This document shows, in pieces, positions 1 to 64,000 of a stretch of DNA of 64,000 nt. A model generated the notes under the pieces. The model was not told where the DNA came from. It saw nothing but the letters and a program-made list of their open reading frames with translations, and did no database searches. Within the stretch, counting starts at the first letter, position 1. The number at the start of each line of letters is the position of its first letter. Location of the stretch: assembly GCA_049512575.1 (NCBI GenBank), contig JBEKWY010000007.1, positions 1,570 through 65,569 on the forward strand. The letters are read 5' to 3'. This stretch comes from Candidatus Acidiferrum sp. (GTDB lineage Bacteria > Acidobacteriota > Terriglobia > Acidiferrales > UBA7541). Both the position numbers and the translations under genes were made by a program.

Positions 1-1
1 C

Positions 2-559
2 ATTTCCTTAATTCGCGGACGCGCAACTGGTGTCGGCAGCGAGCTCGCCCTTGCCAGCGACATGCGCTTTGCAAGTCGTGAAAAGGCAATCCTCTCGCAA
101 TGGGAGGTCGGAGCAGGCTTGGTTCCCGGTGGCGGACCTATGGCTCGATTACCACGTTTGATCGGCCGGGGGAGAGCTTTGGAAGTGTTATTGGGGGCGG
201 ATGATATCAACGGCGATCTGGCGGAGTTGTATGGCTATGTCAATCGCTCGTTGCCTGACGCGGAACTGGACGCGTTTGTGGATCGCCTTGCCACGAGAAT
301 CGCGTCCTTCGACAAACAGGCAATTGCCGAAACGAAACGCCTGGTCAACGTCAATAGTTTACCTTCTGACGCGGAAATCGCACCGGAGTGGGACGCCTTT
401 ATTGCTTCCCTGGCCCGCCCCGGAGCACAAGCCCGCATTCGGACTCTGTTTGAACGTGGCTTTCACAAACCGGGCGATGTGGAAACCAGGCTTGGATACC
501 ATGTCGGACGCCTCGGATCCACGGATGAGGCGTCGGCGGCCTCCGGCTCAGCGCGCTGA
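2..559 (+). CDS. Enoyl-CoA hydratase/isomerase (crotonase) family protein, 5'-truncated by window edge
   Basis: Frame is open from base 2 (ISLIRGRATGVGSELALASDMRFAS...EVGAGLVPGGG), which is the crotonase GxGxELALxxD...E motif region. Confidence 0.85.
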   Translation: MSLIRGRATGVGSELALASDMRFASREKAILSQWEVGAGLVPGGGPMARLPRLIGRGRALEVLLGADDINGDLAELYGYVNRSLPDAELDAFVDRLATRIASFDKQAIAETKRLVNVNSLPSDAEIAPEWDAFIASLARPGAQARIRTLFERGFHKPGDVETRLGYHVGRLGSTDEASAASGSAR

Positions 560-715
560 TTGGAGCGGGTGACTCGAACGGTGAACCTCCGGACGTCCGC
601 GGCACTCATCGGACTTCGAGTCAGTCCTGGTAAACGCCGAAACCGGACAAGTACGACGGTTCGACGCATCTAGGTCCCGAGTCCTGCTACCATCGGCAGC
701 GAGAAGGGAGCGACA

Positions 716-1030
716 ATGCGCTGGTACCACTATGTGGCGTACTTCTTCGGGGGCGCATTCCTAGCAAACGCCCTGCCGCACCTTGGCAATGGAATGTCGG
801 GGCACTCTTTCCAGAGTCCCTTCGCATCTCCACCCGGGATTGGCTTGTCTTCCTCGACGGTCAATGTTCTGTGGGGTCTGTTCAACCTTGCGATCGGTTA
901 TCTGCTGGTCTGTCGGGTAGGCAGCTTCAATCTTCGCAAGACCCAACACGTGCTCGTCCTCGGAGCGGGCATCCTGCTCATGTCGGTAATGCTTGCCCGC
1001 GCATTCGGACGGTTTCACGGTGGACTGTGA
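716..1030 (+). CDS. Small hypothetical membrane protein (104 aa)
   Basis: Three hydrophobic segments; AAGGGAG upstream of ATG; no recognised function. Confidence 0.7.
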   Translation: MRWYHYVAYFFGGAFLANALPHLGNGMSGHSFQSPFASPPGIGLSSSTVNVLWGLFNLAIGYLLVCRVGSFNLRKTQHVLVLGAGILLMSVMLARAFGRFHGGL

Positions 1031-1124
1031 GCTTGATCCACCCGAGGCCGCCGAGGTGAGCCGACCGGGCCTGGCGGGCGGGTAGCTTACACTGTATCGA
1101 TGACTGACGCGGTGGCCGGTGTGC

Positions 1125-1685
1125 TTAAAACCAGCCCCCGGACGGCTCAAGGCCGTTGAGGCGCAGATAAGTGACGAGGTTGCCGTAATGCAAGGCGTCA
1201 TGATTTCCGACTTGCGTCAAGATGAACATCTTGTTCGTCTTGACGCCAAAGAAGTCCGCGGGTTCATTGAGGTGCGCATCGGTGAACCCGGAGTACACGC
1301 CATCGCAGTAATCGAACGAGCCTTTGAGGTAGGCCTTGATCTCGGCCTTCGAACCCTTCGCGGCAGCCGTGCCAGGGGTCGCTTCACCTTTGACGTTTGA
1401 ACACAATGTGTAGGAAATATCCGCCAAATGAATCAGGATCTCGGCAAACGACCGAACGTCCTTCGCCGGCCGGTAGCTGTACTTGGACTCTGGCATCGCG
1501 TCCGCCGACTTCATGATCTTGTCCTGCATATTGCTGCGAAAAATGGATAGCGTCGTCGTCAGCGGATTCGGCGCCGTGGTCGGATTGGGCAGGCTCGGCG
1601 AGATTTGGGCGTTGGTCAAGGACGCCAAGACGGAAACAAGTACCACGCCAACAGGAAGCACGACGCGAGCAATGGATCGGAACAT
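1125..1685 (-). CDS. DinB family protein with signal peptide
   Basis: N-terminal signal-like segment; SYRP..RSFAEILIHLA and HDALHYGNLVTYLR His motifs typical of DinB/YfiT-like proteins. Confidence 0.8.
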   Translation of the reverse strand: MFRSIARVVLPVGVVLVSVLASLTNAQISPSLPNPTTAPNPLTTTLSIFRSNMQDKIMKSADAMPESKYSYRPAKDVRSFAEILIHLADISYTLCSNVKGEATPGTAAAKGSKAEIKAYLKGSFDYCDGVYSGFTDAHLNEPADFFGVKTNKMFILTQVGNHDALHYGNLVTYLRLNGLEPSGGWF

Positions 1686-2071
1686 TTAAGAATCCTCCAA
1701 CATGTTGTAGGCCATGCGAATCCCGAACCGCAAACCCGCCGAAGCGATCCGCATCGGCGCATTGCTAAAAATCCGGTGTGTTACGGGCACGTATTCTTCC
1801 GACCTTCCGCACTTTTAACTTGCTGTGCTACCTGGATTTAGCGGTTTGCCGGCAGCGGGAACTGTCCGCCAGGTGTCCACTTGCGGGAAGAATCGTCGCG
1901 AGATCGAACAGCTATCTGCGGTTCGATCCCGAATTTCGGCGGCCATCCGTCACTAGCCGCCAAGTCCGCAGCAACGCGGTAATCGGAAATTGCCCCGTTA
2001 CCTATAGGTGGTTTGCGGTGCTTGGTTGTGGTCACGGATCAGCGTAAACCGGTCGGCGGCCGCTACCAGAG

Positions 2072-4504
2072 CTACTCATAGCGGAAGGCGACCATGGGGT
2101 CTACGGTGGCGGCGCGGCGGGCCGGCGCAAGGGAGGCGAGCAGCGCGACGGTGATCAGCAGGACGGTTACGCCGGTGAGGATGAGTGGGTCGCGGGAGCT
2201 TTCGCTTACCCACTTGGTCGCTAGCTTGTCGAAAGCGAAGCTTAGGATCAGGCCGGCGGCCAGGCCTGCGCCTACATTGATGGCCGTGGAAGCGAGCACC
2301 GCGCGAAAGATGTCGCCGGCCTTGGCACCGAGGGCCATGCGGATGCCGAACTCGTTCGTGCGCGTGGCAACGGTATAGGTGACGACGCTATAGAGGCCGA
2401 CGGCGGCGAGGGCCAAGGCGAGAATCGAGAACAGGCCGAAGAGGGCGGCGACAAGGCGCTGCTGGGCGTAGTCCTCCTGTCCGGTGATCCAGGTTTCGAG
2501 GTCGCGCACGTGAGTGGTTTGTTGTTCGGGATCGATCTCGACAATCTGGCGGCGCATGTCGCGAAGAATGGAAAGCGGCGGGACGCGCGTGCGGACGAGA
2601 ACCTGTGTGTACATGGGCATGCGCAACGTGAAGGGCACGAAGACGGCAGGTTTGGTGGGATTGCGCAGGCCGTTGTTGCGGGCGTCGCCGACGATCCCGA
2701 CGATTTGCAGCCAGCCGGTGCTTCCGGTGGCGGCCGGAAAGTACGGCGGCTCGTCTCGCAGCTCTGGGACGCGAAGCTGCTGGCCGATGGCGTTGCCATC
2801 GGGCCAATACTGGCGAGCCAAGGTCTGGTTGACGATGGCGAGCGGCGCTCCGCGCATCGTTTCGGTGTGATCCCAGAGGCGACCCTGCAACAGGGGAATC
2901 TTCAGCACGGAAAAATATTCGGGGCTGATGAAATTAACGCGAACTTCGGGTTGCTCGGCTTGCTGGCGGCTCATGATCTCAATGGGAACGCTGCCGACCG
3001 GCAGCGGCGGAGTGGCATTGGTCGAAAGGCCCGCCTCGACGACTTCGGGCATGGCCGCGAGCTTGGCGCGGAGTTGTTCGAAATATTGGGCGCGATCCTG
3101 CCAGGAGACGTGCGAGTTTTGATGGACGGGGATGGGCAGCGACATCGCGTTGCGCGGATCGTAGCCCAAGTCGGTATTCACCAGCCGCAGAAAGCCTTTG
3201 GCGGCGGCGCCGGCCGCGGTGAGCAGAAGAATGGTGAGAGCAACCTGCGCGCCGATCATCACTCCGTGGGTGCGGCGAGCGTTGGCGCTTCCGGCCACGC
3301 GGCGCGCACTGATTTGCATCAGGCGCGCGATTTCCGGGCGAGAAAGCTGCAGCGCGGGCCAGAGGCCGAAGAGCATGGTGGTGACGAAAGCCAGGCCGAT
3401 GCTGAAAAGCAATATCGGGACGTTCATGCGAATCGCCGATTCCGAGGGAAACGACCTCCGGGGAAGGAACGCGGAGATTACCGACAGGCTTCGCCACGCA
3501 AAGAGTGTGCCGATTGCGGCACCGACGGTGGCGATCGCGAGAGATTCGGTGAGCAGTTGGCGAATCAGGCGCAAGCGGCCGGCGCCGACCGCGGCGCGCA
3601 CGGCAAGTTCGTGCTGGCGTTGCGCGCCACGCGCCAGGAGCAAAATGGAAACGTTGGCGCAGCCGATCAAAAGCAGCGAGGCGACCGCGCCGAGCAGCAG
3701 GTACAGCGTGGGACCCAGAGGCCTGGCGTAGAGGTCCACGATGCTGCGGAGGTCGACGCGAAAGGTGTCGGGATAGTGCGACGGCGATTCTTTCGCGAAC
3801 TGTTCGACAAGGGGCTGGAGTTCGGCGTCGGCTTGCGCGGGCGTGACACCGGGACGCAGCTTGATCGAGCAGCCAACGCTAAGGCTTGCGTCCTGGGTTA
3901 CTTTGAGCGGGAGGTAAACTTCGCCGTCACCCCACCTGAAGCGCGGCGGCATCACGCCGATGACCTCGTAGGTCTGGTGAACGAGTTGGAGTTTCTTGCC
4001 GATGACGTTGGGATCGCCGACGAAATATCTTTGCCAGAATTCGTAGCTGAGGACCGCCACACGTTGGGGATCTTCTCCAGGCGGCGCGTCGGAAGGAACG
4101 AACCAGCGGCCTTTTGCGGCGGGGATTCCGAAATGATTGGGCGAGTCGGTGGAGACCGCGACGCCCTGGACATCTTCGGGCAGGTCGCCGTCGGTAGTCG
4201 TGAGATTCCACCACGTGATTCCAACGATGCTCTCGACCGAACGAGCTTGCTGGAGTTTGCGGAGTTGCTGGCCGCTCAAAATTACGTAGTGGTCGTTGCT
4301 GGCTTTGTCTTTCAGGCGAAGTTCGACGATGCGGTTGGCGCCGGGGTAGGGGTAGGGATTGAGGAGGACGGCGTAGATGAGGCTGAAGACGGCGCTCGTG
4401 GCGCCGATCCCGATGGCCAGGGAGAAGATGGCGGTGAGCGTGAAGTAGGGGCGCCTGCGAAATTCGCGGGCGGAGTAGCGAAGGTCAGAGGTTAGAGGTC
4501 CCAT
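2072..4504 (-). CDS. ADOP-type duplicated ABC permease (MacB periplasmic + FtsX, twice), copy 1
   Basis: DLRYSAREFRRRPYFT...LAIGIGAT start; LLLIGCANVSILLLARG..R.HELAVRAAVGA; RTNEFGIRMALGA; DPMVAFRYE end. Start reset to ATG 4504. Confidence 0.92.
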   Translation of the reverse strand: MGPLTSDLRYSAREFRRRPYFTLTAIFSLAIGIGATSAVFSLIYAVLLNPYPYPGANRIVELRLKDKASNDHYVILSGQQLRKLQQARSVESIVGITWWNLTTTDGDLPEDVQGVAVSTDSPNHFGIPAAKGRWFVPSDAPPGEDPQRVAVLSYEFWQRYFVGDPNVIGKKLQLVHQTYEVIGVMPPRFRWGDGEVYLPLKVTQDASLSVGCSIKLRPGVTPAQADAELQPLVEQFAKESPSHYPDTFRVDLRSIVDLYARPLGPTLYLLLGAVASLLLIGCANVSILLLARGAQRQHELAVRAAVGAGRLRLIRQLLTESLAIATVGAAIGTLFAWRSLSVISAFLPRRSFPSESAIRMNVPILLFSIGLAFVTTMLFGLWPALQLSRPEIARLMQISARRVAGSANARRTHGVMIGAQVALTILLLTAAGAAAKGFLRLVNTDLGYDPRNAMSLPIPVHQNSHVSWQDRAQYFEQLRAKLAAMPEVVEAGLSTNATPPLPVGSVPIEIMSRQQAEQPEVRVNFISPEYFSVLKIPLLQGRLWDHTETMRGAPLAIVNQTLARQYWPDGNAIGQQLRVPELRDEPPYFPAATGSTGWLQIVGIVGDARNNGLRNPTKPAVFVPFTLRMPMYTQVLVRTRVPPLSILRDMRRQIVEIDPEQQTTHVRDLETWITGQEDYAQQRLVAALFGLFSILALALAAVGLYSVVTYTVATRTNEFGIRMALGAKAGDIFRAVLASTAINVGAGLAAGLILSFAFDKLATKWVSESSRDPLILTGVTVLLITVALLASLAPARRAATVDPMVAFRYE

Positions 4505-4672
4505 GGATATTTTTGTGCGTGTGCATTGTAGGGTGGCGCGCGGGCTCACGCCAGCGCGAGGTTGGCGGGGCTGGTTCGGATCGCAACCAAGCGCGGTCAG
4601 GGTTAAGAGCGGAGGACCAGTCTCGGGTTGACCGTGCATGTCGTTGAGACGTGAGTGGAGTTTCGTCTAGAC

Positions 4673-4704
4673 GCGCACCCTCAAAAAGCGAGGGTGCGGC
4701 ACCC
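4673..4704. repeat. REP-like hairpin GCACCCTC-AAAAAGC-GAGGGTGC followed by GGCACCC
   Basis: 8-bp perfect stem 4675-4682/4690-4697 in the gap between permease copies. Confidence 0.55.
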
Positions 4705-4718
4705 ACGAGGGCGAACGG

Positions 4719-7145
4719 TTATTCGTAGCGGAGGGCGACCATGGGGTCGACGGCGGCGGCGCGGCGGGCTGGGACGAGCGAGGCGAGGAGTGCGGCGGCG
4801 ATTAGCAAAAACGCGACGCCTGCGAGGAGGAGCGGATCGCGCGAACTTTCGTTGACCCATTTTGTGGCGAGTTTGCCGAAGATCACACACAACAAAATGC
4901 CGGCTGCGAGTCCCGCGCCAACATTCACCGATGTGGACGATAGAACGATACGGAAGATGTCGGAGGCTTTGGCGCCGAGGGCCATGCGAATGCCGAATTC
5001 GTTGGTGCGGGTGGTGACGCCGTAGGAGACGACGCTGTAAAGGCCGACCGCGGCGAGCGATAAGGCGAGGACGGAGAAAACGCCGAAGAGGGTAGCCACC
5101 AGGCGCTGCTGGGCGTACTCGGGTTGTTGGGCAATCCAGGTGTGGAGGTCGCGAGCTTCGGTGACTTGCTGGTCGGGATCGACCTGAACGATTTGCTCGC
5201 GGATATCGCGAAGCGCTGACATTGGCGGAACGCGGGTTTGCGCGAGGATTTGCGTGTACGACCACATGTGCAGCGAATAGGGAACGTAGATCGCGGGCTT
5301 GATCGCGTCGCGCAAGCCGTCGTTGCGAGAGTCGGCGACGACACCGATGATCTGCAGCCAGCCGACGGCGCCAGGAGCGGACGGAGCAGCCGGTGGCTGG
5401 TCTATCAAGTCGAGCGTGCGAAGTTCGTGACCGACAGCGTCGCCGCTTGGCCAATATTGGCGCGCCATCGACTGGTTGATAACGGCGAGACCCGCCGCAC
5501 GCATCGTCTCCGCGCGATCCCACACCCGGCCCTTCAATAGGGGAATACGCAGAAACGAAAAGTATTCCGAGCTGATGAAATTCATGCGAATTTCCGGTGT
5601 TCCGAGGTCGCCGCGACCCATGAATTCGACGCGAACGTCATTGCCGTTCGAAGGCGGAGTGGCATTGCTGGAAACGGTGGCATCGACGACCTGCGGCATG
5701 GCGGCGATTCTGGCGCGGAGCTGCTCGTAAAATTCGGCGCGATCCTGCCAGGAAATGTGCGAGTTGTCGTGCATGGGAATCGAGAGAGACATGCGATTTT
5801 GAGGATCGTAGCCCAGATCGGTATGCATGAGCCGCACGAAGCCTTTAGCGGCCGACCCGCCGATGGTAAGCAGGAGGACGGTCAGCGCGACCTGAGCGCC
5901 GACCATGACGGCGTGCGTTCGGCGTGCACGCGTGGTACCCGCGATGCGATGCGCGCTGCTTTGCAAGAGCTGAGGAAGGTTGGGCCGCGAGATTTGTAGC
6001 GCCGGCCACAGGCCCGAAAGGATCGTGGTGGCGAAGGCCAGAGCGATGCAAAAAAGCATCACGGGTATGTTGATCTTTATTATGGCTTCGGCGGGCAAAG
6101 ACTCCTTGAACGCGGCGATGGAGGCGAGGCCGCGCCAGGCGATGAGCAAGCCGAGTGCGCAGCCCGTGCCCGCGATGACAAAAGACTCGGTGAGGAGTTG
6201 TCGAAGGATGCGAACACGATCGGCGCCCACGGCGCAGCGGACGGCCAATTCGTGCTGGCGCTCGATGCCGCGGGCGAGAAGAAGGATGGAAACATTGCCG
6301 CAGCCGATCAGCAGCAGCGACCCTACCGCGCCGAGAAGAAGGTAGAGGGTCGTGCCGAAAGGGCGCGTATAGAGGTCCACGATGCTTTGCAGGTCGACGC
6401 GGAATCTTGCCGGGAAATAAGCGGGCCGAACTTTAGCGATTTGCTCAACCACGGATTGCAATTCGGCATTGGCCTGGGCCGCGGCGACACCCTCGCGGAG
6501 CTTCAACGAGACAGCGAAGCCAAGGTTCGGATTCTGCGTGACTTTGGCCGGGCGATATATTTCGCTCTCTCCCCATTGGAAGCGAGGTGGCATCACGCCG
6601 ACGACCTGGTAAGGCTTGTGGACGAGGCGGATGGTGCGGCCGATCACGTGCGGATCGCCCTGGAAATAGCGCCACCAGAATTTGTAGGTGAGGACAACGA
6701 CAGGCGCGGGTTCTTGTCCCGGCGGAGCGTCGGACGGGATCAGCCAACGCCCCATCAGGGCGGAAATTCGCCAGTGATTGGGGGAGTCCGGCGAGATCGA
6801 GAGGGCGCGGACGTCTTCGGGCAGATCGCCGTCCGTCGTGGTGAGGTGCCCGTATTGAAATGGGACCACGCTCTCGAACGATTTGACACGCCGGAGTTCG
6901 GCGATTTCGGGACCAGTGTAGCCAGTGACCCGGTCGTTGCCTTGTGAATCGAGGAGATGAATTTCCATCAGGCGATTGGCGTCCGGATACGGAAAGGGGT
7001 TGATGAGGACGGCGTAGATGACGCTGAAGACGGCGGTGGTGGCGCCGATGCCGAGGGCCAAGGAGAGGACGGCGGTCAGCGTGAAACCCGGGCGCTTGCG
7101 GAGTTCACGGGCGGAATAGCGCAGGTCGGAGACTAGGGATTGCAT
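4719..7145 (-). CDS. ADOP-type duplicated ABC permease, copy 2
   Basis: Same motifs as copy 1; GAGGTG RBS before ATG 7145 (MQSLVSDLRYSARELRKRPG). Confidence 0.92.
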   Translation of the reverse strand: MQSLVSDLRYSARELRKRPGFTLTAVLSLALGIGATTAVFSVIYAVLINPFPYPDANRLMEIHLLDSQGNDRVTGYTGPEIAELRRVKSFESVVPFQYGHLTTTDGDLPEDVRALSISPDSPNHWRISALMGRWLIPSDAPPGQEPAPVVVLTYKFWWRYFQGDPHVIGRTIRLVHKPYQVVGVMPPRFQWGESEIYRPAKVTQNPNLGFAVSLKLREGVAAAQANAELQSVVEQIAKVRPAYFPARFRVDLQSIVDLYTRPFGTTLYLLLGAVGSLLLIGCGNVSILLLARGIERQHELAVRCAVGADRVRILRQLLTESFVIAGTGCALGLLIAWRGLASIAAFKESLPAEAIIKINIPVMLFCIALAFATTILSGLWPALQISRPNLPQLLQSSAHRIAGTTRARRTHAVMVGAQVALTVLLLTIGGSAAKGFVRLMHTDLGYDPQNRMSLSIPMHDNSHISWQDRAEFYEQLRARIAAMPQVVDATVSSNATPPSNGNDVRVEFMGRGDLGTPEIRMNFISSEYFSFLRIPLLKGRVWDRAETMRAAGLAVINQSMARQYWPSGDAVGHELRTLDLIDQPPAAPSAPGAVGWLQIIGVVADSRNDGLRDAIKPAIYVPYSLHMWSYTQILAQTRVPPMSALRDIREQIVQVDPDQQVTEARDLHTWIAQQPEYAQQRLVATLFGVFSVLALSLAAVGLYSVVSYGVTTRTNEFGIRMALGAKASDIFRIVLSSTSVNVGAGLAAGILLCVIFGKLATKWVNESSRDPLLLAGVAFLLIAAALLASLVPARRAAAVDPMVALRYE

Positions 7146-7274
7146 CGGCACCTCGATGCGGCACGGGACTTCTTGGTCGAGTTGGAGGGGTTGCGCGGGG
7201 TAGAGGTTGCCCGCGTGCGGTCTATTGCGGGTGAATGTCGCGGGAGGAATTTCATGTTGCGGGGTTCGAGAAAA

Positions 7275-7301
7275 GCGCCCGCTTCGGAAAGCGGCCGCTA
7301 C
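7275..7301 (-). repeat. GTAG-type REP-like palindrome
   Basis: Minus strand GTAG-CGGCCGCTT-TCCG-AAGCGGGCGC. Confidence 0.6.
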
Positions 7302-7328
7302 AACTGCGGTTGCATCGTTTGCAGCGGA

Positions 7329-7353
7329 GGGCACGGCGGTGCCGTGCCCCTAC
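7329..7353 (-). repeat. GTAG-type REP-like palindrome
   Basis: Minus strand GTAG-GGGCACGGC-ACC-GCCGTGCCC; near-identical copy at 53314-53339. Confidence 0.7.
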
Positions 7354-7376
7354 GGGTGTTGGCGGCGCGGCGTTTG

Positions 7377-9806
7377 TCACTCGTAGCGGAGCGCGACCAT
7401 AGGATCTACTGCGGCGGCGCGGCGGGCTGGGACGAATGAGGCGGACGCCGCGGCGGCGATGAGTATGAGCGTTACACCGGCCAGGATGAGCGGGTCGTGG
7501 GAGCTTTCGTTGACCCACTTGGTGGCTAGTTTGTCGAAAGCGATGCTGAGGATCAGGCCGGTGGCGAGGCCGATGCTTAGGCTCATCGCGGTCGACGACA
7601 GCACGAGGCGGAATACGTCAGCGGCTTTCGCGCCTAGCGCCATGCGGATGCCGAATTCGTTGGTGCGCGTGGCGACGCCGTAGGAGACCACGCTGTAGAG
7701 GCCGACGGCAGCCAGGACGAGCGCGAGAATCGAGAACACGCCGAACAGGGTCGCGACGAAACGCTGCTGGCCGTATTCATCCTCGTTGATGATCCAGGTC
7801 TCGAGATCCTGAGCGTGCGTGATCTGTTGGTCGGGGTCCACATGAACGACTTGCGCGCGAATGTCGCGCAGCATCGACGCCGGGGGAATGCGCGTGCGAA
7901 TCAGAATCTGCGTGAACATGTACATTTTCAGACTGTAGGGAACGTAGATGGCGGCCTTGATCGGCTTGCGCAACCCTTCGTCGAGAGCATCTGCGACGAC
8001 GCCGACGATTTGCAGCCAGGCGCCCTCGATACCTGGCGCAGCGGGAGAGTACGGTTCGTCTTTAAGGTCCGGGATGCGGATCTGCTGGCCGACGGGATTG
8101 GTGTTAGGCCAAAACTGGCGGGCCATCGTCTGATTGATCACCGCAAGTGGCGCCCCACGCATGGTTTCTGCGTGATCCCAGATGCGCCCCTGAACCAGAG
8201 GAATGTGGAGCACGGGAAAATACTCGGGGCTGATGTAATTCACCAGCGCTTCCGGTTTTTCGCCTGATCCGCTTCCGAAAATCTCAAATTGCTGGGTCCT
8301 GCCGTTGGAAGGCGGCGTGGCGTTGGTGGAAATGCCGGCCAAAACCACTTCCGGCATGCTTCCCAGCCTCGCACGGAGCTGGTCGAAATATTCGGAGCGG
8401 TCCTTCCATGTGCCGTGGGTGTTTTCGTGGACCGGAATCGGGACGGACATCGCGAAGTGCGGGTCGTAGCCGAGATGCGCGTTGACCAGGTGAAGAAAGC
8501 CTTTCCCGGCCGCGCTGGCGCCCGTGAGCATAAGAATCGTCAGTGCCACCTGCGTCGCGACGAGCGCGTTGTGCGCCCGCTTGGCGCTGGTGCTGCCCGC
8601 AACGCGCCGGCTGCTGCCTTGCATCAGCCGGGCGACGTCCGGGCGGGAGAGCTGAAGAGCGGGCGACAGGCCAAAAATGATCGAAGTGGCGAGCGCGAGG
8701 CCAACGCAGAACAGCAGCACAGGCACGTTGATCTTGATCACCGACTCGGCGGGAAACGCGTGCGGCATCCAGGCGACGATTAGAGGCAGACTTTTCCAGG
8801 CGAGGAGGACGCCCAGAATTGCACCGACAAGAGCGATGCCGAGCGATTCGGTGAGCAGCTGGCGAACCATGCGCATCCGGTTGGCGCCGATGGCCGCGCG
8901 CACGGCCAGCTCGTGCTGCCGTTCGGCGCCACGCGCGAGCAACAGGATTGAGACGTTGCCGCAGCCGATGAGCAGAAGCGAACCGACCGCGCCCAACAGG
9001 AGGTAGAGAGTGGTGCCCAGAGGCCGGGCGTAGAGATCAACGATGCTGCGGAGATTCACGCGGAACTTGTCGGGAAAGCGCGTTGGCGATTGTTTCGCGA
9101 ATTCTTCGAACAGCGGCTGCAACTCGCTGTCGGCTTGCGCCAACGTGACGCCCGGGCGGAGCCGGATGGACGCTCCGAGACTGATGTTGGGGTCCTGGGT
9201 GACCTTCTGGGGGACGTAGATGTCGGCTTCACCCCACTTGAAACGAGGCGGCATCACGCCCACGACCTCGTAGGGCTTGTGGACCAGCTGAATCTTCCGG
9301 CCAATGACGTTCGGATCACCCAAATAATACTTCTGCCAGAACTGATAGGTGAGCACGGTAACCGGCTGTGCTTCTTGCCCCGGCGGAGCGTCGGCCGGTA
9401 CTAGCCAGCGGCCCATGAGCGCGGGGACGCCCCAGTGATTGGGAGCGTTTGGAGAGATGTACCCTGCGTTGACATCTTCGGGAAGGTCGCCGTCGGTGGT
9501 GGTGAGATTCCAACCGTCGAGCGCGACGACGCTTTCGACGGACTTCGCCTGGCGAATCTGGTCGAGTTGCGGACCGCTTAGACCGGCGAAACGTTGATTG
9601 CCGGCTTTGTCGAGGAGACGGGGCTCGGTCATGAGCTCGGCGTGTGGATAAGGGAAGGGATCGATGAGGACAGCGTAGATGACGCTGAAGACGGCGCTGG
9701 TGGCGCCGATACCCAGAGCGAGAGAGAGAACGGCGGTCAGGACGAAGCCGGGACGCTTCCGAAGCTCACGAGCGGAATACTGGAGGTCGGAGATCAGGGA
9801 TTGCAT
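7377..9806 (-). CDS. ADOP-type duplicated ABC permease, copy 3
   Basis: Same motifs; GAGGTG RBS before ATG 9806 (MQSLISDLQYSARELRKRPG). Confidence 0.92.
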   Translation of the reverse strand: MQSLISDLQYSARELRKRPGFVLTAVLSLALGIGATSAVFSVIYAVLIDPFPYPHAELMTEPRLLDKAGNQRFAGLSGPQLDQIRQAKSVESVVALDGWNLTTTDGDLPEDVNAGYISPNAPNHWGVPALMGRWLVPADAPPGQEAQPVTVLTYQFWQKYYLGDPNVIGRKIQLVHKPYEVVGVMPPRFKWGEADIYVPQKVTQDPNISLGASIRLRPGVTLAQADSELQPLFEEFAKQSPTRFPDKFRVNLRSIVDLYARPLGTTLYLLLGAVGSLLLIGCGNVSILLLARGAERQHELAVRAAIGANRMRMVRQLLTESLGIALVGAILGVLLAWKSLPLIVAWMPHAFPAESVIKINVPVLLFCVGLALATSIIFGLSPALQLSRPDVARLMQGSSRRVAGSTSAKRAHNALVATQVALTILMLTGASAAGKGFLHLVNAHLGYDPHFAMSVPIPVHENTHGTWKDRSEYFDQLRARLGSMPEVVLAGISTNATPPSNGRTQQFEIFGSGSGEKPEALVNYISPEYFPVLHIPLVQGRIWDHAETMRGAPLAVINQTMARQFWPNTNPVGQQIRIPDLKDEPYSPAAPGIEGAWLQIVGVVADALDEGLRKPIKAAIYVPYSLKMYMFTQILIRTRIPPASMLRDIRAQVVHVDPDQQITHAQDLETWIINEDEYGQQRFVATLFGVFSILALVLAAVGLYSVVSYGVATRTNEFGIRMALGAKAADVFRLVLSSTAMSLSIGLATGLILSIAFDKLATKWVNESSHDPLILAGVTLILIAAAASASFVPARRAAAVDPMVALRYE

Positions 9807-9912
9807 CGGCACCTCACTTGGCTATCGTTCGCCTCGTTGACGATTGGACGAGCGGACCCATCTGCGGTTAGTAGACGCAGGACCTTGCCGAGTTGTCTTA
9901 CGCCTATTTGAC

Positions 9913-9939
9913 TAGACGAAGCGATCTCCCCAAAAGTTC
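9913..9939 (-). promoter_or_regulatory. Putative ECF/sigmaE-type promoter for the permease trio
   Basis: Minus strand GAACTT-N16-GTCTA, about 105 nt upstream of the copy 3 start. Confidence 0.5.
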
Positions 9940-10049
9940 AGCGAGGGGGATGACTGGCTAGTACGTCCTGGCCAAACATTGAACCTTGGTGCAGGCGGAT
10001 TGGCATACGGGCTCATGTATAATTGGGTTTAGGGGAATCTGCAGCTTTC

Positions 10050-11129
10050 ATGGAAAAAGGCGCTTCCAAGGCGAAGGTGTCGGCATCCGCGTCGGTGCTG
10101 TTGCGGCGTCGGCTGCGGTTTGTGCGTTCGCGGACGCGGGAGATTTTGAAGATCGGCAAGGCGCTGGTGTCTACCAAGCACCCCTTCCTGGTGCACATTA
10201 TTCCGATGCGGCGTTGCAATCTGGATTGCGGGTATTGCAACGAATACGACCAGGTGTCGAAGCCGGTGCCGCTGGAGGAGATGAAGCGGCGGCTGGACCT
10301 GCTGGCGGACATGGGCACGTCGATGATCACCATCAGCGGTGGCGAGCCCTTGATGCACCCGGAACTGGAAGAAGTGATCCGGCATATGCGCAAGCGCGGT
10401 ATCTATGCCGGGATGATCACCAATGGATTTTTGCTGAGCAAAGAGCGCATCGGGAAGCTGAACGATGCCGGGCTGGAGTTTCTGCAAATCAGCATTGATA
10501 ACGTGACGCCGGACGAGGTGTCGAAGAAGAGCCTGAAGACGCTGGACAGCCGGCTGGAGTGGCTGGCGCAATATGCCGTGTTTCAGGTGAACATTAATTC
10601 GGTGCTGGGCAGTGGGGTGAAGAATCCGGAAGATGCTCTGGAGATCGCGCACCGGGCCGTGGAATTGGGATTTACGAGCACCGTGGGGATCATTCATGAC
10701 GGGAACGGGCAGCTGAAAGGCTTGAATCCTCGGCAGATCGAAATTTTTGAAGAAATCATGTCGCTGGGAAAGAGCTCGTTTTCGCGGTTCAACGATTTTC
10801 AGCACAACGTGGCGCGTGGAAAAGAACACGATTGGCGCTGCCGGTCGGGATCGCGTTACTTGTATGTGTGCGAGGACGGATTGGTGCATTGGTGCTCGCA
10901 GCAGCGGGGGTATCCGGGCATTCCGCTGGCGGACTATACGCCGGAGATGCGCCACCGGGAATATTTAACGGAGAAGTTTTGCGCGCCGAAGTGCACGGTC
11001 TCCTGCGTACAGCAGGTGGGAATACTGGATAATTGGCGCGGCAAGCAGACGCTGAAGCCGTTGCCGATGGCGCCGCCTCCCGTTCCACCGCAGCTTGTCC
11101 AGATTGGGTCAGCCCGCGTCGATTCCTAA
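10050..11129 (+). CDS. Radical SAM protein with C-terminal Cys-rich (SPASM/Twitch-like) extension, function unknown
   Basis: CNLDCGYC motif, SGGEPL, ITNG; C-terminal CRSG..YLYVCEDGLVHWC and CAPKCTVSC. Confidence 0.85.
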   Translation: MEKGASKAKVSASASVLLRRRLRFVRSRTREILKIGKALVSTKHPFLVHIIPMRRCNLDCGYCNEYDQVSKPVPLEEMKRRLDLLADMGTSMITISGGEPLMHPELEEVIRHMRKRGIYAGMITNGFLLSKERIGKLNDAGLEFLQISIDNVTPDEVSKKSLKTLDSRLEWLAQYAVFQVNINSVLGSGVKNPEDALEIAHRAVELGFTSTVGIIHDGNGQLKGLNPRQIEIFEEIMSLGKSSFSRFNDFQHNVARGKEHDWRCRSGSRYLYVCEDGLVHWCSQQRGYPGIPLADYTPEMRHREYLTEKFCAPKCTVSCVQQVGILDNWRGKQTLKPLPMAPPPVPPQLVQIGSARVDS

Positions 11130-11159
11130 GGAACGCTGCGGATTTGCCTATCCAAATTT

Positions 11160-11191
11160 GAAGGAAGGACGGACGCGTCCGTCCTTCCTTC
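11160..11191. repeat. Perfect 32-bp palindrome
   Basis: GAAGGAAGGACGGACG-CGTCCGTCCTTCCTTC, no loop, 30 nt after the radical SAM stop. Confidence 0.9.
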
Positions 11192-11288
11192 GTTAGCTCA
11201 ATAGTCGTTTTCCCCCGTCGGCGTTGGGGCAGTCGAAATCGGGAGTCCGGGCAAGTTTCTACCCACGCACATCCCTGACCCACGGCAA

Positions 11289-11317
11289 TTGACGCTAAGC
11301 CTTTAGTTTTCAACAAT
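11289..11317 (+). promoter_or_regulatory. Putative sigma70 promoter, probably leaderless
   Basis: TTGACG-N17-AACAAT, 6 nt before ATG 11324; no SD. Confidence 0.45.
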
Positions 11318-11323
11318 GAAGAC

Positions 11324-12283
11324 ATGACCGATGCGGCGATCCAAATTGAGAATCTAACCAAGGACTACCCGCACGGTTTCCTGCACCTCAAAACCAAGAG
11401 GTCGCTGGAAGGCTTGACGATGCGCGTGGAGGACGGGGAAGTGTTCGGCTTCCTTGGCCCGAATGGCGCTGGAAAATCCACGACCATCAAATTACTGGTG
11501 GGCTTGATCTTTCCGACCGCTGGGACGGCGACCATTCTGGGCAAGCCAATCAGCGATATCGCGATGCATCAGGACATCGGATACCTGCCGGAGCAGCCCT
11601 ATTTCTACGACTACCTTACTGCCACTGAGCTCCTGGATTACTTCGCGCGAATCCACAACTTGAAGGCGGCGGACCGGCGCGACCGCGTCGCGCGGATGCT
11701 GAAGAAAGTCGGCTTGGAGACGGCGCGAAAAATCCAGTTGCGAAAATATTCGAAGGGCATGCTGCAACGCGTGGGCTTGGCGCAGGCGATTTTGCACGAC
11801 CCCCGCGTGGTGATTTTGGATGAGCCGATGTCGGGGCTCGACCCCCTGGGCCGGCGCGAAGTGCGCGACATTATCCTGGAATTAAAGCGCGAAGGCCGGA
11901 CGGTGCTTTTCTCGACGCATATTTTGTCGGACGCCGAAATGTTGTGCGATCGCGTCGGAGTGATTGCGGGAGGCACGTTGCGCGGCGTCGGCGCGCCAGA
12001 CGAGATTGTGGGGATCAAGGCGCACGGAATGGAGATTCTGTTCGAGTTTGCGGGAGAAAACACGAGCGCGGCGGCGTTGTTGAGCAAAGCGACGAGAACG
12101 GGCAACCGGTACAGGTTGCAAATTGACGAAGGCGAGCTGTACGCGACGCTCGAGCAACTTCGCAGCGCCGGCGCGAGAATTTTGTCGGTGGCGCAGATCA
12201 AAGCATCGCTGGAAGAATATTTCATGCACTTGATCGCGGCGGACCGCGCGCAAGCGGCCGCGGTCGACGTGAGCGGGAAATGA
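11324..12283 (+). CDS. ABC transporter ATP-binding protein
   Basis: Walker A GPNGAGKST, signature YSKGMLQR, Walker B VILDEP, H-loop STH. Confidence 0.95.
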   Translation: MTDAAIQIENLTKDYPHGFLHLKTKRSLEGLTMRVEDGEVFGFLGPNGAGKSTTIKLLVGLIFPTAGTATILGKPISDIAMHQDIGYLPEQPYFYDYLTATELLDYFARIHNLKAADRRDRVARMLKKVGLETARKIQLRKYSKGMLQRVGLAQAILHDPRVVILDEPMSGLDPLGRREVRDIILELKREGRTVLFSTHILSDAEMLCDRVGVIAGGTLRGVGAPDEIVGIKAHGMEILFEFAGENTSAAALLSKATRTGNRYRLQIDEGELYATLEQLRSAGARILSVAQIKASLEEYFMHLIAADRAQAAAVDVSGK

Positions 12284-13056
12284 GCCGCGTCGGTGTAGTG
12301 GCGTGGAATACATTTCGCGAAGCGGTGCGCGATCGCGTGCTGTACAACCTGGTTTTCTTCGCGCTGCTGATGATGTGCGCGGCGATCCTGGTGGGGCAGA
12401 TTTCGATTGGCATCGAGCAGATGGTGATCGTGAGCCTGGGATTGAGCGCGATCTCGGTGATCGGCTTGTTGATGGCGGTGTTTATCGGCGTCGGGCTGGT
12501 GTCCAAAGAGATGGACAAGCGGACGCTTTACGCGCTGCTGGCCAAGCCGGTGCGGCGGTGGGAATTTCTCCTGGGAAAATTCGGTGGACTGCTGCTGACG
12601 CTGTGCATCAACACGGCGGCGATGGCCGCGGGACTGTTCGCGGCGTTGTATTACGTCAAGCACTCGCTGGAGCGCGCGGACGGGATCGCGCTCGTGGCTA
12701 TTTATTTCATTTTGCTCAAACTGGCTTTGGTCGTGGCGTTGGCGCTGCTATTTTCCTGCTACACGACGCCTTTGCTGGCAATTCTGTTTACGGCCGGATT
12801 GTATGTGTCCGGGCTGTTTGTGAAGGAAATGCGCGGGCTGCACAGCGAGACGATGGCGCCGGCCGTGCAAACATTGTTGCGCTGGCTGTCTTACATCTTG
12901 CCCAATTTCGAGGATTTCGACGTCATGGCGTCGGCGGCGCATGCGCGCCACATCCCTGGGATGTTAATCCTGCAGAACACGGCATACGCGGTGCTGTATT
13001 GCACGATTGTTCTGACGGCAGCCGCGGTTATTTTCTCCCGGCGGAATCTGAAATGA
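12280..13056 (+). CDS. ABC-2 type permease
   Basis: About six TM segments; EMDKRTLYALLAKPVRRWEFLLGKF motif; 4-nt overlap with the ATPase. Confidence 0.9.
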   Translation: MSRVGVVAWNTFREAVRDRVLYNLVFFALLMMCAAILVGQISIGIEQMVIVSLGLSAISVIGLLMAVFIGVGLVSKEMDKRTLYALLAKPVRRWEFLLGKFGGLLLTLCINTAAMAAGLFAALYYVKHSLERADGIALVAIYFILLKLALVVALALLFSCYTTPLLAILFTAGLYVSGLFVKEMRGLHSETMAPAVQTLLRWLSYILPNFEDFDVMASAAHARHIPGMLILQNTAYAVLYCTIVLTAAAVIFSRRNLK

Positions 13057-13964
13057 ATCGCCGGAATTGGGGACCGGTGTTGTTATGCGTCGTGCTGGTG
13101 GCGGGATTCGCCGGGGTCTGGCGGCTGCAGCGGAGAATCGACGTACAGCGCGATGCACTGCACCAGGAGAAGGACGACTTGGTGCTGCGATCGGGGCCGA
13201 TGCTGAAAGCCTTGAGCCTGGAATACGCTCCGCTGATGGCCGACCTCTACTGGACGCGAGTCGTGCAGTATTACGGCGACAAGAATGTCCGGCACGATGA
13301 AAATTTTGAGTTGCTGTGGCCGTTGCTGGACGTCACGACCACGCTCGATCCCCATCTGCTCGTGGCGTACCGTTTCGGATCGATGTTCCTGAGCGAAGGG
13401 CCTCCCAGTGGGGCGGGCAGGCCTGATCTCGCTATCGAATTGATTTACCGGGGAATTCACGCGAATCCGGAATACTGGCGCTTCTACGAAGACTTGGGAT
13501 TTATCTACTATTTTGAGCTCAAGGATTATCAGAAAGCGTCGGCGGCTTTTCTGGAAGGAGGCAGAGTCCCGGGGGCTCTGGTTTGGATGAAGGTTTTAGC
13601 GGCGAAGGTGTTGGAGCAGGGCGATAACGCGGACACATCCGCTTTCTTGTGGAACGAGATTTATAGCTCCACCACCGATCCGCAGATGAAGCAAAACGCG
13701 GAGACGCACCTGCAATTATTGAGGGTGGACGCGGACTGCAAGCAATTGGACATGATTGTCGCGGACTATCAAAAACGCACCGGCCACGCCGCAAAGTCCG
13801 TGCATGATCTAGTGGCCGCCGGACTGCTTCCGCGGACGGCCGTCGATCCGCTCGGGTTTCCTTACGTTTTGGATGCGGACGCGAAAGCGCAGCTGAATCC
13901 CGCGAGTCCTCTCGTCACACAGAGACGCATCTACCAAAAGCCGCTGGAGGGCGCCGCTCATTAA
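13053..13964 (+). CDS. Membrane-anchored helical (TPR-like) accessory protein of the ABC module
   Basis: ATGA overlap with permease stop; N-terminal TM; LSLEYAPLMADLYWTRVVQYYG and LDVTTTLDP..AYRFGSMFL. Start reset from 12303 to 13053. Confidence 0.75.
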   Translation: MNRRNWGPVLLCVVLVAGFAGVWRLQRRIDVQRDALHQEKDDLVLRSGPMLKALSLEYAPLMADLYWTRVVQYYGDKNVRHDENFELLWPLLDVTTTLDPHLLVAYRFGSMFLSEGPPSGAGRPDLAIELIYRGIHANPEYWRFYEDLGFIYYFELKDYQKASAAFLEGGRVPGALVWMKVLAAKVLEQGDNADTSAFLWNEIYSSTTDPQMKQNAETHLQLLRVDADCKQLDMIVADYQKRTGHAAKSVHDLVAAGLLPRTAVDPLGFPYVLDADAKAQLNPASPLVTQRRIYQKPLEGAAH

Positions 13965-13983
13965 TGAGTATTGATGTCTATGG

Positions 13984-16422
13984 TTATTGCGTGACGCAGA
14001 GCAGGGTCATCTGCGGGTCGACCAGGATTTTGTGCGGCTCCGTTTGCGTAGTGAAATGAAACGAAGTTTCCGGGCCAGCCGCGACTACGATTCCAAGCAA
14101 TACGGCGTGCGCAGCGTTCGCTCCCGTGTACAAGGGAACCGGAGCGATGAACGAGCGAGGCACATCTTCCTGGTAGAGTTTCCCGCGAACCAGGTAGCCC
14201 TTGTCGGTGTTGTGCACGGAATATTCGACGCGGTAGCGTGGGACACCCGTGCCGCGCACCCACTGCTCGAAGAACCATTCCATCGAGCGCCCGCCTTCCA
14301 GATCCATCGATGGAGTCATCACCGCCTCGACCTCATGCTGCAAGTCGGACGTTGAGAGCGCACGGTACGCGTACTTCGTGGCCAGCGTGTGGAGCAATCC
14401 GTAAAAGCGCGCGTCCGGATTCTTGGCGCCCGGTTGACGAAGCATTTCGCGGAGCATATGAATCACCCAGGCACCCTTGCCGTAGATGACCTCTTCGAAT
14501 CCAGCTGGAGACTTGGACGAGGTCAGGCGATTCCCCAATTCGAGGGCGCCAATCTCCGAGTGCGGTTGTTCCTCGTTGGGGAACTTCTCGACAAGATTCT
14601 GGCGGTAGCGGCCCAGCCACACGTGCAGGGAATGATCGGTGCGCTTCTGGGTGTCGGCGAAGAGAAGCGCAAGATAGTTGGCGATGGCTTCGTTGATCCA
14701 CTGGTCGCGGTAAGCGTCCCAGCCGACGACGTTGCCCCACCACTGATGGGCGACTTCGTGGAAGGGTACGAGCTCGGTGAAATGTTCCTGTCCGGATTCG
14801 GAAAGTCCGGCGCGTTGCTGGGCTTCCGCCGGCAAATAGGAATAGGTAGAGAGATAGAGCAGACCGGGCCAGCCCTGGCCGAATGTGCCAGGGATTTGCG
14901 ATACGCTCAGCTTTTGGAACGGGAAGGGTCCGCTGAAGGTTTCGTAAAAGCGGATCGAATCGTCGATTTGGTGCCCGAGTGCCTTCAGCGCGTCGCTGGG
15001 TTTCGGAGCGGGCGGCGCAACCTGCATCGCGTTCACGCTGCCATGTCTTCCCATGTTTAAGGGCGTGAGCATCTGCGTTTCCAATTGAGGAGCCTCCAAA
15101 CGGCTGTCGAGGGCCTGCTCCAGCTGCCGATTGGCGTACACATCGACGGTGTGCGCTTCGGATGCGAGCGAAGACGAAACATAGTCGCCGAGATTGAAGC
15201 CCGCCACGGCGACGGGCTTCTCGGTCTGCCAGCGACCGACGTGAAATTCCCCATCGTCATGTTCATCGCGCTTGGCGCCCGTGGCCACCAGGCGCAACTT
15301 GCGCGGCCATCGCATGGTGAGATCGTAGCTGGCGAAATCCGCCGGTCCTCCGTAGTGGGGATACCAGCTCTCCCGCGCGCTCACGAACAGCACACCGTTG
15401 CCGGCATTTTCGATTACCGCGCCTCGATAGTGAAAGTGAAGCGTGAATTCCGTGCCTTTCTCGGATGGCGCCGGCAGCACTACATAGAGATAGTCGCTTC
15501 CGCGAGTGCTGCGATCCTGCAAATTCATGCCTTCGTTCTGAAAATAGGTGAGCGATTCGCCCCGCTCGCCGGTGACCGTGTCCACGTTAAGCGCTCGCGC
15601 AAGTTGAAATATCAACACGCGCTCGCCGGAGACTTCCGCGCGCATGCGCAGGTCCGTTTTTGCGTCCAGGGAAGTGTCCGCGAGTATCGATGTGTTGATC
15701 TCGTAGTCGAGAGCGCGAAAGCCGCGGGGATGGAGCTGGGCATCGGGTACGGGATAGGAAGCCCAGACGTCGTAAGAAGCGGCCGCACCCGATTTTCTCG
15801 GCTGGCCCAGGAGCACGGCCTCGGGCCGCTGCAGATCGACCATCACATCGAAAAGCCCCGTCGTTACGCCATCAACCGCCGCGTGAAAATAGGGTTGCGG
15901 GTTAGCGGAGAGGCCTCCGAGCAGGATGCGTAGCGATTGCGATGGATTTACGGCCGCCAGAACGGCGTTCCAGTGCGCCACAAACTCCGAGTCTTGCTGC
16001 GGGGAAATTTTTGCGTCTTGTAGTTGATGAAGAAGTTCAACCGCAGTGTCGTCCGTGAATCGCAGGCACACGCTGGTGAAGTCCTGATCCAGGATGGGGG
16101 TGCCAAGAAAACGAGCCATTTGCTGCTTTTCAACAGGGTCGCGGGGCGCTGCGAGGACGTGCCCGCGCCCGGCGAAGACCGCGCCGGTTATGCGCCCGTC
16201 GAGGGGCGCGAAGAATGTGAGTTTGCCCTGTTCGAAGGAGAGCTTTGCGTCGGCGCGGCGGAGCTCGATGCGGTCGGCGCTGGCGATTTCGTAGGTGGCG
16301 GAAGGGTCGGGGCGGAGGGCGTTCAGCGCTTCGTAGAGGTCGTGAGGAGACTTGTCCCCGGGCGACGCCACGGAAGGTGCCGCTAGACAACAAAGCCCGA
16401 GGAGGGCTACCCCTAACCGCAT
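13984..16422 (-). CDS. Secreted M1-like zinc metallopeptidase (gluzincin)
   Basis: HEVAH-X18-E (WINEA) and distal YGKG Tyr; signal peptide from ATG 16422; GAMEN position reads GQGWP. Confidence 0.85.
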   Translation of the reverse strand: MRLGVALLGLCCLAAPSVASPGDKSPHDLYEALNALRPDPSATYEIASADRIELRRADAKLSFEQGKLTFFAPLDGRITGAVFAGRGHVLAAPRDPVEKQQMARFLGTPILDQDFTSVCLRFTDDTAVELLHQLQDAKISPQQDSEFVAHWNAVLAAVNPSQSLRILLGGLSANPQPYFHAAVDGVTTGLFDVMVDLQRPEAVLLGQPRKSGAAASYDVWASYPVPDAQLHPRGFRALDYEINTSILADTSLDAKTDLRMRAEVSGERVLIFQLARALNVDTVTGERGESLTYFQNEGMNLQDRSTRGSDYLYVVLPAPSEKGTEFTLHFHYRGAVIENAGNGVLFVSARESWYPHYGGPADFASYDLTMRWPRKLRLVATGAKRDEHDDGEFHVGRWQTEKPVAVAGFNLGDYVSSSLASEAHTVDVYANRQLEQALDSRLEAPQLETQMLTPLNMGRHGSVNAMQVAPPAPKPSDALKALGHQIDDSIRFYETFSGPFPFQKLSVSQIPGTFGQGWPGLLYLSTYSYLPAEAQQRAGLSESGQEHFTELVPFHEVAHQWWGNVVGWDAYRDQWINEAIANYLALLFADTQKRTDHSLHVWLGRYRQNLVEKFPNEEQPHSEIGALELGNRLTSSKSPAGFEEVIYGKGAWVIHMLREMLRQPGAKNPDARFYGLLHTLATKYAYRALSTSDLQHEVEAVMTPSMDLEGGRSMEWFFEQWVRGTGVPRYRVEYSVHNTDKGYLVRGKLYQEDVPRSFIAPVPLYTGANAAHAVLLGIVVAAGPETSFHFTTQTEPHKILVDPQMTLLCVTQ

Positions 16423-16500
16423 GCCACAAGTGTAGTCACTTTCGGCATCGAGAAACAAGGCGTGGGGCGGCGAGTGTGCGCAGGCGACTAGAATGGGGAA

Positions 16501-17976
16501 ATGCGGCGTTTTTTTGACTCAGTGCGCCCGCGAGGACGTGCGTCTTTGCGGGCGTTTTGCACGGTGCTGCTGTGCTGGCTCGCGATCGCATTTCCGGCTA
16601 GCGCCTCGGACACGATCGTCTTGAAGAATGGCCGCCGGATTGTGGCGCTCAGCGCGGTGGAAGACGGTGACAAGATCCGCTACGAGACGCCTGCCGGCGA
16701 ATTGAGCCTGCCCAAATCGATGGTGGATCACATCGAGCGGGGTACGGGGGCGCCGGTGGTGGGGGAATCGTCCCGAGCGGAATCCGCGGCAAACATGGGA
16801 ATTACTCCGCCGTCCATGGAGGCCAGTGCGGAAATCGAGAAGGCCGCCGTCCATGACGGCGCGATCGATCGCAACTATCTGGCGCACGTTGAAGGTGAGG
16901 CGCGTTCCGGTGGTCCTGCGGCGAGCGAGAGGGCCGCGCTTGCGTTGCATGCAGCGTCGCAATTCGAATTGGGGCATGGCGACCTGGAGCACGCGCTCGC
17001 GGACGAACGGACAGCATTGACGTTCACGCCGGACAATCCCGTCATGTTGATGAACGTTGCGTTCTTACATTTGAAGCGGAGCGAGTACAAGGCTTCAATC
17101 GAATATCTAGAGCGTGCACGGCGCGTCGCTCCCGATGATCCCGAGGTAGCGAAGCTGGCGGGCTGGGCTTACTACGGAATGAACAAGCCGGATCTGGCGG
17201 TGGCCGAGTGGAAGCGTGCGCTGGCATTGCGGCCGGATCCGGAAGTGCAGAACGCGCTAGCCAAGGCCCAACGCGACAATCAGGAAGAGGAAAATTACAA
17301 AGAAAATGAAAGTAGTCATTTTACGCTGCGCTACAGCGGCGAGGCGGAGCCCGAACTTGCGCGGGAAATCCTGCGAGCGCTGGAGATGCACTTCTCGGCT
17401 ATCGAGTCGGAGCTGAACTTCACGCCGCCGGATTCGATCGGCGTAATTCTCTACACGCAGCAGGCGTTCGCGGATATCACGCGCGCGCCAGGGTGGGTGG
17501 GCGCGTTAAATGATGGCCGCCTTCGCATTCCGGTGCAGGGCTTGACGAGCCTGACCCCGGACCTGTCGCGAGTTCTGAGGCACGAATTGACGCACAGTTT
17601 TGTGGGGCAAAAGACGCATGGCCGCGCGCCGGTGTGGCTGCAAGAGGGAATTGCCCAATGGATGGAAGGGCAACGGAGCAAAGACAATGCCGCAGTGCTG
17701 GTGCAGGTCTATGACGAGAAGCAGGCGATGGCCCTGGGGCAGCTGGAAGGGTCGTGGATGCAGCTGTCGGGCACGATTGCCAGCTACGCGTATGCCTGGG
17801 CGCTTGCGAATGTCGAGTACATCGTGCAGGCCGACGGGATGGGCGATATGGAGAGGATTCTGAACCGCATTGCCGAGGGAAGCTCGACAGAAGGCGCGAT
17901 CCAGGAAGTGCTGCACATCAGCTACGAGGAACTGGCACAGGCCACGGTGGCTTATTTGCGCAAGACTTATATGTGA
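16501..17976 (+). CDS. TPR-containing peptidase MA-like metallopeptidase
   Basis: Signal peptide, central TPR-like helices, HELTH..PVWLQEG zinc motif. Confidence 0.8.
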   Translation: MRRFFDSVRPRGRASLRAFCTVLLCWLAIAFPASASDTIVLKNGRRIVALSAVEDGDKIRYETPAGELSLPKSMVDHIERGTGAPVVGESSRAESAANMGITPPSMEASAEIEKAAVHDGAIDRNYLAHVEGEARSGGPAASERAALALHAASQFELGHGDLEHALADERTALTFTPDNPVMLMNVAFLHLKRSEYKASIEYLERARRVAPDDPEVAKLAGWAYYGMNKPDLAVAEWKRALALRPDPEVQNALAKAQRDNQEEENYKENESSHFTLRYSGEAEPELAREILRALEMHFSAIESELNFTPPDSIGVILYTQQAFADITRAPGWVGALNDGRLRIPVQGLTSLTPDLSRVLRHELTHSFVGQKTHGRAPVWLQEGIAQWMEGQRSKDNAAVLVQVYDEKQAMALGQLEGSWMQLSGTIASYAYAWALANVEYIVQADGMGDMERILNRIAEGSSTEGAIQEVLHISYEELAQATVAYLRKTYM

Positions 17977-18055
17977 GCGGCAGGAGACATACCCTTCCTT
18001 CGTCAGGTTAAACCGACGCGCCCACATTTTTCCTTCCAGCGCCAATATCGGGGAA

Positions 18056-19213
18056 TCACACGGAGTGAATCAGAGCGGCGAGCAGTGCGGCGCGCGCGGG
18101 CATCGTCTTGAGCAATATGTGTTCGTGGGAGGAATGAGCTCCGTCACCCACCGCGCCGAGACCATCGAGCGTGGGAATGCCGCAGGCGGCGGTGAGGTTG
18201 CCGTCGGAGCCTCCGCCGACGGTGCATTCATCCACCGAGAGGTTCATTTGCGCAGCCAGTGATTTGGCGCGGGCGAACAAAGCAGCGCTCATCTTGCGTT
18301 CGAGGGGCGCGCGATTGAAGCCGCCGCGAATTTCTAGACGCGCTCCGGGAAGTGTGGGGCGAAGTGCGTGCAGGTGACGCTCCAGGCGCTGCATGTCGGC
18401 GATCCGCAAAGCGCGCAGGTCGAGGACCGCGCGGGCGCGGTCGGGGATTACATTGGTGCGTGTTCCGCCTTCGATGAGTCCGGCGTTGATAGTGACGCCG
18501 CGGCGCAGATCGTTCCATTCCTGCAGGCGCGTGATTTGGCGCGCAAGTTCGTGGATGGCGTTGATGCCTTCTTGTGGAGCGAGGCCGGCGTGCGAGGCGC
18601 GCCCGTGGACGATAATCTCGGCTTCGCCTACGCCTTTGCGAGCCGTTTTCAGCAATCCTCGAGGACCGAAAGAGGGTTCCAGGACGAAGACGGCGTCACT
18701 GCGGTGCGCTTCCGTTTCGATGATCTTGCGAGAAGATTCGCTGCCGATCTCCTCATCCGAGGTCCATAGAAAGATGACGCGTTTACGCTGTGACGCGGCC
18801 ATGTGCTGCAGAGCATCCAACGCGAAGAGCGCCTGGACGATGCCGGCCTTCATGTCGAAAGTTCCTGGACCGTAGGCTTTGCCGGCCGCGACGCGAAACG
18901 GCATTTTTGCGAGCGTACCCGATGCATATACGGTGTCGTAGTGCCCGAGCACGAGAAGCTGTCCGGCGGGACGCGATTTCTCGGGCCACCAGGTGATCCG
19001 CAAATGATCGCCGCGATGTTTTTGCGCGAGTCGCTCGACGCGTACACCTCGCTGGCGCCATTCCGCCGCGATGATGCGGCGGCAGCGGTCCGCGGCGGCT
19101 TTTTCGAGGCTCGACGATTCGGCGACCACGAAGGCGCGGAGTGTCGCGAGCATCTCAGGCAGGCGCGGCGCCAGCATTTTCAACAGTGTCTTGGCGAAAT
19201 GCGATTCGGGCAT
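18056..19213 (-). CDS. M20 family metallopeptidase (carboxypeptidase G2-like)
   Basis: GHYDTV, GTFDMKAG, SDEEIGS, VLEP, GGGSDGN, GAHSSHE motifs. Confidence 0.9.
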   Translation of the reverse strand: MPESHFAKTLLKMLAPRLPEMLATLRAFVVAESSSLEKAAADRCRRIIAAEWRQRGVRVERLAQKHRGDHLRITWWPEKSRPAGQLLVLGHYDTVYASGTLAKMPFRVAAGKAYGPGTFDMKAGIVQALFALDALQHMAASQRKRVIFLWTSDEEIGSESSRKIIETEAHRSDAVFVLEPSFGPRGLLKTARKGVGEAEIIVHGRASHAGLAPQEGINAIHELARQITRLQEWNDLRRGVTINAGLIEGGTRTNVIPDRARAVLDLRALRIADMQRLERHLHALRPTLPGARLEIRGGFNRAPLERKMSAALFARAKSLAAQMNLSVDECTVGGGSDGNLTAACGIPTLDGLGAVGDGAHSSHEHILLKTMPARAALLAALIHSV

Positions 19214-19439
19214 GGCCGGGACATCCTAGCAGCGCCGACAACCGGCGGCAAACGGGCGCGTTTTGGGGACGCCGGCCCTGCTTCTGACGGTCACCTCCAA
19301 GTTCACCGAAAAGGGGTAATTCGCGCGACAACGCCCCCGGATGAATACCGCGGGCGGCGCGGTTCGCATATAATCATAAGTTTGCCGGACAATGGAGGGC
19401 GCCGCAGTGCGGGTGTGTGCGGTGCAATGGGGAGCGCCG

Positions 19440-19934
19440 ATGATTTTCGACGTGAATGAAATTCAGAAACTACTGCCGCACCGCTATCCGTTTCTGATGA
19501 TTGACGGAATCCTGGAGATGGAGCGGCTGAAGCGCATCGTGGGCGTCAAGAACGTCACCAACAACGAATACTATTTTCAGGGGCATTTCCCCGGCAAGCC
19601 GATCATGCCGGGCGTATTGATCATCGAGGCCATGGCGCAGACCGGCGGGCTGCTGCTGTTGCTGGAGATTCCTGAGCGCGAGAGCAAACTGCTCTACTTC
19701 GTGGCCGTAGATGATGCGCGCTTCCGGCGGCCGGTGGTGCCCGGCGACCAATTGAAGCTGGAGGTCAAGGTGCTTTCCTGGCGCGGGGGTGACTTCGCCA
19801 AGCTGGAGGGGCGCGCAACAGTGGATGGGCAACTGGCCGCGGAGGCCACATTGATGTGCAAGATGGTGGATCGCGAGCCAAAACCAAAGGCCGAAACCAA
19901 GACGGAAGCAAAGGTCGAAGAATCCAAAGCATGA
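19440..19934 (+). CDS. fabZ: 3-hydroxyacyl-ACP dehydratase FabZ
   Basis: LPHRYPFLMID, FQGHFPGKPIMPGVLIIEAMAQ, FRRPVVPGD. Confidence 0.96.
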   Translation: MIFDVNEIQKLLPHRYPFLMIDGILEMERLKRIVGVKNVTNNEYYFQGHFPGKPIMPGVLIIEAMAQTGGLLLLLEIPERESKLLYFVAVDDARFRRPVVPGDQLKLEVKVLSWRGGDFAKLEGRATVDGQLAAEATLMCKMVDREPKPKAETKTEAKVEESKA

Positions 19935-20716
19935 GCGTTGCGCACATCCATCTGCAGGCATCGGTCGCGCCCAGTGCGAAGCTGGGCTCTGGCGTGCAGA
20001 TCGGTCCGTACGCGGTGGTCGGCGATGGAGTGGAGTTGGGGGACGGCTGCGTGCTGCATGCACACGCGGTGGTGCAAGGTCCGTCGACGATTGGCCGGGA
20101 CAATGTGTTTCATCCCTTCAGCTCGGTGGGCGGCGATCCGCAAGACCTTGGGTTTCGCGGAGAGCACACCGAACTCGTCGTCGGCGAGGGAAATACGTTT
20201 CGCGAATATGTGACGGTCAGTCGCGGCACGGCGAAGGGTGGCGGACGGACGACCATCGGCAACAGGAATATGTTTCTGGCTTCGTCACACGTTGGGCACG
20301 ACTCCCACGTTGGCGACAACAACTTGTTTGTAAATGCAGCGACGCTGGCCGGGCATGTAACCGTCGAAGATTTCGCAACGATTGGATTTTCCTCGCCCGT
20401 GCACCAATTTTGCCGCGTGGGAAGCTACGCCTACGTCGGTGCCTCCACGGTGATCACTCAGGACGTGCCGCCATTTTCCCTGGTGGTGACCGAACGGGAG
20501 ACCACGTGTTTCGGCATCAATAAAATAGGCCTGCAGCGCAAAGGCTTCTCCGAGGAACGCATGCAGGCGCTGCAACGCGCGTTCCGCCTGTTGTTGCGCT
20601 CCAAGCTGAATACCAATCAGGCTTTGAACGAGATGCGCGCTTCCATGGCGGATTCCGCCGACGTTGCCGAACTCGTCCGGTTTATCGAGACCGCGGAGCG
20701 GGGGATCGTCAAGTAG
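19931..20716 (+). CDS. lpxA: UDP-N-acetylglucosamine acyltransferase LpxA
   Basis: Hexapeptide repeats, GGDPQDL, REYVTVSRGT, HVGHD, LAGHV, HQF, QDVPP. Start reset to ATG 19931. Confidence 0.96.
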   Translation: MSVAHIHLQASVAPSAKLGSGVQIGPYAVVGDGVELGDGCVLHAHAVVQGPSTIGRDNVFHPFSSVGGDPQDLGFRGEHTELVVGEGNTFREYVTVSRGTAKGGGRTTIGNRNMFLASSHVGHDSHVGDNNLFVNAATLAGHVTVEDFATIGFSSPVHQFCRVGSYAYVGASTVITQDVPPFSLVVTERETTCFGINKIGLQRKGFSEERMQALQRAFRLLLRSKLNTNQALNEMRASMADSADVAELVRFIETAERGIVK

Positions 20717-20736
20717 GCTCGGCCGAACGGCCATTC

Positions 20737-21609
20737 ATGACCGATGCAATCACTTCTGGTTGGGGACTCATCGCCGGAAACGGACGCTTTCCGTTTCTGG
20801 TCCTGGAAGGCGCGCGCAGCCAGGGAATCGAGATGGCGGTGATCGCGTTAAAGGAAGAAGCTTCGGCGGAACTTGAGAATTCCGCAAAGCGTCTGCACTG
20901 GGTGAGCCTCGGCGAACTGAGCAAGGCCATTGACCTAATGCACAAAGAAGGCGTCACCCAAGCAGTGATGGCCGGGCAAGTGAAGCACAATAAGATTTTC
21001 AGCGCGATCCGTCCGGACTGGAAACTGGCGAAACTTTTATTCTCGTTGCCGCGAAAAAATACCGACTCGCTGATTGGTGCGGTGGCACGCGTGCTGGAAG
21101 ACGAAGGCATTCGACTGGTGGACTCGACACTTTTTCTAAAACCGCTGGTGCCGGAAGCAGGCGTGTTGACGAAACGCGCGCCGGACGAGCGCGAACGAGC
21201 CGATATCGAATATGGACTCGGAGTGGCGCGGCAGATTTCGGCGATGGACATTGGCCAAACCGTGGTCGTTTCCGACCGCGCGTGCGTGGCTGTCGAGGCG
21301 ATGGAAGGCACGGACGAAACGATCGCGCGGGCTGCGCGCATCACGAACGGAAAACAGCTGGTCGTGGTGAAGGTGAGCAAGCCCGGACAGGACATGCGCT
21401 TCGATGTACCCGTCATTGGCCTGCCCACCATCGAACAGATGAAGAGTGCCCGCGCCACAGCATTGGCCCTCGATGCGGGGCGCACCTTACTGTTCGACAG
21501 AGAAAAATTGTTGGCGCACGCGGATGCTGCGGGAATCGCCATTCAGGCGTTTCCGCCTGCTGCGCCTGTGGAACCGCGGGCCGCGTCCGGGGGAATGAAC
21601 AACGAATGA
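20737..21609 (+). CDS. lpxI: UDP-2,3-diacylglucosamine pyrophosphatase LpxI
   Basis: GLIAGNGRFP, DIGQTVVV, AVEAMEGTDETI, KPGQDMRFDVPVIG; directly follows lpxA. Confidence 0.92.
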   Translation: MTDAITSGWGLIAGNGRFPFLVLEGARSQGIEMAVIALKEEASAELENSAKRLHWVSLGELSKAIDLMHKEGVTQAVMAGQVKHNKIFSAIRPDWKLAKLLFSLPRKNTDSLIGAVARVLEDEGIRLVDSTLFLKPLVPEAGVLTKRAPDERERADIEYGLGVARQISAMDIGQTVVVSDRACVAVEAMEGTDETIARAARITNGKQLVVVKVSKPGQDMRFDVPVIGLPTIEQMKSARATALALDAGRTLLFDREKLLAHADAAGIAIQAFPPAAPVEPRAASGGMNNE

Positions 21610-22607
21610 GCACGGCGGCTGGGGAAACCAAGAAGATCCGTGTCGCCGTCGTCGGTACCGGTGAATTTGGGTGCAACCACGCTCGCGTGTACCGCGAAAT
21701 CCAGGGCGCCGAACTCGTTGGCATCTATGACAAAGATTCCGGGCGCGCGGCGCAGGTCGCGGCCGAATTTCAAACGCGCTCTCTGGAGTCGCTCGAAGAT
21801 TTGCGAGGCGCGGCCGATGCCGTGAGCGTTGCTGTCCCGACCGTCCAGCATGCGTCTGTGGGTTGTCGGCTGATGGAGATGGGCCTCGATGTACTCATCG
21901 AGAAGCCGATGGCCACGAATTTGGCCGAAGCCGACGAACTGCTTCACGCTGCCAAGCAATTTGGACGCATTCTGCAAGTCGGCCACGTGGAGCGCTTTAA
22001 TCCCGCGGTACTTGCGGTTGAGCCTATACTGAACCATCCCCTCTTTTTCGAGGTGCACCGCCTGGGCGTCTTTACGGCGCGCAGCCTGGACGTCGACGTC
22101 ATCTACGACCTGATGATCCACGACCTGGACATATTGCTGACGCTCGTCAAGGAAAACGTGACCGAAGTAAAAGCGGTAGGAATTCCGGTGCTGACCGACA
22201 AGGTCGATATCGCGCACGCGCGCCTGGAGTTTGCGGGCGGCGCGGTGGCCAACGTCACCGCCAGCCGGGTTTCCACCGAGCGTGTGCGGAAAATGCGTTT
22301 TTTTCAGCAGCACGAATATATTTCGCTGGACTACGCGCGCCGTGATGCGCTGCGGGTGGCGGTGAAGCGGCCCGGACCTCAGCCGGAATTTGCGTTTGAG
22401 AAGCTGACGGCACCGGCAGTCGAGCCGTTGCGCGCCGAACTGGAAGAGTTTGTCGCCGCAGTCCGTACCCGGCGCGAACCGCGGACCAGCGGCCGTGCCG
22501 GCCGCGCCGCGCTTGAATTGGCGGAACGTGTGATGGCAAGCATCCAGGAGCACGGTGAGCGCGTCCAATTGCTAGCCTTTGCCACCGCGCAGAAAACAAA
22601 CGAATGA
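21606..22607 (+). CDS. Gfo/Idh/MocA oxidoreductase (GnnA-like candidate)
   Basis: VAVVGTGEFG, VLIEKP, QVGHVERFNP, DVDVIYDLMIHDLD; coupled to lpxI by ATGA overlap. Confidence 0.85.
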   Translation: MSTAAGETKKIRVAVVGTGEFGCNHARVYREIQGAELVGIYDKDSGRAAQVAAEFQTRSLESLEDLRGAADAVSVAVPTVQHASVGCRLMEMGLDVLIEKPMATNLAEADELLHAAKQFGRILQVGHVERFNPAVLAVEPILNHPLFFEVHRLGVFTARSLDVDVIYDLMIHDLDILLTLVKENVTEVKAVGIPVLTDKVDIAHARLEFAGGAVANVTASRVSTERVRKMRFFQQHEYISLDYARRDALRVAVKRPGPQPEFAFEKLTAPAVEPLRAELEEFVAAVRTRREPRTSGRAGRAALELAERVMASIQEHGERVQLLAFATAQKTNE

Positions 22608-23929
22608 TTCCCAGATTCCTCGTTCCTCTTGGGTCTAAGCCGCCGGCGGTGGACGCTCCGTCGTCGCGCCGCCGCCCTACCACGCTCGACGAGCGCACGC
22701 TGGTACCGGCAATGCTTCCCATCGTTCAGCTGGACGGTCACAGCACCATCCCGTCGTCGCTGCCGCTGGAGTCGATCGCCGCGCGCGTGGTGGTGCCTCG
22801 CGACGTCAAGCACGCGGAAATCGTAGTCGAAGAAACGAATCACCTGCCGCTGCAGCCGACCGACATGGACGAGCGCATCACCGTCCCGCAAGGCGCTGCG
22901 CCTCCACTAATCGTCACTCCGCTGGAGAACATTCCGTCCGACCTGGTCGAGACCGATATTTTCATGACCGGCGAGGTCAATCTCCTCAACAAGGAGCCTT
23001 CGCCAGAGCACAACAGAGCGGAGCTGATCAAATCGATCTCTTCGTTCGCCTTCCACGTGCTGTTCATCGCGCTGATTATCCTCGAACCGAAGATTTTTCC
23101 TCCTCATCAGCGAACGCGGGAAGAGGACGAACTGGCTCGGCGCCAGATGACCATCCTGCTTCCGCCCGGCGCGCTCGACGAGTTGAAAGCGGCGCCGCGC
23201 CCTAGGCCGCCTGCGGTGCATGTCGATCCCCGCGTGCTTCGCAAGGTGGCGCCGCCCACGCCACAGCCCGTCGCCCCTCCTCCTGTGCCCCAACCGGAAC
23301 GCGCCAAGGAGCTGCCGTCCGCGCCCACACCGCAACCGAACGCGACGCCACCCAAATCGGATGACGCTGCGAAGGCCGACGCCCCCAAGCAGCCTCTGAA
23401 ACTCGAAACGCCCCAACAGCAACCCACCGAGCACGCCCTTCTTCTGCCAAAGAGTTCGTTGGGCAGTTCGCTCCACGATTCGATCCGTGAATCTTCAAAA
23501 ATGAACGCTCCGATGGCCGGGGGAGGACAGATGCCCGGTGGAAGCAGTACTCCAGTGGGTGGAGGGCACGGCGCGGGAATGGGCCCGATCGAAATGTTGA
23601 CGCCCACCGAAGGCGTGGATTTCAACGACTATTTGCAGCGAGTCTATCTGACCGTGAAGCGAAATTGGTTTGCCGTGATGCCGGAATCGGTGCGTTTGGG
23701 AGATAAGGGCATCGTGTCTTTACAGTTTCGTATTACGAAAAATGGCGTGGTTCCCGATGGTGAGCCGGTTACCGTGCAGGTGTCCGGGAAAGAACCGCTA
23801 GACCGGGCTGCGATCTCTTCGATTCGCGCGTCTACTCCATTTGAACCGTTACCGCCCCAATTCAGCGGACCGTATATCGAATTGCGATTTACGTATTACT
23901 ATAATTTGCAGCCTGAATACGCGCACTAA
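22604..23929 (+). CDS. TonB family protein (TM anchor, Pro-rich linker, TonB C-terminal domain)
   Basis: TM segment AFHVLFIALIIL, Pro-rich spacer, C-terminal VSGKEPLDRAAISSIRASTPFEPLP..F.G..IELRFTY. Confidence 0.8.
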   Translation: MIPRFLVPLGSKPPAVDAPSSRRRPTTLDERTLVPAMLPIVQLDGHSTIPSSLPLESIAARVVVPRDVKHAEIVVEETNHLPLQPTDMDERITVPQGAAPPLIVTPLENIPSDLVETDIFMTGEVNLLNKEPSPEHNRAELIKSISSFAFHVLFIALIILEPKIFPPHQRTREEDELARRQMTILLPPGALDELKAAPRPRPPAVHVDPRVLRKVAPPTPQPVAPPPVPQPERAKELPSAPTPQPNATPPKSDDAAKADAPKQPLKLETPQQQPTEHALLLPKSSLGSSLHDSIRESSKMNAPMAGGGQMPGGSSTPVGGGHGAGMGPIEMLTPTEGVDFNDYLQRVYLTVKRNWFAVMPESVRLGDKGIVSLQFRITKNGVVPDGEPVTVQVSGKEPLDRAAISSIRASTPFEPLPPQFSGPYIELRFTYYYNLQPEYAH

Positions 23930-24024
23930 GTGAAACTCGTTCGCCAACAAGTTCTCGGCAGTCTTCTAATTGCCTTGTTTGTGTTGATTTTCATCTTTGT
24001 CCGCGCTCGCCATCTTTTGTTCCC

Positions 24025-24999
24025 ATGACTCACGACAAATCGATCTTGCCGCTCGTCGCCATCGTAGGGCCGACGGCTTCGGGCAAATCCACGCTAGGCA
24101 CGTGGCTTGCCGAGCGCGTCGGCGGCGAGGTTGTCGCTTGCGATTCGACGCAACTCTACAAGGGCTTCGACATCGGCACCGCCAAGCCTACCGTTGCCGA
24201 ACGCCGGGGAATTCCGCATCACTTGATCGACGTCCTGACGCCAGAGCAAGACGCGACCGCCGGCGGATACCGGCAGATGGCCATCGCGGTCCTCGATGAT
24301 CTGCGCCGCCGCGGCCGCGTCCCCGTCTTTACCGTTGGCACCGGGCTTTACTTGCGCGCCCTGTTGGAAGGATTAGCCGATGTTCCGCAAAGATCGGAAG
24401 AGTTGCGCGCGCGATTGCGCGCCGTCATCGAGAGTCATTCGCCGGGTCATTTGCATCGCATCCTGCGGCGCCTCGATGCAGAAGCCTCGCGCAAAATCGC
24501 GCCGGGCGACGAACAAAAGCTGATACGTGCCGTTGAGATCTGCCTGCTGGCGAAGCGCCCTTTGTCCGTAGTCCATCGCTCCGGCCGCGTACCGTTGGAG
24601 GGATGGCGCCCGGTGAAAATTGGCTTGATGCCACCGCGTGAGGCTCTCTACGAGCGAATTCATGCGCGCACCGACGCGATGCTCGCACATGGCTGGATTG
24701 ACGAAGTGCGCGCGCTGCTCGCCGGCGGCTTGGCCGAAAACGCGAAACCTTTCGACTTTATCGGGTATCGCGAACTGCGTGCAGTTCTGCGCGGAAATAT
24801 GAAGATGGAAGAAGCCCGCAACGCCATTCAACAGGTCACGCGACGCTACGCCAAGCGTCAAACGACATGGTTCCGCAAAGAGGCCGGCGTTCGCTGGTGT
24901 GAGGGTTTCGGCGACGGTCCGCAGGTGCAAGACCAGGCTCTGAAGTGGATCCAGCAAGCCCTCGATCCAAGTCGCGATGCGCAAGCTACCAGCGTATAA
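24025..24999 (+). CDS. miaA: tRNA dimethylallyltransferase MiaA
   Basis: GPTASGKS, DSTQLYKGFDIGTAKP, PHHLID, GTGLY, IGYRE, RRYAKRQTTWF. Confidence 0.97.
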   Translation: MTHDKSILPLVAIVGPTASGKSTLGTWLAERVGGEVVACDSTQLYKGFDIGTAKPTVAERRGIPHHLIDVLTPEQDATAGGYRQMAIAVLDDLRRRGRVPVFTVGTGLYLRALLEGLADVPQRSEELRARLRAVIESHSPGHLHRILRRLDAEASRKIAPGDEQKLIRAVEICLLAKRPLSVVHRSGRVPLEGWRPVKIGLMPPREALYERIHARTDAMLAHGWIDEVRALLAGGLAENAKPFDFIGYRELRAVLRGNMKMEEARNAIQQVTRRYAKRQTTWFRKEAGVRWCEGFGDGPQVQDQALKWIQQALDPSRDAQATSV

Positions 25000-25089
25000 T
25001 CCGAATCGTGGAGAAAGGCTCCTTCCGCAAACTGTTCCCACAACCACTGACGCCTCCATCGGCACCATGACGCCAATCCAATTCAAGCC

Positions 25090-26472
25090 ATGAAGACTCA
25101 GCATCAGACCTCGTCCGCGGAACGCGCCTTACTCGTCGGCGTGACCTGGAAACGCGCCCGTCGCATTCCGGGAACGCTCGCGGGTGAGCAGGGCCGCGAA
25201 TCTCTCGCCGAACTCGTCGAACTGGCGCGCAGCGCCGGCGCCGAAGTCACGGGCACGGTATACCAGGTGCGCGACGCTGCCGATCCGGCGACCCTCGTCG
25301 GGCGCGGCAAGTTGGATGAGATTCGCGCCGAAGCAACGGCTCACAAGGCGCCGCTAATCATATTCGATGGCAACTTGTCGCCGGTTCAGCAGCGCAACAT
25401 CGAGGCTCTGACCGAGTGCCGCGTCATCGACCGCACGCAACTCATTCTGGACATTTTCGCGCGCCACGCGCGCAGCCGCGAAGGGCAGTTACAGGTCGAA
25501 CTCGCGCAGTTGAACTACATGCTGCCGCGCCTGACCGGGCGTGGCACGTCGATGTCCAGGTTGGGCGGAAAGAGCGGCGGGGGCGGCGCGGGTGGCGCCG
25601 GCGGCGGAGCAGGGCGCATTGGCGTACGCGGTCCCGGCGAAAAAAAATTAGAAACCGACCGGCGCCGCATTCGCGACCGCGTCAGTAAGATTCAGAAGGC
25701 CATCGACAACGTCCGCAAACAGCGATCTCTTCGCCGCGAGGCCCGCAACGCTATCCCGCTCGGCACCGTGGCGCTGGTGGGGTACACCAACGCCGGCAAG
25801 TCCACGCTGTTCAATGCGCTCAGTCGCGCCGAAGTCCTGGTTTCCTCGCGCATGTTCGCGACTCTCGATCCCACGATTCGCGCCATCCGTTTGCCGTCGA
25901 ACCGTCGCGTGCTGGTGTCCGACACCGTCGGATTCATCCGCGATCTTCCCAAGGGTTTGCTTACTGCCTTTCGCGCGACCCTGGAAGAAGTCCAGGAAGC
26001 CGCCGTGATTCTGCACGTCAGCGATGTCTCGAATCCGCATCACGACGAACTGGACGAAGAAGTCGACAAGATTCTCGCCGACCTCGGCGTGACCAATCGG
26101 CCGAAGCTGCGTGTCTTGAACAAGATCGACCTGCTGTCGCCGCTGCTGAGAGAAACGCTCGAATCCAGTGTCGCGAGAGCAGGTGACTCCGGGCCAGTCC
26201 TGGTCTCCGGCCTGACGGGAAAAGGCATCGACGAACTGCTGAGGCGTATTGATGCCGCCATGCCTGTCGATCCGGTGGTGACCATGTCGCTGCGGCTGCC
26301 CCTGGCCGAGGGCCGCACGCTTGCCTTGGTCCACGCCATGGGACGCGTGCTGCACTCTGTAGTCGAAGATTCCCACATGCTGATGGATGCCGAAGTGCCG
26401 GTCTCGATTGCGCGTAGCCTCCGTTTGAGCGAATATACCGCCCAGGGAACTTCTAAACTCGCGCTTACGTAA
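25090..26472 (+). CDS. hflX: Ribosome-splitting GTPase HflX
   Basis: DRTQLILDIFA, GQLQVELAQL, GYTNAGKST, FATLDPT, DTVGFI, NKID. Confidence 0.97.
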   Translation: MKTQHQTSSAERALLVGVTWKRARRIPGTLAGEQGRESLAELVELARSAGAEVTGTVYQVRDAADPATLVGRGKLDEIRAEATAHKAPLIIFDGNLSPVQQRNIEALTECRVIDRTQLILDIFARHARSREGQLQVELAQLNYMLPRLTGRGTSMSRLGGKSGGGGAGGAGGGAGRIGVRGPGEKKLETDRRRIRDRVSKIQKAIDNVRKQRSLRREARNAIPLGTVALVGYTNAGKSTLFNALSRAEVLVSSRMFATLDPTIRAIRLPSNRRVLVSDTVGFIRDLPKGLLTAFRATLEEVQEAAVILHVSDVSNPHHDELDEEVDKILADLGVTNRPKLRVLNKIDLLSPLLRETLESSVARAGDSGPVLVSGLTGKGIDELLRRIDAAMPVDPVVTMSLRLPLAEGRTLALVHAMGRVLHSVVEDSHMLMDAEVPVSIARSLRLSEYTAQGTSKLALT

Positions 26473-26492
26473 CTTGGAGTGGAGACACTACG

Positions 26493-26693
26493 ATGGCTGC
26501 CTTTCTGCTGTGGGTCATTTTATTTATCTTGTGCTGGCCGCTGGCATTGCTGGCGCTGATCGCCTATCCCTTCGTCTGGCTGATTCTGCTTCCTTTCCGC
26601 ATCGTGGGCATCGCTGTCGGCGGCGTGCTTGAACTTATCAGCGCCATTTTGTTCCTGCCGGTGCGCCTGTTGCGTGGTCCTCGTGCAATTTGA
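26493..26693 (+). CDS. Small hydrophobic membrane protein (66 aa)
   Basis: GGAG RBS; almost entirely hydrophobic with Pro periodicity. Confidence 0.65.
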   Translation: MAAFLLWVILFILCWPLALLALIAYPFVWLILLPFRIVGIAVGGVLELISAILFLPVRLLRGPRAI

Positions 26694-26811
26694 GCAAGTT
26701 ACGGCGATGGAAGGCCATAACTCTGCGGTAAAGTTGCGCGGAATGGAGCTTTTCGGTGCTCCGGGGGCCACAAGACTGCGGCCGCCACGCCGCCGGCTGA
26801 GTTCCCTATAT

Positions 26812-26832
26812 TGTGGAAAACGCTGTGGAAAC
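26812..26832 (-). promoter_or_regulatory. Tandem DnaA-box-like 9-mers
   Basis: Minus strand TTTTCCACA (fits TTWTNCACA) and GTTTCCACA (1 mismatch), 3 bp apart. Confidence 0.3.
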
Positions 26833-27114
26833 AAAAAAATAGCCCCTCTGGCCTTTAGCGCGCACGATTAGCTAGGTTCGCCCAAATCTCGCCTGTCCTC
26901 TTTGTAAGCCGCACATAACAAATAGCTTGTTGTGATTGACGAATCCGTTCATGCTCTGAACGGATGGCACCGCGGTTCCAAAGCTAATTCCAACATTTGC
27001 ACAGGTTTGCAGCCTAGGTGTTACGAAAAAGTATTCTGCGCGCCCGGTGAAACCTTTCGGCGTGGTTAACCCGGAAGTACTTGCCCCCACGCCGCTTACC
27101 GCGCTCCGCGGGCG

Positions 27115-27143
27115 TTGACGCCTGCGTAACCCGGGTCTATAGT
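27115..27143 (+). promoter_or_regulatory. sigma70 promoter upstream of pgsA
   Basis: TTGACG-N17-TATAGT. Confidence 0.7.
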
Positions 27144-27199
27144 GAGGCTCGGCGGTGGTTAGTGGCCGAGAAGACTAGCTCTTCCACTGCTAAGCGCCC

Positions 27200-27826
27200 A
27201 TGAACCTCCCCAACGGATTGACGCTGCTTCGGATTTTTTTCGTTCCCGTCCTCATTGTGATTCTGCTGACTCGTAGCCCAAACGTAGAGTTGTGGGGGTT
27301 CCCCATGCATTTCGAGTTTTGGGGTGTCTTGATTCTTCTCATGGCTGCCGCCACCGACTGGGCCGACGGTTATTTTGCGCGGCGCCGGTTGCAGGTCACC
27401 ACCCTGGGGATGCTTCTGGATCCGATTGCGGACAAATTGCTGATTTCCGCCGCATTTATTTCCTTGGTGAGCATGCAGCTGGTACCTGCATGGATGGTCG
27501 TCATTATCGTCGGGCGCGAATTCACGGTCCAGGGACTGCGAAGCATCGCCTCGACCGAAGGCTTCACGATAAACGCCTCGATCCTCGGGAAGACGAAAAT
27601 GGTTCTGCAGGTCTGCGCCGTCGCGGTCCTGATCGCCGGCGCAAGACATCCCTCGTTGAAGCCACTCGCTTTGCTATTGCTGTGGCTGGTGGTCGCGAGC
27701 GCCTTGGTTTCTGCTGCGCAGTATTTCCTGCGTTTCTGGGGACAGCTCGACGATCGCATCAAGCAACGCCGAAAGCTTCGCTTGCTGCAGGGCCGCGAGA
27801 AAACCGAGGATGCTGTCCCTCTCTGA
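27200..27826 (+). CDS. pgsA: CDP-diacylglycerol--glycerol-3-phosphate 3-phosphatidyltransferase
   Basis: NLPNGLTLLR; TDWADGYFARR..TTLGMLLDPIADK CDP-alcohol phosphotransferase motif; GKTKMVLQ. Confidence 0.9.
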   Translation: MNLPNGLTLLRIFFVPVLIVILLTRSPNVELWGFPMHFEFWGVLILLMAAATDWADGYFARRRLQVTTLGMLLDPIADKLLISAAFISLVSMQLVPAWMVVIIVGREFTVQGLRSIASTEGFTINASILGKTKMVLQVCAVAVLIAGARHPSLKPLALLLLWLVVASALVSAAQYFLRFWGQLDDRIKQRRKLRLLQGREKTEDAVPL

Positions 27827-28373
27827 AGCTGACCGCCAGAATCTGCTGCGCTTGGCGCGGCACGCTGTTGAGGAGGCTGTCTCCCGCACTCAGCTCCCAG
27901 AGAATATTCCCCACGATGGAGTTTTCGCCGAGCGGTGCGGAGTGTTTGTGACGCTACGCTCTGGACGACGCCTGCGCGGCTGCATAGGCGTCATCGATGC
28001 GGACGAACCACTGGGAGACAGCGTTGTGCGCTGCGCCGCCAGTGCCGCTTTGCAGGACCCTCGCTTCGCGCCCGTGCGGCTGGAAGATCTTGGCGCACTT
28101 CAGATTGAGATATCGCTGCTTTCGCCGCCCGCCGCGATCGATCCCACCGAAATTGAGGTCGGCCGCCACGGCCTGCTCATTGCACAGGGTACGCGCCGGG
28201 GCCTTCTGCTCCCGCAAGTTGCTGCGGAGCACGGCCTTACTCGCGAGCAATTTCTCGAAGAAGCCTGCCGGAAAGCTTTATTGCCTCGGGAAGCGTGGCG
28301 GGATGCCGAGACCCAAGTCTTTGGATTTACGTGCGAGGTCTTCATCGACGACGGTGCTTCGCCCGGCGAGTGA
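27810..28373 (+). CDS. AMMECR1-domain protein (AmmeMemoRadiSam protein A family)
   Basis: GVFVTL..LRGCIG, AALQDPRF, IEISLLS, GRHGLLI..RGLLLPQVA. Confidence 0.92.
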   Translation: MLSLSEADRQNLLRLARHAVEEAVSRTQLPENIPHDGVFAERCGVFVTLRSGRRLRGCIGVIDADEPLGDSVVRCAASAALQDPRFAPVRLEDLGALQIEISLLSPPAAIDPTEIEVGRHGLLIAQGTRRGLLLPQVAAEHGLTREQFLEEACRKALLPREAWRDAETQVFGFTCEVFIDDGASPGE

Positions 28374-28379
28374 GCTTGG

Positions 28380-28417
28380 AAAAAAAAAAAGCCCGCGCGA
28401 GAAGCGCCCGCGCGGGC
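28380..28417 (-). terminator. Rho-independent terminator for the minus-strand gene 28443-29324
   Basis: 9-bp GC stem GCCCGCGCG/CGCGCGGGC with an 11-nt A run on plus (U tail on minus). Confidence 0.75.
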
Positions 28418-28442
28418 CTTGAAGATCTGCCGGCATTTCAAA

Positions 28443-29324
28443 CTATTCGATTTCTGCGAAGTCTCCCGCATACATCTCTTCCATGCCATAAGTGATCAGC
28501 ACCGTTGCCGCGTTCCGAGTTACGCTCAGCACGATCCCTTCGCCCAACACTTCGCGAGGTAAATCCTTCGCTTCATACTTTTTCGGCGCGCTTCCGAAGC
28601 CGTAGACCTTATATTGCATATCGGCTTCTGACGCCGACGCCGCTACGTCCTTCTTCGCTTCCTGATATCGGAAAACGCGCATGTAGTCGCCCACTTTTAC
28701 GCCTTTGCCCGCCCCGACATTCACATACGCTACGTCGCCGCGTCCCAGCACCTGGTGATAGTCAAACGAGGTGACCACCGTTCCCACGGGCTTACCGGTA
28801 ACCGGCGCAAAATGATCGAATTTGCTGGCATCCTTGTATGGGGGTGTGGGTCGCTCTTCGAACGGCCGGGCGAGATCGCCGCGCTGCATGTAATCGCAAG
28901 AGAACACCACTTCCGCGACGGAAACCTTCGCCTGAACGTTGACCACGCGAACCTGGCCCGCATCCTTGTATAGCGTGCCCATTTCTTTGGTCAGCTTCGG
29001 CTGCCCATAGAACCATTCGTTGGCTGGATCGCTGTCCGGCCTCACAATCGCGTAACGGTCACCGATTTTTACCCCTTTATCCTCGCCGCGGTTCAGGTAC
29101 ACATAGTCTCCGCGAGCGAAGATGATCTTGTAATTGGCCTGCTCGCCCGAAATAAGCCGGGTATCATCCGGCACTTTGGGGTCGCTCATGAATCCGGAGC
29201 AATACACGGTAGAGTAGTCCGGCTGCTTGCTGGTCAGGTGAACCGCTTCCGGACCGTTCTGAGCTGAGCAAACGACCGCGCTCGTAAGGATCGAAACACA
29301 CAATGCAGCTAGCTTCGCGCGCAT
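28443..29324 (-). CDS. Secreted hypothetical protein (beta-rich)
   Basis: AAGGAG RBS, signal peptide, two repeats of a VYLNRGEDKGVKIGD / AYVNVGAGKGVKVGD-like motif reminiscent of FlgT C-terminal-like domains. Confidence 0.75.
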   Translation of the reverse strand: MRAKLAALCVSILTSAVVCSAQNGPEAVHLTSKQPDYSTVYCSGFMSDPKVPDDTRLISGEQANYKIIFARGDYVYLNRGEDKGVKIGDRYAIVRPDSDPANEWFYGQPKLTKEMGTLYKDAGQVRVVNVQAKVSVAEVVFSCDYMQRGDLARPFEERPTPPYKDASKFDHFAPVTGKPVGTVVTSFDYHQVLGRGDVAYVNVGAGKGVKVGDYMRVFRYQEAKKDVAASASEADMQYKVYGFGSAPKKYEAKDLPREVLGEGIVLSVTRNAATVLITYGMEEMYAGDFAEIE

Positions 29325-29503
29325 TACAATGCTCCTTAGACAACACGCCCTAAGGGCCGTGCGGGGACGTGCTCATCGAAACTAACAAGCCGCCCCAAGG
29401 GCGTCAACAAATTGGGCGGGAGTGCTTTACACTTTTGATACGGCCTCCGGTAGGCATTGCTATGGGCCGTGTTTTCAATAGAATGGCGGGCACGAGGGTG
29501 GCC

Positions 29504-31039
29504 ATGGGTCGGGTAGCGTCGGGTGTCGGGCGGATCTGTGGCGTGGTCGCGGCGCCTACAGCTCTGGAAATGGTCGCCGGGATCAAAACGGCACGGCGCG
29601 AGACGCCCACCATCGAGCTCCGTCTCGACTGGCTGGCCAGTAACGCGGAGCGTTCCAAACTGCTCGCCTGGGTCCGCAAGCATCGCCCTCAGGGCGCGAC
29701 CTTCCTCGCAACTTGCCGCCGCAAAGGCGCCGGCGGGCGCTTTGCTGGCAGTATCGACGCCCAACTCTACTGGTTGATCCAGGCCCGCGAGGCGGGCTGC
29801 CACTGGTGCGACATCGAGGTCGAGACGTTGCGCGAACTCCCCGGCCAATCGGCGCGGGAATATCCCGTCCCCCCTCGGATCATGCTTTCCGTGCACGACT
29901 TCGAGCGCACGCCGGAGCCCACGAAGTCGATCCACTTGCCGTCGCATTCTGAGGTGGACGCTATCAAGATTGCCGCCCACGCCCGGTCGATCGAAGATAG
30001 CGTCCGCCTGCTGCGCTGGGCGCGGCGCTCCGAGGACTGCATTGCGGTACCGATGGGCGAGATTGGCTTACCGGCGCGGATCCTGGCACTGCGAGAAGGC
30101 AGCGCGTTGACTTATGCGCCCGTGGCCGCCCCCACCGCGCCCGGCCAAGTTTCGCTGCACGACTTCAAGCATCTCTATCGCGCCCACGAACTGAACCGCA
30201 GCACGCGCGTCTTCGGTGTGATTGGCGATCCGGTGGGGCACTCTTTGTCCCCCCTGATGCACAACTCCGCCTTCGCAGCGAAAAAAGTGAACGCGGTCTA
30301 TTTGCCTTTTCTGGTGAAGGACCTGGGCGATTTTCTGAGCGCCGTCCCGGAGCTTGGCATCCGCGGCTTCAGCATCACCCTGCCTCACAAACAGAAAATC
30401 CTGAAACATTTGAAAGAGTGCGACGCTCTCGCCGCCGACATCGGCGCCGTCAACACCGTCGTAGTCCGCCGCGACGGCTCGCTCGCAGGCTCCAACACGG
30501 ACTACGCCGGAGTTCTGCGCTCGCTCGAGAAAAAACTGAATCTCGCGAAAAGCCGGGTGCTGCTTTTCGGCGCGGGTGGTTCCACTCGCGCCGCGGCATT
30601 TGCCTTGGCCCGCGCTGGCGCTTCGGTCGTGGTTTGCGCGCGCCGCGAGAGCGCCGCGCGAGAACTGGCCCGCGCAGTAGGCGGCGAAGCGATTCCCCGG
30701 CGCGCCCTGCGGGCGGAAATTTTCGACGCCATACTAAACACCACTCCGGTCGGCATGCATCCCCACGCGGAAATTTCGCCGCTGCGTCCGGGCGAGTTAC
30801 ACTGTCGGATTGTTATGGACCTCATCTACCGTCCCGAGCGCACGAAATTGTTACAACTGGCTGCGCGCAAGGGCATCACCACTGTCTCTGGTGTCGAAAT
30901 GTTTCTCGCTCAAGGAATTGCGCAGTGGGAGCTGTGGACCAAACAGCGCGCGCCCGAGGCGGTCATGCGACGCGCCGTGCTCGCCGCGTTGCGCGCCGAA
31001 GCGTCTTCGAAATCCGCCCATCCGCGGAGGCCGCGGTGA
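29504..31039 (+). CDS. aroE: Bifunctional type I 3-dehydroquinate dehydratase / shikimate dehydrogenase
   Basis: N-half: IELRLDWL, MLSVHDF, AIKIA, VPMGEIG (AroD type I). C-half: IGDPVGHSLSP.MHN, SITLPHK, GAVNTV, NTDYAG, GAGG, MFLAQGIAQWELW. TTGCTA-N16-TAGAAT upstream supports ATG 29504. Confidence 0.9.
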   Translation: MGRVASGVGRICGVVAAPTALEMVAGIKTARRETPTIELRLDWLASNAERSKLLAWVRKHRPQGATFLATCRRKGAGGRFAGSIDAQLYWLIQAREAGCHWCDIEVETLRELPGQSAREYPVPPRIMLSVHDFERTPEPTKSIHLPSHSEVDAIKIAAHARSIEDSVRLLRWARRSEDCIAVPMGEIGLPARILALREGSALTYAPVAAPTAPGQVSLHDFKHLYRAHELNRSTRVFGVIGDPVGHSLSPLMHNSAFAAKKVNAVYLPFLVKDLGDFLSAVPELGIRGFSITLPHKQKILKHLKECDALAADIGAVNTVVVRRDGSLAGSNTDYAGVLRSLEKKLNLAKSRVLLFGAGGSTRAAAFALARAGASVVVCARRESAARELARAVGGEAIPRRALRAEIFDAILNTTPVGMHPHAEISPLRPGELHCRIVMDLIYRPERTKLLQLAARKGITTVSGVEMFLAQGIAQWELWTKQRAPEAVMRRAVLAALRAEASSKSAHPRRPR

Positions 31040-32526
31040 TCCAACCCGACTTTCGCGAATTCCAGCGCCTCGCGAAGCAGGGCAACCTGATTCCTGTCTT
31101 CGACGTGCTGCCCGCCGACCTGCTCACCCCTGTCAGCGCCTATTTGCGCATCGCCCAAGGCGCACGCTATTCCTTCCTGCTCGAGAGCGTTGAGGGCGGC
31201 GAAAAAATCGCCCGGTACACTTTCGCCGGCGCGAACCCGGAAGAAATCTTCCGCTATGCCTCGGGCGCCTGCGTCATGGAAGGCCGCGACCGCGTCGTTT
31301 GGGAAGAACGCGATCCCGTCTCGTTTCTGCGCACCCGCATCGAGCGCTTTCATCCAGTTCGCCTGCCGGGTTTGCCTCCGCTCGTAGCTGGCGCCATCGG
31401 CTATTTTTCCTACGACATGGTGCGGCTCATCGAGCGTTTGCCGAAACGTCTGCGCGACGACATCGGCCTCTTCGATGCCATGCTCATGTTCTATCACGGC
31501 ATCATCGCCTTCGATCACGTGCAGCATCGCCTCTGGATCGTCCGCAACGTGTTCACCGAAGGCTCGGGGAGCCTGCGCACAAAGTACAACGCAGCCGTTC
31601 GAGAAATTCGCGAGACGCGAAAGCTCCTCGAGCAACCGGTTGCCGCGGAAAAACCGCGGCGGGAAGCTCGCACAGGGAAACGGCCCACGCTGAGAGTCAC
31701 TTCCAATTTTCGCCGCAGCGAGTATCTGGACGCCGTCCGCAAAAGCAAGGAGTACATTCGCGCGGGAGACATTTTTCAGGTCGTCATCAGTCAGCGCTTC
31801 TCCGCCAAAACCAAAGCCCAGCCTTTCGACATCTATCGCGAACTCCGCGCGCTGAATCCCTCCCCCTATCTTTTCTATCTCCAGATGAACGACGTCGCCG
31901 TCGTCGGCAGCTCCCCGGAAATGCTCGTCAAGGTTCAGGGACGCGACGTCTTTTACAGGCCGATCGCGGGTACGCTTCCTCGCGGCAAGGACGAAGCCGA
32001 AGACCAGCGCCTCGAGAAACAAATGCTCGCCAGCGAAAAGGAACGCGCCGAGCACATCATGCTCGTGGACCTCGGTCGCAACGATCTGGGCCGCGTCTGC
32101 GAATATGGCACGGTAAAAGTCGAGCAGCTTATGGCCGTCGAGCGCTTCTCTCACGTAATGCATTTGGTCTCCAGCCTCCGCGGACGCCTCCGCGAAGACG
32201 TCGATTGTTTTGACGCGCTGATGGCTTGCTTTCCGGCCGGCACGGTTTCCGGCGCTCCCAAGGTCCGCGCCATGGAAATCATCGAGGAGCTCGAACGCAC
32301 CCGCCGCGGCATCTACGCCGGCGGCGTCTTATACATGGATTTTGCTGGTAATCTGGACTCGTGCATCGCGCTGCGCACCATGGTCATCAAAAATGGTGTG
32401 GCCCATGTGCAAGCGGGTGGTGGCATCGTCGCCGATTCCACGCCCGCGGGCGAGTATCAGGAAACCGTAAACAAGTCCCGTGCACTCCTGACCGCCTTGG
32501 AGACCGCGGAGCGCCGCCGCGGTTAG
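31036..32526 (+). CDS. trpE: Anthranilate synthase component I
   Basis: DLLTPVSAY, FLLESVEGGE, GDIFQVVISQRF, LNPSPY, PIAGT, KERAEHIMLVDLGRND, PAGTVSGAPK. GTG start overlaps the aroE stop. Confidence 0.92.
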   Translation: MIQPDFREFQRLAKQGNLIPVFDVLPADLLTPVSAYLRIAQGARYSFLLESVEGGEKIARYTFAGANPEEIFRYASGACVMEGRDRVVWEERDPVSFLRTRIERFHPVRLPGLPPLVAGAIGYFSYDMVRLIERLPKRLRDDIGLFDAMLMFYHGIIAFDHVQHRLWIVRNVFTEGSGSLRTKYNAAVREIRETRKLLEQPVAAEKPRREARTGKRPTLRVTSNFRRSEYLDAVRKSKEYIRAGDIFQVVISQRFSAKTKAQPFDIYRELRALNPSPYLFYLQMNDVAVVGSSPEMLVKVQGRDVFYRPIAGTLPRGKDEAEDQRLEKQMLASEKERAEHIMLVDLGRNDLGRVCEYGTVKVEQLMAVERFSHVMHLVSSLRGRLREDVDCFDALMACFPAGTVSGAPKVRAMEIIEELERTRRGIYAGGVLYMDFAGNLDSCIALRTMVIKNGVAHVQAGGGIVADSTPAGEYQETVNKSRALLTALETAERRRG

Positions 32527-32535
32527 AGGAACATC

Positions 32536-33099
32536 GTGATTCTACTGCTCGACAACTACGACTCCTTCACCTACAACCTGGCGCAGTATCTCGGCGAACT
32601 TGGCTGCCAAGTCGAAGTCCATCGCAACGACAAGATTTCCGTTGAAGACATCGTCCGCCGCAAACCGGAACGTATCGTGATCTCGCCTGGCCCCTGCACC
32701 CCCCAGGACGCCGGAATTTGCATCGAGCTTGTACAGCGCCTCGCGGGGAAATTTCCTATCCTGGGCGTCTGCCTCGGCCATCAAGCCATCGGCGCAGCGT
32801 TCGGTGGAAAAGTAATTCGCGCGCCAAAACTTTTTCACGGAAAAACCAGCGCGATCCACCACGATTCCAAAGGCGTTTTCCGCACGTTAGCCGATCCCTT
32901 CACCGCCACGCGCTATCATTCCCTGATCGTCGAGCGCAAATCGCTGCCGCGCGAGCTAACCATCACTGCCGAGACCGACGACGGCATCATCATGGGCGTC
33001 CGCCACCGCCGCCACAAACTCGAAGGCGTACAATTCCACCCCGAATCCGTCCTGACCGAATCCGGCAAGCAACTCCTCAAAAATTTCCTCTCCCTCTAG
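32536..33099 (+). CDS. trpG: Anthranilate synthase component II (glutamine amidotransferase)
   Basis: DNYDSFTYNL, ISPGPCTP, GVCLGHQ, RYHSL, GVQFHPES. Confidence 0.93.
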   Translation: MILLLDNYDSFTYNLAQYLGELGCQVEVHRNDKISVEDIVRRKPERIVISPGPCTPQDAGICIELVQRLAGKFPILGVCLGHQAIGAAFGGKVIRAPKLFHGKTSAIHHDSKGVFRTLADPFTATRYHSLIVERKSLPRELTITAETDDGIIMGVRHRRHKLEGVQFHPESVLTESGKQLLKNFLSL

Positions 33100-33144
33100 C
33101 GTCCAGCCAGCCCGATCAATCAGCCAATCTTCAGGCAACCAACC

Positions 33145-33225
33145 GTCATTCCGACCGAAGCATGCCGATTCTTTCTGCCCGTTCGCTTCCTGCGAACGGG
33201 TCGGCATGCGCAGTGGAGGAATCTC
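33145..33225 (+). repeat. Nested-hairpin dispersed element (GTCATTCCGACCGAAG...GAGGAATCTC family)
   Basis: Ends are the reverse complement of the elements at 51931 and 54358; internal stems GCATGCCGA/TCGGCATGC and CCCGTTCGC/GCGAACGGG. Confidence 0.65.
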
Positions 33226-33275
33226 TCTTCGATTTTTTGAACTAAAGCAAATCGTCCCTTTGGCGGAACCCAGCT

Positions 33276-34841
33276 TCACCAATCCAAATCCGCCAGAATC
33301 GCCGCATATAACTCAATCCCACTCCACAAATGTCCCAACCGCAGATTCTCATCCGAACTGTGCTGATGGTTGTCATAATTCACGATCGGCACCCCAATCC
33401 ACGGCATGCCCAGGTCCTCAAAAATGTACATCGGCACGCTGCCGCCCAATCCCGGCGCGATGACCGTTTTTCCCCCGGTCGCGTCCTGCACCAGTTGAAT
33501 CATCGCCTTTGACACGGGCAAATCCATCGCCGTCCGCGACGCGCGATATCCGCCTTCGTCAACGATCTTCGCGATCAACGCATGCGCGCGCCTTTCGTCT
33601 ATCGTCGGCTCGCGATCGACCACGAAATATCCTTGCTTGCGAATGAATCCCACGATCTGCTCGTATTTTTTCCGCGGATCTTCCCCCTTCACCAATCGCG
33701 CGTCGATCGACGCTTCCGCCTTGTCGGGCACCACGTTCTGCGCATGCTCGCCAACGTAGGCGCTGCTCAGTCCACGAATGTTCATCGAAGGCAGTTGCAA
33801 CAGCTCGACAAGCTTCTCCCCGCCGCCCTCCGGTTTCGCGATCCCCAGTTCGCGTTCAAGCTCCGCGTCGTTGTCGGGCATCTTCGCCAGCCATTCCTTT
33901 TCCAGCGGGCTCAGCGGAACCGCATCGTCGTAATAGCCGTCGATCAGCACGTGCCCGTTCGCGTCTTTCATCGCCGCCAGCAATCGCGCTAATTCCATCG
34001 CCGGATTGGGCGCCCAATTCCCGTAATGCCCGCTGTGCAGTGCCCGCACCGGCCCATAAACCGTGATGTCGAGCCCGATGTCTCCGCGATTCCCGAAGAA
34101 AATCAAGGGCCGTCCCGACGGATGCACCGGCCCATCCCCGGTAATCAGCAAATCCGCACCCAGCAAATTCTTGTGCAACTCCAACGTGCGCTGCAGGTTC
34201 GTCGAGCCCGCTTCTTCCTCGCCCTCGAAAATCACTTTCAAGTTCACACCGAGCGGAATGCGCTTCGCCCGCAGCGCATCCAGGGCCGCCAGCAATGCAA
34301 CGATGGGCGACTTGTCGTCCGAAGAAGACCGCGCATAAATCCGCCAATCGTCCTTATAGTCAGCAGGACGCGTGGCCGAATTTTCAGGAAAGGGAATCCG
34401 CTTGCCGCCCGCCTCGATCGCCGCGTCGCGCAGCGCAGGCTCGAAGGGTTTCCCGTCGGTCCAGGCAGCTGCATCCACAGGCTGCCCGTCGTAGTGCGCG
34501 TAGAAAATCACGGTGCGCTTCGCTTCCAACGTCGTGAGTTTGCCGAAAACGACCGGCCCCCTCTCTTCAATCGGCAGCAAGTGCGTTTCGATCCCCCGCG
34601 CTTCCAGCATCTCCACCAGCCGCGCGGCATTTTTCTGAATGTTGGCCGTGTCGCTGGCCACGTTCGGAATGGCCAGAAACTCGGTCAACTCTCGAATGAT
34701 CCGGTCTTCATTACTCACCCGGTAGTCGCGCACCTGCTGAACCACCTGCTCCGGCGTGACGCGCGTCTTAGCAGTCGGAGTCTGCGCGCCCGTGATGACA
34801 GGCAATGAAGCGATCAGAAAAACCGCCAGGTAAGTCCTCAC
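33276..34841 (-). CDS. Secreted M20/M25/M40 family metallohydrolase
   Basis: YAHYDGQP, ARSSSDDKSP, EGEEEAGS, LHSGHYG, NHQHSSDEN; GTG start 34841 with G-rich RBS and signal peptide. Confidence 0.9.
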   Translation of the reverse strand: MRTYLAVFLIASLPVITGAQTPTAKTRVTPEQVVQQVRDYRVSNEDRIIRELTEFLAIPNVASDTANIQKNAARLVEMLEARGIETHLLPIEERGPVVFGKLTTLEAKRTVIFYAHYDGQPVDAAAWTDGKPFEPALRDAAIEAGGKRIPFPENSATRPADYKDDWRIYARSSSDDKSPIVALLAALDALRAKRIPLGVNLKVIFEGEEEAGSTNLQRTLELHKNLLGADLLITGDGPVHPSGRPLIFFGNRGDIGLDITVYGPVRALHSGHYGNWAPNPAMELARLLAAMKDANGHVLIDGYYDDAVPLSPLEKEWLAKMPDNDAELERELGIAKPEGGGEKLVELLQLPSMNIRGLSSAYVGEHAQNVVPDKAEASIDARLVKGEDPRKKYEQIVGFIRKQGYFVVDREPTIDERRAHALIAKIVDEGGYRASRTAMDLPVSKAMIQLVQDATGGKTVIAPGLGGSVPMYIFEDLGMPWIGVPIVNYDNHQHSSDENLRLGHLWSGIELYAAILADLDW

Positions 34842-35006
34842 AATAGTCCCCCCAAGACGTTGTTCGTGACAGGCAACTCCCTGATTCCGCTCCTGCGGCA
34901 GCGGAGAAGCCCAGATTGTATCCGACTGCTCGGATTCCGCACCCGAGGGCACTTCAAATCGTCCGCCGTGGTCCGCTCAAGCGTGGTTCCCGCTCCATTA
35001 AGTATT

Positions 35007-35038
35007 TACTTGCAATAAGTAGTATGTAGTTATATAAG
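35007..35038 (+). promoter_or_regulatory. Putative promoter with overlapping inverted repeat in AT-rich island
   Basis: TTGCAA-N17-TATAAG; TACTT-N5-AAGTA palindrome over the -35. Confidence 0.45.
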
Positions 35039-35124
35039 ATAACTCTTAGGTGTAATAATCATATCGTAAAAAATATAAGAAATCATTGCCGCTGGCTCGA
35101 AGCATTGTTCCGCGAGGTTCTGCG

Positions 35125-35880
35125 ATGCCCTTTAGCCGCCGTATCCGGGCTTCAACCCTTGTAATGTTGCTGTTATCCGGCATCGCCTGCGCTAATACCG
35201 TTACCCTGGGCGTTGTGACCCAAGCTCGCCGCGCCAACCTGGGTAACGCGCCGGCCTCCACCGGCTCCTCCTTGTACGATGGCGATCGCGTCTCCACCGA
35301 AGCGGACGGCGTTCTTACCCTGCGGATCGGACCCTCGATGGTTTTCCTTGGCAACCAGAGCGGCGCACTGCTTCACAGCCCTGCCGGAGCAGCGCGGGGC
35401 ACTCAGGTTAGCCTCAGCGCTGGCACTGTGGTTTTTTCCACCCAACGTGGCGTCAACGTGGAGATCTACGCCGACGAAGCGCACATCGTCCCGGCAACTC
35501 AGACTCATACCGTTGGGCAAGTTACCCTTGCCGGTCCGAAATCGCTCTACGTCTACGCCCGCCGTGGTTCACTGAAAATTTCCTATCGCGAGGAGTCCGC
35601 GACCATCTCCCAAGGGGAGTCCTACCGCATGCTACTCGACCCTCCCGAGCAAGATTCCTCCGCGAAATCTGCCGGAAGCCAGCCCGGCTCCGACGGTAAA
35701 CACCGCCGCAAGCCTAAAGCTTTTCTGTTGTTGCCGTTTGGTGCTGGGCCTGCCGCAACGGGAGCTGCTACCGTCGCCGCAACGGCCGCCGGTGTTGCCG
35801 TCGCGACGGGAGTCGCCGCCGCCACCGTAACAGTTCCCTTGGTTATGTCGAACGACTACGAAAGTCCGGACAAGCCGTAA
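35125..35880 (+). CDS. Secreted hypothetical protein (FecR-like beta domain, Ala/Val/Thr-rich C-terminal hydrophobic tail)
   Basis: GAGGT RBS before ATG 35125; signal peptide; LYDGDRVST..motif; low-complexity hydrophobic tail. Confidence 0.65.
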   Translation: MPFSRRIRASTLVMLLLSGIACANTVTLGVVTQARRANLGNAPASTGSSLYDGDRVSTEADGVLTLRIGPSMVFLGNQSGALLHSPAGAARGTQVSLSAGTVVFSTQRGVNVEIYADEAHIVPATQTHTVGQVTLAGPKSLYVYARRGSLKISYREESATISQGESYRMLLDPPEQDSSAKSAGSQPGSDGKHRRKPKAFLLLPFGAGPAATGAATVAATAAGVAVATGVAAATVTVPLVMSNDYESPDKP

Positions 35881-35924
35881 CGCTGCTGCGAGCAAGCTCA
35901 CAGGCCGAGAAATTTCAACCGGCG

Positions 35925-36956
35925 CTAGGCGATACCCGCTTGCGTGAATGCGGCCAGCGCCGCTAATTTCCGCGCTGCGCTGCCCGACGATATCGCTTCG
36001 CCCGCCAGCCGCACTGCCTCTCGAAAATTCTCAGCGACGCCGGAAGCCACCAGAGCCGCGGCAGCGTTGATGACCACAATATCCCGCGGCGCGCCAGCCC
36101 GCCCCGCAAGAATGCCGCGAATCGTAACGGCATTCTCGGCCGCCGAACCGCCGCGAATTGCTTCTATCGGCGCTCGCTTCACCCCAAAATCTTCCGGCGC
36201 TAATGTGTACCGCCGCACGGTGCCGTGCCGCACGTCCGCGACGAGCGTCTCGCCTGCCAGCGAAATCTCGTCGAGGCCGCCCGCGCCATGCACCACCAAC
36301 GCCCGCTCAATTTCCAACTCCGCAAGCGTCGCGGCGACTACGTCAATCGCATCCGCTGAAAACACTCCAAGAACTTGTGCCTGCGCGCCCGCAGGATTCG
36401 TCAGCGGCCCCAGTAAATTGAAGACTGTCCGCGCCCCGATCTGCTTCCGTGCCGACACCGCATGTCGCGTAGCCGCATGAGCCGCCGGCGCAAATAGAAA
36501 TCCAATACCCAGCTCGCGAATCGCGTCGCCCATCCGCGTCAGCGGCGCATCGATCCGCACGCCCAGCGCTTCCAGCACGTCGCCCGACCCGCTTCGGGAA
36601 CTCGCCGCGCGGTTGCCATGCTTGGCCACGCGCGCACCCGTAGCCGCCGCCACAATCGCCGCCGCCGTCGATACATTGAACGCGTCGAACCCATCTCCTC
36701 CGGTCCCGCACGTATCGACCATCTGCAAAGGCCGCGTCTCGCCCTCGGCAAACACCGGCGCCGCAAACCGTCGCATCACCGATGCAAATCCTGCGAGTTC
36801 TGCGACGGCAACCGGCCGCTGGTTCAGCGCCGTCAGCAGCCGCACGATCTCCAGCGTCTCCGCGCGCCCCGAAAGCAATTCCTCCATCACGCTTTCGGCC
36901 TCAGCCCGTGTAAAAACGTTCCCTTTTTCGATGTGTTCAATCAGCCGAAGCGCCAT
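35925..36956 (-). CDS. trpD: Anthranilate phosphoribosyltransferase
   Basis: DTCGTGGDG, NVST, AKHGNRAASSRSGSGD, RTVFNLLGPLTNP, GLDEIS. Confidence 0.96.
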   Translation of the reverse strand: MALRLIEHIEKGNVFTRAEAESVMEELLSGRAETLEIVRLLTALNQRPVAVAELAGFASVMRRFAAPVFAEGETRPLQMVDTCGTGGDGFDAFNVSTAAAIVAAATGARVAKHGNRAASSRSGSGDVLEALGVRIDAPLTRMGDAIRELGIGFLFAPAAHAATRHAVSARKQIGARTVFNLLGPLTNPAGAQAQVLGVFSADAIDVVAATLAELEIERALVVHGAGGLDEISLAGETLVADVRHGTVRRYTLAPEDFGVKRAPIEAIRGGSAAENAVTIRGILAGRAGAPRDIVVINAAAALVASGVAENFREAVRLAGEAISSGSAARKLAALAAFTQAGIA

Positions 36957-37002
36957 CCATCCTCATCTGGCAAGCCAACCAGCGCCGACCCGACATTCAG
37001 TT

Positions 37003-37026
37003 GTAGGGGCGGGGCTTGCCTCGCCC
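37003..37026 (+). repeat. GTAG-type REP-like palindrome
   Basis: GTAG-GGGCGGGGC-TT-GCCTCGCCC. Confidence 0.65.
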
Positions 37027-37195
37027 GCCGGTGCGTCTCGGCACGAATTCATCCCGCAAACATCCGTCTTTTCGCGGGTTTTGAGTGGCCGTCCTTGCCC
37101 CGTCCCCAGCCTTCCGGTTACACTTTGATGTTTTGCAGGCAGACAAATTCTAACATTGGCAGACCGCTCCACGGTCACACCGAACACGGAACCCG

Positions 37196-38365
37196 ATGAA
37201 GATTCACGAATATCAGGCCAAAGCGATCCTCGCTCGCTACGGCGTCACCATTCCTCGCGGTGAAGTTGCCTTCACAAAGGAAGAGGCGCGCACCGCCGCC
37301 CAGCGCCTCCGAACGCCTGTTGTTGTCGTCAAATCGCAAATTCACGCGGGTGGCCGCGGCAAAGCGGGCGGCGTAAAACTAGCTCACTCGCCCGACGAAG
37401 CTGCCGACATCGCCAGCCACATGCTGGGCATGAACCTGGTCACCGTCCAGACCGGCCCAAGCGGCCGCATCGTCAAGCGCCTGCTCATCGAAGAAGGCCT
37501 CGACATCAAGCGCGAACTCTATCTCAGCATTCTTGTCGATCGCGCCGCAGGCAAAGTCGTTTTCATGGCCAGCACCGCGGGCGGCATGGAAATCGAGGAA
37601 GTCGCCAAGGAAAATCCCGAAGCCATCCTCCGCGAGACGGTGCAGCCCGCCGTCGGCCTCCAACCCTACCAGGCTCGCAAGCTCGCCTTCGGTCTCCGTC
37701 TCTCCGGCGAGTTCGGTCCGCAAGCCGCTCCATTCTTCCAGGCCCTCCACCGCGCCTTCGTCGACACCGACGCTTCCATGCTGGAAATTAATCCCTGCGT
37801 CGTCACCGGCGATGGCCGCCTCGTCGCCCTCGACGCCAAAATGACCTTCGACGACAACGGCTTGTTCCGCCACAAAGAACTCCGCGAACTCCGCGATCTC
37901 GACGAAGAAGATCCCCTCGAAGTCGAAGCCTCCAAGTACGGCCTCAACTACATCAAGCTCGACGGCAACGTCGCCTGCATGGTCAACGGCGCAGGCCTCG
38001 CCATGGCCACCATGGACATCATCAAGTACGCTGGCGGCTCGCCCGCCAACTTCCTCGACGTGGGCGGGGGCGCTTCCGCCGAGCAGGTCAAAAACGCCTT
38101 CCGCATCCTGATGAGCGACTCCAGCGTCCGCGCCGTCTTCATTAACATTTTCGGCGGCATCCTCCGCTGCGACGTCCTGGCTACCGGCGTAGTCGCCGCC
38201 GCAAAAGATCTCGGCATCAAGGTCCCGGTCGTCGTTCGCATGGAAGGCACCAACGTCGAAGTCGGCCAGCAAATCCTCCGCGACTCCGGCCTCAATTTCA
38301 CCATAGCCGACGGCATGAAGGACGGCGCAACAAAGGTAGTCGCTCTCGCGGGAGGTGCGCGATGA
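37196..38365 (+). CDS. sucC: Succinyl-CoA ligase beta subunit
   Basis: [56 protein letters not shown]. Confidence 0.98.
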
Positions 38366-39231
38366 GCGTTCTCGTAGACGAAAAAACGCGCCTCATCGTC
38401 CAAGGCTTCACCGGCCGCGAAGGCACCTTCCACGCCCAACAAATGATCCAGTACGGCACCAACGTGGTTGGCGGTGTCACCCCCGGCAAAGGCGGCACCG
38501 AGCATCTCGAACGCCCCGTATTCGACACCGTCACCGAAGCCGTAAAATCCACCGGTGCGAACGCTTCCGTAATTTTCGTTCCGCCTCCGTACGCCGCCGA
38601 TGCCATTCTCGAAGCCGCCGACGCGGAAATGCCTCTGATCATTTGCATCACCGAAGGCATTCCCGTTATCGACATGGTCCGCGTAGCCGCCACCATCGAC
38701 TTCAAGAAAACGCGCCTCATCGGCCCCAATTGCCCAGGCGTCATCTCTCCCGGCAAATGCAAAATCGGCATCATGCCCGGCCGTATTCACAAGCAAGGCC
38801 ACGTCGGTGTGGTCAGCCGCAGCGGCACGCTCACGTACGAAGCCGTCCACCAACTCACCGAACTCGGCATCGGCCAATCGACATGCATCGGCATCGGCGG
38901 CGACCCCATCATCGGCACCTCCTTCCTCGACGCCATCAAAATGTTTGACGGCGATCCCGACACCCACGCCATCATCCTCATCGGCGAAATCGGAGGCAAC
39001 GCCGAGGAACGCGCCGCCGAATTCATCAAGTCCAACGTGAAAAAGCCAGTCGTAGGATTCATCGCCGGCCAGACCGCCCCCCCAGGCCGCCGCATGGGCC
39101 ATGCAGGCGCGATCATCAGCGGCGGCCAGGGCACCGCCAAGGATAAATACGCAGCCATGAACGCCGCCGGCATCCACACCATAGAAACCCCGGCGGACCT
39201 GGGCTCAGCGGTAGCCGCCGCCCTGAAATAG
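38362..39231 (+). CDS. sucD: Succinyl-CoA ligase alpha subunit
   Basis: [39 protein letters not shown]. Confidence 0.98.
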
Positions 39232-39262
39232 AAGTAATGAAGTAATGAAGTAATGAAGTAAT
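39231..39262 (+). repeat. Perfect tandem octamer array (GAAGTAAT)x4
   Basis: Starts on the last base of the sucD stop codon. Confidence 0.95.
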
Positions 39263-39295
39263 GACCAAATTCAGGTTTAGTGCGATGATAGTTTT

Positions 39296-39667
39296 GTGCC
39301 CATTAAGACTTACAAAGACCTTAACGTCTTTGGCGAGTCGTACCGTCTCGCCCTCGACGTTTCTCGCGCAGCCCGAACTTTTCCCGCGCCCGAGCAGTTT
39401 GAGATGGTTCGGCAACTCCGGAGGTCCGCGCGCTCGGTCCCAGCAAATATTGTCGGGGGCTGGGCGAAGCGTTCCTCGGTCGCCGAATTCAAGCGGTATT
39501 TGCAGGTGGCCATTAGCTCTTGTGATGAATGCAAGCTTTGGCTGGAGATGAGCCGGGACGAGGGCTATCTTTCGGCCACCGAATGCGATCAGCTTTCAAA
39601 TCGCTTCAATGTAGTCGGCGCGATGCTCAAAAGTTTGTGGAAGCAGTGGCAAACCTACCCGAGGTAG
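39296..39667 (+). CDS. Four-helix-bundle protein (23S rRNA-intervening-sequence protein family)
   Basis: IKTYKDLNVF..Y.LAL.V, EQFEMVRQLRRSARSVPANI.GGW.KR, EFKRYLQVAISSCDECKLWL pattern; GTG start. Confidence 0.9.
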   Translation: MPIKTYKDLNVFGESYRLALDVSRAARTFPAPEQFEMVRQLRRSARSVPANIVGGWAKRSSVAEFKRYLQVAISSCDECKLWLEMSRDEGYLSATECDQLSNRFNVVGAMLKSLWKQWQTYPR

Positions 39668-39682
39668 GTCTTTGAATTCATC

Positions 39683-39714
39683 GTTACTTCGTTACATCTT
39701 TACGTCATTACTTC
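39683..39714 (-). repeat. Degenerate inverted octamer array x4
   Basis: GTTACTTC GTTACATC TTTACGTC ATTACTTC, the reverse complement of GAAGTAAT-like units. Confidence 0.85.
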
Positions 39715-39733
39715 GCTTTCTTAGGAGCATACC

Positions 39734-40153
39734 TTGTCTCTCGAACGCACCTTCGCCATCATCAAACCCGACGCCGTAAGCCGCAACCAGCAAGGCGAAA
39801 TCCTAGCCCGCATCCACAAAGCCGGCTTTACTATCGTCGCCATAAAATCCATGCGCCTCACCAAAGAAGAAGCCGGCGGCTTTTACGCCGTCCACAAAGC
39901 CCGCCCCTTCTTCGGCGAACTAACCGACTTCATGTCCTCCGGAAAAATTTTCGCCATGGTCCTCGAAGCCGATGGCGCCATAACAAAATGGCGCGACACC
40001 ATGGGCGCCACCGACCCCAAAAAAGCCGCCCCCGGCACCATTCGCCACGATCTCGGCACCAGCATCGGCAACAACTGCACCCACGGCTCCGACGCCCCGG
40101 ACACTGCCGCCTTCGAAATCAACTATTTCTTCCCCGGCCTAAATCTGATCTAG
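39734..40153 (+). CDS. ndk: Nucleoside diphosphate kinase
   Basis: [35 protein letters not shown]; TTG start after AGGAG. Confidence 0.97.
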
Positions 40154-40158
40154 CCACG

Positions 40159-40194
40159 ACATCGAGCCGCGACAACATCGAGCCGCGCAACATC
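40159..40194 (+). repeat. Short direct repeat, period 16 (ACATCGAGCCGCG x2 plus partial)
   Basis: Copies at 40159 and 40175, partial AACATC at 40189. Confidence 0.6.
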
Positions 40195-40213
40195 CCAAGT
40201 ATGGGCCATGATC

Positions 40214-40254
40214 GGGCGCAGCCCGTCTGCGGCAGGCAGGCATCGCTGCGCCCC
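40214..40254. repeat. REP-like palindrome with enlarged loop
   Basis: GGGCGCAGC ... GCTGCGCCCC arms enclosing CCGTCTGCGGCAGGCAGGC. Confidence 0.55.
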
Positions 40255-40335
40255 AGGCCCGCGCGATCCTAACCATGTCGACACCCGCATTTTTCTTGTT
40301 TTTTCCTTTTCCCATCAGTCGTTCCGAACTCTGTT

Positions 40336-40360
40336 TTTCTCCGTGGCTCCGTGGCTAATC
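40336..40360 (+). repeat. Dispersed 25-nt motif TTT(CTCYGTGS)2CTAATC, copy 1
   Basis: Second copy at 44190-44214. Confidence 0.65.
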
Positions 40361-40421
40361 TCTTGAAACTCGTCCCGCTCATCTTTGCGCCAGCCCCGCA
40401 TTCTTGACTACACTTCTTCGC

Positions 40422-40655
40422 ATGGATCCCATCCGCGACCTGGGCCGCCTCCTCCTGATCCTGGGCCTCACGCTCTCCGCCGCAGGCGCTCTCCTCTATT
40501 TCAACGCCCGCCTCCCCTTCCGCCTGGGCCGACTACCCGGCGACATCATCCATCGCGGCGAACACACCACCTTCTACTTTCCCATCGCCACTTCCATCCT
40601 CCTCAGCATCGCCCTCTCCCTCGTCCTCTGGCTCGTGTCACACTTCCGCCGCTGA
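40422..40655 (+). CDS. DUF2905-like small membrane protein
   Basis: LGRLPGDII..GEHTTFYFPIATSILLSIALSLV motif; TACACT 7 nt before ATG. Confidence 0.85.
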   Translation: MDPIRDLGRLLLILGLTLSAAGALLYFNARLPFRLGRLPGDIIHRGEHTTFYFPIATSILLSIALSLVLWLVSHFRR

Positions 40656-40742
40656 CATCGCGATCCCGACGAGTCCGCTGGCAGGTCCGGAGACGCCGAA
40701 TGGCGATGAATCCCCACCCATCCACTGCTGCTCATACGGTAT

Positions 40743-40767
40743 GTAGGCGCCGGGCTTCAGCCCGGCG
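40743..40767 (+). repeat. GTAG-type REP-like palindrome
   Basis: GTAGG-CGCCGGGC-TTCA-GCCCGGCG. Confidence 0.65.
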
Positions 40768-40958
40768 TTCCATCCATTCTTCACAAACCCGCATTTACTG
40801 TTCAGCACCTCCGCCCTCGCGCCCCTGATGCGCGGCGCAAGAATCGTGGTAGCATTTTTCCTGCAGCACCCCCCTTCCAAGAACGCCGTTCGCTCCCCCC
40901 CGCGAAAGGCTCCGCCAACAAGGCAGGTAAGCGCCCGATTCTCCTGGCGCAAGATGCG

Positions 40959-43900
40959 ATGATCTCTGGGATAACCCCGCTTCACACGCGCCTTCGTTCG
41001 TTCGCGTTCGCCGCCGGCATTGTCGCCATGTTCGTTTCCACAGCTGTCTTATTAGGCTGGGCCGCGCACATCCCCTGGTTAACCAATTTGTCTCCGCGCT
41101 TCATCACCATGAAGCCGGTCACTGCGCTGTGTTTTTTTCTCTCTGGCCTTTCGCTCTCGCTGCTTGCGCCTCTATCGTCCGCTTCCACTGCCCGCGGCCG
41201 CGCGGCCCAGGGCATGTCTCTTTTTGTGGTTCTCATCGGCGTGGCCACGACGATTGAATTCGCCGCGGGCGTAAATCTTCACTTCGAGAATCTCCTGTTC
41301 GGCAGTGCGCTCGATGCTACCGGCATTCCCGATCCCGGGCGCCTCTCGCTTGGCTCCGGAATCGGTTTTGCTCTACTCGGCCTCGCAATGCTCCTGATTG
41401 ATGTCGAATTCCGTGATGGTGTGAGGCCCGCTCAATATTTTTCTCTCTGCGTTGCATATCTATCCCTGCTCCATCTGTTGGGCTATCTCTACGACGTCGA
41501 CGATCTCTATCGCACCTTCCGCCAGAATTCTATGGCCCTCCACACTGCGGCGCTCTTTTTTGTCCTTAGCCTCGGAGTCCTGGCCGCCCGGCCCGACCGT
41601 GGTCTCGCCGCCGTCTTCAACGCACCGGGTATCGCAGGTCGAATGGCCCGGCGTGTACTACCCAGCGCCGCGATTCTGACCGTCACAATCGCCTGGATCC
41701 GATTCTTTTTCGAGCGCCACGGTTTCTACGGCACCGGCTTTGGCCTGGCGATTTTCGCTTCCGCGAACGTCACCATCTTTTCGGTGCTGGTGTTCTTGGC
41801 GGCTCGCTCGCTCAACGCTTCAATCGAACAACTCAACGCCACCAGTGGCGATCTCGCCGTAATTAACGAGCGCGCCAATCGCGCCAATTTTCGCCTCGCC
41901 GCCATTATCGAATCCTCCGACGACGCCATCATCAGCAAGACTCTCGAAGGCATCATCACCAGCTGGAACGCCGGCGCCGAACGCATCTTCGGATATTCCT
42001 CCGTCGAAGCTGTCGGGAAGCCCATGACCATGCTCTTGCCACCCGAGCGTTTTTCGGAAGAAACCGAGATCCTCCAGCGCATTGCCAGAGGGGAATCTGT
42101 CAATCACTTCGAATCTATCCGCGTTCGCAAGGACGGAAAAGCCGTTCTCGTCTCCGTAACCATTTCTCCGTTGCGCGACGCCACCGGCGCCATTATCGGC
42201 GCCTCCAAAATCGCCCGCGACATCAGCGAAACCCGCCGCAACGAACAATCCATCCAGGAACAGGAAGCCCGCCTCTCCGCTATCATCGGTTCGGCCATGG
42301 ACGCCATCATTACCGTGGACGCCGGTCAGCTCATCACCATGTTCAACCCTGCCGCCGAAGCCATGTTCGAGTGCAGCGCTTCGGACGTCATCGGCATCTC
42401 CCTCGAACGCTTCCTTCCCGCTCGCTTCCGCGCCGAACATGCCGAACACATCCGCACCTTTGGCGAAACCCAGGTCACCCGCCGCCGCATGGGTCGCATG
42501 GGCTCGATCTACGGCGTGCGTTCCACCGGCGAAGAGTTCCCCATCGAAGCCTCCATCTCCAAGACCGAAGTCGGTGGCGAAAAGCTCTTCACCGTCATCC
42601 TTCGCGACATCACAGAAAGCAAACGCGCCGACGAAGCCTTGCGCCAGCAGGCCGGTTTACTCGACCTCACTCCCGTTTTTGTGCGCGACCTGGACTCCAA
42701 TATCATTCTCTGGACTCGTGGCGCCGAGCGCCTCTATGGCTATTCAAAACAGGAAGCCATCGGTCGGCTATCCCATGAATTGTTGCAGACCCAGTTTCCG
42801 GCCCCGCTCCAGCAGGTCGAACATACCCTTCATGCGGAGGGCGCTTGGGAAGGCGAGCTCGGCCACCGCACCCGCGATGGCCGTCAAGTTTTTGTCCATA
42901 GCCAATGGGTCATCCACCACGACTCCCAGGGCAAGCCCGCCGGCATCCTCGAGGTAAACGCCGATCTCACCGATCTCAAACGCGCGCAAGCCCTGCAGAT
43001 GCGCTCTCAAAAATTGGAATCTCTCGGCACCCTCGCCGGCGGCGTCGCCCATGACTTCAACAACATCTTGCTCGCCATCAACGGCAACGCCAGGTTGGCC
43101 CTCGAGGATCTGGCGCCGGATCATTCCGCGCGGCAGAGCTTGTCCGAAATCGCCAGGGCCGGAGCCCGCGCAGCGGACTTGGTCCGCCGCATTCTCTCGT
43201 TCAGCCGGCCCCAGGAACAAAACCGCGAGCCTCAGCCGGTTCAGCCTGTTGTCGAGGAAGCCCTCAAGCTGGTTCGTGCTACCCTCCCGGCTTCGGTCCA
43301 GATTGAGAGCTTTTTCAGTCCCGATCTGCCCCCCGTTGCCGTGGATGCCACCCAGCTTCACCAGGTCATCGTCAATCTCGCCACCAACGCCTCTCACGCC
43401 ATCGGCGACAAACCCGGCATCATCACCGTTCGCCTTACGGATCGGAACATCACCGAAGACGATCTCGTGGCCACCCCCAACTTGCACCAGGGTCGCTACG
43501 TCTGCCTTTCCGTCGGCGACAACGGCTGTGGCATGGACCGCGCTACGCTCGACCGCGTCTTCGATCCCTTCTTCACCACCAAACCCGTCGGCCAAGGTAC
43601 CGGCCTCGGCCTCTCCGTCGTCCACGGCATCGTCGCCAGCCATGGTGGCGCCGTCACGGCCTATAGCCAGCCCGGAAAAGGAACTTCTTTTGTTCTTTAT
43701 TTTCCGGCCGCGGAAGCTCCGGCCTCCGCTCTGGCTCCTGTCGCGGCCAAGCCAATCGAGCGCGGCCGCCAGGAAAATATCCTCTACGTCGACGATGAAG
43801 AGGCTCTCGTCATGCTGGGCACCCTTTTCCTGCGACGCCTCGGATATCAGGTCACCGGTCAAGTCGACGCCAACGCCGCTCTCTACGCTTTCCGCGAGCA

Positions 43901-44153
43901 CCCAGACCAATTCGCCGCCGTCGTCACCGACCTTTCCATGCCCGGCATGTCCGGTTTCGATCTCGCCCGCGAAGTCCACAAACTCCGTCCAGAACTCCCC
44001 ATCCTCATGACCTCCGGCTACGTCCGCCCCGAAGATCAAAAGGCTGCCGAAGCTCTTGGCATCGCCCGCATCGTCCTCAAACCCTCCACCATCGACGCCT
44101 TGGGCCAAGCCCTCGACGAAGTCCTCCACCCCAAACCGACTTCGACGTCGTAG
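40959..44153 (+). CDS. Hybrid sensor histidine kinase (multi-TM, 3 PAS, HisKA, HATPase, receiver)
   Basis: PAS starts AIIESSDDAII and AIIGSAMDAIITVD; H-box AGGVAHDFNNIL; QVIVNLATNA; DNGCGM; FFTTK..GTGLGL; receiver VTDLSMPGMSG. Confidence 0.95.
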   Translation: MISGITPLHTRLRSFAFAAGIVAMFVSTAVLLGWAAHIPWLTNLSPRFITMKPVTALCFFLSGLSLSLLAPLSSASTARGRAAQGMSLFVVLIGVATTIEFAAGVNLHFENLLFGSALDATGIPDPGRLSLGSGIGFALLGLAMLLIDVEFRDGVRPAQYFSLCVAYLSLLHLLGYLYDVDDLYRTFRQNSMALHTAALFFVLSLGVLAARPDRGLAAVFNAPGIAGRMARRVLPSAAILTVTIAWIRFFFERHGFYGTGFGLAIFASANVTIFSVLVFLAARSLNASIEQLNATSGDLAVINERANRANFRLAAIIESSDDAIISKTLEGIITSWNAGAERIFGYSSVEAVGKPMTMLLPPERFSEETEILQRIARGESVNHFESIRVRKDGKAVLVSVTISPLRDATGAIIGASKIARDISETRRNEQSIQEQEARLSAIIGSAMDAIITVDAGQLITMFNPAAEAMFECSASDVIGISLERFLPARFRAEHAEHIRTFGETQVTRRRMGRMGSIYGVRSTGEEFPIEASISKTEVGGEKLFTVILRDITESKRADEALRQQAGLLDLTPVFVRDLDSNIILWTRGAERLYGYSKQEAIGRLSHELLQTQFPAPLQQVEHTLHAEGAWEGELGHRTRDGRQVFVHSQWVIHHDSQGKPAGILEVNADLTDLKRAQALQMRSQKLESLGTLAGGVAHDFNNILLAINGNARLALEDLAPDHSARQSLSEIARAGARAADLVRRILSFSRPQEQNREPQPVQPVVEEALKLVRATLPASVQIESFFSPDLPPVAVDATQLHQVIVNLATNASHAIGDKPGIITVRLTDRNITEDDLVATPNLHQGRYVCLSVGDNGCGMDRATLDRVFDPFFTTKPVGQGTGLGLSVVHGIVASHGGAVTAYSQPGKGTSFVLYFPAAEAPASALAPVAAKPIERGRQENILYVDDEEALVMLGTLFLRRLGYQVTGQVDANAALYAFREHPDQFAAVVTDLSMPGMSGFDLAREVHKLRPELPILMTSGYVRPEDQKAAEALGIARIVLKPSTIDALGQALDEVLHPKPTSTS

Positions 44154-44189
44154 GGAGACGGAGCCAGGAGGTTGTTCTCAGAGCTCTCC

Positions 44190-44214
44190 TTTCTCTGTGC
44201 CTCCGTGCCTAATC
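44190..44214 (+). repeat. Dispersed 25-nt motif TTT(CTCYGTGS)2CTAATC, copy 2
   Basis: Matches 40336-40360 in same orientation. Confidence 0.65.
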
Positions 44215-44354
44215 CCTCCGTTCTATGCTGAATCTTGCCAACTATCGGTCTACGGGCGCGGCGCGTAAGGATACGCTGGAACCGGCCACGACCGCCCAAT
44301 CCAACCCGTGAAAACTCCGCCGCTCCACTCGTGCGTGATCATCGCAAATCGTCC

Positions 44355-44384
44355 TTGACAACGATGGTATCTATATGGTAATAT
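44355..44384 (+). promoter_or_regulatory. Near-consensus sigma70 promoter upstream of repeat array
   Basis: TTGACA-N18-TAATAT with TGn extended -10. Confidence 0.65.
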
Positions 44385-44425
44385 GCGTTGTGTTTACTCA
44401 GACACAATCAACGCTTCGGTCCTGC

Positions 44426-44753
44426 CGCTCGCTCTTTTGCTCTTATCCGCAAAAACGGCATATCGTAAGTCCTTTGCCTGCCACTCTTACGGGCTCCGCT
44501 TCCTGTAAGTCCTTTCCCTGCCGCTCTCTTGCCCCGAGCGCCGAGGGGTACGAAAACACCCGGAGTGGCATGCCGCCCGATGCACATTTTCCTGCCTCTT
44601 ATTCACTATCCACCACTCACTATTCACTAAGTCCTTTAGAATCCGCACTTCCGAAAAACGGCCGCGTAACTCGTTTAGAATCCGCAGATCCAAAAACATT
44701 AGACTTAAAGTCCTTTAGAATCCGCACTTACGAAAAAGGGAGGGGGGAGGGGG
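44426..44753 (+). repeat. Composite array of ~40-bp periodic units (two triplets) ending in G-rich tails
   Basis: Units start at about 44426, then 44466, 44506, 44628, 44667, 44707; shared TAAGTCCTTT-N10-CTTACG frame; TTTAGAATCCGCA identical in the last three. Confidence 0.85.
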
Positions 44754-44821
44754 TAAATTGTTAACTAAAAATCCTTCCCGTAGTGCTGCTGAGCACATCC
44801 CTAACTTCCAGCGGTCGGCTG

Positions 44822-44842
44822 CTTGCCCTGAACGTCGAAGGG
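44822..44842 (+). repeat. 21-nt mini-element, copy 2 (copy 1 at 44528-44548)
   Basis: CTTGCCCTGAACGTCGAAGGG vs CTTGCCCCGAGCGCCGAGGGG, 17/21 identical. Confidence 0.7.
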
Positions 44843-44862
44843 TCGACCTCGTCGGTTTCACC

Positions 44863-44911
44863 GGTCACCAGTCACTAGTCACCAGTCACCGCTTCTTAGT
44901 CACCAGTCACC
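44863..44911 (+). repeat. Heptamer tandem array (AGTCACY), 7 periods with one degenerate
   Basis: GGTCACC AGTCACT AGTCACC AGTCACC GCTTCTT AGTCACC AGTCACC, ending 4 nt before the xseA ATG. Confidence 0.85.
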
Positions 44912-44915
44912 GAAA

Positions 44916-46412
44916 ATGAGCCAGCTCCAGTTCAACCTCGTGCCCGACCGCCGCGTCTTCTCCGTCAGCGAGCTGACCGGAAGAATCCGCGAACTTCTGA
45001 CCCGCAACTTCACCGACATTCTCGTCGAGGGCGAACTCTCCAACTGCCAGTTTCCGCAATCCGGCCACATGTACTGCACGTTGAAAGATGACCGCGCCCA
45101 GATCCGCTGTGTCTGCTTCAAGAACCAGTTGCGGCTCATGAAGTTCCGTCCCGAAAATGGCCTCCACGTCACGGTGCGCGGCTCCATCAGCGTCTACGAA
45201 ACCCGCGGCGAATATCAGATCTACATCGAGAGCATCGAGCCAGTCGGCCTCGGCGCGCTGCAACTGGCCTTCGACCAGCTGAAAAAACGTCTGGAAGCCG
45301 AAGGCCTGTTCGCCGCCGAGCGAAAAAAGCCGCTCCCGATGCTCCCGCGCTGCATAGGCCTGATCACCTCTCCGACCGGCGCGGCCGTCCGCGACGTCGT
45401 GCGCATCTTGCGCCGCCGCTTCCACAACGTGTACTTGACCTTGTATCCCGTTCGCGTTCAAGGCGATGGCGCTGCTCTGGAAATCGTCCGCGCCCTGCAA
45501 TTCTTCAATCGCCAGCAAACAGTAGACGTCCTGATCCTGGCCCGCGGCGGAGGCTCGCTCGAAGATCTCTGGGCGTTCAACGAAGAAACGGTCGCGCGCG
45601 CCGTCTCCGATTCCGTAATTCCGGTCATCTGTGGCATCGGCCACGAAACCGATTTCACCATCGCCGACTTTGTCGCCGACGTGCGCGCCTCCACACCTTC
45701 CGCCGCGGCCGAACTCGTCGTGCAAACTCGCCGCGAGTTCGACAAACACGTCGCCGAGCTCCGTGGCGCCTTGGCCGAGCAGATGCGCTATCGCATCCTC
45801 GTCCTCAGCCGCCGCGTTCACGAATTCGCCGGCCGTCGCGGCTTCCGTCGCCCGCTCGATCTATTGCGCCAGCAACGCCAGCGCGCAGACGAAATGACGT
45901 CACGCCTTGCTCGCGGCCTGCGCGCCAACCTCGAACTGTCCCGCAAGCGCTTCACCGCCGGCCACTTGCGCATCATTTCCTTCGATTTTCGCAAGCAGAT
46001 CGCCGCCTTCCGCCAGCGCTCCAACGACTTCACCGCTCGCCTCGAGCTGGGCCTCCGCGCGAGGATGGACCAAGGCCGCCGCCGCCACTCCACCCAACAC
46101 TTGCGTCTGTTGTCGTTTGATTTCCGCGCCAAGATCGCCGGCCTGCACCGCCAGCTAGAAAAGCGCGACCACGAGCTGGCCGTCCGCTGCGAACGCATCC
46201 TCCGCACCCAGCGCGACCGCCTCGACCGGCTGCGCCTACAACTCGAAGAGCGCAGCCCCACCCGCGTCCTGGAACGCGGCTACGCCATAGCGACCGACGC
46301 CGCCGGCCAAATCCTCCGCGACGCCACCCAAGTCGCCATCGGCGACTCGGTAGCCCTGCAGCTCCACCGTGGCCGCCTCACCACCCAAGTCAAAGGAAAG
46401 ACCGAGAAATGA
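44916..46412 (+). CDS. xseA: Exodeoxyribonuclease VII large subunit
   Basis: VEGELSN, SGHMYCTLKD, GLITSPTGAAVRDV, ARGGGSLEDLWAFN, GIGHETD, RASTPSAAAE, LERGYA. Confidence 0.97.
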   Translation: MSQLQFNLVPDRRVFSVSELTGRIRELLTRNFTDILVEGELSNCQFPQSGHMYCTLKDDRAQIRCVCFKNQLRLMKFRPENGLHVTVRGSISVYETRGEYQIYIESIEPVGLGALQLAFDQLKKRLEAEGLFAAERKKPLPMLPRCIGLITSPTGAAVRDVVRILRRRFHNVYLTLYPVRVQGDGAALEIVRALQFFNRQQTVDVLILARGGGSLEDLWAFNEETVARAVSDSVIPVICGIGHETDFTIADFVADVRASTPSAAAELVVQTRREFDKHVAELRGALAEQMRYRILVLSRRVHEFAGRRGFRRPLDLLRQQRQRADEMTSRLARGLRANLELSRKRFTAGHLRIISFDFRKQIAAFRQRSNDFTARLELGLRARMDQGRRRHSTQHLRLLSFDFRAKIAGLHRQLEKRDHELAVRCERILRTQRDRLDRLRLQLEERSPTRVLERGYAIATDAAGQILRDATQVAIGDSVALQLHRGRLTTQVKGKTEK

Positions 46413-46414
46413 CA

Positions 46415-46659
46415 CTAGCGATAAATCTCTCGGCGGTGTCCAACATCCACCACGGTGACAATCTTGGTCGTGTCGTCGATTCTGTAAATGATCCGGTCAT
46501 TGCCAAGGCGTATCCGCCAGGCATCGCGGGCGGTCAGTTTCTTGAGAGCCGTTTGGCCCGAAGTTCGTCAATCTTGGATTCAATACCGTAGGATTGCTGC
46601 GGGGGCAGCGCGTCCAGTTGTTTTCTGGCTCGCGGCAGGATGAAAACTCTATAGCTCAC
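46415..46659 (-). pseudogene. Frameshifted RelE/ParE-family toxin
   Basis: GTG start overlaps the antitoxin stop: MSYRVFILPRARKQLDALP..., stop after ..LSRN. The C-half LKKLTARDAWRIRLGNDRIIYRIDDTTKIVTVVDVGHRREIYR* is in another frame. Span is 245 nt, not a multiple of 3. Confidence 0.85.
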
Positions 46660-46853
46660 TTCGGCGGGTGCAATTCAGACACGGTGCGCTCGAACGGCAC
46701 TGCCGCTTCCCCAGATGCCTCCGCTTCGTCGAACGCCCGAATCTCGTCCAACTCTTCCAACTGTTCGCGGAGTTTCTCGTATTCCTCAATACTGATGACC
46801 ACGGCAATTTTCTCGCCGTCTTTGTTAGTCAGGAATTGGGTCGGTTCAGTCAT
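46656..46853 (-). CDS. Type II antitoxin (65 aa, acidic)
   Basis: QFLTNKDGEKIAVVISIEEYEKL..LEELDEIRAFDEA; directly upstream of and coupled to the RelE-like frame. Confidence 0.8.
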   Translation of the reverse strand: MTEPTQFLTNKDGEKIAVVISIEEYEKLREQLEELDEIRAFDEAEASGEAAVPFERTVSELHPPK

Positions 46854-46966
46854 GGTCTCCACCTACAAGGGATTTTACTCCTACAGGGACGCAAAGTGGA
46901 GACCATCTAGAAGCCACCGGACAAAGCATAAACGGCGAACGACTGCCTCGGTCGCGGTCGAAAGGG

Positions 46967-48778
46967 TTACTCTTCGTCGCCGGTGGAGGTCACTTTGAGG
47001 ACGGCGAGGAAGGCTTCTTGCGGAATGTCCACCTGGCCGACGCGCTTCATGCGCTTTTTGCCTTCTTTTTGTTTCTCGAGGAGTTTGCGTTTGCGCGAAA
47101 TGTCGCCACCGTAGCACTTGGCCAGCACGTTCTTGCGAATTGCGGCGACAGTTTCGCGGGCGATCACGCGGCTGCCGATGGCAGCCTGGATCGGCACCTC
47201 GAACATTTGCCGCGGGATCAGTTTGCGCAGCCGCGTCACGAGTTCGCGGCCGCGCTCGTAGGCTTGTTCGCGATGGCAAATCATCGACAGCGCGTCGACC
47301 GGCTCGCCGCCGACCAGCACGTCGAGCTTGATCAAATCGGATTCGGTGTAGCCGGCAAGGTGATAGTCGAGTGAAGCGTAGCCGCGCGAGACGCTTTTGA
47401 GCCGGTCGTAGAAATCGAGCACGATTTCGTTCAGTGGCAGTTCGTACGTCAGCATCACGCGCGTCGGCGACAAATATTCAAAGCCTTTTTGCGTTCCGCG
47501 CTTGTCCTGGCAGAGCTGCAAAATTCCGCCGACGGAGTCGTCGCTGGTGATGATCATGGCTTTGATGATCGGCTCGGAGATTTTTGCAATGTCGCTGGGC
47601 GTCGGAAATTTCGCCGGGCTGTCGACTTCGATCACTTCGCCGGTCACGCGCGTGATCTGATAGCGCACGCTCGGCGCGGTGGTAATCAGGTTCAGCCCGA
47701 ACTCGCGCTCCAGCCGCTCCTGCACGATCTCCATGTGCAGCAAGCCCAGAAATCCGCAGCGGAAGCCGAATCCCAGCGCCGCGGAATTTTCCGGCTCATA
47801 AAAAAATGCCGCGTCGTTCAGTTTCAACTTGCCGAGCGCATCGCGCAGCGGCTCGTAATCGTCCGCCAGCACCGGGAAAAGCCCCGCGAAGACCATCGGC
47901 TTGATCTCTTCAAATCCCGGGAGCGCTGGCGCAGGACGATCCGCCTCGGTTAAGGTGTCGCCCATCCGCGCGTCGGCGACGTCCTTGATGTTGGCAACGA
48001 CAAATCCCACGTCGCCGGCCTCGAGTTCGTCCAGCGCGACGGGTTTCGGCGTGAGCGTCCCGAGCGTTTCGACCTCGTACACTTCGTTGCTGTAGACAAG
48101 CCGGATTTTTGTGTGCCGGTTGATACGGCCTTCCATCACGCGAACCAGAACTACCGCGCCGCGGTAAATATCGAACCACGAATCGAAGATCAGCGCTTGC
48201 AGCGGATTCTCGGCGCTGCCTTTTGGCGGCGGCACGCGCTTCACAATCGCTTCCAGCACGTCTTCCACGCCGAGGCCGCTTTTCGCGCTGATCAGCAACG
48301 CGTCCGCCGCCGGAATCGCCAGCACGTTTTCGATCTGCTCTTTCACAAAATCAGGCTGCGCCGCGGGGAGATCGATCTTGTTGATCACCGGAAGAATCGT
48401 GAGGTTGTGTCCTGCTGCGAGAAAAGTATTGGCGACGGTCTGTGCTTCCACACCTTGGCTCGCGTCGACAACCAGCAGCGCGCCTTCGCACGCCGACAAC
48501 GCGCGCGATACCTCGTAGGAAAAATCGACGTGGCCCGGAGTGTCGATTAGGTTCAAGCGGTAAGTGTTTCCGTCTTTCGCTTTATAGTGGAGGCGAATAC
48601 TTTTTGCTTTGATGGTGATGCCGCGCTCGCGCTCCAGGTCCATGGAGTCGAGCACTTGCTCGTGCATCTCGCGCGAAGAGAGAGCGCCGGTCATTTCCAG
48701 CAGGCGGTCCGCCAGCGTGGATTTGCCGTGGTCGATATGCGCGATGATACAGAAATTGCGTATGAACTGTGGATCCAT
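46967..48778 (-). CDS. lepA: Elongation factor 4 (LepA)
   Basis: [66 protein letters not shown]. Confidence 0.99.
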
Positions 48779-48873
48779 GAGTGTTCAATACCGGCAGGAG
48801 CTTCCTACGCGCGAGTCCTACGACGCACGCAGCGCAAAACCGCGCCGTGTAATCATTCAGTTTGCCACAAGAC

Positions 48874-48905
48874 GAAGTAAAGAAGTAAGGAAGTAGAGAC
48901 GTAAA
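48874..48905 (+). repeat. Solo octamer array x4 (GAAGTAAT family)
   Basis: GAAGTAAA GAAGTAAG GAAGTAGA GACGTAAA. Confidence 0.8.
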
Positions 48906-49224
48906 GAACGAAGCGAGCCAGGAAGCTTGAGGAAGAAAACAGCGAAAGGAAGCTGCGGAAATCGCGTGCGCCGGTGGAGTGCCTCTATAGAGGCTTGCCG
49001 CTTGCGCGTCGCCGCATGGCGTGTGTTTTGCCCGTCTTCTGCCAGCGGTATATAGTTACAAAGGATAGCTTAAAAAGGAGCCGCTCGCGTTCTGTGTCGC
49101 GAGCCGCTTCGTGTCCACGACTCTGCAGAACAGCACGAAATACGCAGGAAATACGAAACACGCAAAGAACTGTAAGCCCTTCGCAACTCGGGCAGGTAAT
49201 AGAGGGTAAAGGCAAGCCGCACGG

Positions 49225-51837
49225 ATGGCCTCAGACATCAGCAAGCACCTGGATCGCGCCAAGCGTTTCCTCGAAAAGAATCGTGTCGAGGATGCGATCG
49301 AAGCGTATTTGGCGGTGATCGACGCGGCGCCGCAGCACCAAGAGGCTACGCAGGCGCTGGGCGATCTCTACGCGCGCATGGAGCAACCGGATCGCGCGGC
49401 GATCTACTACGGTCTTCTTTTTGATTTGCTGGTCGAGCCGCGGGACGAAATCAAGGCGCTGGCCATTTACAACCGGTTCCTGCGGCCAGCACCGGGACAT
49501 CAGCCACCCGAACGCATCGCGCGGTACGCTTTCCTGCAACAGAAGCAAAATCGCTTCGACGAAGCAATCGAGCAATACTCGAAAGCGGCCGAAATTTTCA
49601 CGGAGTCAGGCCGAGCCGAGGATGCCCTGTTTTGCTGGGAGCGGACCGCGCAGCTCGCTCCGGAAAACATTTCGCGGCAGCTCCGGCTGGCGGAAGCCGC
49701 CGAGAAAATCGGCAAGAATGCGCTGGCTGCCAGAGCGTTTCTGCGCACGGGACAGCTCGCTTCTGCCAGTGGAGCCAAAGCGGAAGCACTCCAGTATCTC
49801 GGACGAGCCTACAAACTAGCGCCGCAGGAACGCAGCGTCGCGCTTTTGTACGCCGACGCCACGCTGAAATCAGGTGATGCCACGCAAGCCGCAGCGTTGC
49901 TGGAGCCATTCGCGGCAGCCGAAAAAGACGCCACCTTCCTGGACACCTACGCTGACGCGCTCATGTCGTCCGGGCAACTCGATCGCGCCCGTGAAGTCCT
50001 TGAGGGACTCCTGCGCGAGAAAAACGAAGGCATCTCGCGATTATTCGAGCTGGTGGACTTGTGCATTGCGGCGGGGCAGGACGCAAAAGCGGTGGAACTC
50101 CTGCAGATGCTGAAGAAGCGCATGTTTGCGGACAAGCGACAGAATGATTTCGCGACGCAGATGGACAGCGTGGGAGCGAAGCATCCGACGTCGGAGCCGA
50201 TCCTGGAATTCTGGGCGGCTCTCTACAATGAGTTGAACCGCGAATCACAGTACTTCGAAATCCTGATCAAGCTGTTTGACGTTTACCTGAATAGTGGAAA
50301 TATCGCGAAGGCCGGCGACGCGATCGAAAGGCTTGTGGATATCGATGCTTACGACCATCGCAATCAGGAACGCATTCAGCGCATGCGCGGCCGCGTCGAT
50401 GACGGCTTCCTGAAGCGGATCGAGGCCCGACTTGCCAAGTCCGGCACGGTAGGCGCACCGCACGTTGCACAGCCGCGCCAATCGGGGGCCGAGGGCGGAA
50501 GCGCCTCGCAGGCGGTTACCGAAGAAGGCCGCAAGATGCAGGCGCTGGAAGACTTGATCGTCCAGACCGAGATTTTTCTGCAGTATTCGCTGCAGGCGAA
50601 GGCGCTGGAGCGATTGCAAAAGATCGCGGCGATGTTCCCCGGTGAAGAAGAGCGTCATCCGCGGCTGCGGAATCTCTATCAGTTGGCCAATTGGTGGCCA
50701 CAGGGCGCGCCGAAAGCGAAAGCGCCCGAACCCGCGGGAGCGCCGCCACCGCCTCCTGCATCGCGGCCAGAACCGGCGCCAGAGCCGTCTTCGAACGTGA
50801 CCACCAGGACGGGCGTGTACACCGCGGAAACCCTTCGTGATTTGGCAAAAATCTCCGAAATCAACCAGAAAATATTCCGCCAGCAAACGCCGCGGGCGAT
50901 GCTCAACACAGCGGTGAATGAGGTTGGCGGTTATCTTCGCGCCTCACGCGCACTCGCCGTAGTCGGAGCGCCGGGGCGTCCTCCGGAACTTGCCGCGGAA
51001 TACTGCGCGCAAGGCCTACGCCCTGCGCCCGGAGCGCAAGTTGTGTTCCTGATCGCGCACATGGAAAAAGCGCAGCCCGATGAGCTTGGCGGCTTGATGG
51101 TGGACGCGACGGAAGGGTCGATCCTTAGCGAGCTTGGTCTGGCCACCGCGCTCGGAGTGATCATCACAGACAAAGAAACGCAAATCCCGGCGGGCATGTT
51201 GATCGTGGCGCACGCTGAACTTCACAAATGGAAGCCGAATGAGGCTTACTTTCTGCAAGCCATCGGCGATCAGATGCTGATGAGCGTAAGCCATACGCGG
51301 CTGAGATCTTTGGTGCGGCGGATGGGAGTGTCCGACGAGCGGACTGGGCTATTGAGCCGCAGTTCCTACCAGAGTTGCTTGCTTACCGAAGCGGACCGAT
51401 CGCGGTCGCAAGGGACGCCGCTGGCGCTGGCGATTTTGCAAATCGATCGCGGCGCGGAAATTCTGCGACAGCATGGAGAATCTCCGGTGGAGCGATTTCT
51501 AGAGCAGCTGGCGAGGTCGCTGCAGCCGATCGTGCGGCAGAATGACGTGGCGGTGAAATATACGTCGTGGTCGTTGGCGTTTATTCTGCCGGACACCACG
51601 CTCGCGGGGGCGCAGAACCTTGCGGACAAATTGCGGCGGGCGGCTTCGGGTGTGCGGCCACCCTGGGATTCGACGCAGATTACGTTGAGCGCGGGAATTG
51701 TGGAGGCGGTGGCGAAGGCCGACTACGAGAGCGAGGATATTGTGACCGATTTGATCAATCGGGCTGAGAATTCCGCGGAAGAAGCGCGCAAACAGGGTGG
51801 GGACACGATTGTGGCGTTGGAGAGCCCGAAGGTTTGA
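49225..51837 (+). CDS. TPR-repeat / GAF / degenerate GGDEF protein
   Basis: N-terminal TPR-like helices, Pro-rich linker, GAF-like region, C-terminal DERTGLLSRSSY...RQNDVAVKYTSWSLAFILPDT...AQNLADKLR...ITLSAGI GGDEF fold without the GG(D/E)EF motif. Confidence 0.85.
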   Translation: MASDISKHLDRAKRFLEKNRVEDAIEAYLAVIDAAPQHQEATQALGDLYARMEQPDRAAIYYGLLFDLLVEPRDEIKALAIYNRFLRPAPGHQPPERIARYAFLQQKQNRFDEAIEQYSKAAEIFTESGRAEDALFCWERTAQLAPENISRQLRLAEAAEKIGKNALAARAFLRTGQLASASGAKAEALQYLGRAYKLAPQERSVALLYADATLKSGDATQAAALLEPFAAAEKDATFLDTYADALMSSGQLDRAREVLEGLLREKNEGISRLFELVDLCIAAGQDAKAVELLQMLKKRMFADKRQNDFATQMDSVGAKHPTSEPILEFWAALYNELNRESQYFEILIKLFDVYLNSGNIAKAGDAIERLVDIDAYDHRNQERIQRMRGRVDDGFLKRIEARLAKSGTVGAPHVAQPRQSGAEGGSASQAVTEEGRKMQALEDLIVQTEIFLQYSLQAKALERLQKIAAMFPGEEERHPRLRNLYQLANWWPQGAPKAKAPEPAGAPPPPPASRPEPAPEPSSNVTTRTGVYTAETLRDLAKISEINQKIFRQQTPRAMLNTAVNEVGGYLRASRALAVVGAPGRPPELAAEYCAQGLRPAPGAQVVFLIAHMEKAQPDELGGLMVDATEGSILSELGLATALGVIITDKETQIPAGMLIVAHAELHKWKPNEAYFLQAIGDQMLMSVSHTRLRSLVRRMGVSDERTGLLSRSSYQSCLLTEADRSRSQGTPLALAILQIDRGAEILRQHGESPVERFLEQLARSLQPIVRQNDVAVKYTSWSLAFILPDTTLAGAQNLADKLRRAASGVRPPWDSTQITLSAGIVEAVAKADYESEDIVTDLINRAENSAEEARKQGGDTIVALESPKV

Positions 51838-51842
51838 GAGAC

Positions 51843-51874
51843 GAAGTAAAGAAGTAATAAAGCAAAGAAGTAAT
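51843..51874 (+). repeat. Solo octamer array x4 (GAAGTAAT family)
   Basis: GAAGTAAA GAAGTAAT AAAGCAAA GAAGTAAT, 5 nt after the stop codon at 51837. Confidence 0.8.
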
Positions 51875-51930
51875 GAGAAAAAACAGGAAGCCATTGCGTT
51901 CCCGCGAACATTTTCCTGGGGGTTGGATTT

Positions 51931-51972
51931 GAGATCCTTCGGCTACCCTGATTGGGCAGCCTCAGGATGACA
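51931..51972 (+). repeat. Dispersed hairpin element GAGATCCTTCG...CCTCAGGATGACA
   Basis: Same termini as 54358-54399 and reverse complement of 33145-33225. Confidence 0.7.
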
Positions 51973-52063
51973 GTAACTGCCGTGGTCTGACGGGTACTTG
52001 TCCTTGGTAGATGTGCGCGTTGGTGGGACGGTGGACTGAAATGGTGCGGAGAGTGAGGTTGCG

Positions 52064-53254
52064 ATGTTTCCTGCGGATGTGGTGATTGTGGCTGGGGCGC
52101 GAACGCCGATGGCGCGGTATACCGGCTCGTTTTCGGAGGTATCGGCGATTGATTTGGCGGCGCATGCTTCGAAGGAAGCGATTCGGAGGTCGGGCGTCGA
52201 TCCCGCGGAGTTCGATCACGCTATTTTTGGCAATGTGATGCAGACGAGCGCGGACGCGCTTTACGGAGCGCGGCACGTTGGATTGAAAGCGGGGCTGAAA
52301 ATGGAAACACCCGCGGTGACGGTCAACCGGTTGTGCGGATCCGGAATCGAGGCTATTTCGCAGGCGGCGCATCGCTTGCTGCTGGGCGAAGCTGCGATGG
52401 TTCTGGCCGGCGGGATGGAGAATATGACGCAGTCGCCGTTTGTAATTCGCGGCGCACGCACCGGTCTGCGGCTTGGTGGAGGGGCGCTGGAAGATTCGTT
52501 GATGGCGGGACTGACGGATACGTATTGCGGGTTGCCGATGGCGTTGACGGCGGAGAAACTTGCGGAACAGCAGGGAATCACGCGCAAGGACGCGGACGCG
52601 TACGCTTTGCGCAGCCAACAGGCGGCGGATGCGGCGTACAAAGCGTGCCGCCTGAAGGAAGAACTTGTTCCGGTGGAAGTGAAGCAGGGGAAGAAGACGA
52701 TTGTCGTGAGTGAAGACGATCACCGGCGGCCGGATACGACGATGGAGATTTTGGAGAAGCTGCCGCCTTCGTTCAAGAAGGACGGGATTGTTACGGCGGG
52801 AAACGCCAGCGGAATTGTGGACGGGGCTGCGGCGGTGGTGGTCACGCGCGAAAAGATTGCGAAGGATCGCGGGTTGAAACCCGCTGGGCGGATTGTGTCC
52901 TGGGCGGTGGCCGGCGTCGATCCGAGCATTATGGGGATCGGGCCGGTGCCATCGTCGCAAAAGGCTTTGAAGCTGGCGGGGCTTACACTGGAGCAGATGG
53001 ATCGTGTCGAGGTGAACGAGGCGTTTGCGGCGCAGTATCTTGCGGTGGAGAAAGTTTTGGGGCTGAATCGCGACAACACGAACGTTAACGGTGGAGCGAT
53101 CGCTTTGGGTCATCCGCTGGGGGCTTCGGGTACCCGGCTCGTGATAACGATTTTGAACGAGCTGCGACGGAACAATTTGCGCTATGGATTGACGACGGCG
53201 TGTATTGGCGGGGGGCAGGGAATCGCTATGATCGTCGAGGCGCTGTACAATTAG
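52064..53254 (+). CDS. Acetyl-CoA C-acyltransferase (thiolase)
   Basis: TVNRLCGSG, TAGNASGIVDGAAA, EVNEAFAAQ, NVNGGAIALGHPLGASG, ACIGGGQG. Confidence 0.96.
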   Translation: MFPADVVIVAGARTPMARYTGSFSEVSAIDLAAHASKEAIRRSGVDPAEFDHAIFGNVMQTSADALYGARHVGLKAGLKMETPAVTVNRLCGSGIEAISQAAHRLLLGEAAMVLAGGMENMTQSPFVIRGARTGLRLGGGALEDSLMAGLTDTYCGLPMALTAEKLAEQQGITRKDADAYALRSQQAADAAYKACRLKEELVPVEVKQGKKTIVVSEDDHRRPDTTMEILEKLPPSFKKDGIVTAGNASGIVDGAAAVVVTREKIAKDRGLKPAGRIVSWAVAGVDPSIMGIGPVPSSQKALKLAGLTLEQMDRVEVNEAFAAQYLAVEKVLGLNRDNTNVNGGAIALGHPLGASGTRLVITILNELRRNNLRYGLTTACIGGGQGIAMIVEALYN

Positions 53255-53313
53255 CGGCGCGTTTGTGGGCGGGGGAAGAATAAGTCACCTGATACAGTAA
53301 AACTTGCTGAAAT

Positions 53314-53339
53314 GGGGCACAGCCGTGCTGTGCCCCTAC
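53314..53339 (-). repeat. GTAG-type REP-like palindrome
   Basis: Minus strand GTAG-GGGCACAGC-ACG-GCTGTGCCC; compensatory A-T for G-C pair relative to 7329-7353. Confidence 0.7.
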
Positions 53340-53409
53340 AAAAGACAGGCATCGAACGCGAGCATTCCGGAAATTAGTGGAACTGCTGCGGACTTTTCAC
53401 GAGGGAAGA

Positions 53410-54291
53410 ATGGCGATTCAAAAGGTGGGAGTTGTAGGGTGTGGATTAATGGGGTCGGGGATTGCGCAGGTGGCGGCGCAGGCGGGGTTTACGACCGTGG
53501 TGCGCGAGGTGTCGCCCGAGATTGTGGACAAGGGATTAAAGGGGATCGAGAAGAATCTGGCGCGGCTAGTGGAGAAGGGGGCGATTACCGAGGGGCAGAA
53601 AGCCGAAATTCGCGGACGGCTGAAGGGCACGACCGCGGTAGAGGATTTGAAGGATTGCGATTTGATTGTGGAGGCGATTATCGAGCAGCTTCCGGCGAAG
53701 CGGGAACTTTTTGCGAAGCTGGACGCGCTGTGTCCGCGCTCCACAATTTTCGTAAGCAACACATCTTCGCTGACGATCACGGAAATTGCTACGGCGACCA
53801 AGCGGCCGGAGCGATTTCTCGGGTTGCATTTTTTCAATCCTGTTCCGGTGATGAAATTGGTGGAAGTGGTGAGAACGATTGCGACCGACCCAGATGTGTA
53901 TGAGGAGGTGGTGGCGTTCGGGGCGAAATTGGGGAAGACGCCGGTTCGCGCGCACGACAGCACGGGATTCATCGTCAATCGATTGCTGGTGCCATATCTG
54001 CTGGATGCGATTCGGGCGCTGGAAGAGGGCGTTGGCTCGATTGAGGATATTGATAATTCGATGAAGCTTGGTTGCGGGCATCCGATGGGGCCGTTGACGC
54101 TGCTGGATTTCGTGGGGCTGGATACGACGTATTACATCGCGAATATTATGTTTGATGAGTTTCGCGAGCGGCGATTTGCGTCGCCGCCGTTGTTGAAGAG
54201 GATGGTTCTGGCGGGGTGGAACGGGCGGAAGGCAGGGCGGGGATTTTATGATTATTCGGATCCGCAGAAACCGAAGGCGATGAAGTTTTAG
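53410..54291 (+). CDS. 3-hydroxybutyryl-CoA / 3-hydroxyacyl-CoA dehydrogenase
   Basis: VGVVGCGLMGSGIAQ, VEAIIE, SNTSS, GLHFFNP, GFIVNRLL, GHPMGPLTLLDFVGLD. Confidence 0.95.
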   Translation: MAIQKVGVVGCGLMGSGIAQVAAQAGFTTVVREVSPEIVDKGLKGIEKNLARLVEKGAITEGQKAEIRGRLKGTTAVEDLKDCDLIVEAIIEQLPAKRELFAKLDALCPRSTIFVSNTSSLTITEIATATKRPERFLGLHFFNPVPVMKLVEVVRTIATDPDVYEEVVAFGAKLGKTPVRAHDSTGFIVNRLLVPYLLDAIRALEEGVGSIEDIDNSMKLGCGHPMGPLTLLDFVGLDTTYYIANIMFDEFRERRFASPPLLKRMVLAGWNGRKAGRGFYDYSDPQKPKAMKF

Positions 54292-54357
54292 GAGATGGCG
54301 TTTGGAAACGGCATCACTGACTGCGGCGACCGATGCGTTTTTGGTGGTTTGGACGTT

Positions 54358-54399
54358 GAGGTTCTTCGGGCATCCTCGTCGGATGCCCTCAGAATGACA
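54358..54399 (+). repeat. Dispersed hairpin element GAGGTTCTTCG...CCTCAGAATGACA
   Basis: Internal stem GGGCATCC/GGATGCCC; family of 51931. Confidence 0.7.
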
Positions 54400-54453
54400 G
54401 TTTTTTGGGTGAGATAACGGGGTTGCGAGCAATTGCCGGAGCGCGAGACGAAT

Positions 54454-55236
54454 ATGGGATTTGAGAATTTGCTGGTTGAAAAAAGAGACGGAATTGCGTT
54501 TGTTACCTTTAATCGACCGAAGGTGCTGAACGCACTGAATCGCAAGACAGTGGAAGAATTGCGCGACGTGCTTGTGGATGCACGCGACGATGCTTCGGTG
54601 CGCGTTCTCATTCTAACGGGCGCGGGAGAAAAATCGTTTGTTGCGGGCGCAGATATTGGCGAACTGGCGCAGCGCACGCCCGTTGACGGAAAAGATTTCT
54701 CACTGTTTGGGCAAAGTGTTTTCCATCTTTTGGAGACGATTGGGAAGCCTTCGATCTGCGCGATCAATGGTTTCGCGCTGGGCGGCGGCTGCGAGCTTGC
54801 GCTTTCTTGCACGATTCGGATCGCCAGCAAGACGGCGAAACTTGGGCAGCCGGAAGTGAAACTGGGGATTGTTCCGGGTTACGGCGGCTCGCAACGGCTG
54901 GCGCGGCTTTGTGGCAAGGGCGTGGCGCACGAACTTTGTCTTACCGGCGAAATGATCACGGCTGAGGAGGCGCAGCGGATCGGTTTGGTCAATCGAATTT
55001 ATGAGCCCGCGGAGCTTTTGCCGGCGGCCGAGGCGATGGCCAAGAAAATTATCGCGAATGCGCCGCTCGCCGTGAAATACACGATGGAAGCGATCGAGCG
55101 AGGCGTCGAAATGCCGCAGGAAGAGGGGCTTTTCCTGGAGGCAACGCTGTTTGGGCTTTCGTGCGCTACCGAGGATATGCGCGAGGGCACGAAGGCGTTT
55201 TTGGAGAAGCGGGCGGCACGCTTCCAGGGAAAATAA
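54454..55236 (+). CDS. Enoyl-CoA hydratase (crotonase)
   Basis: NRPKVLNAL, FVAGADI, INGFALGGGCELA, QPEVKLGIVPGYGGSQRL. Confidence 0.95.
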   Translation: MGFENLLVEKRDGIAFVTFNRPKVLNALNRKTVEELRDVLVDARDDASVRVLILTGAGEKSFVAGADIGELAQRTPVDGKDFSLFGQSVFHLLETIGKPSICAINGFALGGGCELALSCTIRIASKTAKLGQPEVKLGIVPGYGGSQRLARLCGKGVAHELCLTGEMITAEEAQRIGLVNRIYEPAELLPAAEAMAKKIIANAPLAVKYTMEAIERGVEMPQEEGLFLEATLFGLSCATEDMREGTKAFLEKRAARFQGK

Positions 55237-55254
55237 GCGAGCGCGAGCAGCGAC

Positions 55255-55782
55255 ATGGCAGAAAAACTCCAGCCCGGAAAAATCAGCGGCGAACTCAGCG
55301 GTGCGGGGTTGCGCTTTGGCATCGTTGTCAGCCGTTTCAACAGCTTTATTACTGAGCGATTGCTGTCCGCGTCCATCGATGCTCTGGAACGCGCCGGCGC
55401 TGTGAACAAGGATGTGGACGTCGTTCACGTTCCCGGGGCGTTTGAGTTGCCGCTGGCTGCGAAAAAACTTGCGGCGACTGGGCGCTATGATGCGCTGATC
55501 GCGATTGGTTGCGTTTTGCGTGGCGAGACCACGCACTACGATTACGTGTGCTCGGAAACGGCGCGGGGGTTGCAGCTGGCGCAGATGGACAGCGGGCTGC
55601 CGATTATTTTTTGTGTGCTGACTTGCGACACTTTGGAACAGGCCATCGATCGCGCGGGATTGAAGGGCGGTAACAAGGGTTTCGAGGCTGGGCTAGGGGC
55701 GATTGAGATGGCGCAGCTGTCGCGCAAACTGCGAGCGGGCAAGGCTGGGCCGGGCGCGGCGGGAAGGTCGCGGCGCAAATAA
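55255..55782 (+). CDS. ribH: 6,7-dimethyl-8-ribityllumazine synthase
   Basis: IVVSRFNSFIT, VPGAFELP, GCVLRGETTHYDYV, QAIDRAG.K.GNKG. Confidence 0.97.
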   Translation: MAEKLQPGKISGELSGAGLRFGIVVSRFNSFITERLLSASIDALERAGAVNKDVDVVHVPGAFELPLAAKKLAATGRYDALIAIGCVLRGETTHYDYVCSETARGLQLAQMDSGLPIIFCVLTCDTLEQAIDRAGLKGGNKGFEAGLGAIEMAQLSRKLRAGKAGPGAAGRSRRK

Positions 55783-55783
55783 C

Positions 55784-56212
55784 TTGTCTCTACGCACCAA
55801 ATCGCGCGAGTTCGCCATGCAAATGCTTTTTCAGTGGGACATGAGTCACCAGGAGCCGGCGAAGCTCGAGGACAAATTTTGGCGCGGTGCGAAAGCTACC
55901 GACTCCACGCGGAATTTCGCCAATCAGTTATTCGAGGGCGCCGCGAAGGATGTTGTCGCGCTGGACGAGTTGATTGTAAAGCACGCGGAGAACTGGCGTT
56001 TGGAACGGCTGGCGATTATCGATCGGGCGGTTTTGCGTTTGGCGATGCACGAGTTGCGGGCCACGGATACGCCGCCGAAGGTCGTTATCAATGAAGCTGT
56101 CGATCTTGCCAAGAAGTTTTCTTCGGAAGAGTCTGGCGCGTTTGTGAATGGCATTCTTGATGCTTTCCGGAAGACTCTGGCCACATCGCAACCGGCTGCT
56201 GAAACCCTTTGA
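55784..56212 (+). CDS. nusB: Transcription antitermination factor NusB
   Basis: RTKSREFAMQMLFQ, NWRLERLAIIDRAVLR, KVVINEAVDLAKKF, FVNGILD; follows ribH; TTG start assumed. Confidence 0.95.
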   Translation: MSLRTKSREFAMQMLFQWDMSHQEPAKLEDKFWRGAKATDSTRNFANQLFEGAAKDVVALDELIVKHAENWRLERLAIIDRAVLRLAMHELRATDTPPKVVINEAVDLAKKFSSEESGAFVNGILDAFRKTLATSQPAAETL

Positions 56213-56269
56213 TCGCGGAGTTCGCGTTTTTTCAAAGGTAAAGAGTTTGTGTAGCGATGCGAAAACGCG

Positions 56270-56327
56270 CCTCAGCGGCTAAAGCCGGATGGAAAGCGAG
56301 CCTTTGCCGCACGGCTGAAGCCGTGCC
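56270..56327. repeat. Double-hairpin element CGGC-TAAA-GCCG ... GCACGGC-TGAA-GCCGTGC between convergent genes
   Basis: Two related stems 20 nt apart in the nusB/phzF convergent gap. Confidence 0.55.
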
Positions 56328-56381
56328 GTCCGGTTGCCGCGCAGATTTTACAAAGCCTGTGTCACTTGGAGTGTTCCGACG

Positions 56382-57263
56382 TTAGGCGTCGATCGTGCCT
56401 TCGAAGACTTTCACGGCGGCGCCGCTGACGCGCGGCACTAATTTCTTTCCACTCTTTGTCACTTCCACCTCGATGTGACTCGGGCGACCCATTTCCTCAC
56501 CTTGCAGGATGCTTAGGGTGTGGCCTGCGGAGAGTTTGCCATGGCGCACGAGGTAAGCGCCGAGCGAGCCTGCGGCGGATCCCGTTGCAGCATCTTCGTA
56601 TTGTTCCCACGGGAGCATGCCGCGCGAAAAGATTTTGCCGTTGACGCCGGAGGTGAAGCAGTAGGCCATTGCGCCATTGTTCCCGAGCAGTTTGCGCAGG
56701 TCGATCATGTTCATGGAGATTTTTGCGAGGGCCGCGCGATTGCGCAGAGGCAACATCAGGTTAGAAATGCCTGTGGAGACGAATTCGGGTTCGAGTTGCG
56801 GATCGAGATCTTTCGCGGCCAGGCCGAGAGCGGCGGCGAGAGCTTTCTTGTTGATTTTCGCGGGACGGAATGTAGCTACCTTCTGGGTCATGGTCACGCG
56901 TTGCGGGCGGCCTTCCTTGAAGCGAATCTCGACGGGCAAAACGCCTGCGCCGGTCTGCTGCAAAATGTGGACACCGCCTTCCTGCGCGGGAACGACGCCG
57001 AGTTCGGCGAGAAGGAACCACGTGCCAATGACCGGATGGCCGGCGAGCTTTAATTCTTCGCGGGTGGTAAAAATTCGCAGACGAGCTAGCGCGTTGTCTT
57101 CGGTGGGTTTTTGCACGAAGACGGTTTCGGAAAGATTCATCTCGCGCGCGATGGCGAGCATGGCGTCGTCAGTGAGGCCGTCGCCATCGGTGATGACCGC
57201 GAGTGGGTTGCCTTCGAAGCGAGTGGTGGTGAAAACATCGAGCGTGTAGAAGCGGCGTTCCAT
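56382..57263 (-). CDS. PhzF family isomerase/epimerase
   Basis: DVFT..RFEGNPLAV, EMNLSETVF, RIFT..EL..AGHP, EDAATGSA, QGEEMGRPS. Confidence 0.92.
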   Translation of the reverse strand: MERRFYTLDVFTTTRFEGNPLAVITDGDGLTDDAMLAIAREMNLSETVFVQKPTEDNALARLRIFTTREELKLAGHPVIGTWFLLAELGVVPAQEGGVHILQQTGAGVLPVEIRFKEGRPQRVTMTQKVATFRPAKINKKALAAALGLAAKDLDPQLEPEFVSTGISNLMLPLRNRAALAKISMNMIDLRKLLGNNGAMAYCFTSGVNGKIFSRGMLPWEQYEDAATGSAAGSLGAYLVRHGKLSAGHTLSILQGEEMGRPSHIEVEVTKSGKKLVPRVSGAAVKVFEGTIDA

Positions 57264-57299
57264 AAGAGGTCGATTGTCACTGCTGAGCAGGATGGGGCG

Positions 57300-57659
57300 T
57301 CAGATGCGCTCGAGCTTGGCGACGGTCCTTTCGTTACTGATATTACCTGTATTCAGGGTGGATTTGGGCTCGATCAGGATGAGGTGAACTTCCTCGTCCG
57401 CTACCGGACAGTGTTCGACGCCCTTTGGCACGATCACGAATTCGCCCGGGCGGATTATGGCTTCGCGATCGCGAAATTTCATACGCAGCGTTCCTTTCAC
57501 GACCAGGAACAGTTCATCTTCGTTGTCGTGGTGGTGGAAGACGAACTCGCCCTTCAGCTTCACGGCTTTGACGTGGGTGTCGTTCAAGTCGCCGATGACG
57601 CGGGGATGGAAATAGTCGGAGAACTGGCTGAACTTGTCGTTGAGATTTACGGTTTCCAT
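57300..57659 (-). CDS. Cupin domain protein
   Basis: KLKGEFVFHHHDNEDELFLV, GEFVIVPKGVEHCP. Confidence 0.92.
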   Translation of the reverse strand: METVNLNDKFSQFSDYFHPRVIGDLNDTHVKAVKLKGEFVFHHHDNEDELFLVVKGTLRMKFRDREAIIRPGEFVIVPKGVEHCPVADEEVHLILIEPKSTLNTGNISNERTVAKLERI

Positions 57660-57694
57660 GTGGGCGTCTCCATGTGAGCGGAAGCTTACCTATG

Positions 57695-59104
57695 CTACAG
57701 GCTGCGCACGGCTTCGGTAACGGCGCCTAGAACACGGCGCGTGGTTTCGGGTTTGTTGGTTTCGGAGTAGACGCGGAGCAAATTCTCCGTGCCCGATGCG
57801 CGGACCATGACCCAGCCCGCTTTGCCCAGGTACAACTTGATTCCGTCCATGTCCTCGCGGCCTGCGACGGGCCATTCAAGCAGCTTTTGCATTTTCGCGT
57901 TGGAGAAATGCTCGAGAGCTTTTTCTTTCTGACCGGGCTTCAGATCCAGATCGACGCGACCGTAGTGGTATTCGCCGAATTCCGCGTGCAGCGCGCCTAA
58001 TAATTCGCCGAGTGATTTCCCGTGCCACGCCATGAGTTCCGCGAGCAGTAAGGCGGAAACCGTCGCGTCTCGCTCGGGAAGATACAAGCTTGTGCCGATG
58101 CCACCGCTTTCTTCACCGCCGATCAGGATATTTTGCTCCAACATCAGTTCACAGATGTATTTGAAGCCGATTGGGACTTCGCGCAGGGTGCGGCCGAACT
58201 TGGCGGCCAATTTGTCGATTAATTTAGTTACCGAAAAGGTTTTGGCGATGTCGCCGGGCAGATTGCGCGTTCCGACGAGATGCCAGACGAGCAGCGCGAA
58301 AATCTGGTGCGGATTGACGAAGGAACCGTCGCGATCGATGGCGCCGATGCGGTCGCCGTCGCCGTCGGCGCAAAAGCCGGCGTCGTATTTCCCGGCACGG
58401 ACCGCTTTGCGCAGCGGGTCGATGTGCGGGTCGATAGGTTCTGGATGCGCGCCGCCGAAAAGCGGGTCGCGCGTGCCACGAATTTCGTCGCAGGAGATGC
58501 CGTTGCGCTTGAAGAGATCGGGGAGGAGTCCCGCCGCAGAACCGTGCATGGCATCGGAGACGAAGCGAAACTTCGCAGCGCGCAGGCGATCCCAATCGAC
58601 GAGCTTCTCGATGGTATCGAGGTAGGGAGAGCGCGGCTCCAGCGATTGAATCAAATCTTTGCGCGGGGGCAACGGCGGCACGCCGTCCCGTTGGACATTG
58701 TCGAGTTCGCTTTCGATTTGGGCGACGATGGAGGGTAGCGCACTGCTGCCGTAGCTAGCTTTGTACTTGATGCCGTTCCAGCGGTAGGGATTGTGGCTGG
58801 CGGTGATGACGAGACCACCGGCCGCTTTTCGCTGACGAACGAGGAGCGAGATCGCGGGCGTTGGGCAGGGCTTGTCGGTCAACCACACCGGCGTTCCCGT
58901 CGCACTGATGGTCTCGGCGACGGCGGCGGCGATATGGTCGGCGGCAAACCTGTGATCGTAGCCGATCAGCACGCCTTTGCGGGCGTCTTCTCCGCGGACC
59001 ACATAGCGCGCAATGGCGTGCGCGACGATGCGGGCATTCGCGAAGGTGAAATCTTCGGCGATGATGCCGCGCCAGCCATCCGTTCCAAAGCGAATGGAAG
59101 TCAT
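57695..59104 (-). CDS. Phosphoglucomutase/phosphomannomutase
   Basis: FGTDGWRG, TASHNP, DGDGDR, GGEESGG, RASGTE. Start reset to ATG 59104. Confidence 0.95.
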   Translation of the reverse strand: MTSIRFGTDGWRGIIAEDFTFANARIVAHAIARYVVRGEDARKGVLIGYDHRFAADHIAAAVAETISATGTPVWLTDKPCPTPAISLLVRQRKAAGGLVITASHNPYRWNGIKYKASYGSSALPSIVAQIESELDNVQRDGVPPLPPRKDLIQSLEPRSPYLDTIEKLVDWDRLRAAKFRFVSDAMHGSAAGLLPDLFKRNGISCDEIRGTRDPLFGGAHPEPIDPHIDPLRKAVRAGKYDAGFCADGDGDRIGAIDRDGSFVNPHQIFALLVWHLVGTRNLPGDIAKTFSVTKLIDKLAAKFGRTLREVPIGFKYICELMLEQNILIGGEESGGIGTSLYLPERDATVSALLLAELMAWHGKSLGELLGALHAEFGEYHYGRVDLDLKPGQKEKALEHFSNAKMQKLLEWPVAGREDMDGIKLYLGKAGWVMVRASGTENLLRVYSETNKPETTRRVLGAVTEAVRSL

Positions 59105-59159
59105 AAGAGGTTGAGTATACGCGACGCGATATGGCAGCTGACAGGCCGGATTGGCCTGT

Positions 59160-60272
59160 TTACAGTAAATTTTTTCGCTGCAGTTCTTCGAGTTTTTTGA
59201 CGATCTTGCCGACATCCTGGGCGCGTTCGCGCGGGCAAATCAGCAAGGCGTCCGGAGTCTCGACGACCACCAGGTCGTGGATACCGATGGCCGCGATGAA
59301 TTTACTGGGACTCCACAAAAAGTTCCCCTCAGCATCGATGGCGTGACCCTCACCAGCGAAAATGTTTTCGCCCGGCTTTTTGGCGAGGAGTTCGTACACC
59401 GCGGTCCAGGAGCCGATATCGCTCCAGCCCACTTCGGCGGGAAACACGAAGACGCGGGGCTGGCCTTGCTCGCGCGTGGCCGGCTCGAGGATCGCGTAGT
59501 CGACAGAAATGTTCTCGAGCGTCGGATAGATCTCGCGTAGATGCTTTTCGTAGTTGCGCTTACCGATGGTTGTGGCGAGAGACTCCAAAGCTGCGGACGT
59601 CTTCGGCAAATAGTGCTTCAGGTTGTCCAGAAACGTCGAGACGCGCCAGAAAAACATGCCGGCGTTCCAATGATAATCACCGGACCCGGCGTATTCCTTC
59701 GCCAGCGAGAGCGCGGGTTTCTCGGTGAACCGCCGCACCGCAAAAACGGGAAAGCCTTTGGAATCGAGCGCATTTCCCGTGCGCTCGATATATCCGAAGC
59801 CCGTGTCAGGGCGAGTAGGTGGAATCCCGAGCACGACCATGCGGCCGGGAGCGTGCGCCATATCGAGCGCCGCGCGCACGATCACGCGATAGCGTTCCGG
59901 GTTCGCGATGTAGTGGTCGGCGGGCAGCACAGCCAGCAGCACATCGCCGCGTGCGGCGTGGCGCACGTGAAGCGCCGCCAGCGCGATTGCCGCCGCGGTG
60001 TTGCGCCCGACGGGTTCGGTCAGCACACGCCGCCGAGCGGGGGCGGGCACTTGTTTGCGCACTTGCTGGGCTTGCGCGCTATTGGTCACCGTCCAAATGC
60101 GCTCCGGAGGAATGATCGGCCGCAAGCGCGCGACGGTCTGCTCCAGCATGGTTTCTTTTCCGACGATGTTCAGCAGTTGTTTAGGCGTGCGCGTGCGGCT
60201 GCGCGGCCAAAAGCGAGTGCCGCGCCCTCCGGCCAGGATCACGGCGTGCGTTGTCAGTTTATCCGCGGCCAT
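59160..60272 (-). CDS. manC: Mannose-1-phosphate guanylyltransferase
   Basis: VILAGGRGTRFWPRSR..PKQLL, EPVGRNTA, PADHYI, GFGYIE, FTEKP, WNAGMF, GWSDIGSW. Start reset to ATG 60272. Confidence 0.93.
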   Translation of the reverse strand: MAADKLTTHAVILAGGRGTRFWPRSRTRTPKQLLNIVGKETMLEQTVARLRPIIPPERIWTVTNSAQAQQVRKQVPAPARRRVLTEPVGRNTAAAIALAALHVRHAARGDVLLAVLPADHYIANPERYRVIVRAALDMAHAPGRMVVLGIPPTRPDTGFGYIERTGNALDSKGFPVFAVRRFTEKPALSLAKEYAGSGDYHWNAGMFFWRVSTFLDNLKHYLPKTSAALESLATTIGKRNYEKHLREIYPTLENISVDYAILEPATREQGQPRVFVFPAEVGWSDIGSWTAVYELLAKKPGENIFAGEGHAIDAEGNFLWSPSKFIAAIGIHDLVVVETPDALLICPRERAQDVGKIVKKLEELQRKNLL

Positions 60273-60283
60273 TGGAGTCCATC

Positions 60284-61330
60284 TCAATCGAAAATCGTAT
60301 GGTTCACCGCCACGCCCTTCTTTGCGTTCAGCAACTCCTCGCGCAGAGCAGGAAGTTGAGGAACGTAAGTGCGGATTAGCACCGTCGGCTCTATAGGTAC
60401 GAAATGGCACTCCCGAAGGTTCGCCGGTAGAAACCAGCATTCACCCTGTTCGATCGGAAACCCAAAGTCGTGTGACCTCAGAACTCCCCTACCGGTAAGC
60501 ACGACGACAAGATCGAAATGCTCCGAGCCAACAGGAATCGCCGACGGAGACGAAAGCTTCCATCGTTCCGTTGCGAAATAGCGGCAGGCGGCCAGCAAGG
60601 AGCGTTCAGCATCTTTCGCAGGCAGCGGCAGCCTGGCCGTTTTCCCGGCGAGAGTCGAACCGAAGTTCGTTGCCTGCAGGGCTTTTTCGATGTGCAGTTC
60701 ACGAGGCTGGCCCTGAGCGTCGAGGCGGCAATAGTCGTAGACGCGATACGTCAGATCGGAGTATTCCTGCACTTCACATACGACCATGCCGGGACCGATG
60801 GCGTGCGGAGTTCCCGCGGGAACAAAGATAGTGTCGCCGGCCCGCACGAGAACAATCTCAAAAAGTGATTCCAGCGTCTGATCCTGTAGTCCGGCAAGGA
60901 ATGCCTTTTTGTCCGCGCCGGGTTTCAAGCCCAGCAGTATCCGGGCATCGGAATCGGCCGAAACGATGTGCCACATTTCGGTTTTTCCACGTCCGCCGGC
61001 GGCGCGCTCATGAACCGAAGCGTAGGCGTCGTCGGGATGCACCTGGAGCGAAAGCATTTCCTTTGGGAAAATGAACTTCACCAAGAGAGGAAAATCATCC
61101 CCTGCGCCGAATTCTGTGCCGCGCCATTCGGCGGGCATCTCGCGCCAAGCTTCGCGCAGCGTCTTGCCGCGAAACTCGGGAGTAGCGATCTTGCAGTCGA
61201 GACCCGTCAGCCAAGCCTCGCCGAGAGGTTCCGCTAGATCCGATTTTTCGGGATAGAGCGGGGCAAGCGAGCGAGCGCCCCAGATGCGCGGACTGAATAT
61301 CGGCTCGATGCGTTGCGGCGCGGGTTTCAC
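60284..61330 (-). CDS. manA: Type I phosphomannose isomerase
   Basis: PRIWG, GEAW, FPLLVKFI, LSLQVHPDD, GKTEMW, VPAGTPHAIG, EVQEYSDLTYRVYDY. Confidence 0.9.
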   Translation of the reverse strand: MKPAPQRIEPIFSPRIWGARSLAPLYPEKSDLAEPLGEAWLTGLDCKIATPEFRGKTLREAWREMPAEWRGTEFGAGDDFPLLVKFIFPKEMLSLQVHPDDAYASVHERAAGGRGKTEMWHIVSADSDARILLGLKPGADKKAFLAGLQDQTLESLFEIVLVRAGDTIFVPAGTPHAIGPGMVVCEVQEYSDLTYRVYDYCRLDAQGQPRELHIEKALQATNFGSTLAGKTARLPLPAKDAERSLLAACRYFATERWKLSSPSAIPVGSEHFDLVVVLTGRGVLRSHDFGFPIEQGECWFLPANLRECHFVPIEPTVLIRTYVPQLPALREELLNAKKGVAVNHTIFD

Positions 61331-61333
61331 GAA

Positions 61334-62536
61334 TCAGGCCGCGGCTTCGGCTCGGGAGAAGAAGCGGTCCAGGCGGCGCAGACCTTCGTCGATGCGCTCG
61401 ATGGAGGTGGCGTAAGAAAGCCGCAAGTATCCCGGTGCGCCAAAGGCGTCGCCTGGCACCACAGCCACGCGCGCTTGATCGAGAAGCATCCTGGCGAGTT
61501 CGCCGGTGTCCTTCGCGAGCGCCTGGCCGCTGTTGCCGTTGGCCAAATGCGCGGCAACGTTGGGGAACGCGTAGAACGCGCCGCCAGGCCATTCGCAGGT
61601 CACCCCGGGAATGGCGCGCAAGCCTTCAACGATGCGCTTCCGGCGCTTCGCGTATTCCGCCAGCATCACGGGAACGGTGTCCATCGGGCCGCGCATCGCC
61701 TCGAGTGCGGCGTGCTGCGCGATCGATGTGGGGTTCGACGTGGATTGGCTTTGCAATTTCACCGTGGCCTGCACCAACGCCTCCGGCGCAAGCGTGTAGC
61801 CGATGCGCCAGCCGGTCATCGCGAACGTCTTCGACATGGACCCGATGATGACGACGTGCGCTTTGGAGCCCGCGTGGCTCGCGATGGAAAAGGGCTTGTG
61901 CGGATCGTAGGTGAAGTGCGAATAGCATTCGTCGCCCATCAGCCACACATTGTGCTTCTTGCAGGCTGCAAGGATGCGTTCGTATTCATCTGGTGGAATT
62001 ACGCCGCCGGTGGGATTGTTCGGTGAGCTCAGAATAACCAGGCGGGTCCTAGGTGTGATGGCTTTTTCGATCACCGCGGCGGTCACGCTGAATTCATCTT
62101 CCGGCCGGCTCTCCACATAAACCGGAGTTCCGCCCGCATATTTCACGATGTCCGGGTAGCTGACCCAGTACGGCGCTGGAATGATGACCTCGTCGCCTTG
62201 CTGTACCAGCACGCTCACGACGTTGAAGATGGAGTGCTTGCCGCCGACGTTGACCACGCATTCCTTCGGCTCGTAGTGGGACCCGAGTTCGCGTTTATGC
62301 CACTCGCAGATCGCTTCGCGCAATGGCATGATGCCGCCGGTCGCCGTGTACTTGGTATAGTTCTGCTCGATCGCGCGGATGGCCGCTTTCTTGATGTGAT
62401 CCGGCGTGGGAAAGTCGGGCTCGCCGGGCCCAAAGTCGGCGATATCGACGCCGCGAGCCTTGAGTTTTTCCGCTTCGGCGATGACCGCGGATGTCGGCGA
62501 GATTTGTATGCGGTTGATGCGTTCGGTGAGATGCAC
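61334..62536 (-). CDS. PLP-dependent aminotransferase class I (aspartate aminotransferase-like)
   Basis: GEPDFPTP, SPNNPTG, DECY, SMSKTFAMTGWRIG, GAFY, RLSYA. Confidence 0.95.
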   Translation of the reverse strand: MHLTERINRIQISPTSAVIAEAEKLKARGVDIADFGPGEPDFPTPDHIKKAAIRAIEQNYTKYTATGGIMPLREAICEWHKRELGSHYEPKECVVNVGGKHSIFNVVSVLVQQGDEVIIPAPYWVSYPDIVKYAGGTPVYVESRPEDEFSVTAAVIEKAITPRTRLVILSSPNNPTGGVIPPDEYERILAACKKHNVWLMGDECYSHFTYDPHKPFSIASHAGSKAHVVIIGSMSKTFAMTGWRIGYTLAPEALVQATVKLQSQSTSNPTSIAQHAALEAMRGPMDTVPVMLAEYAKRRKRIVEGLRAIPGVTCEWPGGAFYAFPNVAAHLANGNSGQALAKDTGELARMLLDQARVAVVPGDAFGAPGYLRLSYATSIERIDEGLRRLDRFFSRAEAAA

Positions 62537-62593
62537 GCTCTGTCTCCTCTATGGTTCTTCGCTGGCAGCTTTACCGCTTACGTGACCCGATAC

Positions 62594-63085
62594 TCACGAA
62601 TCCTTCGCGTTTTTCGCACGCAATCTTTCTTCGACGATCGGGGGCACCAGTCCATCCAGGGGCCCGCCGAGTTGGGCGATTTCGCGCACAAGTTTCGAGC
62701 TCAAGTAGCTATACGGCTGGCCCGGCAGCATGAACACGGTTTCCAATCGGGGCTCAAGCTTCCGGTTCATCAGCGCCATCTGCAATTCGTACTCGTAGTC
62801 GGACACCGCGCGGATTCCGCGCAGGATCACTCCGGCGCCACGTTTTCGCGCGTATTCGACCAGCAGGCCGTCGAAAACGTCCACTTCCACTCCGGGCCAC
62901 CGCTGGGTCACTTCGCGCAGCATTTCCACCCGCTCGGGCACGGTGAACAGCGGCTGCTTTTCGGCGTTGCGTAGCACCGCCACGATCACCAAATCGAACA
63001 TCTTCTCGCCCCGTTCGATCAGGTCGAGATGACCGTTGGTGACCGGATCAAACGAGCCGGGATAGATGGCGATGGATGTTTTCAT
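62594..63085 (-). CDS. coaD: Pantetheine-phosphate adenylyltransferase
   Basis: AIYPGSFDPVTNGHLDLIER, RGIRAVSDYEYE, MNRKL, SSKLVREIA. Confidence 0.98.
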   Translation of the reverse strand: MKTSIAIYPGSFDPVTNGHLDLIERGEKMFDLVIVAVLRNAEKQPLFTVPERVEMLREVTQRWPGVEVDVFDGLLVEYARKRGAGVILRGIRAVSDYEYELQMALMNRKLEPRLETVFMLPGQPYSYLSSKLVREIAQLGGPLDGLVPPIVEERLRAKNAKDS

Positions 63086-63272
63086 CGTGACCGCATGCTA
63101 GCGATATTCTAACCTAGCCCGTGGCGCTGGCCAGCCGCAAACTTTCGGGCAGCTACGGCCATTTCGGCCCAGTCTGGAAAATGGGTTTTCTGCTGACAGC
63201 CGACTGTGCGAGTATGCGTAGCGCTATTGAAACGAATTAGTGGCGGGTTTTCCGCGTGGGGGCACAGGCATA

Positions 63273-64000
63273 ATGATGCACAACGGCTGGATGCGGGGAG
63301 TGATCATGATCGGAATGCTCGTGCTTGCGGGATTGGTACAGGCCTTGCCGACAAGAGCGCAAACGCAGCCGCAGCTGAACCTCATGCCCTGGCCGTCCAG
63401 CGTGGAGGCGGGCACGGGCGGTCTGCGCATCGACGCCACATTCTCCGTGGCGCAAACCGGACACACCGATCCCCACCTGGAGCGTGCCGTCCAACGGTTC
63501 CTGCGACAGCTTTCTCGCCAGACCGGAATACCGTCGTTTGCGAAGCCGGTCGCCTCCGGCAAGGGTACGCTGACAATCCACACGGATCATGAGAGCAAAG
63601 AGATCCAGGAACTGGGCGAGGACGAGAGTTACGTGCTCGAAGTGACGCCGGAAGGCGCGAAGTTGAGCGCGCCGACGACCCTGGGGACCTTGCATGGCCT
63701 GCAGACATTCCTGCAACTTGTTGGAGTCAGCTCGGACGGATTCGCTGCGCCCGCGGTCACCATTCGAGACACGCCGCGATTTCCTTGGCGCGGCCTGATG
63801 ATCGATGTAAGCCGGCATTTCGTTCCGCTCGACGTTTTGAAGCGCAACATCGACGGCATGGAAGCCGTGAAGATGAACGTCTTCCACTGGCATTTGTCGG
63901 AAAATCAGGGCTTCCGCATTGAAAGCAAGAAATTTCCGAAGCTGCATGAAATGGGCTCGGATCGGATGTTTTACACGCAAGATGAGGCGCGCGACCTGAT
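63273..64000 (+). CDS. GH20 beta-N-acetylhexosaminidase, 3'-truncated by window edge (absent from ORF track)
   Basis: Own translation: signal peptide, LMPWP, DESYVLEV, GTLHGLQTFLQL, IRDTPRFPWRGLMIDVSRHF, KMNVFHWHLSENQGF. Confidence 0.93.
   Translation, partial: MMHNGWMRGVIMIGMLVLAGLVQALPTRAQTQPQLNLMPWPSSVEAGTGGLRIDATFSVAQTGHTDPHLERAVQRFLRQLSRQTGIPSFAKPVASGKGTLTIHTDHESKEIQELGEDESYVLEVTPEGAKLSAPTTLGTLHGLQTFLQLVGVSSDGFAAPAVTIRDTPRFPWRGLMIDVSRHFVPLDVLKRNIDGMEAVKMNVFHWHLSENQGFRIESKKFPKLHEMGSDRMFYTQDEARDL

Follow-up and report, generated by a model that had tools for sequence, protein, structure and literature searches.

The four-helix-bundle (4HB) proteins of family PF05635 and the intervening sequences (IVSs) of rRNA have, to our knowledge, been without a known function for about thirty years. 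In the 23S rRNA IVSs of Coxiella burnetii and Leptospira, a PF05635 ORF (S23p) occupies the loop of a stem made of terminal inverted repeats. For the Coxiella IVS, RNase III processing has been demonstrated, the stem region contains tandem repeats of the heptamer GACAGAT, and the ORF is reported to be decaying and untranslated (PMC4990558). Short tandem repeats are also found between genes: Xanthomonas and Nostoc carry intergenic heptamer arrays, including convergent inverted pairs, that are transcribed and able to form stem-loops (Rehm et al. 2015, PMC4692102). PF05635 further shares a superfamily with Avd, the accessory protein of DGRs (PMC10053308).

Here we analyse a PF05635 gene in a stretch of DNA from Candidatus Acidoferrum (Acidobacteriota), a 5.79-Mb genome of peat origin. 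The stretch, hereafter the window, comprises 64,000 nt (assembly GCA_049512575.1, contig JBEKWY010000007.1, hereafter C7, forward strand 1,570-65,569). Our preferred reading, to which we give a probability of about 0.5, is that the gene sits in an IVS-type hairpin cassette within an mRNA operon, and that this cassette is old and inherited, shares the operon's transcript and is probably cut by RNase III at its stem.

The cassette fills the junction between two housekeeping cistrons, and all features described here lie on the plus strand. The upstream cistron, sucD (succinyl-CoA ligase alpha subunit, 38362-39231; Pfam CoA_binding and Ligase_CoA), ends in a TAG stop codon (39229-39231) whose G is the first base of the left arm, a perfect array (GAAGTAAT)x4 of 25% GC at 39231-39262. 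A leader (39263-39295) with the motif GGTGCGATGAT, common to the nearest relatives, connects this arm to the 4HB gene (39296-39667), which starts with GTG and encodes 123 aa. Spanning the 4HB stop codon is a 7-bp hairpin, ACCTACC CGA GGTAGGT (39653-39669), found by a scan for terminator-like structures; its T-tail is weak. The right arm, gTTACTTC gTTACaTC tTTACgTC ATTACTTC (39683-39714), is a degenerate reverse complement of the left. Eight nucleotides further on, just outside the stem, lies the free Shine-Dalgarno sequence of ndk (AGGAG, 39723-39727), a motif that also precedes ndk at the empty sites of relatives. The downstream cistron itself (nucleoside diphosphate kinase, 39734-40153; Pfam NDK, E 6e-53) opens with TTG at 39734, 19 nt from the right arm. 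The initial annotation had placed octamer arrays around a 4HB ORF between sucD and ndk, and a re-check of the sequence found every one of these features in place. The whole cassette recurs with 0 differences on independent peat and bog metagenome contigs; a search among RNA-seq runs returned none that contain this stretch.

The 4HB gene is oriented with the operon, and a promoter scan returned no sigma-70-like promoter between sucC and ndk. Within 3 kb, an ORF list of 36000-43000 combined with Pfam searches gave sucC, sucD and ndk together with a minus-strand glycosyl-transferase-3-like ORF and a PAS histidine kinase as neighbours, and no transposase or integrase. Across the order, synteny of sucC, sucD and ndk holds in 99 of the 100 genomes compared.

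The two arms form one long stem. A repeat search joins them in a single inverted repeat (39225-39264 with 39681-39720; 40 nt, 83% complementary), and an ungapped count over a 34-nt stem gives 29 Watson-Crick pairs, 2 G-U pairs and 3 mismatches, in agreement with the two G-U pairs and three mismatches tallied earlier for a 32-bp stem. The minimum-free-energy RNA fold of 39221-39735 pairs both arrays, with a z-score of -5.6 and 0 of 100 shuffled sequences equally stable. The arm duplex is worth -39.4 kcal/mol on the sense strand versus -31.4 on the antisense strand; calculated from 75-nt arm windows, it reaches -43.3 kcal/mol versus -22.4 +/- 3.9 with the right arm shuffled.

Complementarity has been maintained as the repeat unit changed. 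Across the stems compared, 570 of 693 positions are Watson-Crick pairs and left and right arms remain complementary to each other, while the unit drifts by lineage (GAAGTAAN, GGAGGCAA, GAGGTTCGAAGTTC); this complementarity outlasts the saturation of synonymous sites. Array copy number differs among relatives, and the outermost pair of units has uncompensated mismatches in close relatives. At the non-Watson-Crick positions of 26 stems, G-U (39) is not in excess over A-C (32; p = 0.48), and there is therefore no strand-specific sign of selection on the sense RNA; upkeep of the arms could be conceived as purely a DNA-level process. A cross-locus RNAduplex matrix, pairing each locus with its own and with other loci's right arms, was set aside: it discriminated poorly because all arms are purine-rich or pyrimidine-rich in composition, and truncated ORFs had misplaced some arms.

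This layout is IVS-like, as first proposed: a PF05635 ORF is looped inside a long stem of inverted tandem repeats that encloses the whole insert, an arrangement typical of the family in these genomes. Like the 23S rRNA IVSs, the cassette has short tandem repeats in its stem, a stem length (~28-40 bp) that suits RNase III, and no mobility enzyme. It differs in its host, which is the protein-coding junction sucD|ndk rather than a 23S rRNA helix; Rfam searches returned no rRNA or other family, either in 37000-41000 or at a further 20 armed loci in the order. It differs also in its repeat period (8, or 9 at the sucC|sucD junction described below, rather than 7), and in that the RNase III step is here a prediction and the ORF is under strong purifying selection, unlike the ORF of Coxiella, which is reported to be decaying.

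The arms themselves resemble the arrays of Rehm et al. They follow the positional rule of those arrays (about four units of 6-9 nt in a convergent pair; PMC4692102), and the two share a placement between co-oriented ORFs, after a stop or before a start codon, a frequent arrangement in convergent pairs and a copy number that varies among relatives. The Rehm paper, however, names no enclosed gene family and stresses G-quadruplexes, whereas a 4HB gene is enclosed here and the octamers are AT-rich, GAAGTAAT having no GG or GGG tract. REP/REPIN elements, MITEs and integron attC cassettes likewise consist of hairpin-forming intergenic repeats, or of gene cassettes with imperfect inverted repeats at their ends, and carry no enzyme of their own. 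Here, in contrast, the arms are tandem arrays that differ between copies, multiple identical copies are absent, and no RAYT, transposase or integron integrase lies nearby; attC, moreover, stands on one side only, whereas here each side has an arm.

The encoded protein belongs to the family, scoring 93.5 bits with PF05635 (curated cut-off 33.8; E 1.1e-26) and 91.4 bits with TIGR02436 (cut-off 24; E 3.8e-26). Its AlphaFold2 model has four helices (pLDDT 88.3, pTM 0.81), and a fold search aligned it to chains of the solved homologues 2GSC and 2RLD with TM-scores, normalised to query or target length, of 0.75-0.91 and an rmsd of 1.0-2.3 A; the sequence match to 2GSC has an E-value of 1.8e-10. Both structures were deposited with five chains each. 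Avd (PDB 4DWL), also a small four-helix bundle, came at rank 13 of the fold search (E 0.14, TM 0.61/0.70) among generic four-helix bundles. The window protein did not match the bAvd Pfam model at E <= 0.001, and, unlike in Avd systems, no reverse transcriptase occurs within 3 kb. The link to Avd is weak in our own fold search and comes from the literature.

Selection has kept this protein. With dN/dS at 0.04-0.09 and dS saturated, purifying selection is strong wherever the gene occurs. The initial annotation had read NIVGG in place of the usual NIAEG and suggested that the copy may be decaying. The motif reading is right: in helix 2, where the family has N-I-A/V-E-G and all 14 intact orthologues read NI/VVEGW, the window copy has NIVGGW, a single E to G change from NIVEGW in the family's most conserved motif. 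Decay is a different matter and is not supported. The ORF is intact, dN/dS is low (0.04-0.08 against the nearest relatives), and the three private substitutions at otherwise invariant columns fall within the range of 0-6 seen in relatives; against this stands the motif change itself.

To place the cassette in its lineage, we compared 100 genomes of the order Acidoferrales. Two sister clades of 4HB genes emerged, one per operon junction: sucD|ndk with 8-nt arms and sucC|sucD with 9-nt arms, each present in 14 of the 100 genomes. The sucD|ndk genes form one clade (support 91/97) that spans three families of the order, and those from the genus of the window group with support 98/98. Among 151 genomes searched, both clades hold suc-locus copies only; for the sucC|sucD type, no master copy lies outside the suc locus, and all hits with at least 54% identity are at that locus. 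At sucC|sucD, 4HB distances follow SucCD distances nearly 1:1 (Mantel r 0.93). Nearly all suc-operon cassettes are armed with inverted arrays.

Remnants record how the cassette disappears. Thirteen orthologous sites hold decay products, either both arms minus the gene or a single arm. One keeps both arms, the leader and the first three codons (L049), another keeps the right arm alone (L052), and two are tight hairpins (L074, L076); in L040 the cassette is pseudogenised and its arms are still complementary. A comparison of relatives at sucD-ndk, recommended at the outset as a search for empty sites and leftover repeats, thus recovered both, and it also showed the gene vertically conserved. The initial annotation had named repeat-free vertical conservation at this site, with other family members unflanked, as the finding that would count against it; what we observe is a gene conserved at the site, and in every case together with its repeats. 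From these comparisons we conclude that the cassette is an old resident of the Acidoferrales sucCD-ndk operon, inherited with its flanks, and that it is lost many times by deletion, leaving arms-only hairpins or single arms.

The distribution is nevertheless strikingly patchy. Parsimony requires 13-14 changes per cassette, and for the sucD|ndk cassette, found at 14 of 100 tips, at least 14 changes or, if it arose only once, at least 41 losses; the underlying 'host' tree was built from SucC and SucD and, because these flank the cassette, is a locus tree rather than a species tree. Such extreme patchiness fits uneasily with simple vertical descent. The sucD|ndk spacer of relatives also carries other small inserts. 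Flank-identity profiles of filled versus empty sister loci revealed no clear recombination tracts, in species that are 80-90% identical and too diverged for this purpose.

Inverted arms accompany 4HB genes well beyond this operon. The genome has two PF05635 genes only, and both are bracketed by inverted arrays; the second, on contig C16 between a redoxin gene and cyaY, has inverted heptamer arms unrelated to the octamers of the window. The proposal that 4HB genes should be checked for inverted short-repeat flanks was thus borne out in both genes of the genome and, elsewhere in the order, in 23 of 40 other sampled 4HB genes (z >= 4, and up to 21). Of the armed loci elsewhere, 15 could be called, and in 13 of these the upstream gene points the same way. 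An attempt to score how arrays are oriented with respect to genes, based on longest-ORF calls, was discarded as unreliable in this GC-rich genome, where it miscalled sucD.

Octamer arrays, for their part, are not confined to 4HB genes. Perfect arrays of at least three units number only five in the 5.79-Mb genome, and octamer-family arrays 48, mostly solo; only 3 of the 48 are in convergent inverted pairs, one such pair bracketing the 4HB gene. Two gene-less arrays of the left-arm family lie in the window itself, one of GAAGTAAA type with 4.4 units at 48874-48908 (TRF, C7:50443-50477) and one with 3.9 units at 51843-51873 (TRF, C7:53412-53442). Across 41 genomes of the genus, array abundance (0-120 hits per genome) bears no relation to the presence of a 4HB gene: G151 combines 120 pattern hits with the absence of any 4HB match at E <= 1e-10, while G087 has six PF05635 genes and 0 hits. 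The idea that the 4HB gene maintains octamer arrays genome-wide was rejected accordingly, as array counts do not track the gene. A reversed-pattern control for the octamer counts proved invalid, since reversing the octamer unit only rotates it.

We propose the following model for the cassette. Probably lacking a promoter of its own, it would be transcribed within the operon, and in the transcript the arms would pair as a stem of ~34-40 bp with the ORF looped out. By analogy to the Coxiella 23S rRNA IVS, RNase III is the likely processor of this stem. Once the stem is cut, the 4HB message would be parted from those of sucD and ndk, which would insulate the housekeeping cistrons from the insert and set how much 4HB protein is made. 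Two forces probably keep the arms complementary: selection on the stem, and homogenisation at the DNA level through replication slippage inside each array and template switching from one arm to the other. Processing at the RNA level, already raised by the initial annotation, is plausible on this analogy, and the genome has rnc, the gene for RNase III.

Could the cassette instead move as DNA? Its arms might serve as ends that fold into DNA hairpins or cruciforms, steering insertion to stop-codon/RBS junctions and promoting precise slippage excision, with patchiness arising from repeated insertion and excision or from allelic exchange by homologous recombination. Inverted repeats do promote precise excision by replication slippage in Tn5 and Tn10. 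The patchy occurrence of each cassette (14 of 100 genomes, 13-14 changes) speaks for such an element, as do the missing G-U asymmetry, the other small inserts at sucD|ndk and, in G087 and G178, a multi-copy element that carries related 4HB genes. So does the empty state: 74 of 100 sucC|sucD loci retain the ancestral junction GCnGGnGGTGCGCG-ATGA, which random cassette deletions could not have recreated, and at one filled sucC|sucD locus (L089) copies of the junction sequence flank the cassette left and right, as a target duplication would. The window copy, however, has no visible target-site duplication, no transposase or integrase occurs within 3 kb, and filled and empty sister loci differ by no clear recombination tract. 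The 4HB genes of either junction form a monophyletic clade of their own that is absent elsewhere in 151 genomes, with distances at sucC|sucD following those of SucCD, and the two PF05635 genes of the genome, with their unrelated arms, are not the several near-identical copies expected of a transposable element or MITE. We consider this explanation unlikely, and recent mobility of the window copy is not supported. Of the repeat-bounded mobile cassette initially proposed, arms that bound the gene and a lack of integrase remain; mobility by an octamer-recognising enzyme does not, given one clade across three families. Arm units that vary by lineage and between the two copies of the genome, and the lack of a source copy elsewhere, tell against an enzyme acting in trans on the octamers, as does an array abundance that is independent of the gene.

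Other readings give the arrays a different role or none. They could primarily be putative binding sites for an oligomeric 4HB protein (units such as (GAAGUAAU)4 and (GAAGTAAT)4), displaying a 7-9-nt periodicity on RNA or single-stranded DNA for autoregulation or for action on solo arrays, with the hairpin secondary. That the arms are not just any inverted repeats but tandem arrays, typically of 3-5 units, would suit this role, as would the five-chain deposits of 2GSC and 2RLD, the 48 octamer-family arrays of the genome and the binding of nucleic acid and RT by Avd-like proteins (PMC10053308). Yet orthologous proteins stand beside different arm units, arms stay complementary in the pseudogenised L040 and persist after gene loss in L049 and L074, and array abundance in the genus is unrelated to the gene, with G151 and G087 as opposite extremes; we doubt that protein binding is their main role. 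Least probable, in our view, is that slippage-prone repeats are simply common in the intergenic DNA of the lineage, the gene lying between two of them by chance and their pairing having no function. The mostly solo arrays, their variable copy number and their 0-120 hits within the genus agree with such a by-product. The rarity of convergent inverted pairs (3 of 48 arrays, one around a 4HB gene) does not, nor do inverted arms at both 4HB genes of the genome and at 23 of the 40 sampled elsewhere in the order (z up to 21), or complementarity maintained despite saturated synonymous sites.

The gene-in-hairpin design is found here in an ordinary, highly conserved metabolic operon, inherited across an order, under strong purifying selection and repeatedly lost with remnants. 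The design is thus not rRNA-specific, and the 4HB protein is probably functional. The remnants also document one way in which intergenic repeat hairpins without a gene arise, yet most octamer arrays of the genus are independent of the 4HB gene. More speculatively, and with more doubt than confidence, PF05635 hairpin cassettes may be a general 'intervening sequence of operons', combining RNA self-insulation by an RNase III-cleavable tandem-repeat stem with precise DNA removal by hairpin-stimulated slippage. If so, the 23S rRNA IVS would be just one habitat of a far wider class, and such cassettes, on decaying, would have left behind many of the 7-9-nt intergenic arrays and hairpins of bacteria that still lack an explanation. 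With sister cassettes at two junctions and all stages from intact to single arm, the sucCD-ndk operon of Acidoferrales would be a natural test bed for this idea, and a single junction in its filled, arms-only and empty states allows a clean comparison of RNA processing, operon expression and excision.

The left arm of the cassette, by which we mean the four-helix-bundle (4HB) gene together with two inverted tandem-repeat arms, begins within the sucD stop codon itself (TAG, 39229-39231). It is a perfect (GAAGTAAT)x4 array starting at the G of that codon (39231-39262), and is followed by a 33-nt leader and a 123-aa ORF with a GTG start (39296-39667) that matches both PF05635 (E 1e-26) and TIGR02436 ("four helix bundle protein"). 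Fifteen nucleotides further on lies the right arm (39683-39714), composed of gTTACTTC, gTTACaTC, tTTACgTC and ATTACTTC, after which come the ndk Shine-Dalgarno sequence AGGAG (39723-39727) and the ndk start codon TTG (39734). A 7-bp hairpin (ACCTACC-CGA-GGTAGGT, 39653-39669) straddles the 4HB stop codon. The window corresponds to positions 1570-65569 of contig C7 in a genome that comprises 5.79 Mb in 311 contigs at 58.6% GC, and the same sequence as that of the locus is present in peat and bog metagenomes.

Together the arms make up a 40-nt inverted repeat with 83% complementarity. Across the central 34 nt of the stem, 29 positions are Watson-Crick pairs, 2 are G-U pairs and 3 are mismatched. 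Folded as RNA, the cassette region brings the two arrays together (z -5.6), with an arm duplex energy of -39.4 kcal/mol for the sense strand and -31.4 for the antisense strand. The arms are AT-rich islands (25-34% GC versus 60% in the surroundings); the ORF stands at 56% GC (GC3 0.68, versus 0.74-0.77 in the neighbour genes). The modeled protein is a four-helix bundle (pLDDT 88) that superposes on 2GSC and 2RLD, two uncharacterised, pentamer-forming structure entries (TM-scores 0.75-0.91, according to the chain and normalisation used). Coordinates, profiles, stem and fold thus fully confirm the layout first read from the sequence: an array on the sucD stop, a 123-aa ORF, and reverse-complement octamers before ndk. 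Avd (4DWL) ranks only 13 in the fold search, so the link to Avd rests on the literature.

The protein is under strong constraint, as indicated by a dN/dS of 0.04-0.09 for the sucD|ndk 4HB gene in comparisons inside the genus, where dS is saturated. With dS at saturation, the repeat character of the arms has outlasted the randomisation of neutral sites. The initial annotation suspected a decaying copy, and the E-to-G change in the NIVEGW motif (E62G) is notable, but there is no further sign of decay. At columns that are invariant in the other sequences, three substitutions are private to the window copy (A52S, E62G, G82S), and its relatives have 0-6.

Array bracketing extends to other members of the family. 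The only further PF05635 gene in the genome (contig C16, 10525-10839, 124 aa) has a redoxin (TlpA-like) gene on one side and cyaY on the other, all three in the same direction, and is likewise bracketed. Its cassette (C16:10469-10929; L001:1418-1878 in the extracted locus) carries AGTGRGY x4.6 upstream (AGTGGGC AGTGAGC AGTGGGT AGTGAGT) and reverse-complement heptamers downstream, sharing its design with the window cassette and using an unrelated repeat unit. We then sampled one more PF05635 gene in each of 40 genomes from the order, calling a gene armed at z >= 4 against shuffles. Flanking inverted arrays were found in 23 of the 40, with period 7 in almost all; ORFs are longer in the unarmed genes. 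At 13 of 15 callable armed loci the 4HB gene points the same way as the gene upstream of it, and none of 20 armed loci examined lies in rRNA. Two genomes hold a multi-copy element of >1.9 kb (five places in G087, four in G178; L161-L169), 99.8% identical within G087 and 95% between genomes. About 50 nt from one end of this element lies a PF05635 gene of 124 aa, without flanking arrays and divergent from a 474+-aa ORF without a Pfam match. Several otherwise well-conserved 4HB genes among the order-wide PF05635 matches contain a single in-frame stop (TAG about 10, TGA 4, TAA 3), with codon usage in these GC-rich genomes the probable cause of the TAG excess.

Comparison of the ndk-upstream region from 100 genomes of the order, with sucC-sucD-ndk synteny in 99, revealed the empty and remnant sites that the initial annotation had suggested looking for. 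A 4HB gene or pseudogene occupies sucD|ndk, the window's junction, in 14 of 100 loci and sucC|sucD in another 14 of 100, with both junctions filled in 2 genomes. Each junction has its own protein clade (support 91/97 for sucD|ndk, 94/99 for sucC|sucD, and 98/98 for the sucD|ndk members of the window's genus), and neither clade has members outside the suc locus in 151 genomes searched. The sucD|ndk clade spans three families. Its arm unit is GAAGTAAN in the window's genus, GGAGGCAA/GGAAGCAA in other genera and GAGGTTC-GAAGTTC in one genome, yet left and right arms remain complementary despite these lineage-specific units. Empty sucD|ndk spacers in the genus (L021, L023, L026, L028, L037, L038, L045 and others) often contain one or two GC-rich REP-like hairpins (gtaggcgccgggcttcagcccggc), a repeat family different from the cassette arms at the same junction. 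Two loci have an unrelated small membrane-protein-like ORF there without octamer arms (intact, ~140 aa, in L036; broken in L043), and small inserts seem to gather preferentially in this spacer.

At sucC|sucD, 74 of 100 loci have a 4-nt ATGA overlap after a conserved GCnGGnGGTGCGCG; the sister cassette stands in place of the overlap in L025, L037, L074, L078, L083, L089, L096, L100, L114 and L115. Its units are 9 nt long (GGAAGTAGA / CCTTTACCT). In several of these cassettes the sucC stop codon shares bases with the 4HB start (TAATG or TGATG); translation then runs in frame through the left arm, giving an N-terminal extension rich in E/V/K, and the right arm adjoins the sucD ATG. The right arm resembles an anti-Shine-Dalgarno sequence (CCTCCTTTA), and sucD is left without an obvious ribosome-binding site. 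In L057, L061 and L068, sucD is 90-120 nt longer, its frame appearing to extend into the left-arm position of other loci.

The cassette had been proposed to be mobile. It is repeat-bounded, as proposed, but old and inherited instead of recently mobile, given a clade of such breadth. At sucC|sucD, 4HB and SucCD distances correlate almost 1:1 (Mantel r 0.93, p 2e-4), with a weaker correlation at sucD|ndk (r 0.29, p 0.02, rate ratio 1.5), a caveat being that the "host" tree is built from the cassette-flanking genes. Cassette presence is extremely patchy, with 13-14 changes per cassette by parsimony and at least 41-46 losses under a single origin. Orthologous sites directly show loss by deletion: L049 retains both arms together with the leader and three initial codons; L052 the right arm only; L029 one octamer and, like L068, arms with a C-terminal stub at sucC|sucD; L074 and L076 tight hairpins; L091 and L095 left arms; L088 and L113 hairpins. 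Pseudogene cassettes in L040, L048, L032 and L020 still have complementary arms. The ancestral ATGA sequence is present at every one of the many empty sucC|sucD junctions, an outcome beyond the reach of random deletion that would call instead for precise excision, for homologous recombination replacing the allele, or for repeated insertion. The L089 cassette is flanked on both sides by junction sequence resembling a target duplication. Flank-identity profiles of filled versus empty loci gave no information, since identity is only 80-90% even between sister species.

Octamer arrays also occur apart from the gene. Tandem Repeats Finder (TRF) detected 48 GAAGTAAN-family arrays in the window's genome, which form only three convergent inverted pairs: the window cassette and the gene-less hairpins C53:4147-4269 and C77:2158-2346. 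Solo gene-less arrays lie at 48874-48908 and 51843-51873 in the window, and others of the same or a related family at C6:58750, C19:25616, C129:9001 and C201:3793 (CTTCTTCG x11), some gene-less arrays starting right after stop codons. Heptamer arrays (TATTCAC-type, TCACCAG x4.7) surround a block of ~40-nt repeats with TTTAGAATCCGCA at 44600-44890 (C7:46169-46459), with similar units also at C11:69390-69480. The octamer pattern count in 41 genomes of the genus ranges from 0 to 120 independently of gene presence, which argues against the 4HB protein of the cassette maintaining or spreading the arrays: G151 has 120 pattern matches and no 4HB match at E <= 1e-10, and G087 has six PF05635 genes and 0 pattern matches.

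Does the stem act in RNA or reflect events in DNA? Expression from the operon transcript with candidate IVS-like processing, after the intervening sequences (IVSs) of 23S rRNA, would fit the cassette: no promoter-like site was found within the operon, the 4HB gene is co-oriented with it, and the stem spares the ndk ribosome-binding site. The genome encodes RNase III. A purely RNA-level constraint fares less well, however, as non-Watson-Crick stem positions show no G-U excess (39 G-U versus 32 A-C) and close relatives have uncompensated arm mismatches. Much of the arm complementarity may therefore be due to homogenisation at the DNA level, which we infer could involve slippage inside each array and template switching from one inverted arm to the other.

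Our literature search found no description of PF05635 genes within array hairpins in mRNA operons. Heptamer arrays occur in Xanthomonas and Nostoc as convergent pairs between co-oriented genes, in a description that names no gene within the pairs (PMC4692102). The closest described counterpart is the ORF-bearing IVS of 23S rRNA, and the window cassette is of this IVS type, placed in an operon. Old and inherited, it has a gene under selection and documented decay products, and its stem would putatively serve RNase III processing, the mechanism we propose.

What the first reader, a model, noticed from the sequence alone, without database searches (positions are those of the whole stretch)
44355..44760. 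Strong promoter firing into a twice-repeated triplet of ~40-bp units: candidate structured ncRNA or protein-binding array
Seen: TTGACA-N18-TGnTAATAT, then two modules. Module A has units at about 44426 (degenerate), 44466 and 44506; module B has units at 44628, 44667 and 44707. Units share a TAAGTCCTTT-N10-CTTACG frame; module B units share TTTAGAATCCGCA exactly. Each module ends TACGAAAA plus a purine/G-rich tail (GGGAGGGGGGAGGGGG in B). Gaps are only 7-9 bp, so this is not CRISPR. A period of 39-40 bp is close to four helical turns, placing all cores on one DNA face. No credible gene lies under it. Inference: a transcribed repetitive RNA, an iteron-like phased binding array, or a non-autonomous element. 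I recall similar sequences yielding spurious 'SFRIRTYEK' ORFs in acidobacterial assemblies but cannot verify that here, and know of no assigned function.
Basis: partly seen in the sequence, partly recalled or inferred. Interest (0 to 1): 0.7.

Follow-up and report, generated by a model that had tools for sequence, protein, structure and literature searches.

The report
Promoter-carrying dispersed repeat of Acidoferrum
The promoter and the two triplets of 40-base units are real, but they are one copy of a non-coding repeat family found about 55-80 times in this uncultured peat acidobacterium. Nearly every copy sits behind its own strong promoter, it is neither a folded RNA nor a gene, and its function is still unproven.

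Summary
A TTGACA-N18-TGgTAATAT promoter (44355-44384) points into a decayed two-unit module A (44465-44575) and an intact three-unit module B (44628-44765).

Module B is not unique. The genome holds 29 full three-unit copies (T3), about 45 diverged two-unit copies (T2) and some fragments. 76 of 79 are intergenic, and their orientation is random relative to neighbouring genes.

A sense-strand sigma70 promoter lies about 75-350 nt upstream of 34 of 66 copies. None was found antisense or downstream. In other MAGs the count is 48 of 83 sense against 4 antisense. The window's promoter is homologous to the family's conserved promoter module.

The units are A/C-rich and G-poor, and they fold worse than shuffled sequence. 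There is no consensus structure, no Rfam match, and the indels break the reading frame. The 'SFRIRTYEK' ORFs are spurious calls, with 95 database clusters.

No terminal inverted repeats or target duplications were found. The multicopy core is confined to one acidobacterial family, and each genome carries its own core variant.

Best reading: a mobile, promoter-bearing mosaic repeat, a new variant of the BOX, Correia and 'mobile promoter' kind. In this window it supplies the promoter and long leader of xseA. A trans-acting repeat-RNA family is not excluded.

The parts
44355..44384 (+). Sigma70-type promoter: -35 TTGACA (44355-44360), 18-nt spacer, extended -10 TGgTAATAT (44376-44384). The predicted transcription start is near 44391.
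   Evidence: Homologous to the family's conserved promoter module P1. Sense promoters lie upstream of 34/66 own-genome copies against 0 in three control positions. With relaxed rules the count is 30/55, against 3 antisense and a 5.9% background.
44385..44414 (+). Conserved initial transcribed block and 5' hairpin: GCGTTGTGT / loop TTACTCAG / ACACAATCAACGC. It corresponds to the P1 block CGTGTTATCTCAAATACTAATTCGAACGC.
   Evidence: Alignment A1 and the alignment. The pairing is read from the sequence. TTCG/CGAA in P1 against GTTG/CAAC here looks compensatory but was not tested statistically.
44415..44464 (+). Pyrimidine-rich leader containing a degenerate unit (A0).
   Evidence: repeats D5/D6, CCTGCCGCTC. 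Family leaders have a median C/G ratio of 1.37.
44465..44575 (+). Module A, an older low-copy subfamily. Units A1 (44465-44504) and A2 (44505 onward) have the form GTAAGTCCTTT-N-CTGCCRCTCTTACG. The tail is TACGAAAACACCCGGAGTGGC.
   Evidence: D3. The only other own-genome copy is C148:10949-11030. The same type lies upstream of xseA in G003 and G009.
44528..44548 (+). A 21-nt GC-rich mini-hairpin insert that splits unit A2 (CTCT|...|TACG). A second copy lies at 44822-44843.
   Evidence: D4. The insert is absent from the C148 copy. The genome holds 7 similar copies.
44600..44629 (+). TATTCAC-type heptamer micro-array abutting module B.
   Evidence: Similar arrays abut elements in other genomes. 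Enrichment in the own genome is weak.
44628..44737 (+). Module B (subfamily T3): units B1 44628-44666, B2 44667-44706 and B3 44707-44737. The core TTTAGAATCCGCA occurs three times, and the last unit ends CTTACGAAAAA.
   Evidence: nhmmer E 6.5e-49. It is 86-92% identical to 19 paralogues.
44738..44765 (+). Tail: G-tract GGGAGGGGGGAGGGGG (44738-44753) followed by TAAATT and GTTAAC (44760-44765).
   Evidence: The signature CACTT[AG]Y[AG]A(n)..G-run occurs at 55 intergenic loci. It occurs at 26 loci on a complete relative's chromosome, with 0 control matches.
44375..44764 (+). Spurious 129-aa ORF (...LKSFRIRTYEKGRGEGVNC) that runs through both modules.
   Evidence: Length differences among 65 copies are not multiples of three (26/25/14). 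Database hits are singleton hypotheticals of variable length.
44858..44911 (+). TCACCAG heptamer array immediately upstream of the xseA start codon.
   Evidence: D2.
44916..46412 (+). xseA (exodeoxyribonuclease VII large subunit; the name rests on my reading of the sequence). It is the co-oriented downstream gene and is probably transcribed from the element's promoter.
   Evidence: No terminator-like site lies between 44385 and 44916. 9 of 14 same-genus genomes carry a family element upstream of xseA.

Best explanation
Window 44355-44765 is one locus of a lineage-specific, dispersed, non-coding mosaic repeat family of Acidoferrum-type Acidobacteriota.

A full element is about 270-300 nt. It consists of:
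- a consensus sigma70 promoter with an extended -10;
- a short conserved 5' hairpin;
- a fast-evolving pyrimidine-rich leader of about 50-100 nt;
- one to four tandem 39-40-nt units that are A/C-rich, G-poor and unstructured;
- an A-run and a G-tract, often followed by GTTAAC.

Shown here: the copy number, the intergenic location, the random orientation relative to neighbouring genes, the fixed polarity with a sense promoter, the lack of RNA structure and of coding constraint, the lack of terminal inverted repeats and target duplications, presence/absence differences at orthologous sites, and genome-specific core variants.

Inferred: the element spreads as DNA, as a promoter-bearing cassette or by copying its 3' module into existing family loci, through a mechanism that is neither cut-and-paste nor identified. 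Copies are kept alike within a genome, either by recent bursts or by gene conversion. Each copy is transcribed from its own promoter.

In this window a young T3 module sits behind an older, decaying type-A module and uses that module's promoter. With no terminator before xseA, the whole array most likely acts as the promoter and roughly 525-nt leader of xseA. Where the downstream gene is convergent, the same cassette would produce antisense or dead-end transcripts.
For: Family and copy number:
- nhmmer finds 79 hits in the genome, 29 of them full three-unit copies.
- 76 of 79 are intergenic. Orientation classes relative to flanking genes are 20/19/17/15. The convergent neighbours are real genes.

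Hidden 5' part: the median flank is 315 nt on the 5' side against 85 nt on the 3' side.

Promoter:
- A conserved promoter module lies at a fixed distance in 14 copies. Elements measure 248-260 nt from TCCTTGACA to GTTAAC, in this genome and in other MAGs.
- The window's promoter aligns to that module.
- Strict scan: 34/66 sense-upstream, 0 in three control positions.
- Tail-anchored scan: 30/55 sense, 3 antisense, 5.9% background.
- Other MAGs: 48/83 sense against 4, 4 and 0 in the controls.

Not a structured RNA. Not coding. Not in Rfam. No paper holds the unit sequence.

Mobility:
- A whole promoter-to-tail element sits between two genes that are adjacent in four relatives.
- The copy downstream of the oxidoreductase gene occurs only in G000.

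Concerted evolution:
- The xseA copy is 86-92% identical to its paralogues, while the positional orthologues in G013, G012, G003 and G009 belong to other subtypes.
- Each genome has its own dominant core or tail variant.

The same grammar occurs in three other genera of the family.
Against: - Transcription therefore rests on promoter consensus and its polarity.
- No transposase, terminal repeat or target duplication was found, so the means of spread is unknown.
- An element lies upstream of xseA in 9 of 14 species despite different upstream neighbours. This fits an old, retained and possibly useful feature at least as well as selfish DNA.
- Retention of promoters in old, diverged T2 copies (14/35 strict) could reflect selection for an RNA function. 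A rough calculation shows that neutral decay could leave a similar share.
- Relatives are too distant (about 75-85% protein identity) to align empty and filled sites base by base.
Confidence: 0.55

Rival explanations
1. A family of about 50-80 independently transcribed, trans-acting non-coding RNAs. The conserved 3' units form an unstructured, repeated binding platform (a sponge or scaffold) for an RNA-binding protein. The variable leader gives each RNA its own partner or expression pattern. Concerted change of the core within each genome would reflect co-evolution with that protein.
For: - Sense promoters are kept even where leaders are unalignable.
- The promoter/start region and the 3' units are conserved while the middle is variable.
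- The sequence is markedly unstructured and A-rich: 38% A, 14% G, z +3.2.
- About half the copies point at the 3' end of a convergent gene, so they cannot be leaders of that gene.
- Core variants are genome-specific.
- Copies persist upstream of xseA across species.
Against: - No terminator or defined 3' end was found.
- No candidate binding protein is known.
- 50-80 paralogous sRNA genes would be without precedent.
- Gain and loss at individual loci, fragmented copies and IS insertions look like neutral repeat dynamics.
- Promoter retention is not clearly above the neutral expectation.
Confidence: 0.22
2. A DNA-level protein-binding array. The 21-nt cores, spaced 39-40 bp apart, would be sites for a nucleoid-associated or regulatory protein that acts downstream of the promoter, for example as a roadblock or a structuring element, in the manner of iterons.
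For: The core is highly conserved and the spacing is rigid at 39/40 bp. A-tracts recur once per unit.
Against: - Spacing of 3.76 helical turns does not put the sites on one face.
- The strict polarity with the promoter and the strand asymmetry in C/G are not expected for a double-stranded DNA site.
- Unit number varies from 1 to 4.
- Orientation shows no replichore polarity on a complete chromosome.
- No rep or par gene lies alongside.
Confidence: 0.1
3. A dedicated cis-regulatory leader of xseA, such as a riboswitch or attenuator, or a translated upstream ORF coupled to xseA.
For: - A family element lies upstream of xseA in 9 of 14 genomes.
- No terminator lies before xseA.
- In the window an ORF starting at TTG 44758, just after the Shine-Dalgarno-like G-tract, ends in the ATGA overlap with the xseA start codon.
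Against: - The same element lies next to unrelated genes in either orientation.
- No conserved structure was found.
- Bridging open frames occur in 3 of 20 co-oriented copies, against 5.3 expected by chance.
Confidence: 0.04
4. Antitoxin-like repeat RNA of a type III toxin-antitoxin system (ToxI-like), or an orphan CRISPR-like array.
For: Two to three tandem direct repeats of about 40 nt lie behind a strong promoter.
Against: - No conserved downstream protein gene, and half of the neighbours are convergent.
- No ToxN match in the genome, although the control search found nothing anywhere.
- The 'spacers' are 17-18 nt long and conserved between copies.
Confidence: 0.02

Closest known systems
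BOX elements of Streptococcus pneumoniae (boxA-boxB(n)-boxC; Croucher et al. 2011, PMC3049150)
   Same: Both are dispersed, intergenic and non-coding composite repeats. Both have distinct end modules, a variable number of tandem internal sub-repeats of about 40-45 nt, many copies per genome, and effects on co-transcribed genes. Both generate clusters and nested insertions.
   Different: BOX elements have terminal inverted repeats and target duplications, and fold into extensive stem-loops (PMC3049150). This family has none of these. It also carries its own upstream sigma70 promoter with fixed polarity.
Correia elements of Neisseria and 'putative mobile promoters' (Siddique et al. 2011, PMC3024310, as cited in Nijveen et al. 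2012, PMC3575422; Matus-Garcia et al. 2012)
   Same: A repeated non-coding sequence that carries strong promoters and lies in front of unrelated genes, so it can rewire their transcription.
   Different: From my own knowledge, Correia elements are MITE-like, about 100-155 bp long, with 26-bp inverted ends and TA duplication. Here there are no inverted ends, the body is a tandem unit array with a G-tract, and about half the copies face convergent genes.
REP/BIME and REPIN-RAYT systems (Bertels & Rainey 2011, PMC3116915)
   Same: Short, conserved, dispersed intergenic units and within-genome populations. Some IS elements insert specifically into them. In other genera the units keep GTAAGT...ACTTAC complementarity.
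   Different: Units here are direct, not inverted, repeats. Hairpin potential is lost in this genome. Y1-transposase genes are neither adjacent to the repeats nor correlated with them.
Repeat-containing sponge or antitoxin RNAs (CsrB/RsmZ, CrcZ, ToxI; from my own knowledge)
   Same: A promoter-driven RNA made of repeated short motifs that would bind several copies of one protein.
   Different: Those RNAs are single or few-copy genes with defined terminators and known partners, and ToxI sits next to toxN. Here there are 50-80 copies, no terminator and no known partner.
MIRU of mycobacteria and STRR-type heptamer arrays (from my own knowledge; also named in earlier scan notes)
   Same: Tandem 40-100-bp (MIRU) or 7-bp (STRR) intergenic repeats dispersed over the chromosome. 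Heptamer arrays often abut the present elements.
   Different: MIRU lie inside operons in the orientation of the genes and carry coupled small ORFs. Orientation here is random and coupling is not enriched.

Membership tests
MITE (miniature inverted-repeat transposable element) | Terminal inverted repeats | tested here: not met
   The ends of 18 P1-type copies were aligned. The 5' end is GTCCCAAAATGGTCCTTGACA and the 3' end is GGGGGTAAATTGTTAAC. No inverted terminal match beyond a 6-mer was found.
MITE (miniature inverted-repeat transposable element) | Target-site duplication flanking each copy | tested here: not met
   Flanks of 18 copies were inspected and no direct repeat was seen. Base-level empty sites were not available because the relatives are too distant.
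MITE (miniature inverted-repeat transposable element) | Small, multicopy, intergenic, non-coding | tested here: met
BOX-type composite repeat | Modular build with a variable number of tandem internal sub-repeats between distinct end modules | tested here: met
   One to four units lie between the promoter/leader module and the G-tract tail.
BOX-type composite repeat | Complementary end modules and stable stem-loop folding of the transcript | tested here: not met
   z +3.2 on the + strand and +1.0 on the - strand. Alifold energy is -0.98 kcal/mol.
REP/REPIN with RAYT | Palindromic units, usually in inverted pairs | tested here: inconclusive
   Units are direct repeats. A 6-bp GTAAGT/ACTTAC stem is present in other genera but lost in most units of this genome. 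Inverted pairs are seen only sporadically (L033 and L073).
REP/REPIN with RAYT | A Y1 (RAYT) transposase gene flanked by the repeats and co-occurring with them | tested here: not met
   There are two weak PF01797 hits in the genome (C133, C154) and neither is next to an element. The family is present in 34/41 relatives regardless of element content.
Promoter-bearing mobile repeat ('putative mobile promoter') | A homologous promoter-containing sequence upstream of unrelated genes | tested here: met
   The P1 module is conserved at 14 or more loci next to unrelated genes. Gene identities were read by eye and were not scanned.
Promoter-bearing mobile repeat ('putative mobile promoter') | Demonstrated promoter activity | not testable with these tools
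   Only consensus and polarity statistics are available.
Curated structured ncRNA (Rfam) | Match to a covariance model, or a conserved secondary structure with covariation | tested here: not met
   No Rfam hit at the gathering threshold in 64 kb, none at E<=10 in the region apart from a chance miRNA match, and none at E<=0.1 in 15 loci of other genomes. No consensus structure.
CRISPR array | Identical repeats separated by unique spacers of similar length | tested here: not met
   The intervals are 17-18 nt and are conserved between copies. The array always has three units or fewer.
Type III toxin-antitoxin (ToxI-like repeats) | Adjacent downstream endoribonuclease toxin gene | tested here: not met
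   Downstream genes are diverse or convergent. There is no PF13958 match in the genome, but the control search found nothing anywhere, so absence is not proven.
Iterons or centromere-like arrays | Phased sites next to a rep/par gene or an origin | tested here: not met
   No such neighbours were found. Spacing is 3.76 turns. There are 26 loci on both strands across a complete chromosome.
Protein-coding gene | Frame-preserving variation | tested here: not met
   Net length differences modulo 3 are 26/25/14 among 65 copies. Unit 3 is read in a different frame from units 1-2 because the spacing is 39 then 40.

The most novel reading that the evidence does not exclude
The elements are not passive repeats but a genome-wide set of about 50-80 promoter-driven, deliberately unstructured repeat RNAs. 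Their 21-nt cores would co-evolve with one lineage-specific binding protein, which would explain why each genome has its own core variant. Alternatively, transcription is itself part of how the 3' module is copied into other family loci, a transcription-dependent, 3'-anchored copying process in bacteria that leaves no inverted ends or target duplications. Either reading would be a kind of system not yet described in bacteria.
Probability: 0.2. Interest if true: 0.8.

Novelty: new variant of a known kind. Interest (0 to 1): 0.55.

Why it matters
- The family fills roughly 0.4% of the genome, my estimate from about 80 copies of about 300 nt. It places consensus promoters next to housekeeping genes read by eye as xseA, cysS, leuC and ribBA. 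It could therefore shape transcription in an abundant but uncultured group of peat and soil Acidobacteriota.
- It gives a ready-made set of natural strong promoters for a lineage that has no genetic tools.
- It explains at least 95 clusters of false 'hypothetical proteins' in public databases, which annotators could mask.
- The combination of a fixed promoter polarity, unstructured tandem units, no transposon ends and genome-specific homogenisation is unusual among bacterial repeats. It makes a testable case for how such families spread and stay uniform.

Tried and rejected
1. Structured RNA. Single-sequence folds of both strands and of the DNA, full-length transcript folds and alifold on 65 copies showed no structure signal.
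2. Coding sequence. Rejected by the frame-breaking indels, even though one frame stays open in 60 of 65 copies.
3. G-tract pairing with the C-rich leader. Duplex energy is modestly better than random intergenic sequence (-17.9 against -15.3 kcal/mol) but no better than the downstream flank. Not convincing.
4. Tail as an intrinsic terminator for antisense (convergent) transcripts. Found in 3 of 56 tails, the same as in the shuffled control.
5. Translational coupling from the Shine-Dalgarno-like G-tract to the downstream gene. Found in 3 of 20 copies against 5.3 expected.
6. RAYT/Y1 transposase link. No adjacency and no correlation.
7. ToxN link. No match in the genome.
8. tRNA-like origin. ARAGORN found nothing in the window or in 15 loci.
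9. Replichore-polar motif. Both strands are interspersed along a complete 5.3-Mb chromosome.
10. Heptamer arrays as target sites. Enrichment is only weak: 3 and 4 of 79 elements have an array within 200 nt, against about 0.9 expected per side.
11. Functional enrichment of downstream genes. None was seen by eye, and this was not scanned formally.
12. Literature and sequence-string search. Nothing was found on this element.
13. RNA-seq.

Full report
**What is in the window.** The 762-nt gap between a histidine-kinase gene (ends 44153) and xseA (starts 44916) holds no credible gene. It contains the following, in order:
- The only promoter-like site of the region: TTGACA 44355-44360, an 18-nt spacer, and TAATAT 44379-44384 preceded by TG. 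No terminator-like site is present.
- Two clear 40-nt units at 44465 and 44505, preceded by a degenerate one (module A).
- A short TATTCAC heptamer array.
- Three units at 44628, 44667 and 44707, each with the exact core TTTAGAATCCGCA (module B).
- An A-run, the G-tract GGGAGGGGGGAGGGGG (44738-44753) and GTTAAC.

The exception is the claim that a 39-40-bp period puts the cores on one helical face: 39.5 bp is 3.76 turns of 10.5 bp.

**It is one copy of a large family.**
- The 13-nt core occurs 97 times in the 5.8-Mb assembly (3 in the reversed control), mostly as triplets spaced exactly 39 and 40 nt apart.
- A profile built from these finds 79 hits. 29 are full three-unit copies (T3), 86-92% identical to the window copy. 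About 45 are diverged two-unit copies (T2, core AGAATGAACAC). The rest are fragments.
- Module A is a third, low-copy subtype. Its only other copy is on contig C148, and that copy lacks the 21-nt insert splitting unit A2 in the window.
- 76 of the 79 hits are intergenic. Orientation relative to flanking genes is random (20/19/17/15 in the four classes), and the convergent neighbours are real genes.

**Each copy has its own promoter.**
- The non-coding flank is much longer on the 5' side (median 315 nt) than on the 3' side (85 nt).
- Aligning the 5' flanks shows that 14 T3 copies share a module at a fixed distance: GGTCCTTGACA-N17-TGnTATCCT followed by CGTGTTATCTCAAATACTAATTCGAACGC. The same module occurs in other MAGs, giving elements of 248-260 nt from TCCTTGACA to GTTAAC.
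- The window's promoter and first transcribed bases align to this module.
- A strict promoter scan finds a sense promoter 74-352 nt upstream of 34 of 66 elements. It finds none antisense upstream and none on either strand downstream.
- Anchoring on the tail signature gives 30 of 55 sense against 3 antisense, with a 5.9% background.
- In 83 elements from other MAGs the counts are 48 sense, 4 antisense, 4 downstream sense and 0 downstream antisense. The median distance is 124.5 nt.
- Copies whose leaders are otherwise unalignable still carry such promoters.

**What it is not.**
- *Not a structured RNA.* The + strand of module B folds worse than all 200 shuffles (z +3.2). The - strand and single-stranded DNA are also unremarkable. 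Predicted full-length transcripts scatter around zero. RNAalifold on 65 copies gives no consensus structure on either strand.
- *Not in Rfam.* No family matches here or in 15 loci of other genomes.
- *Not tRNA-like*.
- *Not coding.* One frame stays open in 60 of 65 copies because the TAA and TAG of each unit share a frame, but length differences are not multiples of three. The open frame explains 95 public 'hypothetical proteins' of 70-220 aa without domains.
- *Not CRISPR.* The inter-core intervals are conserved between copies.
- *Not ToxI-like.* No toxin gene follows.

**Composition.** On the sense strand the unit arrays are 38% A, 24% C, 14% G and 24% T, with a median C/G ratio of 1.74. The leaders have a C/G ratio of 1.37, against 1.03 for random intergenic windows. 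The array then ends abruptly in a G-tract. This strand asymmetry and the fixed polarity with the promoter point to a transcription-linked feature rather than a double-stranded DNA site.

**Distribution and dynamics.**
- Exact matches to the unit-3 core come from MAGs named Candidatus Acidoferrum or Acidiferrum, from other Acidobacteriota, and from one MAG labelled Dormiibacterota.
- In a 301-genome sample of the class, the core is multicopy only in the window's own family, in five genera.
- Each genome has its own dominant variant..AATGCGCA in G152..AATCTGCA in G213..AATACGCA in G171.
- A complete chromosome of a relative has 26 tail loci on both strands with no replichore pattern. They share a genome-specific tail variant.
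- Other genera keep the same grammar. There the units retain GTAAGT...ACTTAC and inter-unit CTTACG/CGTAAG complementarity, which is largely lost in this genome.

**Three orthologous loci were compared.**
- *xseA locus.* 9 of 14 same-genus genomes carry a family element in the same orientation upstream of xseA, although the upstream neighbour differs. The subtype follows the genome, not the locus (T3 here, T2-like in G013 and G012, type A in G003 and G009). One copy is cut by an IS.
- *Locus of two adjacent genes.* Between two genes read by eye as bshC-like and UPF0047-like, which are adjacent in four relatives, this genome has a whole promoter-to-tail element inserted antisense.
- *Oxidoreductase locus.* This copy is unique to this genome.

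The family therefore gains and loses loci, and it is homogenised within genomes. No terminal inverted repeats or target duplications are visible. Y1 transposase genes show no link to the family.

**Reading of the window.** The promoter and 5' hairpin belong to an old family locus upstream of xseA. Its original type-A array is decaying: one unit is degenerate and one carries a mini-insert. A young T3 module now lies behind it. With no terminator before xseA, the most economical reading is that this cassette is the promoter and long leader of xseA.

Ideas that the G-tract acts as a ribosome-binding site coupled to the next gene, as an antisense terminator, or as a partner for the C-rich leader were tested and not supported.

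**Comparison with known systems.** The closest described kinds are the modular BOX elements of pneumococci (PMC3049150), promoter-bearing Correia elements, and the wider class of 'putative mobile promoters' (PMC3575422).

The family shares with them dispersal, modularity and promoter carriage. It fails the MITE/BOX criteria of inverted ends, target duplication and stable folding. No paper in the searchable library contains the unit sequence.

Two earlier first-reader notes on other genomes describe what look like the same elements, each with a promoter and either 39-bp repeats or the G-run. They agree with this reading but are not independent evidence.

**Verdict.** This is a real, well-defined and apparently undescribed repeat family. 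It is best filed as a new variant of promoter-bearing mosaic intergenic repeats. Its function is unproven. A trans-acting repeat-RNA family remains a live alternative at about 0.2.

Noticed in passing
own genome C181:4693-7132 (outside the window); also L118, L115 and the xseA locus of G006 (L178): Family elements are repeatedly hit by insertions at the palindrome CTTAAAG between units 2 and 3, with TTAAAG duplicated. Examples are a 2.4-kb element with ends CAGGATTATAC.../...GCATAATCCTG that encodes an IS1595-like zinc-ribbon transposase (read by eye), and a roughly 45-bp mini-version in L118. This suggests an IS family that targets this repeat.
   Followed up: partly
window 44528-44548 and 44822-44843: A 21-22-nt GC-rich mini-hairpin (CTTGCCCCGAGCGCCGAGGGGT) is inserted in unit A2, with a second copy 294 nt downstream. 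About 7 similar copies occur in the genome.
   Followed up: partly
window 44600-44629 and 44858-44911; many other loci: Tandem heptamer arrays (TCACCAG, TATTCAC, GAGTCAC) often abut the elements or sit just before start codons. They recall the STRR-type heptamer repeats of cyanobacteria. Enrichment near elements in this genome is only about 3-4-fold.
   Followed up: partly
window 44187-44215: The motif CTCCTTTCTCTGTGCCTCCGTGCCTAATCCC lies just after the kinase stop codon. It recurs (CTCYGTGCCTCYGTGGC-type) in at least six other intergenic regions. This is a separate small repeat family.
   Followed up: no
own genome C113, C139, C181, C53, C273, about 120-250 nt upstream of the units: A further shared module containing the hairpin CCCCAGGTTCGGTTTTTGAACCTGGG lies upstream of some P1 promoters. 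It also occurs elsewhere, near C31 and C114. It looks like another dispersed hairpin repeat that joins the mosaic.
   Followed up: no
xseA loci of G003 (L176) and G012 (L171), and L069: One leader type carries a Shine-Dalgarno-like GGAGGAGAAACGGAGG sequence followed by an ATG and a conserved start (MPAVPLCTPPLCVK / MSTLPLRSLGLCVQ). By eye the frame seems to stay open as far as the ATGA overlap with xseA. This was not verified computationally, and such bridging frames are not enriched in the own genome.
   Followed up: partly
loci L051, L075, L080, L086: One MAG labelled Candidatus Dormiibacterota (SMAG_U11514) carries several copies of this acidobacterial repeat. This suggests mis-binning or contamination of that MAG.
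   Followed up: no
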